From contig JAZDLW010000004.1 of NCBI GenBank assembly GCA_043801595.1, forward strand, positions 1-27,601: a stretch of 27,601 bases of DNA. Reading direction: 5' to 3'. A program made the position numbers and the translations under genes. How positions within the stretch are numbered: position 1 is the first letter of the stretch; each line of letters starts with the position of its first letter. Under the pieces are notes generated by a model that ran no database searches, was not told where the DNA came from, and was given only the letters and a program-made list of their open reading frames with translations. Below, piece after piece: positions 1 through 27,601 of this stretch. The stretch is from Candidatus Aenigmatarchaeota archaeon (GTDB lineage: Archaea > Aenigmatarchaeota > Aenigmatarchaeia > JACPZZ01).

Positions 1-122
1 TTGGTTTGAGGGCCTATCAATCGCACGGAAACCAAAACCGTACGGTTTTATCGCCCTTTAAATAAACTCGAACTCTTTTTCGAGCGTAATTGGATTTGTT
101 CCAAATTATAATATTGGGTAGC

Positions 123-131
123 CTTTATAAG
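123..131 (-). promoter_or_regulatory. TATA box (CTTATAAAG) with purine-rich BRE-like upstream sequence, driving a structured transcript that runs off the left edge
   Basis: Minus strand reads GATAGAAACG-CTTATAAAG; hairpin-rich sequence starts about 25 nt downstream. Confidence 0.5.
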
Positions 132-176
132 CGTTTCTATCACCCTGAATTGTGAATATTGATGTTTATCAGTCGT

Positions 177-476
177 TCATAGCCCGATAGCTGTTTTCGC
201 CTCTTCGCTCATCATGTTTATCGTCCATATGGGCTCCCAGACGATTTCGACGTGCGTTGAAAAGCCTGTTCCCTTTTCAACCTTGTCTTTCACGTCGCCG
301 GCCATTTGGCCTGTGAGCGGGCATCCCGGCGATGTAAAAGTCATTTTTATGGCAATCGTTTTTTTATCGTTGTCAACTTTTATTTCGTAGATAAGGCCCA
401 GATCGACTACGCTTATGGACAATTCAGGGTCATAACACGTCTTAAGAATTTCCTTCACGTTTTCTTCCGTAATCAT
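177..476 (-). CDS. DUF59/MIP18 family (SufT/PaaD-like) Fe-S cluster assembly protein
   Basis: Family motifs DPEL-x3-VVDLGLIY, TFTSPGCP and VWEPIW; 99 aa. Confidence 0.92.
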   Translation of the reverse strand: MITEENVKEILKTCYDPELSISVVDLGLIYEIKVDNDKKTIAIKMTFTSPGCPLTGQMAGDVKDKVEKGTGFSTHVEIVWEPIWTINMMSEEAKTAIGL

Positions 477-533
477 ATGCCGGATTTTGATTGCAAGATT
501 AATAAATCACTGTTTGGTTAATTTTTAACTTCT

Positions 534-564
534 TTGATTAAACTTTCTTTCGAAGAAAGTTTAT
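534..564. repeat. Short palindromic dispersed repeat (TTGATTAAACTTTCTT-TCG-AAGAAAGTTTAT)
   Basis: 11-bp perfect hairpin 539-549/553-563; near-identical copies at 12071-12099 and 12100-12125. Confidence 0.7.
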
Positions 565-1235
565 ATTATGCTTTTTATTCCCAGCAGGTCTTTTATGGTA
601 AAATCGGCTTCAACGTTTTCTTCGTGATTCGCGGATATGTGCTTCGAATGGTAATGGGTCATATTGCTGTTAAATGCGCAAAAGATTGTTCTTATTCCGA
701 TTTTTTTCGCTGATAGTATATCCTGTACGGGATTATCGCCGATCGAAAACGAGGATGCTGCATCACCGTTAAGCAGCATCAAACCGCGTTCGAAATGCTT
801 TCCTTCTGATTTCATTGCTTGCACGTCATCGCATGCTATAACTGCGTCAAACAGTTTTGACATTCCCGCATAATCCAACCGCAGTAATATCACGCTCCTT
901 ACTGCGTTTGTCGCCAATACGTTCACGTAACCTCTTTGTTTCGTATACTCCAGAATCTCCTTCGCGTACGGAAGCAGAACCAGTTTTTTCAGGTTCGACA
1001 TTTGATGGAATTTCCAGTCAACGTCCAGCGTTTTGCCGTGCAGTTTATAATCGTGCCATTTCCATGTGTTTTCCAGTTTTTTCAAATATGATTTGTATTT
1101 ATTTTCCGCCTCTTCGAAACTTATATTGTTCTTCCTGGCGATTTCCATCTCCATACTTTTGCATACGTTTTCATCAAGTTTCGACTCGTCAGCCAGCGTT
1201 CCGGTCCAATCCCAGAAAATTATCTTTTGCTTCAT
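561..1235 (-). CDS. HAD-superfamily hydrolase
   Basis: Motif I IFWDWTGTL, motif II LATN, motif III K, motif IV IGDNPVQDILSAKKIG. Confidence 0.88.
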   Translation of the reverse strand: MKQKIIFWDWTGTLADESKLDENVCKSMEMEIARKNNISFEEAENKYKSYLKKLENTWKWHDYKLHGKTLDVDWKFHQMSNLKKLVLLPYAKEILEYTKQRGYVNVLATNAVRSVILLRLDYAGMSKLFDAVIACDDVQAMKSEGKHFERGLMLLNGDAASSFSIGDNPVQDILSAKKIGIRTIFCAFNSNMTHYHSKHISANHEENVEADFTIKDLLGIKSII

Positions 1236-1258
1236 TTTATCAGATTAGAGGAGTATAA

Positions 1259-2326
1259 CTAAATATCCGATAATCGTTTCTGTTTACCGCCGAATTCCAG
1301 ATTCGAAACCCGCACGCCGACAAGCCGGATTTTTCTGCTCGTTTTCAGGAATTCATCCGCAAGTTTTGCCGCGATTTCTTTTATCATTTTTTCATCGTTC
1401 GAATGGGATTTAAGGCTTTCGGCTCGCGTATGTGTTTCAAAGTTAGAAAACCTGATTTTAAGCGTGACGGTCTTGAACACAGCCGTGGATTGCTTTAATT
1501 CCCCGTATAGGTCTGTGGAAAGAATGTTCAAAGTGTCAATGATTTCTTTTTTATCGCTGGTGTCAACATCAAACGTATGTTCCCTGTTAAACGATTTTAT
1601 CTCGCGATATTCTTCAACAGGACTCTCGTCAATTCCGTTTGCCAGAATATGGAAATATTCGCCCATGAAACCGAGCGTTTTTTTCAATTTTTCCGGGTCT
1701 GCCGAAGCGAGGTTTTTGATCGTTTTTATTCCCATTTCATTGAGTATTGCCTCTGTTTTCGGTCCTATTCCTCCTATCTTGCGCACGCTTTTTGGATTTA
1801 TGAAATTTTTTACATCTTCAGGCCTTACGACCGTCAACCCGTCCGGTTTGTTTTCGTCCGACGCAATCTTCGCTATCGTTTTATTCGGCGCTATTCCGAC
1901 AGACGCCGTGACGCGTTCTTTTTCATTTATCTTTTTTTTCAGTTCTTTTGCAATTTGTACTGCCTTTTCAAAACCGCCCGTCGAAGAAACGTCAAGTGAT
2001 GCTTCGTCAATTCCGGTTTGCTCGAATTTATCCGCCCTTTTCTTCAGTATTTCCATGACATTGGAAGATACTTTTTCGTAAAGCTCGAAATTCGGCCTTA
2101 GATAAACGCCTTCGGGACACAGTCTAAAGGCTGTTGATATCGGCATCGCCGAATGGATTCCGAATTTTCTGGCTTCGTAGTTTGCAGTTTGAACAACGCC
2201 CCGACCCTCCCCGCCTTTCGGGTCAGCGCCTATGATAACTGGCTTGCCCTTGAGGTTCGTGTTTTCCCGTTCTTCGCACGCTGCAAAAAAAGCGTCAAGA
2301 TCGACGTGCATTATTATTCTTTCCAT
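1259..2326 (-). CDS. dinB: DNA polymerase IV (Y-family, DinB/Dbh)
   Basis: HVDLDAFFAACE, ANYEARKFGIHSAM, GIDEASLD, KPDGL, GIGPKT, and little-finger IRLVGVRVSNL. Confidence 0.96.
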   Translation of the reverse strand: MERIIMHVDLDAFFAACEERENTNLKGKPVIIGADPKGGEGRGVVQTANYEARKFGIHSAMPISTAFRLCPEGVYLRPNFELYEKVSSNVMEILKKRADKFEQTGIDEASLDVSSTGGFEKAVQIAKELKKKINEKERVTASVGIAPNKTIAKIASDENKPDGLTVVRPEDVKNFINPKSVRKIGGIGPKTEAILNEMGIKTIKNLASADPEKLKKTLGFMGEYFHILANGIDESPVEEYREIKSFNREHTFDVDTSDKKEIIDTLNILSTDLYGELKQSTAVFKTVTLKIRFSNFETHTRAESLKSHSNDEKMIKEIAAKLADEFLKTSRKIRLVGVRVSNLEFGGKQKRLSDI

Positions 2327-2409
2327 AATCTTTGTTGCAATGCCGGATTAATCGGCTTTTCGCCAATGGTTTACCTATATGTATTGCTTAAATAGTTGCC
2401 CGCATTATC

Positions 2410-3255
2410 ATGACTGTGCATTCGGCCAAAAGCGAACTATACGTGCCTGAAAGAGGCGTGAAAGATGTTGTTTTAGACGTAGCTGGAAAGCTGAAACTCG
2501 GCAACAATGAAAGCGAGAAGATCGCTCGTTTGGCGGCTGATATTGAAAGAAACGACCGTTTGCCAAGTTATAGAAGTAGCAGAATCAAAGGAAACAGCAT
2601 TGTCCTTGAATGTTATGAAACGGATTATGCAACAAATCTGGCAATGCTTAAAGGCGAGATCCCCTCCGAAAGCGTTAAACCAATCTGCGTTATCGGAATT
2701 CCCGAACTGCGCAACGGGGTTGAAGCGAGTCACTCGAATCCTGCGCACGTTTACCGTGTTCTGAGGCAGAGCATCGCGGTGGGAAAGGTAAATAAAGCCT
2801 ATTCGACCGGAAAATTGCAAGGCATACCTGCAGGACTGGTGAATATCAACGAACTTGATTCTTCGATGTCGCCGCTTGCGTCATTTTACAATGAACTTTT
2901 CGAGGAAACAGGATTGAAGGACACTGACGTAGACAGCTTAAAATTCATTGGTATGGTATACGATATGGAGCACAGTCAACTTGCATTGGCATATCGCTAT
3001 GATACCAACAGAAACCGCGCTGATTTTGAAAAAGGAATGGCAACTGCAAAAGACCGCGGTGAATACGGGGAATTACACACAATAGAAGTCACCTCAATAC
3101 CAACCGATCTCGTAGGCTTTGTCATAAAGGAGAACAACGCTTTATCGCATTGCAAGGGAGCGGTTGCGCTTTACGCTATTGATAAGTTTCTCGATTATCA
3201 CATCTCAGACCTTTTGGTAGGTAAACAGGGAAAGCTGTTCAGTTGTTTTAAATAA
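2410..3255 (+). CDS. Divergent NUDIX-fold hydrolase
   Basis: Nudix-box-like G-LVNIN-E-(12 aa)-NELFEETGL; 281-aa ORF. Confidence 0.6.
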   Translation: MTVHSAKSELYVPERGVKDVVLDVAGKLKLGNNESEKIARLAADIERNDRLPSYRSSRIKGNSIVLECYETDYATNLAMLKGEIPSESVKPICVIGIPELRNGVEASHSNPAHVYRVLRQSIAVGKVNKAYSTGKLQGIPAGLVNINELDSSMSPLASFYNELFEETGLKDTDVDSLKFIGMVYDMEHSQLALAYRYDTNRNRADFEKGMATAKDRGEYGELHTIEVTSIPTDLVGFVIKENNALSHCKGAVALYAIDKFLDYHISDLLVGKQGKLFSCFK

Positions 3256-3274
3256 GAAAAACACAACATATAGT

Positions 3275-3889
3275 ATGAAGTATAGTTACAACAAGCCTTC
3301 CAATAAGATCGCGCTAGCAGTTTCGATTTTGGTTATCATTGCGATAATTTTCCTTGTTAATGCAAATAACCAACCAACACAGACAACGACTACGACTACA
3401 AATATTATTGTATGCACGCAGGATGCAAAATTATGTCCTGACAATAGTTATGTTTCACGCGATCCTGCAAACAATTGCCAATTTTTCGATTGTCCGGTTG
3501 CTACGACAACAACGATTACGACAACGACAATAACGACAACCACAACGGTTACGACAACAACAATCGCGGGCAACCAGCCACCAAACGTAATATCCGCAGC
3601 TGCTGTACCGAATCCGATAAGAACGGGAAGAGAAGTTACATTCAATGTCAACGTATCTGATGCGGAAAGCGAATTCGTCACAGCGAGCATATGCAAAAAT
3701 GCGCAGTGCACAGGCAGATATTGTACAGGACAGAGAAGCACAAATCCGATAGGTGCTTCTGTGACATGCACGTATGTGATACCGATTAGCATTGTTGGCC
3801 AGATAACGTTTTGGGCAATGGCACAGGAAGCTGGTCAATCGTCAACAACAGTTGGACCGTTTACGCTTAATGTTACGCAGGCGTACTGA
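3275..3889 (+). CDS. Membrane-anchored or secreted Thr-rich protein with a small Cys-rich module and an Ig-like C-terminal domain
   Basis: N-terminal TM helix IALAVSILVIIAIIFLV; CTQDAKLCPDNSYVSRDPANNCQFFDCP module; two poly-Thr linkers; beta-rich C-terminus. Confidence 0.8.
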   Translation: MKYSYNKPSNKIALAVSILVIIAIIFLVNANNQPTQTTTTTTNIIVCTQDAKLCPDNSYVSRDPANNCQFFDCPVATTTTITTTTITTTTTVTTTTIAGNQPPNVISAAAVPNPIRTGREVTFNVNVSDAESEFVTASICKNAQCTGRYCTGQRSTNPIGASVTCTYVIPISIVGQITFWAMAQEAGQSSTTVGPFTLNVTQAY

Positions 3890-3988
3890 TCTTCTGGCGG
3901 CCTATAAAATCGTAGCCAATTTTACAGGTAGTCATAGGAACGCGGTTCCTGAATTTAGGCTTAAATGTTTGTTGATCTTGAATCCATT

Positions 3989-5032
3989 ATGGAACATGTT
4001 TACGTTTCAGTTTCGGGAGCAGCAGGCTACATGGGACGAAACCACCTGAGCAAAATTTTGAAACTGCAGGAAGCCGGACAATGTGAATTGATCGCGGTAT
4101 GCGATCCTAAACTGGCAGACCTACAACATGAATATCATACAACCTTGAAACAGGTAAGAAAATTCGAGTATTTTGATGAAATGATAAACCACGGCGCGTA
4201 CGGCAACCACCTGGTTGTCATTTCGTCCCCTACGCAATGCCATGCCAACCAGTCAAAGAGCGCATTGGAATCCTCCTGCGTTAGTGCGGTTTTGTGCGAA
4301 AAGCCGATGGCAGAGTATTTTTTGCAGGCTGAAGATATCAGGGAAACGCAGAAATATGCGAAAAAACCGTTGATGATCACGACAACAGAACACTTCAACC
4401 CCGCATTCCAATACGCGAAAACGCTTCTTCCGCAAATAGGCGAAATCCGCCAAATAAACGCAAGGCGTATGCGCCCGCCATTGGAAGAAGGAAGGAAACC
4501 TGGTTTAGGTCGTTCAGCCAACGTAAGTTTCGATTGCGGAGTTCACGACATTGCAAATATGCTCGAGTTGTACGCCGAACACGGATATAACGGCGTCCGG
4601 ATTGTCGGAGATTCCATGGAAACGCAGGCGGTTAAACAAAACCCTGCAAAAGATTTTTTCACTGGCCGTTTCGATTTCACAATAGGATGCGGACCAAGAA
4701 AAAACAGGTTCACGCTGGACATCATGAATTCTTTCACAAGCGAAAAAAAGTACCGCGTTACAACCTTTCGCGGAAACGCTGGAGAACTAACCGTAGATTA
4801 CATTAAAAACTCAGTCAGATTGGTTACGCCGGAAAAGGATGTCACAACAACAATTAAGGGCGATTCCATGGAAAAAATGTATGAAGCCGTATTCGCGGAA
4901 ATGACTGTTCATAGCAGATATCCGATTTCGCTTGGTATAGCCAGCGGTGCCGTTTTGATCGCGAATAGCATGGCACCGAGGAATGAAGAAACTCGAAAAC
5001 ACGTTGATGAATCATTGGAATTCTGGCTTTGA
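3989..5032 (+). CDS. Gfo/Idh/MocA family oxidoreductase
   Basis: Rossmann motif VSGAAGYMG, VLCEKPM, DCGVHDI. Start placed at ATG 3989 because a TATA-like CTTAAAT at 3960-3966 overlaps the ORF-track start at 3965. Confidence 0.85.
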   Translation: MEHVYVSVSGAAGYMGRNHLSKILKLQEAGQCELIAVCDPKLADLQHEYHTTLKQVRKFEYFDEMINHGAYGNHLVVISSPTQCHANQSKSALESSCVSAVLCEKPMAEYFLQAEDIRETQKYAKKPLMITTTEHFNPAFQYAKTLLPQIGEIRQINARRMRPPLEEGRKPGLGRSANVSFDCGVHDIANMLELYAEHGYNGVRIVGDSMETQAVKQNPAKDFFTGRFDFTIGCGPRKNRFTLDIMNSFTSEKKYRVTTFRGNAGELTVDYIKNSVRLVTPEKDVTTTIKGDSMEKMYEAVFAEMTVHSRYPISLGIASGAVLIANSMAPRNEETRKHVDESLEFWL

Positions 5033-5245
5033 TCGCACCTTTTTCAGCTCGTCAAACGAGATCGCGTAATTGAGCAGAAGCATTGACGGATAATCGATGA
5101 TAATGTTGGTAATGTAATAAGCGGCGACAAAAGGATTGCGATGAACTTGCCCGACTTCAGCAATTAATCCGCTCGTTTCTCTAAAAGCAAATCCCAACCT
5201 GCTCTTGTACATTCTTCCAGGTTCGCATTCTGCATAATACGACAA
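5012..5245 (-). CDS. Hypothetical protein (doubtful)
   Basis: 77-aa ORF with TTG start filling the gap; no recognisable motif; overlaps the oxidoreductase 3' end by 21 nt. Confidence 0.3.
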   Translation of the reverse strand: MSYYAECEPGRMYKSRLGFAFRETSGLIAEVGQVHRNPFVAAYYITNIIIDYPSMLLLNYAISFDELKKVRSKPEFQ

Positions 5246-5312
5246 ACATACCGCCCGCCTTAGTCGATAGTTTTAAAACGAAGTTTAATTATAAAAAGGA
5301 ACATTTACACTA

Positions 5313-6503
5313 TTAAAATCTTTTTCTGTACCCGCCAAACGTTCTTCGGCGAAAACCGGACCTGCGTTCCTCTTGTTTGAAAGCAACCCGCTCAAACACG
5401 GGCTTTTCGGCCTTGGTTATCTTTAAACTCCGGTCGCGCAAAACCCGCGCAAAATTATCGTGGTCGCGTTCCGATAAAAGCGTAACAGCGTCACCTTCCT
5501 CGCCCGCTCTCGCAGTTCTTCCGACGCGGTGAATGTAATCGGACGACGATTTCGGGACGTCATAATTGTACACATGCGAAACGTTTCTGATATCAAGCCC
5601 GCGTGCAGCGACATCGGTCGCAACCAACGCTCTTATGGTTTCGTTCTTCAGCGCCTCTACGGATTTGAGCCTTTTATTCTGCTCCATTCCGCCGTGTATG
5701 GCTTCCGCGTTTATGTCCTGTGCTTTCAGATTTGTTGCGACAATGTCCGCTTCCCTTCGCGTTGCCACGAAAATAAGCGCTATGCCCTCTGCATTCTGCT
5801 TTAACAAATGGACAAGCAGTGAAAACTTGTCATACGGTTTTACGTCGTAATAAACATGCCTCAACAAACTCGTATCAACATAAACCACGCCTTTAATGGT
5901 AACAGGGGATACAAGATGCTTTTCAACTATGTGTTTTATTTCAGACGGCATTGTGGCGCTGAACAACATTGTCTGGCGCTTCTTCGGCGTAACCCTGATT
6001 ATCCGTTCAACGTCTTCTATGAAGCCCATTTCAAACAGCCTGTCCGCTTCGTCTATGACCAAAAACCTGACACGGTCAAATTTTATCGTTCCACGACTAA
6101 GATGGTCCAGAATTCTTCCTGGGGTGCCGACAACTATATCGGCTTTCCGTAGTGCCGATATTTGCGGTTCAATGGAAACCCCGCCAAAAACAGACGTTAC
6201 GCTGACACCAGTATATTTTCCAAAACTGCGCAGCGCTTCCGTGACTTGCACGCACAACTCCCTAGTGGGCGTTAAAATCAACGATTGTATGCCATTACCC
6301 AGTTCTATTTTTTCAAGTATTGGCAACCCGAATGCAAGCGTTTTTCCCGAACCCGTGCTCGACTGCCCGACAACGTCCTTGCCGTCGCGTATCAGCTGTA
6401 TGCATTTTTCCTGTATCTGCATTAACTCTGAAAAACCCAGTTCTGTTACGGCTTTCAATAATTGCGGATTTAATTTCAAATCTTCAAAATTCATTTTCAT
6501 CAT
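5313..6503 (-). CDS. DEAD-box ATP-dependent RNA helicase
   Basis: Q motif, TGSGKT, PTREL, TPGR, DEAD, SAT, ARGLD, HRVGRTAR; short Arg/Gly/aromatic tail. Confidence 0.97.
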   Translation of the reverse strand: MMKMNFEDLKLNPQLLKAVTELGFSELMQIQEKCIQLIRDGKDVVGQSSTGSGKTLAFGLPILEKIELGNGIQSLILTPTRELCVQVTEALRSFGKYTGVSVTSVFGGVSIEPQISALRKADIVVGTPGRILDHLSRGTIKFDRVRFLVIDEADRLFEMGFIEDVERIIRVTPKKRQTMLFSATMPSEIKHIVEKHLVSPVTIKGVVYVDTSLLRHVYYDVKPYDKFSLLVHLLKQNAEGIALIFVATRREADIVATNLKAQDINAEAIHGGMEQNKRLKSVEALKNETIRALVATDVAARGLDIRNVSHVYNYDVPKSSSDYIHRVGRTARAGEEGDAVTLLSERDHDNFARVLRDRSLKITKAEKPVFERVAFKQEERRSGFRRRTFGGYRKRF

Positions 6504-6543
6504 TTCTTCAATGTGCGTGTCCTACGTAATTAAGGCAGTGGTT

Positions 6544-6552
6544 CTTATAAAA
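6544..6552 (-). promoter_or_regulatory. Putative TATA box of the DEAD-box helicase gene
   Basis: TTTTATAAG about 40 nt upstream of the first ATG. Confidence 0.45.
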
Positions 6553-6586
6553 CCGATGCACAGCCTTAAACCGGACTTTTTAACTC

Positions 6587-6679
6587 TTATTTGCCTCTTT
6601 TTTTGCCCTTTCTTTTGCATCCAATAAGCCAGTGGCCGGATTTTCCGCAAATTAAACATTTTTTCACAATTTTCACCAT
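6587..6679 (-). CDS. CCHC zinc-knuckle microprotein (30 aa, or 26 aa from GTG 6667); not in the ORF track
   Basis: Translates as MVKIVKKCLICGKSGHWLIGCKRKGKKRGK*, an exact C-x2-C-x4-H-x4-C with GxxGHW; SD GGTGA 5 nt before GTG 6667; TATA-like TTTTTAAG at 6706-6713. Confidence 0.75.
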   Translation of the reverse strand: MVKIVKKCLICGKSGHWLIGCKRKGKKRGK

Positions 6680-6744
6680 TCCAATAAATATAATGTCCGC
6701 TTGGTCTTAAAAAGACTTTACGAAGGCTCTGTTTTCAAAGAATT

Positions 6745-7368
6745 CTATTTGTGATATTTTCTGAAAATGAAAAACGAATAAACAAACAACGCCATTACCG
6801 TTACTAGTATAGGAACGATTACAAAATAAATCGCCAAATTGCCTGCAAAAATCCCAAGCAACGTAATGACAGCGCTTGCTCGAATGACTTTACCGCCGAC
6901 TTCGTGCGTTTTTGTCCAAACCCTGTCGTCGCTCATGGTCCAGGGTGTGCGTATCCCTATTGACCAGTTTCTTTTTGCGTGTTCCATGACAACGCCAACG
7001 TAAAACAAAAAAACCGAAAAAGCCGGAATCATCGCAACTGAGAAATTGAACACGTACCCCGAATTCCACGCAATCGTTAATGTAAAAACGTACAGTAAGA
7101 ACGCGACTATCATGATCATGAAATTTTCATAATAGTTGCGGAATTTACTGATATTTTTTCCGAGCGGATCTATCATCGGCATTATTAAAAGCAATCCGTA
7201 AATTACCAGCGACAATACTGGCATTAGAAACATCAGCTGCGCCTTTGGCGCATAGCCGTTTACGTTTCCGTTCATGCCCCAGTGCGATGCCATGTTGTCA
7301 GGCATTGACGGATAGAAATAAAACGCTGTTAAAAAAGTCAAAACCACTATTGGCAAGGCGAGTTTCAT
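6745..7368 (-). CDS. SdpI/YhfL family membrane protein with DUF1648 N-terminus
   Basis: MPDNMASHWGMNGNVNGY and RNWSIGIRTPWTMSDDRVWTKTH motifs; about 6 TM helices. Confidence 0.9.
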   Translation of the reverse strand: MKLALPIVVLTFLTAFYFYPSMPDNMASHWGMNGNVNGYAPKAQLMFLMPVLSLVIYGLLLIMPMIDPLGKNISKFRNYYENFMIMIVAFLLYVFTLTIAWNSGYVFNFSVAMIPAFSVFLFYVGVVMEHAKRNWSIGIRTPWTMSDDRVWTKTHEVGGKVIRASAVITLLGIFAGNLAIYFVIVPILVTVMALFVYSFFIFRKYHK

Positions 7369-7424
7369 TTTAACAACCTATAGATATTACGCGTTTTGAT
7401 ATAAATTTTATTGAATATGTTCAA

Positions 7425-7613
7425 CGCTGCGGAAGGGATTTAAACCCTCGCGTGCTTGCGCACACTGGCTCTCTGGTCGCAGGGAAAAACATATGTTTGC
7501 AATTTACCCGAAGGTAAACTGTAATAGTTTTCTTTTGAAAACTATTTCCCTGCGAACAACTTGTTCCTATACATTCCAGACCAGCGCCGTGGACCTAGCT
7601 TGGCTACCGCAGC
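7425..7613 (-). tRNA. tRNA-Ser(GGA) with a 103-nt intron at 37/38 (intron 7471-7573)
   Basis: Acceptor GCTGCGG/CCGCAGC, G73, long variable arm, anticodon loop CT-GGA-A^A; helix CTGG/CCAG with 3' bulge AG^A; mature length 86 nt; CCA not encoded. Confidence 0.92.
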
Positions 7614-7640
7614 AATTATTTAATAGAATTAGGCGGTTCA

Positions 7641-7650
7641 GATTTAAAGG
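7641..7650 (-). promoter_or_regulatory. Putative TATA box of tRNA-Ser
   Basis: CCTTTAAATC about 30 nt upstream of tRNA G1. Confidence 0.45.
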
Positions 7651-7683
7651 CTGCATAAAAATAAAATATGAATGGTTACTTGC

Positions 7684-7995
7684 CTATAAACCTTGCATAC
7701 CGATATCATACTTTCGCGCTAATTTTTTAGCATGATAAGTTAACTGGGAAAAATTCCAATTAAGCGTGGACAGTCTTGCAAGGTCGACTTTCCATCCACC
7801 GTCGCTATCAGAACCTCGTTCGTTTCTCTTTTGCCAACTATAAAATCTTATATCCTTACCGCCTGTTTCGCCTTGCACGACCACTAATGCTGTTATTCTT
7901 CTCGGCGTTCTCTGAATATCAAAACCATCCAGAGGCGTATAGACATCTGCCACAGGATATAATTCTCTCAATTGTTCCGTAGTTCGTCCAGACAT
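7684..7995 (-). CDS. Hypothetical protein (103 aa)
   Basis: ATG-started ORF with TATA-like CTTAAAT about 23 nt upstream (leaderless spacing); no family recognised. Confidence 0.7.
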   Translation of the reverse strand: MSGRTTEQLRELYPVADVYTPLDGFDIQRTPRRITALVVVQGETGGKDIRFYSWQKRNERGSDSDGGWKVDLARLSTLNWNFSQLTYHAKKLARKYDIGMQGL

Positions 7996-8110
7996 GCTAC
8001 TATAACAACAGAAAGGGATTTAAGCCTCTTTCAAACAATGAAAAGCTAACGCTGATCTGGAAAAATATACCAGAGGCGTTTGCGCCCCCTAAACTAAAAG
8101 TAAACCGAAC

Positions 8111-9376
8111 CTAGGCCTTTACGAGGTCTATCACAACACCCGCTGCGACAGTCTGCCCCATGTCCCGTATTGCGAATCTCGCAAGCTGCGGGAAGTCGGC
8201 TTGTTTCTCGACAACCAAAGGTTTTGCAGGTTTTACTTTGATAATGGCAGCGTCTCCTGTTTTTAACATGTCAGGATGTTCAGCCAACGTCGCGCCTGTC
8301 TTAGGATCAAGTTTTTTCACAATCTCAACAATCTCGCCTGCCATCTGGGATGTGTGACAGTGGAACACAGGCGTGTAACCTTTAGTTATAACAGTCGGAT
8401 GGTTCAACACAATGATTTGTGCAGTGAATTCCTTAACAACTGTAGGAGGATTGTCCGGTTTACCAACAACTTCTCCTCTTCTGAGCTGTTCGCGTGAAAT
8501 GCCTCTTACATTGAAACCCACATTATCGCCCGGTTCCGCTTGCGTAAGCTGCTTGTGGTGCATTTCAATGGATTTTACCTCTGCTTTAGCACCCGAAGGC
8601 ATGAAGATTATAGTATCACCCGTCTTCATTACACCCGTTTCAACCCTGCCGACCGGTACAACACCAATACCCTTGATATCGTAGACATCCTGTACCGGCA
8701 GTCTTAACGGCTTATCAATCGGTTTCGGAGGAAGTTGTATGCTGTCCAATGCTTCAAGCAAGGTCACACCCTTATACCAAGGCATTCTATCGGTTTTCTT
8801 TACAACATTGTCGCCCATGTAGGCAGATACAGGGATTATTGGAACCTTGTCCATCTTATAACCAATACCCTGCAAAAGTTTCGTTATCTCCGTTTTTGTT
8901 GAATTGAATTTTGCCTCGTCATAGCCGATTGCATCCATCTTGTTTACGGCAACGATCATTTGCTGGATTCCCAAGACTTTTAACAAATACGCATGTTCCC
9001 TTGTCTGCTCTTGGATTCCTTCCTTTGCAGAACACAGCAAAATAGCCGCGTCAGCCTGGCTCGCGCCGGTTATCATGTTTTTAACGAAGTCCCTGTGCCC
9101 AGGGGCATCGATTATTGTGAAATAGTTCTTCTGGGTCTCGAAAGGCTTGTGCATCAAGTCGATCGTTACGCCTCGTTCACGCTCTTCTTTCGAAGTGTCC
9201 ATTGCAAACGCAAATTCGAACGTTTCCTTTTTCATTTCGGTCGCGGTTTCTTTTAATTTGCGCATTTCGTCTTCCCTTATTGCGCCCGTATCAAAGAGCA
9301 ATCGTCCTATCAACGTAGATTTACCGTGGTCTACGTGACCGGAAGTCATAATGTTGATATGTGGTTTATTCGCCAT
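8111..9376 (-). CDS. tuf: Translation elongation factor EF-1alpha
   Basis: GHVDHGKST, ERERGVTID, DAPGHRDF, NKMD, RFAIRDMGQTVAAG; SD GGTGA. Confidence 0.98.
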   Translation of the reverse strand: MANKPHINIMTSGHVDHGKSTLIGRLLFDTGAIREDEMRKLKETATEMKKETFEFAFAMDTSKEERERGVTIDLMHKPFETQKNYFTIIDAPGHRDFVKNMITGASQADAAILLCSAKEGIQEQTREHAYLLKVLGIQQMIVAVNKMDAIGYDEAKFNSTKTEITKLLQGIGYKMDKVPIIPVSAYMGDNVVKKTDRMPWYKGVTLLEALDSIQLPPKPIDKPLRLPVQDVYDIKGIGVVPVGRVETGVMKTGDTIIFMPSGAKAEVKSIEMHHKQLTQAEPGDNVGFNVRGISREQLRRGEVVGKPDNPPTVVKEFTAQIIVLNHPTVITKGYTPVFHCHTSQMAGEIVEIVKKLDPKTGATLAEHPDMLKTGDAAIIKVKPAKPLVVEKQADFPQLARFAIRDMGQTVAAGVVIDLVKA

Positions 9377-9429
9377 TTCATTTCACCTTCAAGTTATGCG
9401 TTTTAACGCTTCTTATTTTTAACCTCGTG

Positions 9430-9441
9430 TATTTAAATATA
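9430..9441 (-). promoter_or_regulatory. Putative separate TATA box for tuf
   Basis: TATATTTAAATA about 55 nt upstream of the tuf start. Confidence 0.5.
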
Positions 9442-9505
9442 TTACTGGAAGACCGAAAACCAATGCACAGCTGACCGATTTAAGACTTATATTATAATTA
9501 TCGGT

Positions 9506-9832
9506 ATGCGAACGGTCCATGTCGAACTGGGCAACACGGTTTTATCGCAACTCAGCAGGGATCTTGGCATTGGTCCGGAATCAGCGCTGGCTCGGATAAA
9601 AAATTATCCTGTCGGGTCTTTCTATCATTCCATCTTCCAAAGAGCCGATTCATTGTTCGTGCCGCAGATGCGCGCGTATTTCCTGCTCGATGAAATAGAC
9701 TCGGATTTAGGAGATTACCGCGCCGTAAAAATGAAATTTTTGGAAAGCACAGGCGTTTCAACGGTTCCGGTTTATGTGGAATACGGCCATGCCAGGACAT
9801 TTAAGGATTTGCTGCCGGCGTTTTTGAGATAA
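9506..9832 (+). CDS. Hypothetical protein (108 aa), opposite strand, between fus and tuf
   Basis: ATG-started ORF filling the gap; TTTAAG about 22 nt upstream (leaderless spacing). Confidence 0.65.
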   Translation: MRTVHVELGNTVLSQLSRDLGIGPESALARIKNYPVGSFYHSIFQRADSLFVPQMRAYFLLDEIDSDLGDYRAVKMKFLESTGVSTVPVYVEYGHARTFKDLLPAFLR

Positions 9833-9846
9833 ATTAAAAAATAATC

Positions 9847-12039
9847 TTAATTTTCCGGTTTCGGAATTTCTTCTGTCATTCCCTTTCTCTTTCTTATTAC
9901 GAGCACGGCCTTATCCTGCAAATCTCTGGGTATTCTTTCGAAAAGAACGTCTATCAATGAATAGAATCCGTGTCCTGATGTCGCGGACTTTAACGCCGAA
10001 TCGAATCCGAACATTTCCGCAACAGGAACTTTGGCGGTAATGACAGAAGCGCCGCGCTCCTCTACCATATCCAATATTTGCCCGCGCCTGTTCTGTATTT
10101 CCCTTATCGCGCCGCCCATCTGCTCCTTCGGCGTATCTATCCTGATAATCTGCTTCGGCTCCATCAGGAACGGGTCGCCTTTCAGTATGCCGTCCTTGAT
10201 CGCAAACCGCACTGCGGGCAGAACCTGGGCAGGTCCCCTGTGCACCGCGTCTTCATGCAGCGTCGCATCCTTGATAACGACTTTCAATCCTATGCACGGT
10301 TCTTTTGACAAGGGCCCCTCGTCCATTATACTCTTGAAACCTTCCTTTACAAGTTCCATAGCCTCGTTAAGGTACTGTGTGCCTTTAGTCCCGTCGATAA
10401 AAATGTTCTTGTTGTATATAAGTTTTATGCTTCGCGCCTCGTTTTTCTCAAAGCCGAGTTCGTCGAACTTTTTGATCAGGTCAACGTCTTTTCGTTTCAT
10501 TTCCGAATCCACTATGTCCCTGTTTCGCATAGCTTCGATGGTCGCAGCGTTCAACGGCGATATTTCGAATACGAACAGGTTGTGCTTGTTCGGCGATTTA
10601 CCGTCAACTTCGCCTGCGTCTGCTCCGCATGATTCCCTGTAAACGACAATGGGCGGAGTAGATTTTATCGGTATGTTATTTTCCCTGAGTTTTCTTTCAA
10701 CCTTCGCGTCGAGATGAAGCTCGCCCAATCCTGAAACGAGATATTCTCCGGTCTCCTGGTTTATCTTTACCTGGATTGTCGGGTCTTCCCTGTGCAATTG
10801 CCTTAAGAAATCTATCAGTTTCGAAAGGTCCTTTGTACTCTCCGGTTCAATCGCCTTGGTGACAACCGGCTCGAACAAATGTTTTAGTTCTTCAAACGGC
10901 TCGATAATATCGAGCGGATCGCATATCGTTTCGCCGGAGAAAGCGTCCTGCAAACCCACAAGGCCCGCAATATTGCCGGCCACAACCTCGTCTACCGGTA
11001 TTCGCTGTATGCCTTTGTAAATGGTAACCAACTGTATTCTCTCTGTTTTATGCTGGCCTACGAGATAAACTTCCTGTCCCTTTGTAAGCTTCCCTGAAAG
11101 AATGCGTGCGCACGCAACGAATCCCGTATGCGGGTCCGGAAACATCTTTGTTATCATCGCGACGGGTTTTCCATTGATGTTGCAACTAAGCATGTCCTTT
11201 GCAATCTGTGATTCCAGGTCGCCCTTCCATATCTTCGGAACGCGGTATCGCTGCGAATCGACAGGGTTGGGCAAATGTCTTACGACCATATCCAGCACAA
11301 CCTTGTACATCGGAGCTTTCGCTTTTAGCCCGTCGTTATCGTTCGCATTCGTGAGTTCGATTATATCCTTGAACGTAATTCCTGTTTTTTTCATGAACGG
11401 AATGGATATTGCCCAGTTGTGATACGCAGAACCAAACGCAACCGACCCGTCCTGTACATTCGGCAGCCCCCATTTCTTGAGGGATTCTTCTTCCGCATAC
11501 TTTTGTATCAGAACATTGACGTTTGCGAGAATTTTTTCAAATCTGTCAAGCATCTGTTCTGGCGTGAGTTTTAATTCTTTTATCAGCCTGTCGGTTTTGT
11601 TTATGAATATGATCGGTTTAACCCGTTCCTTTAATGCTTGTCGCAAAACTATTTCCGTCTGCGGCATCGTTCCCTCGACCGCATCGACAACGACTATCGC
11701 ACCGTCAACGCTTCGTACCGCGCGCGTAACGTCGCCGCCAAAGTCGACGTGTCCCGGCGTATCCATCAGGTTGATCAGATAATCTTTTTCATCGTACGTA
11801 TGAACCATCGACACGTTTGCGCCGTAGATCGTTAACTCGCGTTGCCTTTCCTGCTCGTCTATCCATGTGAACATCGCTTCGCCCGCAAGCTCCGACGCAA
11901 TCATCCCTGCGCCTGCGACAAGGTTGTCCGTTAATGTCGTTTTTCCATGGTGGATGTGCGCGATTATGGCGATATTTCTTATCATGTCTGAATGATACAT
12001 CACTTCCTTGATCCTTTCCGTCATGTCAAGTTTTGCCAT
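9847..12039 (-). CDS. fusA: Translation elongation factor EF-2
   Basis: DTPGHVDFGG, NKTD, GLGELHL and diphthamide loop LHEDAVHRGPAQ. ATG 12039 preferred over GTG 12045 (GTGA likely serves as SD). Confidence 0.97.
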   Translation of the reverse strand: MAKLDMTERIKEVMYHSDMIRNIAIIAHIHHGKTTLTDNLVAGAGMIASELAGEAMFTWIDEQERQRELTIYGANVSMVHTYDEKDYLINLMDTPGHVDFGGDVTRAVRSVDGAIVVVDAVEGTMPQTEIVLRQALKERVKPIIFINKTDRLIKELKLTPEQMLDRFEKILANVNVLIQKYAEEESLKKWGLPNVQDGSVAFGSAYHNWAISIPFMKKTGITFKDIIELTNANDNDGLKAKAPMYKVVLDMVVRHLPNPVDSQRYRVPKIWKGDLESQIAKDMLSCNINGKPVAMITKMFPDPHTGFVACARILSGKLTKGQEVYLVGQHKTERIQLVTIYKGIQRIPVDEVVAGNIAGLVGLQDAFSGETICDPLDIIEPFEELKHLFEPVVTKAIEPESTKDLSKLIDFLRQLHREDPTIQVKINQETGEYLVSGLGELHLDAKVERKLRENNIPIKSTPPIVVYRESCGADAGEVDGKSPNKHNLFVFEISPLNAATIEAMRNRDIVDSEMKRKDVDLIKKFDELGFEKNEARSIKLIYNKNIFIDGTKGTQYLNEAMELVKEGFKSIMDEGPLSKEPCIGLKVVIKDATLHEDAVHRGPAQVLPAVRFAIKDGILKGDPFLMEPKQIIRIDTPKEQMGGAIREIQNRRGQILDMVEERGASVITAKVPVAEMFGFDSALKSATSGHGFYSLIDVLFERIPRDLQDKAVLVIRKRKGMTEEIPKPEN

Positions 12040-12070
12040 TTTCACATCATTCTCTTTTGATCAAAGTTTC

Positions 12071-12125
12071 TTGATTAAACTTCTTTTTAAGAAGTTTATT
12101 TGATTAAACTTTTAAGAAAAGCTTA
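12071..12125. repeat. Two tandem copies of the TTGATTAAACTT... palindromic repeat
   Basis: 12071-12099 TTGATTAAACTTCTT-TTT-AAGAAGTTTAT and 12100-12125 TTGATTAAACTTTT-AAG-AAAAGCTTA; same family as 534-564. Confidence 0.7.
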
Positions 12126-12380
12126 ACCGTATCTGTTTTTCAAAAACGCCAGCGAAATCGTGGCGCTTAACAATACCAAATTTGTAACATAAATAAACGG
12201 ATCTGTTTTCATCAACCCGTACACGATCCAAAAAATGCCGTTCAAAATTCCAATCGCTATTGTCAGCCAGGAAAGGTCTTTTGTCTTTTTTGTTTTGTAC
12301 GCCTTCCATACCTGCGGTAAAAAAATCGTTGCGGCTGTTATTGCGCCCAATAATCCGAAAACAGCGGTCAAGTCAGCCAT
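12123..12380 (-). CDS. SemiSWEET / PQ-loop family transporter
   Basis: 85 aa, 3 TM helices, FLPQVWKAYKTKKTKDLS, WIVYG, TN. Confidence 0.9.
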   Translation of the reverse strand: MADLTAVFGLLGAITAATIFLPQVWKAYKTKKTKDLSWLTIAIGILNGIFWIVYGLMKTDPFIYVTNLVLLSATISLAFLKNRYG

Positions 12381-12389
12381 AAAATCCCG

Positions 12390-13121
12390 TTATCGCGCGC
12401 CTTCAGCCTCGCGTTCTATTCTTTCCCTTTCTTTCAACGCGTTCGAATTTTGCACGTCTTTGTTATAGCAGGCTGTCAATTCCGTAACCATCGCATCCAC
12501 TATGCTCTTTTTGTTGTTGAAAGATTTGTGGAAAGCGGATTGCGTTATCAGTCGCAATGCCCAGTCTATCCTTCTTTGCGGCGACGTAACAACGGCTTTG
12601 CGCACCATCTGTCCTCCCATCTGATATGCCGTTATCTCTTCAAGCAACGCAGCGTTTTCGATGGCCGTAACAAGCACCTGTACGGGATTTTGTTTTGTCT
12701 GCTGTTCCAATTTTATGAAAATTTGTTTTGCAAGCCTCATTACCCTTTCACTCTTTCCGCCTGCCAATCCGGATGAAAGAACGTGTTTCTTGCTCTTGTG
12801 TCCGGGTATCATCATCTTGTTCATAAATCGTTCAACAATGTGCATGTCGGTTTTATGGAATCGCCTTCCTGCGTGTCGTCCGTAATTTCTTGGGACAAGC
12901 ATCGGCCTGAGGTTTATGTAAACCGCAAGACCTTTGTCCTTGACCTCAACGTTTAACGTATCCCAGCGCCCGAAAAGCAGCATCTTAGGAACGTATTTCG
13001 GTTTTTTCTTCGTTTTCGGCGCCTCAACGATTTTTTCGGAAGAATCGTTTACAACCGGTATGTTTACAACTTCCAAATTCTTTTCCGGTTCTACGGGTTT
13101 GACATTATTTTCAAGTTCCAT
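12390..13121 (-). CDS. rps7: 30S ribosomal protein uS7 with N-terminal extension
   Basis: LFGRWD, HIVERFMNKMM, NPVQVLVTAIENAA, SPQRRID; position after rps12. Confidence 0.95.
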   Translation of the reverse strand: MELENNVKPVEPEKNLEVVNIPVVNDSSEKIVEAPKTKKKPKYVPKMLLFGRWDTLNVEVKDKGLAVYINLRPMLVPRNYGRHAGRRFHKTDMHIVERFMNKMMIPGHKSKKHVLSSGLAGGKSERVMRLAKQIFIKLEQQTKQNPVQVLVTAIENAALLEEITAYQMGGQMVRKAVVTSPQRRIDWALRLITQSAFHKSFNNKKSIVDAMVTELTACYNKDVQNSNALKERERIEREAEGAR

Positions 13122-13129
13122 ATCATCAC

Positions 13130-13579
13130 TTACCTGGTAGGCTTCTGCTTTTTACCGGATACGAGTTCCTTCAAAGCAACGCCGTTAACTTTAACAACCG
13201 TGAATTTGATGCCCCATTGTTTTCCTATCGGACCGCCCTGCGAGCCCCCGACGCCTTCGATTACGACTTCGTCGTGTTCATTGACTTTGTCTATAGCGCC
13301 GGTCCCGGGAACCCAGGCTGTCACGCCAACGCCATTCTTTACAATCTGAACTCTTACGCACTTTATCAGGCCCGATGAAGGCTGCTTTTGCTCTACCACA
13401 CGCTTTTCAAGGACAATTCCTCTGGCCTGCGGCGAACCTTCGAGAGGATCTTTCTTCCAGAATCGGAGCATTCTCGCTCTGTATTTGATATCCTTCCATT
13501 TGAGTCTTTGCTTGTTCTTCCTGATCTTCCTTGCTGAAAATTCTCCCATTATTTGTCGCCTTTCATCATTTTGTGCCAT
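13130..13579 (-). CDS. rps12: 30S ribosomal protein uS12 (divergent); start may instead be ATG 13549
   Basis: [39 protein letters not shown]; position after nusA. Confidence 0.95.
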
Positions 13580-13599
13580 TAAATTTAAATCTATCTTCG

Positions 13600-14019
13600 C
13601 TATGCCGTTTGCAGCTTTATCTCGTCAATATCGTGATACCGCTTGATTATGCCCTTTATTCTGTTTATATTCGCACCTCCCTTGCCTATAACAAGCCCGC
13701 GCTTCATCGTATCTACGGCAATAACAAGCACTTTTTTGTCCTTTGCTTCCTCGACGTTTACGGATTTTGCCTGAGGAATCAGATTTGCCACGAATTTTTT
13801 CAGGTCGTCTGACCACTCGAAAACCTTGATTTTTTTATTGAATTTCTTTTCCAACTCTGTAATAGTAACGCCCCTTTTGCCTATTGCCTGTCCCGCCTTT
13901 CCTTCTTCGACTATAAAGATTATGCTCCCCGGCTCTATTATGCAATCATGGGCATGGACTTTGGTGTATTTTTCAAAGAAGTTTATGATCTTTATCGTGT
14001 CGTTGTTCAGCTTGAGCAT
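13600..14019 (-). CDS. nusA: Archaeal NusA-like transcription factor (two KH domains)
   Basis: AGQAIGKRG and [14 protein letters not shown] loops. Start reassigned to ATG 14019 (139 aa) to avoid overlap with rpl30e. Confidence 0.93.
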
Positions 14020-14035
14020 CAGAAAACATCCTTCA

Positions 14036-14296
14036 TCAGAAAGCAAGAACAGAAACTGCAAACGGTTTGCCGCAGAATGTGCCCAATTCGATGGAATTGC
14101 CATCAAATTGTTCAACATCAAATTTTTGTTTTACCGCAGCTGCCTTTACCCTTTCTCTGATATCGGAAGGGCAGTTCGCGGCGTAAACAACAACCTTTGC
14201 GCTACCGGACATCGCTACTTTCAGCGATTCATTAGTCCCGATAACTACCTTGTTCTTTTCCAAGGCGGTTTTTAGGTCTTTCCTTATTTCTCGCAT
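14036..14296 (-). CDS. rpl30e: 50S ribosomal protein eL30
   Basis: VVIGTNESLK, VVYAANCP, GNSIELGTFCGKPFAVSVL. Confidence 0.95.
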   Translation of the reverse strand: MREIRKDLKTALEKNKVVIGTNESLKVAMSGSAKVVVYAANCPSDIRERVKAAAVKQKFDVEQFDGNSIELGTFCGKPFAVSVLAF

Positions 14297-14300
14297 ATCA

Positions 14301-15434
14301 TCACTTTTTATCTTCCTTTTCTTCCTCTTCGGCTATCATAGCGAGGTCGAACATTCCGGTTCCGAGCGGCACAAGCTTACCGACCATCACATTTTCTATT
14401 GCGCCGTTGAATCTGTCCTTACGACCTCTTATGGACGCTGCCGTTAAATGCTTGATTGTTTCCTCAAACGCCGCACGCGCCAATACGGATCCCTTCGATC
14501 CCGCAACACCGTAACGTCCTATTGCCTGTATTTTTCCGGTTGCTGTCATGGCATCCGCTACGAGCATTATATGTCTTATGTCAACCTCCAATCCCTGCTC
14601 TTCCAGAGTTTTTGAGGCTTCCCTGATTATGACCGAACGTGCAGATTCTATTCCGAGCGTTTTTGCGACCTCGTGTATATCGTTCGTCTCTATTCTCGTC
14701 GCATCGACGCCGTCCACTGCCATGACTTTTTTCACGTTGGAACCCAGTGTGTTCAAAACCCATTCATCGTCCTCTTTTTTCACGACAACCTGTTGCACTC
14801 CCTTTATTCCGTAAAGGTGCATATCAAGGATTTTTGATTTTAATTTTTGCATCTCTCTAATCGAAACATCCTGTTTCTTCGGCGTTATTACAAACTTATC
14901 CTCGCTCGCTTTAACGGCTATATCCTTCAGATTTTTCTTCAGGGTTTCGATTATATCTTCCCTTTTGAGATCGAATAATGACAACTTTTTCGTGTCAAGT
15001 TTAAACTCGACTTGCGAGTTTAACAGATCAATTATGTCGTCCGTAACTATTTCCCTGATCCTTATCTCTTTGATTTTTGCAGCTATGTCCCTTGCCTTTT
15101 CTTTTGTGTTGTACTGCTTTTCAAGGTATATTACCATCATCGGCGTTGTCGGCGTACGTCGCGCATCGAAAATTTCCATCAGACGCGGTAAACCCAGCGT
15201 TACACGGATACCCGCCGAACCTGCAACGTGGTACGACCTCATTGTCATCTGTGTTGCCGGCTCTGATATGGACTGTGCAGAAACGATTCCAATCGCTTCG
15301 CCCGGCTCGTAAACGTAAAGTTTATACGCGTCTATCAAACGCGTCATTATTTCTCCTCTCTTGTTCTGCGGTATTTTCTTTTCTTCGAATATTTTTTCCG
15401 CCCTTTCGATTACGGATTTTGGTAAATCTATCAT
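14301..15434 (-). CDS. rpoA2: DNA-directed RNA polymerase subunit A'' (Rpo1C)
   Basis: PGEAIGIVSAQSISEPATQMT, VTLGLPRLMEI, DIRHIMLVADAMT, SVLARAAFEET. Confidence 0.97.
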   Translation of the reverse strand: MIDLPKSVIERAEKIFEEKKIPQNKRGEIMTRLIDAYKLYVYEPGEAIGIVSAQSISEPATQMTMRSYHVAGSAGIRVTLGLPRLMEIFDARRTPTTPMMVIYLEKQYNTKEKARDIAAKIKEIRIREIVTDDIIDLLNSQVEFKLDTKKLSLFDLKREDIIETLKKNLKDIAVKASEDKFVITPKKQDVSIREMQKLKSKILDMHLYGIKGVQQVVVKKEDDEWVLNTLGSNVKKVMAVDGVDATRIETNDIHEVAKTLGIESARSVIIREASKTLEEQGLEVDIRHIMLVADAMTATGKIQAIGRYGVAGSKGSVLARAAFEETIKHLTAASIRGRKDRFNGAIENVMVGKLVPLGTGMFDLAMIAEEEEKEDKK

Positions 15435-17947
15435 TCTTTGTTAGCCTCCGTTGATATGAATCCTTCAACGTCGAATTTGCCCCAGTTCGACTTTGCAGGG
15501 TCTATTCCATCCTCACCAGGCAGGAACTGCACGATAGCATTCGTAAGGTCGCGCACAGTCATGTCGTATTTTACTTTAAGGTCCTGCAACGCGTTAACTA
15601 GCCTACGCTCCATGTAACCGCTGTGCCTTGTTCTCAATGATTTGTCCATTAATCCTTCTCTTCCGTTCAGCGAGTCCCAGAAAAATTCAAACGGCGTCAA
15701 ACCGGACTTGAAACTATTGCCTACGAAACCGTGTGATATTGGCGAAAGGTCGCCCTTCTTGAAATGGGGCAATGTTCTGTTGAGATATCCTCGGTGTATT
15801 CTTTGTCCGAGAACCGTTTCTTGTCCGATGCACGCGGCTGTCTGCGTTACGTTTACCATCGACCCTCTTGCACCCGTCCTTGCCATGAATATCGTATCAT
15901 TCTCCGGAATATGCGTACTAACAATCTCGCTGCATTCATTGACAGCCTTCGAAAGTTTCTGCATTATATAAACTTCCAGCGAAGCGGCGAGCGATCGGTC
16001 GGGAAGGCTTTCAAATTTGCCTTTGTTATACTGCTCTATCAGTTCCGCAACGTCTTCCTCGGCTTTTTTGACAGCCTTGTTAACGAGTTTTCTCGCATCT
16101 TCGGAAAGGTCGTTATCCGATATTCCGACTGTGAAACCTCTCCTGTCCAACATGGCCGTTCCGAGGCGTGAAACTTTGTTTATGAATTCGCTGACAATCT
16201 GCGGCGAATGCATTTTTTCTATCTTGTCTATTATCGCGCCTTCTTCGGATCCGATCGCGCTCTTGTCTATAACGCCCTTGACAAGCTTCCCGTCCTTTAC
16301 AACAACATTCGAATCGTCTTCAGTTTTTGCATTCTCGCCTTTGTGCCAGGTTGACTGGAATTCTATGTTCAAATCCGACGGCAACAACAGGCTGAACACG
16401 TCCTTGCCCGTGATTTTTTCCTTGTCCGGAAGTTTCACATCAATCCCCGCTGATGCAAGCAGCTGGGAAGCCTCTTCCTTTGTAAACACGGTTTCCTTTC
16501 TTGTCAAAAGGAATAATCCGGATATATGATCGTTCTTTGGTGCAATGATCGGTCCTCCGAATCTCGGCGATCGTATCTGGTTCTGCACTTCCATTAACAG
16601 CAAAGCTTCTGCCTGTGCCTCTTCGGTCTGCGGTACGTGTAAATTCATTTCATCGCCGTCGAAGTCCGCGTTGTATGGCGGACAAACACATAAATTCAGC
16701 CTAAACGTCCTGTACGGCATCACTCTTACGCGGTGGGCCATTATCGACATCCTGTGCAATGATGGCTGGCGGTTAAACAGTACGATATCGCCGTTTTGTA
16801 GGTGTCTCTCTACGGTCCATCCTACTGTTATTTCGTCTGAAATTTCGTTCTTGCTTTCTTCGGTGATCTTTTTCTTTCTTCCATCCACGCGGATCGCGTA
16901 GTTTGCACCGGGCCAAAGATTGGGACCATTCTTTACGACTTCTTTGATTATCGCAATGTTCGCTTCCGTAATCCTTATCGGCAATGTCAGCTCTTTCGCG
17001 ATTATTTCCGGAACGCCGACTTCGTCTATGTCGATATTGTTGTCCGGCGATATGACTGTGCGTGCGCAGAAATTCACTCGTTTACCTGCGAGATTGCTTC
17101 TGAAACGGCCTTCTTTAGTTTTTAACCTCTGTACCAGCGTCTTTAAACCTCGTCCTGATCTGTGTCTTGCATGCGGAACGCCCGTCAATTCGTTGTCAAA
17201 GAATGTCGAAACATGGTATTGGAGCAGTTCCCAAAGATCTTCAATTATGAAATCAGGTGCGCCTATGTCTATGTTTTCCTTCAACCTCTGGTTTATTCTT
17301 ACAATATCCACAAGTTTGTGCGTTAAATCATCTTCCGACCGCTCGCCCGTCTCAAGCGTTATGCTCGGCCTTACGGTTACAGGCGGCACTGGCATGATCG
17401 TTATGATTAACCATTCTGGCCTTATTCGTACCTTGATCAATTCAAGATCTTCGTCCGGCGTTTTTTCAAATCTTTCCCTTATTGTCATCGGGTTTAACGG
17501 CGTCTTGTCCTCCCAGAACGAATAAGGTTTTTCGAATTTTATCTCGCCTTGTTCCTCGCCGCATGCCGTGCATTTCTTGTTCGCGGTTTTCAAAAGATCT
17601 TTAAGCGTGATTTTCTCCCTGCTGGTCGTAAGAAGTTTGCCGCATTTCCTGCAAATCACTTTCAGAAGTCTGTGTATGAATTTTGAATAAAGCACATGTA
17701 CAATGGGTCTCGCCAATTCGAGATAGCCAAAATGCCCGCCGCAGTCGCCGACAGAACCACCGCATGTCCTGCATCGCAGACCAGGATCTATAACACCCAT
17801 TCGTGAGTCCATTACTCCTCCGTCTATCGGGTAACCATCAGGATCGTACAGTTCTGCGCGCGCTATTCTTACGGTTGACATTTTCAGTATCATCTTTGGC
17901 GACAGAACGCCGAATTCAATGCTTTGTATCTCTTTCATATCCACCAT
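15431..17947 (-). CDS. rpoA1: DNA-directed RNA polymerase subunit A' (Rpo1N)
   Basis: Catalytic YNADFDGDEMN, GKRVNF, FNRQPSLH and N-terminal Zn motifs; 4-nt ATGA overlap with rpoA2. Confidence 0.98.
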   Translation of the reverse strand: MVDMKEIQSIEFGVLSPKMILKMSTVRIARAELYDPDGYPIDGGVMDSRMGVIDPGLRCRTCGGSVGDCGGHFGYLELARPIVHVLYSKFIHRLLKVICRKCGKLLTTSREKITLKDLLKTANKKCTACGEEQGEIKFEKPYSFWEDKTPLNPMTIRERFEKTPDEDLELIKVRIRPEWLIITIMPVPPVTVRPSITLETGERSEDDLTHKLVDIVRINQRLKENIDIGAPDFIIEDLWELLQYHVSTFFDNELTGVPHARHRSGRGLKTLVQRLKTKEGRFRSNLAGKRVNFCARTVISPDNNIDIDEVGVPEIIAKELTLPIRITEANIAIIKEVVKNGPNLWPGANYAIRVDGRKKKITEESKNEISDEITVGWTVERHLQNGDIVLFNRQPSLHRMSIMAHRVRVMPYRTFRLNLCVCPPYNADFDGDEMNLHVPQTEEAQAEALLLMEVQNQIRSPRFGGPIIAPKNDHISGLFLLTRKETVFTKEEASQLLASAGIDVKLPDKEKITGKDVFSLLLPSDLNIEFQSTWHKGENAKTEDDSNVVVKDGKLVKGVIDKSAIGSEEGAIIDKIEKMHSPQIVSEFINKVSRLGTAMLDRRGFTVGISDNDLSEDARKLVNKAVKKAEEDVAELIEQYNKGKFESLPDRSLAASLEVYIMQKLSKAVNECSEIVSTHIPENDTIFMARTGARGSMVNVTQTAACIGQETVLGQRIHRGYLNRTLPHFKKGDLSPISHGFVGNSFKSGLTPFEFFWDSLNGREGLMDKSLRTRHSGYMERRLVNALQDLKVKYDMTVRDLTNAIVQFLPGEDGIDPAKSNWGKFDVEGFISTEANKE

Positions 17948-17953
17948 AGTTCA

Positions 17954-19762
17954 TCAACCCGGAACCTTATGCTCCCCTACCTCAACCTTCGGGTATATCA
18001 GCAGGGATTTTAACTCTTCAAGCATCAGCTTGAATGCGTATGATATTTCTATCCAGCTTATCTTCGATTCGCTGCACAACGAACACACGAGTTTATTCTT
18101 CGTACGGTCATTCATTGCTGCCAGACCGCAGTTTTCACAAATGGCAACCATGTACTTGTCCGAATCAAACCGTTCTTTCAATACCATCGCAGCACCGTGA
18201 GCTATTATGCAGTCTTTTTCCATTTCACCAAGCCTTAGACCGCCTTCCTTGGCGCGTCCTTCAGTCGGCTGCTTAGTTAACAATGCGACCGGTCCTCTTG
18301 ATCTTGCATGTATCTTGTTGGCAACCATGTGATCGAGCTTCTGGTAGTACGCAACGCCTGTGAATATCATAACATCGTATTGTTTGCCCGTCTTTCCGTC
18401 GTACATTGTTTCTTTGCCGTCTTCCCTGAAACCCAGTTTGCCAAGCGTTTCCCTGATGTAAGTTTCATCGACACCCGTGAATCCCGTGGCATCGTAATAT
18501 TCGCCGGAGATTGCGGATGTTTTACCGGTTATCATTTCAAGCAACTGTCCCATCGTCATTCGTGACGGTATTGAGTGTGTGTTGAAAAGTATGTCCGGGA
18601 CTACTCCGGATTCCGTGAACGGCATATCTTCAGGGTTGACGAGCAATCCGACTACACCCTTCTGTCCATGTCTTGAAGAAACTTTATCGCCTATTTCTAT
18701 GACTCTCTCATCACGCACGGAAATTTTTATCAGCCTATTTCCGTCTGCGGATTCCGATATCACTATTTTATCAACAATGCCCTTTTCGCCGTGTCTGACT
18801 GTTATCGAAGATTCGCGCCTGTTTTCGATTCCCGTCATGAACTCTTCGACTGTCCCGAGGAACCTCAGCGGCGATATTTTTCCTATCAGAACATCTCCGG
18901 AAACAACCGGCGTTTCGATGTTTATTATTCCGTCTTCGCCAAGGTTCTTGTAGTCAGCCTCGGACTTGTAACCGCGAACGGTCGGATCGGGTATTCTTAT
19001 TTCGTCTTCCTGTCCTCCCCAGTATTTTTTCTCGTCAGTCTCGTAAATCCTGAAATAAACGGATCTCAGCATTCCTCTGTCAACGGAACCGCGGTTTATT
19101 ACAAGCGCGTCTTCCATGTTATAACCGCCGTATGGCATTATCGCAATCACAAGATTCTGTCCGGCAGGATGCGTCGTAAGACCAACGACATCTACGGTCT
19201 CTGTACGCACCAGAGGTGTTTGCGGATAAATCAAAAGATTCGCCTTTGTGTCCGTCCTCATCAAAAAGTTTGACGCGTACATTCCCAGCGCCTGCCCTGT
19301 CATCTTTGCTCCGTAGTTTACCCTGTCTCCTCTGTTATGTTCGGCAAACGGAATCAACGACGCTGACAACCCGAGTATTATACTCGGACTTATTTCCATG
19401 TGTGTGTGTTCTTCGTCAAGATCCTTTTCCGCGAGCGCGATGTAAGCATTTTCCTCTTCTTCCGCATCCAGAAATTCTATAAATCCGCGTGCAATAAGAT
19501 CGTTCCATTGGAATTCGCCTTTCCTTAACTTCTCGATATGCTCGTCGGTCAGCTTCGGTTTTCCCTTTTCAACTACTATCAACGGGCGTCTCAGCCTGCC
19601 AGAGTCTGTGTTTATTCTAATCTCGTCGAATTCCTTGTAATAAACGATGTTCATCTTCGATGGAAGCAAACCCGCTCTCCTCTTTTTCCGGACATCCTCT
19701 ACGAATTTCTCGCCTTTGCCGGTCGTACCGACGAACTTCCCGTTAAAGTATATGTCTGCCAT
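17954..19762 (-). CDS. rpoB1: DNA-directed RNA polymerase subunit B' (Rpo2 C-terminal part)
   Basis: GYNMEDA, GDKVSSRHGQKG, YYQKLDHMV, GGLRLGEME and C-terminal Zn ribbon. Confidence 0.97.
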   Translation of the reverse strand: MADIYFNGKFVGTTGKGEKFVEDVRKKRRAGLLPSKMNIVYYKEFDEIRINTDSGRLRRPLIVVEKGKPKLTDEHIEKLRKGEFQWNDLIARGFIEFLDAEEEENAYIALAEKDLDEEHTHMEISPSIILGLSASLIPFAEHNRGDRVNYGAKMTGQALGMYASNFLMRTDTKANLLIYPQTPLVRTETVDVVGLTTHPAGQNLVIAIMPYGGYNMEDALVINRGSVDRGMLRSVYFRIYETDEKKYWGGQEDEIRIPDPTVRGYKSEADYKNLGEDGIINIETPVVSGDVLIGKISPLRFLGTVEEFMTGIENRRESSITVRHGEKGIVDKIVISESADGNRLIKISVRDERVIEIGDKVSSRHGQKGVVGLLVNPEDMPFTESGVVPDILFNTHSIPSRMTMGQLLEMITGKTSAISGEYYDATGFTGVDETYIRETLGKLGFREDGKETMYDGKTGKQYDVMIFTGVAYYQKLDHMVANKIHARSRGPVALLTKQPTEGRAKEGGLRLGEMEKDCIIAHGAAMVLKERFDSDKYMVAICENCGLAAMNDRTKNKLVCSLCSESKISWIEISYAFKLMLEELKSLLIYPKVEVGEHKVPG

Positions 19763-19768
19763 AATTCA

Positions 19769-21241
19769 TCACGCTGGATTTTCTATACTCAAAGAATCCA
19801 AAAGGTCCTTGTTTTCTTTTTCATTCATGCCAGGCGTCGCCTCGGCCATTATCGACAGGTATTTTCTCAATCCTATCGAAGGCCCTTCCGGCGTTTCCGA
19901 CGGACAAAGCCGTCCCCAATGAGTTAGATGTAATTCTCTCGCTTCAAAGTGTTCCTGCGTTGTCGTTAACGGCGACAAAACGTTTCGCAGATGTGATAAT
20001 GTTCTGATAAAATTCCCTCTCTCGAGACGCTGCGATACGCCTGTTCTCCCGCCGACCCACGCACCCGTTGCAAGCGATGAGGCAAGCTGATTCGTTAAGA
20101 CGTTAGATTCGACAACAGACTGCACCGAAGGAACTTTTCCTCTCTTTGCAAGTTTCTGGTAATTGTAACATATTCTTGTTATCAATCCCCATCTTCCAAG
20201 CAATATTGACCTGAATAAAAGTTCAAGCAGATCGCCCGACATTCTCAATCTCTTGTTTGAATAATGGTCCAAATCGTCTTCGACAACATTTCCGATCTTA
20301 AGATCTATCAGTTTTTTAGCAACCTTTGAAAGATATTTCGCCTTCTCAAGCCTGTTTTCGGGTTTCTGCCCGATATGCGGTAGCAAGTAACGGTCAATAA
20401 CCTGCTCGGCCCTAGATTTTCTGTACTCGGGCGCAACTTTGAGATGCTTGCCTATGCCGTCAAGCGCCTCTTCCACTTTCTTTATCTCACTTTCATAGAT
20501 GTTTGGATAAAATTCTTCGGTAATCTGCGCATCGCTTGATACGGCCGCGACCACATCCTTGTCCGTTTCCAAACCGAGCGCTTTAAGCAATATTATTATG
20601 GGTATTTTATGCACATTGGCAAAAGACGCCGTTATAACGCCGTCCTGTTTCATCTCAACAATGTGACGCTGGACAAAACCGTCTTTTTCGGAGTTTATTC
20701 TGGCGACACCGGCAACTGTTCCTTCTTTTTTCTCCAGTATTATTCTGTTCGGCGATATTTCCTCAACCAAAACTAACGCTCTTTCCGTTCCGTTGACTAT
20801 GAAATAAGCGCCCGGATCCTGCGGATCCTCGCCCACATTGACCAACTCTTGTTCAGAGAGTCCAGTCGTCGAACACAATTCAGTCTTAACCATGACCGGA
20901 AGATCGCCGATATGGACCATCACAGGCCTTTCCTCAATGTCGTTGATAACCTGTGTCATCTCCACGTACAAAGGCGCGGAATAAGTTAAATTTCTCAGCC
21001 TCGCTTCCATTGGAAATACTGTTCTTATGGAACCATCCGCTTCTTTTACCGAAGGCTTGCCGAGTTTTATCTTTCCAAGTTTTATTTTCAAGCTTAATTC
21101 CGGCACTTCCGGCTTTATCTCGCCTATCTGCGTTATGATTTTTTGAAGCCTGAAACTTACAAAATCATTGAACGATTCCAACTGATACTTTACAAATCCC
21201 CTTTCCTTTGCGAACGATGCAATCAAAAGTTTCGAATTCAT
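19769..21241 (-). CDS. rpoB2: DNA-directed RNA polymerase subunit B'' (Rpo2 N-terminal part)
   Basis: QLESFNDF, PMEARLRNLTYSAP, DDLDHYSNKRL, HWGRLCPSETPEG. Confidence 0.97.
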   Translation of the reverse strand: MNSKLLIASFAKERGFVKYQLESFNDFVSFRLQKIITQIGEIKPEVPELSLKIKLGKIKLGKPSVKEADGSIRTVFPMEARLRNLTYSAPLYVEMTQVINDIEERPVMVHIGDLPVMVKTELCSTTGLSEQELVNVGEDPQDPGAYFIVNGTERALVLVEEISPNRIILEKKEGTVAGVARINSEKDGFVQRHIVEMKQDGVITASFANVHKIPIIILLKALGLETDKDVVAAVSSDAQITEEFYPNIYESEIKKVEEALDGIGKHLKVAPEYRKSRAEQVIDRYLLPHIGQKPENRLEKAKYLSKVAKKLIDLKIGNVVEDDLDHYSNKRLRMSGDLLELLFRSILLGRWGLITRICYNYQKLAKRGKVPSVQSVVESNVLTNQLASSLATGAWVGGRTGVSQRLERGNFIRTLSHLRNVLSPLTTTQEHFEARELHLTHWGRLCPSETPEGPSIGLRKYLSIMAEATPGMNEKENKDLLDSLSIENPA

Positions 21242-21245
21242 TTAA

Positions 21246-21299
21246 ATCACTTTAATTTTCATTTATCATCACTTTAATTTTGTACTAAATTAAAGTGAT
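21246..21299. repeat. 14-bp direct repeat plus inverted copy in the rpoH-rpoB'' spacer
   Basis: ATCACTTTAATTTT at 21246-21259 and 21268-21281; inverted AAATTAAAGTGAT at 21287-21299. Confidence 0.85.
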
Positions 21300-21545
21300 T
21301 TACTGTTCCCTCACAACCAAACGATAATAACCGGAAACGCCCGCGGTTATGGATTGTCTCGTTATCTTTATCACATCGCCGACGTTTGCGCCTATTTCTT
21401 TTACGACAACATCATCTTCCATTATCCGCGGAAGCTGATTTATCGAGATTTTATATTTATCGAGAAGAACCTTTGTCTCGTCCGGTGTCAATATTTCATG
21501 CTTCGGAACAATCACATGATTAATGATTTTAATTTCCTCTTTCAT
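21300..21545 (-). CDS. rpoH: DNA-directed RNA polymerase subunit H (Rpo5)
   Basis: HVIVPKHEIL, QLPRI, GDVIKITRQSITAG, YYRLV. Confidence 0.96.
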   Translation of the reverse strand: MKEEIKIINHVIVPKHEILTPDETKVLLDKYKISINQLPRIMEDDVVVKEIGANVGDVIKITRQSITAGVSGYYRLVVREQ

Positions 21546-21557
21546 ACAAAACCCTTT

Positions 21558-21660
21558 TTATGAAAAAGTGTTTTGATTCCCAACAGCGAAAACCGATGTT
21601 TTAGCGCATGGTTTTGTATCACAAAACCATGAAATGATTTTGGTCTCAAACACTTCTTTT
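21558..21660 (-). other. Structured 103-nt element in the rpoH leader (candidate BHB mRNA intron or hairpin insertion)
   Basis: Outer stem GAAGTGTTTGA/TCAAAACACTTT encloses two hairpins and separates an SD-ATG at 21666 from rpoH. Confidence 0.45.
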
Positions 21661-21728
21661 ATTCATATTCCACCTTTATTGGGCCCGGCGGGATTTGAAC
21701 CCACGACTCTCGGGTATCTTTACGTCGA

Positions 21729-21897
21729 TGATCATTAACCGCTTTTTCGATCAATCCTTTCAAAGGAAACACGGTTGTTTCCTTTGCACGGCATGGGGAA
21801 ACCGAGTTTCCCTATGCACGGAAACCTATGGTTTCCGTTGAAAGCTTCGCTTTCCGTTGTTTCACAAGGATTGTGAACGGTCTCAGCTCTTTTAAGC
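21729..21897 (-). ncRNA. Candidate intron-encoded box C/D-like guide RNA within pre-tRNA-Lys
   Basis: Guide GCTTAAAAG, then AG, box D CTGA (21886-21883), stem GACCGTT/AGCGGTT and C-like box ATGATCA (21735-21729). Confidence 0.5.
21761..21854. repeat. Four tandem short hairpins with a GGAAAC/GTTTCC-type core inside the tRNA-Lys intron
   Basis: Hairpins at 21761-21786, 21791-21817, 21818-21838 and 21840-21854; TGCACGG linkers. Confidence 0.85.
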
Positions 21898-22003
21898 CAA
21901 CCGCTTAAAAGCCCGATACTCTACCAGGCTGAGTTACGGGCCCCTGTAAACCCTGATCGTTAAATTTTTTAAATTGATTACTCTGATGAAACATTGAATC
22001 ATG

Positions 22004-22176
22004 CGCCTGGGCCGGGATTTGAACCCGGGTTACGGGAGTTCTGTAATCATCAACATTCTCTTTTAATAGAACTTTTTCAAAACAATGGAAATCTTTGGAT
22101 TTCCATGCACAGGAAACTTTGTTTCCTGTGAGTTCTTTTGACAGTCCCGCGTGGTAGACCGCTACACTACCCAGGC
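22004..22176 (-). tRNA. tRNA-Asp(GTC) with a 100-nt intron at 37/38 (intron 22039-22138)
   Basis: Acceptor GCCTGGG/CCCAGGC, G73, anticodon stem CGGGA/TCCCG, loop CT-GTC-A^C; BHB helix CTGT/ACAG; mature length 73 nt. Confidence 0.93.
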
Positions 22177-22334
22177 AAAACTTCCCACTATAAAGCGTAT
22201 GCAAAACTACATATTTGTTAAAAGTTGTATCCAGATTAGAGTTGCTTATCAATAATCCACCACCAAATTGAATGCGACTTATATCCAACGACCTTTCCAT
22301 GAGTTTTTTTTCGGCCCTTTTTTCTAAAAAGGGT

Positions 22335-22455
22335 GGCAGGCAGCGTCCTAAGTTTCGCAGGACATTACGTCCAACTACACCTTAGATCGTTGGAAGTCTT
22401 AATTACCGTGTTCGAAATGGGTACGGATGTTTCCCTTCCGCTTTGACCGCCAGCC
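22335..22455 (-). rRNA. rrf: 5S ribosomal RNA
   Basis: GGCGGTCAAAGCGG...CCGTACCCATTTCGAACACGGTAATTAAG...GCGAAACTTAGGACGCTGCC; helix I GGCTGGCGG/CTGCCTGCC; about 121 nt, followed by a T-tract. Confidence 0.93.
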
Positions 22456-22476
22456 GAACCATATTATAATAAACGG

Positions 22477-22486
22477 TATATTTAAA
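22477..22486 (-). promoter_or_regulatory. TATA box of the 5S rRNA (and possibly tRNA) transcript
   Basis: CCGAAAGG-TTTAAATATA (BRE-TATA) about 22 nt upstream of the 5S 5' end. Confidence 0.65.
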
Positions 22487-22532
22487 CCTTTCGGCAGGTG
22501 TCGATTTACGAAAAAAGTCTTTTTTAGGCGTT

Positions 22533-23624
22533 TTACAAACATTCCACTGTGCGCTCCGACACTCCATTCCTTGTTCCTATTTCTACGGTGTACTTGCCCT
22601 TACTTGATACGGAATAGCCTTTGATTATTGTTATACCCTGCAACGATCCGATTGTAAAGTTTCCCGAATTTGTTTTGTTCAATTGCGTTATCTCATCAGG
22701 CTGCAATACGCGATCCCAAATCATAACCTCATCAATAATTCCTTTAAAATTCCCGTCGCCGCCTGGGCAAAAAACCGAAGGATTGTTAATCATCAGATTA
22801 TTCGCGTTCGACATAAGTGGTAATGCTGTCACTGCCTTGGTATCTTTTAACACCCCGTTCTGATAGGCACGTTTAACCCCTGTGGTTGAATCGTACGTCA
22901 ACACCAGATATGTCCACGTCCCTATAGGAATCGAGATTCCGTTCGGCCACCATCGATCAGGACTCGCGGTTCCTGTGTCCCACGCTATATTTCTACCTTC
23001 TTCTAGGACTATGTCATAGCCTGTGAACGTCCCGGCAGTCGATCCTTTGTGTAATAAACTTCTCCAATTATTGCCGGCATCACAGTTAGGATCCGAAGCA
23101 AGATACAACCACAATCCTACGGTTATGCTTGCCGGATCCAAACTCGGCAAATCATACGCAAGCACATAATCATCAACACCGTCAAACAACAACGCATTCC
23201 CGAACCTTCCTTGTGTTGGCCCGCTCGTCGCATCACCAATCAGATTCATATTCTTCAGCGTACCCATGTTTCCGTAACCTGAAGAATCGTTTGTCGCTGC
23301 GCTCCCTGACGACTGCTCGAAACGCCAATAGCCTACTAAACCGGACCTGTCAAAATTTCCAAAGAACAACGAGTTCTTCGCGTTAACGCCGTTAATGTCT
23401 ACAAAGATCATGTCATCATCCGTTAAATTAGCTGTGGAACCAGAATTTATTATCGTCGCATATATTTTGTTATTCTGGCAGTACACGCCACCGACTGGTA
23501 TTATTACAACCTTCTCTGTGTTTGATGTAACTATGCCGGAAAACCACACATACGCTATCCCGACAATTCCTACCGTAATAAGCATCAGCATTATCAGCGA
23601 AATCACGGGTGTTATAGCTTTCAT
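22533..23624 (-). CDS. Archaeal type IV pilin-like protein with internal LamG/ConA-like lectin domain
   Basis: Class III signal peptide MKA^ITPVISLIMLMLITVGIVGIAYVW; LamG-type motifs GLVGYWRFE, GNALLFDGVDDYV, WTYLVLTYD, FKGIIDEVMIWDRVL. Confidence 0.88.
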   Translation of the reverse strand: MKAITPVISLIMLMLITVGIVGIAYVWFSGIVTSNTEKVVIIPVGGVYCQNNKIYATIINSGSTANLTDDDMIFVDINGVNAKNSLFFGNFDRSGLVGYWRFEQSSGSAATNDSSGYGNMGTLKNMNLIGDATSGPTQGRFGNALLFDGVDDYVLAYDLPSLDPASITVGLWLYLASDPNCDAGNNWRSLLHKGSTAGTFTGYDIVLEEGRNIAWDTGTASPDRWWPNGISIPIGTWTYLVLTYDSTTGVKRAYQNGVLKDTKAVTALPLMSNANNLMINNPSVFCPGGDGNFKGIIDEVMIWDRVLQPDEITQLNKTNSGNFTIGSLQGITIIKGYSVSSKGKYTVEIGTRNGVSERTVECL

Positions 23625-23697
23625 ATATAGAATTGTAATTCACTGATTATAATCTCTTCCCACGCTCACGTACCTTGATTCATAGAAAAATTATCGA

Positions 23698-24225
23698 TCA
23701 GATAAAGTCCTTGATCTTGTGTTTTATTTCCTCGTGGTACAGCCATGCAAGCAATATCAACGCGTCGAGAGCCTGCGGAAAATCTGAAATTCCAAAACCT
23801 GATAATAAATGGATTTTAAACTGCACTGCCGAAATCGGCCAAAAGAACATGATTCCCGCCAGATTTCCGCCTCCTAGCAGGTAATCAAGGAATATGTGAA
23901 ATAAAACACCGAAACTTATCACGAAAAAATACGCGCTTTCCTTGTGTTTTTTCCTATTCAGCAAAAAGATTGCCGGAATCAAAAAAATAAGGCCAAAAAA
24001 CGGCGTGTGCGTTAATCCGCCATGCTGCAATAACAAAGACGCCGAAGTTGAAAAGAAAATATTGAACAGCCAGCTCAATGGTATGTCGATATCGGGAAGA
24101 AGCCCCGCAATACCCGCAACAAAAATCGTGTTAAGCGTAAAATATTTACGGTGTTTGGTTACATAGTCCCTGTAAAGGTCGGCTAAGATGACCGTTAATA
24201 ATACATGAGTAACCGAGTTTGGCAT
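23698..24225 (-). CDS. Membrane-bound metal-dependent hydrolase (YdjM family)
   Basis: TH, GLLPDIDI, HGGLTHT, HIFLDYL, GIMFFWP motifs; several TM helices. Confidence 0.88.
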   Translation of the reverse strand: MPNSVTHVLLTVILADLYRDYVTKHRKYFTLNTIFVAGIAGLLPDIDIPLSWLFNIFFSTSASLLLQHGGLTHTPFFGLIFLIPAIFLLNRKKHKESAYFFVISFGVLFHIFLDYLLGGGNLAGIMFFWPISAVQFKIHLLSGFGISDFPQALDALILLAWLYHEEIKHKIKDFI

Positions 24226-24317
24226 ATGAACACTATTGATTTTAACATGTTATATTAATTCTGGCGTACGCAAAAACAATTGCTGGCATGCATTGTGTCA
24301 CAAAAAAGCCGGTTTGT

Positions 24318-27300
24318 TTACAACACTTTTCTGTAAACCATCAGAGCCGCCATTGTGAATAACAGCATTATCCCTGCAAAACCGATGCTCGGAACCGAAC
24401 CGATTGCAACGGAAACGTTTATTCTGGAAAGGGCGGAATCGCCCGGTTTCGCAGGATCTACATTTTTCACCAGGATATTCCGGATTATCTGCTGGTCTGT
24501 TATTTCGAGCGATGTAAGCCTTACGCTGACTTTCTTTTCTTCGCCGTTGCTCAACGTAACCTGCGAAGGCGACATTACTATGGAAATCCACGGACCAAGG
24601 TTCAATACCGATATTGAATACGTCCTCGCAGAATCGTCCCTGTTTTTCAGCAATAAATCGAATGACTGCGTTTCTCCCAATGAAAGTATCGCAAGCATGC
24701 TGGTTGGTGTCAACTTTATGCATTTGGTGCCATCGCATCCGAGCACATTAAACGATCCCGAATCCGACGTGGTTTGATATCCATTTTTATAGCATGAAAC
24801 CGTGTAAGCGTACGATCCGGAAATTATCGGCGCCTCAAACGAATACGTGTAATAACCGTTGTTTAGATCCTGCAGCACCGCTCCCACAATGCCCCTTGAG
24901 GGATCGTTGAACGTGCTGGAAGAAATCCAGCATTTCCCGCCGGTTATTGCGCTGCCGCCCACGGTCCTGTAATTAGCGGTTATATTCAGCGTATCCGCCT
25001 TGTCAACCGGCGACGGCACAACCGTACTTGAGACTGTTGACGCCAATGATACAAGAATATCAACGCCGTTGCCCTGATTTCCTGCGTTATCTGTGCAGCG
25101 TGCGCGCATGAAAACAATTGACGGTGTTGCTATGACATACTGTCCAGTCCACGTTCCGTCTGTTGTTGTTCCAGAAGTAAGCGCCATATCATCGATCTTT
25201 ATGCCGTTTGCCAAAAGATCGCACGATGCTATTGTCTTTCCCGATTGCGCTTTAACTGTAGCGGAATAATCCTGCGAAACGCCAAGCGTAGCAACTGTAG
25301 GCGTTATTGTCGAAATGTCCGGCGCGTTTTCATCTATCACCCATTGGCCGGAATTGCCGTAACCGGACCAAGGATCAACATGATCGTCGGCTTTCGCTTT
25401 TACATACAGCACATCGCCGTTTTTCAGAATTGAAGTGGTGAGTTCGCTCACGCTGATTGTACAAGCAACTGTGACGCCTTCGCCGCCGTCGCAGTTCTTG
25501 GTAACAATCCCGCCCGGCACAACTACTCCATTCAAATACAGATTCCATTCTATTTTTGCAACACCGGATTTCGCATCCATTGTATTCAGGGTGAAAACCG
25601 GATTTTTGGAGGACGTGTGCGGCGACGATCCTGCCGGCGGGTTGAACGAAATCAAATTCGGCGCTATTGCGTCGCAAATTTTGACCAATGGTGTAACGGT
25701 TTCGGAAACAGTACCCAGAACATTCAACGCCTTCATCTTTATTGTTCTGACATCACCATCATTGCACGTAAGCGTGCCTGTCGTGCAAATTTTATTCGGA
25801 GAATCGTACGTTGCCGAATTCCATGTGCTGCCGTCAATCGTATAAGAACACGAAGATATGCCTGTAGGATCAGTCAACGAACCTGTGTATATTTTATAGT
25901 TGGCCGATATGTATTTTCCGAACATCCTTTCAACATAAACATCATTTATTCCTGCAGGACCACCTGTGTGAACGGTTATGCCGTCCGACGAGCCCGGATC
26001 ACTGAACAATCCCGCATTGTTCTTTGCCCGCACATTGATGTAATACTTGACACTGTCCAATAAATTCAGACCTGTCACTGTCGTGAAAAGTACGGTACCG
26101 ACGCTTGTATACGACTTTACGTCTGTGCCTCCTGCTGTTGTGCCAACGGAAATTTGATACTCTGATATTCCGGATTCAGGATCTGAGGACGCCGACCATG
26201 ATGCAAACAAACTGTTTGTTGTTGCTGTCCAAACTCCGCTGTCAGATACAGTGGGTGTGGTGGGCTTCGATGCATCTATTTTGATTGTTTGACTTTTCCA
26301 ACTTTCAGTATTTCCTGCAGAGTCAGTCGACTTGTAAAACAATGTGGATGTTCCCCACAATGACACTCCCGATAACGGATTATACGATTGTGGTGGCATG
26401 AATGAACATCCCATCGATATACACACAATTGTATAATATAGTGTAGACGTGCACGATGATGTTACATCGCTGCATGTCAAATGCAATATTGTAGGAACAG
26501 TCGTGAACCACGTCGGTATAGTTTCGACTATCGACGTTGTCGGTGCAACTGTATCCGCCCAATAGTTGTATGTTTGCGTAACGCCCCTGTTGCCCGCATT
26601 ATCCTTTGATGTGAATTTTATTTGATGCTGGCCATCTGTAAACGTCGCCGAATAATAATTCGTAGTCACGTCAAATAGCGCATTGGAATCTATCTGCACT
26701 TCGTATGTAACACCGCACGCCGAAGTTACCGGTGTCCATTCAAAATAAGGCGTATTGTCATTTTGCCACGTTGACTGCAACAATGTTTTCGTCTTGGATG
26801 ACGAATCGTAAATATTCATTCCGGAAACGTCCGCAATGCTGCTGCAGATCGTTACAGAGTCCGAAGAACTTCCGGTAACACCCGGATTGCCGTTCAGGTT
26901 TTCGCAGCTGAACGCAACAGTCTTCGAACCGTCGCTGGCATAGCTGTGCGTGTTCAAGGAGGTGAACTTATTATTGCAGTTTGTGCCCAAAGTCGCATCG
27001 CAGGGTTGTGTTGTAGTCGAACTGTCACCCCAGTTCAATGTGCATGAACGCAGCCCGTACGTGTTGTCAACGCCTGATAACGTGGACGTGATAACGTCGG
27101 ACGGCTTTGCATAATGTTTGTCAAGTAATACGGAAACTACAGGTATTACTGTATCCTTGCACGAATCAAAATGTTTCGGAATCGTAGGCGTAACACAATA
27201 TTGCCCGTTTATGCATGTGTAGTATGCAGTTATTGTTTTTTGCTGGCATGCACTAGGAACGGTTTGTATTGTCGATGACTGACGCAGCTGCCATGTTCCT

Positions 27301-27601
27301 GTACAGGTTTGCTGCGATGCTAAAGGCGTCGGGTTCGAACACGATATTGATATGCCCGTCATCTGGCCGCCTGAACCCTGAACATTGCAAAGATTGTCGG
27401 AAGATTTCGCATCAACCTGAACCGTGAAAGGCTCGCTCAATGTTCCTTTAGGACAATTCAAACCTGTGTACTTTGCTGTCACGGTTATTCCGTCGCCTGC
27501 GCCGCATGCTGTTCCTGCAGAAGTGCATTGGTTAATGTTTTTTGTGCACGCCGTTGGCGCAATGGAAACTGAATCCAATGTGCACGATGAAACTTGATAC
27601 G
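24318..27601 (-). CDS. Large Cys/Thr/Ser-rich cell-surface protein with Ig-like/PKD/FN3-type domains and C-terminal membrane anchor (5'-truncated)
   Basis: Frame stays open to the window edge (YQVSSCT precede the track start); LNWGD..HSY, DNAGN and DPESGISEY motifs; C-terminal VPSIG + TM + YRK. Confidence 0.85.
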   Translation of the reverse strand, partial: YQVSSCTLDSVSIAPTACTKNINQCTSAGTACGAGDGITVTAKYTGLNCPKGTLSEPFTVQVDAKSSDNLCNVQGSGGQMTGISISCSNPTPLASQQTCTGTWQLRQSSTIQTVPSACQQKTITAYYTCINGQYCVTPTIPKHFDSCKDTVIPVVSVLLDKHYAKPSDVITSTLSGVDNTYGLRSCTLNWGDSSTTTQPCDATLGTNCNNKFTSLNTHSYASDGSKTVAFSCENLNGNPGVTGSSSDSVTICSSIADVSGMNIYDSSSKTKTLLQSTWQNDNTPYFEWTPVTSACGVTYEVQIDSNALFDVTTNYYSATFTDGQHQIKFTSKDNAGNRGVTQTYNYWADTVAPTTSIVETIPTWFTTVPTILHLTCSDVTSSCTSTLYYTIVCISMGCSFMPPQSYNPLSGVSLWGTSTLFYKSTDSAGNTESWKSQTIKIDASKPTTPTVSDSGVWTATTNSLFASWSASSDPESGISEYQISVGTTAGGTDVKSYTSVGTVLFTTVTGLNLLDSVKYYINVRAKNNAGLFSDPGSSDGITVHTGGPAGINDVYVERMFGKYISANYKIYTGSLTDPTGISSCSYTIDGSTWNSATYDSPNKICTTGTLTCNDGDVRTIKMKALNVLGTVSETVTPLVKICDAIAPNLISFNPPAGSSPHTSSKNPVFTLNTMDAKSGVAKIEWNLYLNGVVVPGGIVTKNCDGGEGVTVACTISVSELTTSILKNGDVLYVKAKADDHVDPWSGYGNSGQWVIDENAPDISTITPTVATLGVSQDYSATVKAQSGKTIASCDLLANGIKIDDMALTSGTTTDGTWTGQYVIATPSIVFMRARCTDNAGNQGNGVDILVSLASTVSSTVVPSPVDKADTLNITANYRTVGGSAITGGKCWISSSTFNDPSRGIVGAVLQDLNNGYYTYSFEAPIISGSYAYTVSCYKNGYQTTSDSGSFNVLGCDGTKCIKLTPTSMLAILSLGETQSFDLLLKNRDDSARTYSISVLNLGPWISIVMSPSQVTLSNGEEKKVSVRLTSLEITDQQIIRNILVKNVDPAKPGDSALSRINVSVAIGSVPSIGFAGIMLLFTMAALMVYRKVL

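What the first reader, a model, noticed from the sequence alone, without database searches (positions are those of the whole stretch)
6587..6679. Unannotated stand-alone CCHC zinc-knuckle microprotein directly upstream of the DEAD-box helicase
Seen: a 30-codon ORF below the track cutoff, MVKIVKKCLICGKSGHWLIGCKRKGKKRGK. It has exact C-x2-C-x4-H-x4-C spacing, the typical GxxGHW and a very basic tail, plus SD GGTGA before GTG 6667 and a TATA-like box at 6706-6713. It is co-oriented with the helicase and ends 83 nt before it. Established: this knuckle binds single-stranded nucleic acid in retroviral nucleocapsids, Lin28/CNBP and Air1/2, and is fused to some eukaryotic DEAD-box helicases (GLH, DDX41). 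Inference: a minimal archaeal RNA chaperone or trans-acting cofactor for this short helicase, which lacks a folded C-terminal RNA-binding domain.
Basis: partly seen in the sequence, partly recalled or inferred. Interest (0 to 1): 0.75.

Follow-up and report, generated by a model that had tools for sequence, protein, structure and literature searches.

The report
Stand-alone archaeal zinc-knuckle microprotein family
The tiny unannotated gene is real and belongs to an unnamed family of 26-37-residue zinc-knuckle proteins found in two distant archaeal groups; it probably binds zinc and RNA, but it is unlikely to be a dedicated partner of the neighbouring RNA helicase.

Summary
The 30-codon ORF at 6587-6679 (-) is a real gene. 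Homologues of 26-33 aa occur in 13 of 371 Aenigmatarchaeota genomes (6 genera; one has a stop in place of the second Cys). Across 11 intact copies the three Cys, His, two Gly and Trp are invariant, and pN/pS is 0.04-0.17 within the genus. The family reaches ammonia-oxidising archaea: 41 of 46 further hits, including Nitrosarchaeum BG20_I0946, carry the same core plus three more Cys and one more His. No Pfam or NCBIfam family is passed at cut-off. The helicase-cofactor idea is weak. The gene directly adjoins a DEAD-box gene in 2 of 13 genomes and lies within three genes in 7 of 13, in two genera. 21 of 27 sampled helicase-bearing genomes gave no match. Two sister species broke or lost it and kept the helicase. 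The SD/GTG-6667 start is not supported. Best reading: a dispensable zinc-stabilised, basic single-stranded-RNA-binding microprotein (0.5); rivals are metal buffering, ribosome or protein binding, and helicase cofactor. Binding and expression are untested.

The parts
6587..6679 (-). Zinc-knuckle microprotein gene, 30 codons plus TAA; start ATG 6679 or GTG 6676
6617..6658 (-). Knuckle core, codons 8-21: C-x2-C-G-x3-H-W-x2-G-C
   Evidence: C8, C11, G12, H16, W17, G20, C21 invariant in 11 of 11 intact plain-type copies
6590..6616 (-). Lys/Arg-rich tail, codons 22-30; variable in sequence, basic in all 11 copies; replaced by His- or Cys-bearing tails in other branches
6706..6713 (-). TATA-like box, first base 34 nt before ATG 6679; genome peak is 29-32 nt before the first ATG, so a leaderless or nearly leaderless transcript is plausible; untested
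6673..6677 (-). GGTGA; lies inside codons 1-3 and is not conserved in homologues; probably not a working SD
6544..6552 (-). Separate TATA-like box between the microprotein and the helicase, about 48 nt before ATG 6503; suggests the helicase can be transcribed on its own; consensus match only
5313..6503 (-). DEAD-box RNA helicase, 396 aa, two-domain core plus 21-residue Arg/Gly-rich tail (neighbour, not shown to be a partner)
   Evidence: PF00270 E 7e-53, PF00271 E 3e-31; tail
6745..7368 (-). SdpI/DUF1648 membrane protein gene, upstream neighbour (65 nt gap); not seen at this place in the five genus loci examined
7424..7614 (-). tRNA-Ser(GGA) with 95-nt intron; in G004 and G002 the microprotein starts right after this tRNA

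Best explanation
A genuine, dispensable archaeal microprotein made of one CCHC zinc knuckle between basic ends. Zn2+ bound by C8, C11, H16 and C21 folds the knuckle (inferred). Leu9 and Trp17 line the cleft that holds an exposed guanine in retroviral knuckles, and the Lys/Arg flanks grip the phosphate backbone (inferred). It would act as a general single-stranded RNA binder or chaperone. It is made from its own near-leaderless transcript or as a coupled tail gene of unrelated operons, and is not dedicated to the DEAD-box helicase. Shown here: gene reality, selection, family range, variable context. Not shown: expression, zinc binding, RNA binding.
For: Selection: pN/pS 0.04-0.17 in 6 of 6 genus pairs; pS 0.83 vs pN 0.20 over all pairs of 11; 18 of 19 third positions vary against 9 of 19 first and second. 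Flanks not conserved. Start overlaps or nearly touches the upstream stop in 5 of 13 copies (gaps -4, -4, -4, 3, 5). Weak matches all point to knuckles: Pfam zf-CCHC models; 10 of 10 Foldseek rows at E 2-9 include HIV-1 NC (rmsd 0.8 A over 17 columns), RecQ4 and CLIP-170 knuckles. Passages of PMC7599994: guanine is held between Phe16 and Ile24 of HIV-1 NC, and the single knuckle of MoMuLV NC binds RNA; by spacing these map to Leu9 and Trp17 (Cys/His numbering of NC recalled). Trp is invariant in 11 of 11; net charge +5 to +11. Neighbours include tRNA-Ser, Elp3, an EF-Tu-domain-2 protein, a PC4-like protein and DEAD-box genes.
Against: No Pfam model reaches its cut-off for the window peptide (17.4 vs 27 bits; 13.5 vs 20.8). 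Structure matches are not significant; the wide VIA search gave 0 of 48161 at Z >= 2; pLDDT 71.6. The residue after the first Cys is aromatic in only 2 of 11. In 37 of 46 wider hits the Trp position is Lys/Arg. Knuckles also bind proteins (Air2 ZnK5, PMC3384339 passages), and some haloarchaeal zinc-finger microproteins do not bind zinc (PMC11241148 passages). RNA-related neighbours are common in such reduced genomes, and other neighbours (GDSL lipase, Fic, PD-(D/E)XK, flavin reductase) are unrelated.
Confidence: 0.5

Rival explanations
1. Metal buffer or sensor. The ancestral form is the 6-Cys/2-His ammonia-oxidiser type, able to hold two metal ions; the window form is a one-site remnant whose lysines are not for RNA.
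For: 41 of 46 hits have an extra Cys in the loop, a His and a C-x-C, all invariant in 25 of 25 aligned; intermediate forms carry His-rich tails (P0038, P0042, G014). Homology to the window form is firm: profile-profile probability 98.6%; the ammonia-oxidiser profile scores the 11 plain copies 24.5-35.8 bits against 1.2-15.2 for 54 retroelement-type knuckles.
Against: The window form has exactly four ligands, an invariant Trp and net charge +11. No metal-transport or metal-regulator gene was recognised among the neighbours scanned (19 proteins). The reverse profile does not separate the two sets (16.4-35.6 vs 14.0-29.6 bits).
Confidence: 0.2
2. Accessory ribosomal or protein-binding subunit: a small basic zinc protein that docks on rRNA or on a protein partner.
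For: Size and charge resemble archaeal eL41 (37 aa); aS21 has two zinc knuckles and was found only by cryo-EM (PMC7005279 passages). In the window's genus it lies in the neighbourhood of the EF-2/EF-1A/tRNA-Ser genes. CLIP-170 and Air2 knuckles bind proteins.
Against: Only 13 of 371 genomes; broken or lost in close relatives; no solved ribosomal chain matches beyond the C-x2-C-G half motif.
Confidence: 0.14
3. Trans-acting cofactor of the DEAD-box helicase, supplying an RNA-binding module.
For: Within three genes of a DEAD-box gene in 5 of 5 carriers of genus g1 and 2 of 3 of genus g74; the two genera's helicases are not sisters and the order differs. Rough own arithmetic: about 2% chance that one of three other helicase-bearing genera would show this, if positions were independent.
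Against: Direct adjacency in 2 of 13. Different contigs in G141, G198, G199, G014; helicase not found with this query in G121 and G143 (79% and 75% complete). 21 of 27 helicase-bearing genomes gave no match. G002 broken and G005 lacking it keep 398-aa helicases. No Cys in 28 of 28 helicase tails; the 2 longer hits among 1477 candidates are joined to non-helicase proteins.
Confidence: 0.13
4. Chance ORF or inert relic of a retroelement.
For: The nearest long look-alikes are knuckles inside long, mostly retroelement-like ORFs (69 of 69 metagenome loci; 27 of 28 hits are 99 aa or longer). One copy is broken (G002).
Against: Purifying selection, conserved start, length and stop in six genera and a second phylum; a family signature after the His that separates it from those knuckles.
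Confidence: 0.03

Closest known systems
Retroviral-type CCHC zinc knuckle (Pfam PF00098 zf-CCHC, PF13696; HIV-1 and MoMuLV nucleocapsid, Air2)
   Same: C-x2-C-x4-H-x4-C spacing, Gly after the second Cys, hydrophobic residues at the two guanine-cleft positions, basic flanks; model superposes weakly on NC.
   Different: Below Pfam cut-offs; the knuckle is the whole protein; archaeal chromosomal gene; family-specific H-x-[LI]-x-G-C end; most relatives add three Cys and a His.
Haloarchaeal one-domain zinc-finger microproteins (C(P)XCG proteins of Haloferax volcanii; Brz of Halobacterium)
   Same: Archaeal, under 50 aa, one predicted zinc site, a C-x2-C-G motif; Brz is also C3H and regulates an adjacent gene (PMC6562870 passages).
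   Different: Those have two C(P)XCG motifs, or C(P)XCG plus CxxxH; here the second half is H-x4-C at knuckle spacing. No shared family model was hit.
Small archaeal ribosomal proteins aS21 and eL41
   Same: Small, long overlooked; aS21 has zinc knuckles (PMC7005279 passages).
   Different: No sequence match beyond a half motif; patchy and dispensable distribution.

Membership tests
zf-CCHC zinc knuckle (PF00098 and related models) | C-x2-C-x4-H-x4-C spacing | tested here: met
   11 of 11 intact plain copies and 25 of 25 ammonia-oxidiser-type copies
zf-CCHC zinc knuckle (PF00098 and related models) | Score above the curated Pfam cut-off | tested here: not met
   Window peptide 13.5 vs 20.8 bits; G001 19.2 and G006 18.3; no Pfam match for 6 of 6 wider members
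zf-CCHC zinc knuckle (PF00098 and related models) | Knuckle fold | tested here: inconclusive
   AF2 pLDDT 71.6; Foldseek rows are knuckle-type but E 2-9; no VIA match
zf-CCHC zinc knuckle (PF00098 and related models) | Binds one Zn2+ through 3 Cys and 1 His | not testable with these tools
   needs metal analysis
Nucleocapsid-type RNA-binding knuckle | Hydrophobic or aromatic pair after the first Cys and after the His | tested here: inconclusive
   Trp after His in 11 of 11; after Cys: Phe 2, Leu 3, Ile 2, Val 1, Pro 3; Lys/Arg after His in 37 of 46 wider hits
Nucleocapsid-type RNA-binding knuckle | Binds single-stranded nucleic acid or anneals it | not testable with these tools
   needs assay
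Haloarchaeal C(P)XCG microproteins | Two C(P)XCG motifs | tested here: not met
   one motif only; definition from PMC6562870 passages
DEAD-box helicase cofactor | Conserved linkage or co-occurrence with the helicase | tested here: inconclusive
   7 of 13 within three genes, 2 of 13 adjacent; no match in 21 of 27 helicase-bearing genomes
DEAD-box helicase cofactor | Fused form exists in relatives | tested here: not met
   0 of 28 tails with Cys; 0 of 2 longer hits are helicases (weak search); no PF00098 match in a helicase among 371 genomes
DEAD-box helicase cofactor | Binds the helicase or changes its activity | not testable with these tools
Metallothionein-like metal buffer | High Cys content binding several ions | tested here: not met
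   window form has 3 Cys and 1 His; only the ammonia-oxidiser type has 6 Cys and 2 or more His

The most novel reading that the evidence does not exclude
Archaea encode a free-standing, nucleocapsid-like zinc knuckle as a whole protein, shared between Aenigmatarchaeota and ammonia-oxidisers. In two Aenigmatarchaeota lineages it has been drawn next to a DEAD-box helicase because it works in trans as that enzyme's detachable RNA-binding module, the split counterpart of knuckle-bearing eukaryotic helicases (those fusions are recalled, not checked).
Probability: 0.13. Interest if true: 0.8.

Novelty: new variant of a known kind. Interest (0 to 1): 0.5.

Why it matters
It adds an unnamed, mostly uncalled microprotein family that links a DPANN lineage with the ammonia-oxidising archaea. 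It is a natural minimal test of what one CCHC knuckle can do alone, and it comes in a graded series (4 ligands plus Lys tail, 5 ligands plus His tail, 8 ligands) that can be made by peptide synthesis and compared for RNA versus metal binding. A named ammonia-oxidiser member makes expression testable. If the helicase link held, it would be a trans-encoded RNA-binding module for an archaeal DEAD-box protein.

Tried and rejected
RNA expression: no RNA holder listed; no evidence either way. Complex prediction with the helicase: tool not available, so binding stays open. Metagenome scan: 69 of 69 loci are knuckles away from an ORF start, in frames of 63-1468 codons; none is a family member. Viral contigs: nothing with the plain profile; 3 stretches but 0 loci returned with the ammonia-oxidiser profile. 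Phage records: 4 partial rows at E 6-8; plasmids: none. PHROGs: one row at E 0.028. ESM Atlas: best scores 0.86-0.87, leads only. AF2 of the ammonia-oxidiser type: pLDDT 61.8, uninformative, not searched. Weak genome hits dropped as half-motif matches without the full ORF: G193, G054, G308, G097, G364; G173, G354, G357; G028; G241 and G137 were dropped on score and coverage without inspection. G089 was set apart as a probable foreign contig. RNA structure over 6495-6690: z -0.26; Rfam finds only 5S rRNA in the window. Selenocysteine reading of the G002 TGA: selD not found in 4 of 4 genomes (80-86% complete), so treated as a break or assembly error. The sigma-70 scan does not apply to archaea. 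Literature: ten searches listed no paper on this family; supplements were not opened.

Full report
Observation. It lies 65 nt after an SdpI/DUF1648 gene and 83 nt before a 396-aa DEAD-box helicase. Records that hold three of the genus-level homologues are titled Candidatus Aenigmatarchaeota. The helicase is in the 15-billion-protein collection; the ATG-6679 and GTG-6667 forms of the peptide are not.

It is a real gene. A four-sequence profile found matches in 18 of 371 genomes of the class; 12 had E <= 1.1e-7 and six had E >= 1e-3. Two further profiles returned the same 12 and added G014 and G089. I count 13 genomes in six genera and four families: 12 intact, and G002 with TGA at the second Cys. 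G089 is set apart (below). Weak half-motif hits were dropped as listed under Tried and rejected. The genomes are 68-96% complete, so 13 of 371 is a lower bound. The 11 intact plain-type copies are 26-33 aa, all start with ATG, and keep C, C, G, H, W, G, C invariant. Over 19 aligned codons pN/pS is 0.04-0.17 in the six genus pairs; over all pairs pS is 0.83 and pN 0.20; the least selected pair printed is 0.55 (uncorrected proportions on few codons). Flanking DNA is not conserved. In 5 of 13 copies the start overlaps or lies within 5 nt of the upstream stop, as expected for translational coupling.

Start site. The SD reading is not supported. GGTGA arises from codons 1-3, the genus homologues' ATG aligns with GTG 6676, 0 of 13 copies have an SD-like 5-mer before the ATG, and 51 of 623 long genes in this genome have one. 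TATA-like boxes peak 29-32 nt before the first ATG in this genome; the box at 6713-6706 is 34 nt before ATG 6679. A near-leaderless transcript is the simplest reading. Only 3 of 13 copies showed such a box within 45 nt. The helicase has a TATA-like box of its own at 6552-6544. These are consensus matches only.

The family is wider than the finding. A 17-sequence profile returned 46 proteins among 173 candidates. 41 of them add a Cys inside the loop, a His and a C-x-C; 3 are intermediate; 2 are plain. Only one carries an organism name: BG20_I0946 of Candidatus Nitrosarchaeum limnium, phylum Nitrososphaerota. That the other 40 also come from ammonia-oxidisers is inferred from their likeness to it. 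Homology is firm in one direction: a profile of 25 such proteins, without any Aenigmatarchaeota row, ranks the 13 genomes plus G089 first among 371 and scores the 11 plain copies at 24.5-35.8 bits against 1.2-15.2 for 54 control knuckles; profile-profile probability is 98.6%. The reverse profile does not separate the sets. G089 (6% contamination) carries the 8-ligand form on a 2.1-kb contig with a DUF6659-like gene and a 122-aa gene. That 122-aa protein is 50% identical to the N-terminal part of P0080, one of two long hits in which the knuckle is joined to another protein on sub-kilobase contigs. I infer that the contig is of ammonia-oxidiser origin and that this gene is a recurring neighbour there. 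No DEAD-box gene appears in these three short contexts.

No curated family claims it. The window peptide scores below cut-off on four Pfam knuckle models. NCBIfam gave one row at E 0.045 for 2 of 11 plain copies. Six wider members hit no Pfam model and one unrelated NCBIfam model at E 0.28. The AF2 model has pLDDT 71.6. Its ten Foldseek rows are non-significant; they include HIV-1 NC and the CLIP-170 and RecQ4 knuckles, and five are Trypanosoma RNase D, whose knuckles I recall. The wide VIA search found nothing.

The helicase link. In genus g1 the order is tRNA-Ser, variable genes, microprotein, variable genes, helicase: directly adjacent only in G000; one gene between in G004 (cyclophilin); two in G001, G002 and G006. 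In genus g74 it follows the helicase by 44 nt in G138 and by two genes in G140; in G141 it is on another short contig and not within 1.5 kb of the helicase. In G198 and G199 it overlaps the stop of Elp3 (Pfam-checked in G198), in G014 the stop of a GDSL lipase; in G143 it follows an EF-Tu-domain-2 gene. That makes 2 of 13 adjacent and 7 of 13 within three genes. The g1 and g74 helicases are not sisters in a 25-row tree, so the repeat is worth noting; rough arithmetic gives about 2% by chance, but inherited synteny could explain it. Also, the EF-Tu-domain-2 gene that precedes the microprotein in G143 lies beside or near the helicase in G198 and G199, which hints at an old shared neighbourhood. 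Against a required partnership: of 27 genomes with a helicase match at E <= 4e-63, 21 gave no microprotein match; G002 (broken) and G005 (absent at a contiguous locus) are sisters in the tree and keep 398-aa helicases; 0 of 28 helicase tails have a Cys, and most have an Arg/Gly-rich tail. That basic tails tether DEAD-box proteins to RNA rests on a reference title seen in PMC9196750 and PMC7566566 and on recall. The complex prediction could not be run.

Mechanism. Most likely (0.5) the four ligands bind one zinc and fold a knuckle, whose Leu9/Trp17 cleft and basic ends bind exposed bases of single-stranded RNA. In HIV-1 NC the equivalent pair holds a guanine, and MoMuLV NC binds RNA with one knuckle (PMC7599994 passages). 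All of this is inference from anatomy. Knuckles can bind proteins instead (PMC3384339 passages), a zinc-finger motif does not predict the partner (PMC6562870 passages), and some archaeal ones do not bind zinc (PMC11241148 passages). The loss of the Trp in 40 of 46 wider hits, and their extra ligands, keep metal buffering (0.2) open. A ribosome- or protein-binding role (0.14; PMC7005279 passages) and the helicase cofactor (0.13) follow.

Novelty. Archaeal zinc-finger microproteins are a known kind. A stand-alone single CCHC knuckle with a ligand-rich sister branch in a second phylum was not found in ten literature searches. I read passages only; no supplement was opened. Table S4 of PMC9258230 (passages seen) and the small-protein catalogue PMC11364881 (search listing only) could list it unnamed. 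Earlier scan notes describe other Cys/His microproteins in Aenigmatarchaeota and Nitrosopumilus and a zinc-finger microprotein next to a DEAD-box gene in a bacterium; I did not test them, and sequence look-ups found no overlap. Verdict: real gene, new variant of a known kind, function untested; interest 0.5.

Noticed in passing
The tRNA-Ser intron is 144 nt in G002 and G005.
   Followed up: partly
L014 (G030:C21), about 50-100 nt upstream of the helicase: By reading: a 17-codon Lys/Arg-rich ORF with GGTGA 4 nt before its ATG sits just upstream of this DEAD-box gene; no cysteines.
   Followed up: no
L031:1167-4979 (G004): The EF-2 frame is 1270 codons against about 730 in relatives and diverges after the HIHHGK motif, which looks like an intein insertion; G001 seems to have an insertion at the same place.
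   Followed up: no
L147, L153, L155 (G280 contigs C8, C38, C26; also C61, C87): Short contigs with long retroelement-like knuckle ORFs over the PF00098 cut-off in an archaeal bin of 1.9 Mb; probably foreign DNA.
   Followed up: no
L173 (G089:C74): 2.1-kb contig with the 8-ligand form, a DUF6659-like gene and a 122-aa gene; probably of ammonia-oxidiser origin within an Aenigmatarchaeota bin.
   Followed up: partly
L176:2168-3652 (G143): Type IB topoisomerase (PF01028, PF02919, PF14370) converging on the microprotein gene.
   Followed up: no
window 7684-7995 (-): 103-aa protein without Pfam or NCBIfam match, conserved between the EF-1A gene and tRNA-Ser in G004 and G005.
   Followed up: no
L179:5962-6219, L141, L142 (genus g74): A small PC4-like protein (E 6e-4, below cut-off) lies just downstream of the DEAD-box gene in 3 of 3 genomes of g74, a tighter link to the helicase than the knuckle has.
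   Followed up: no
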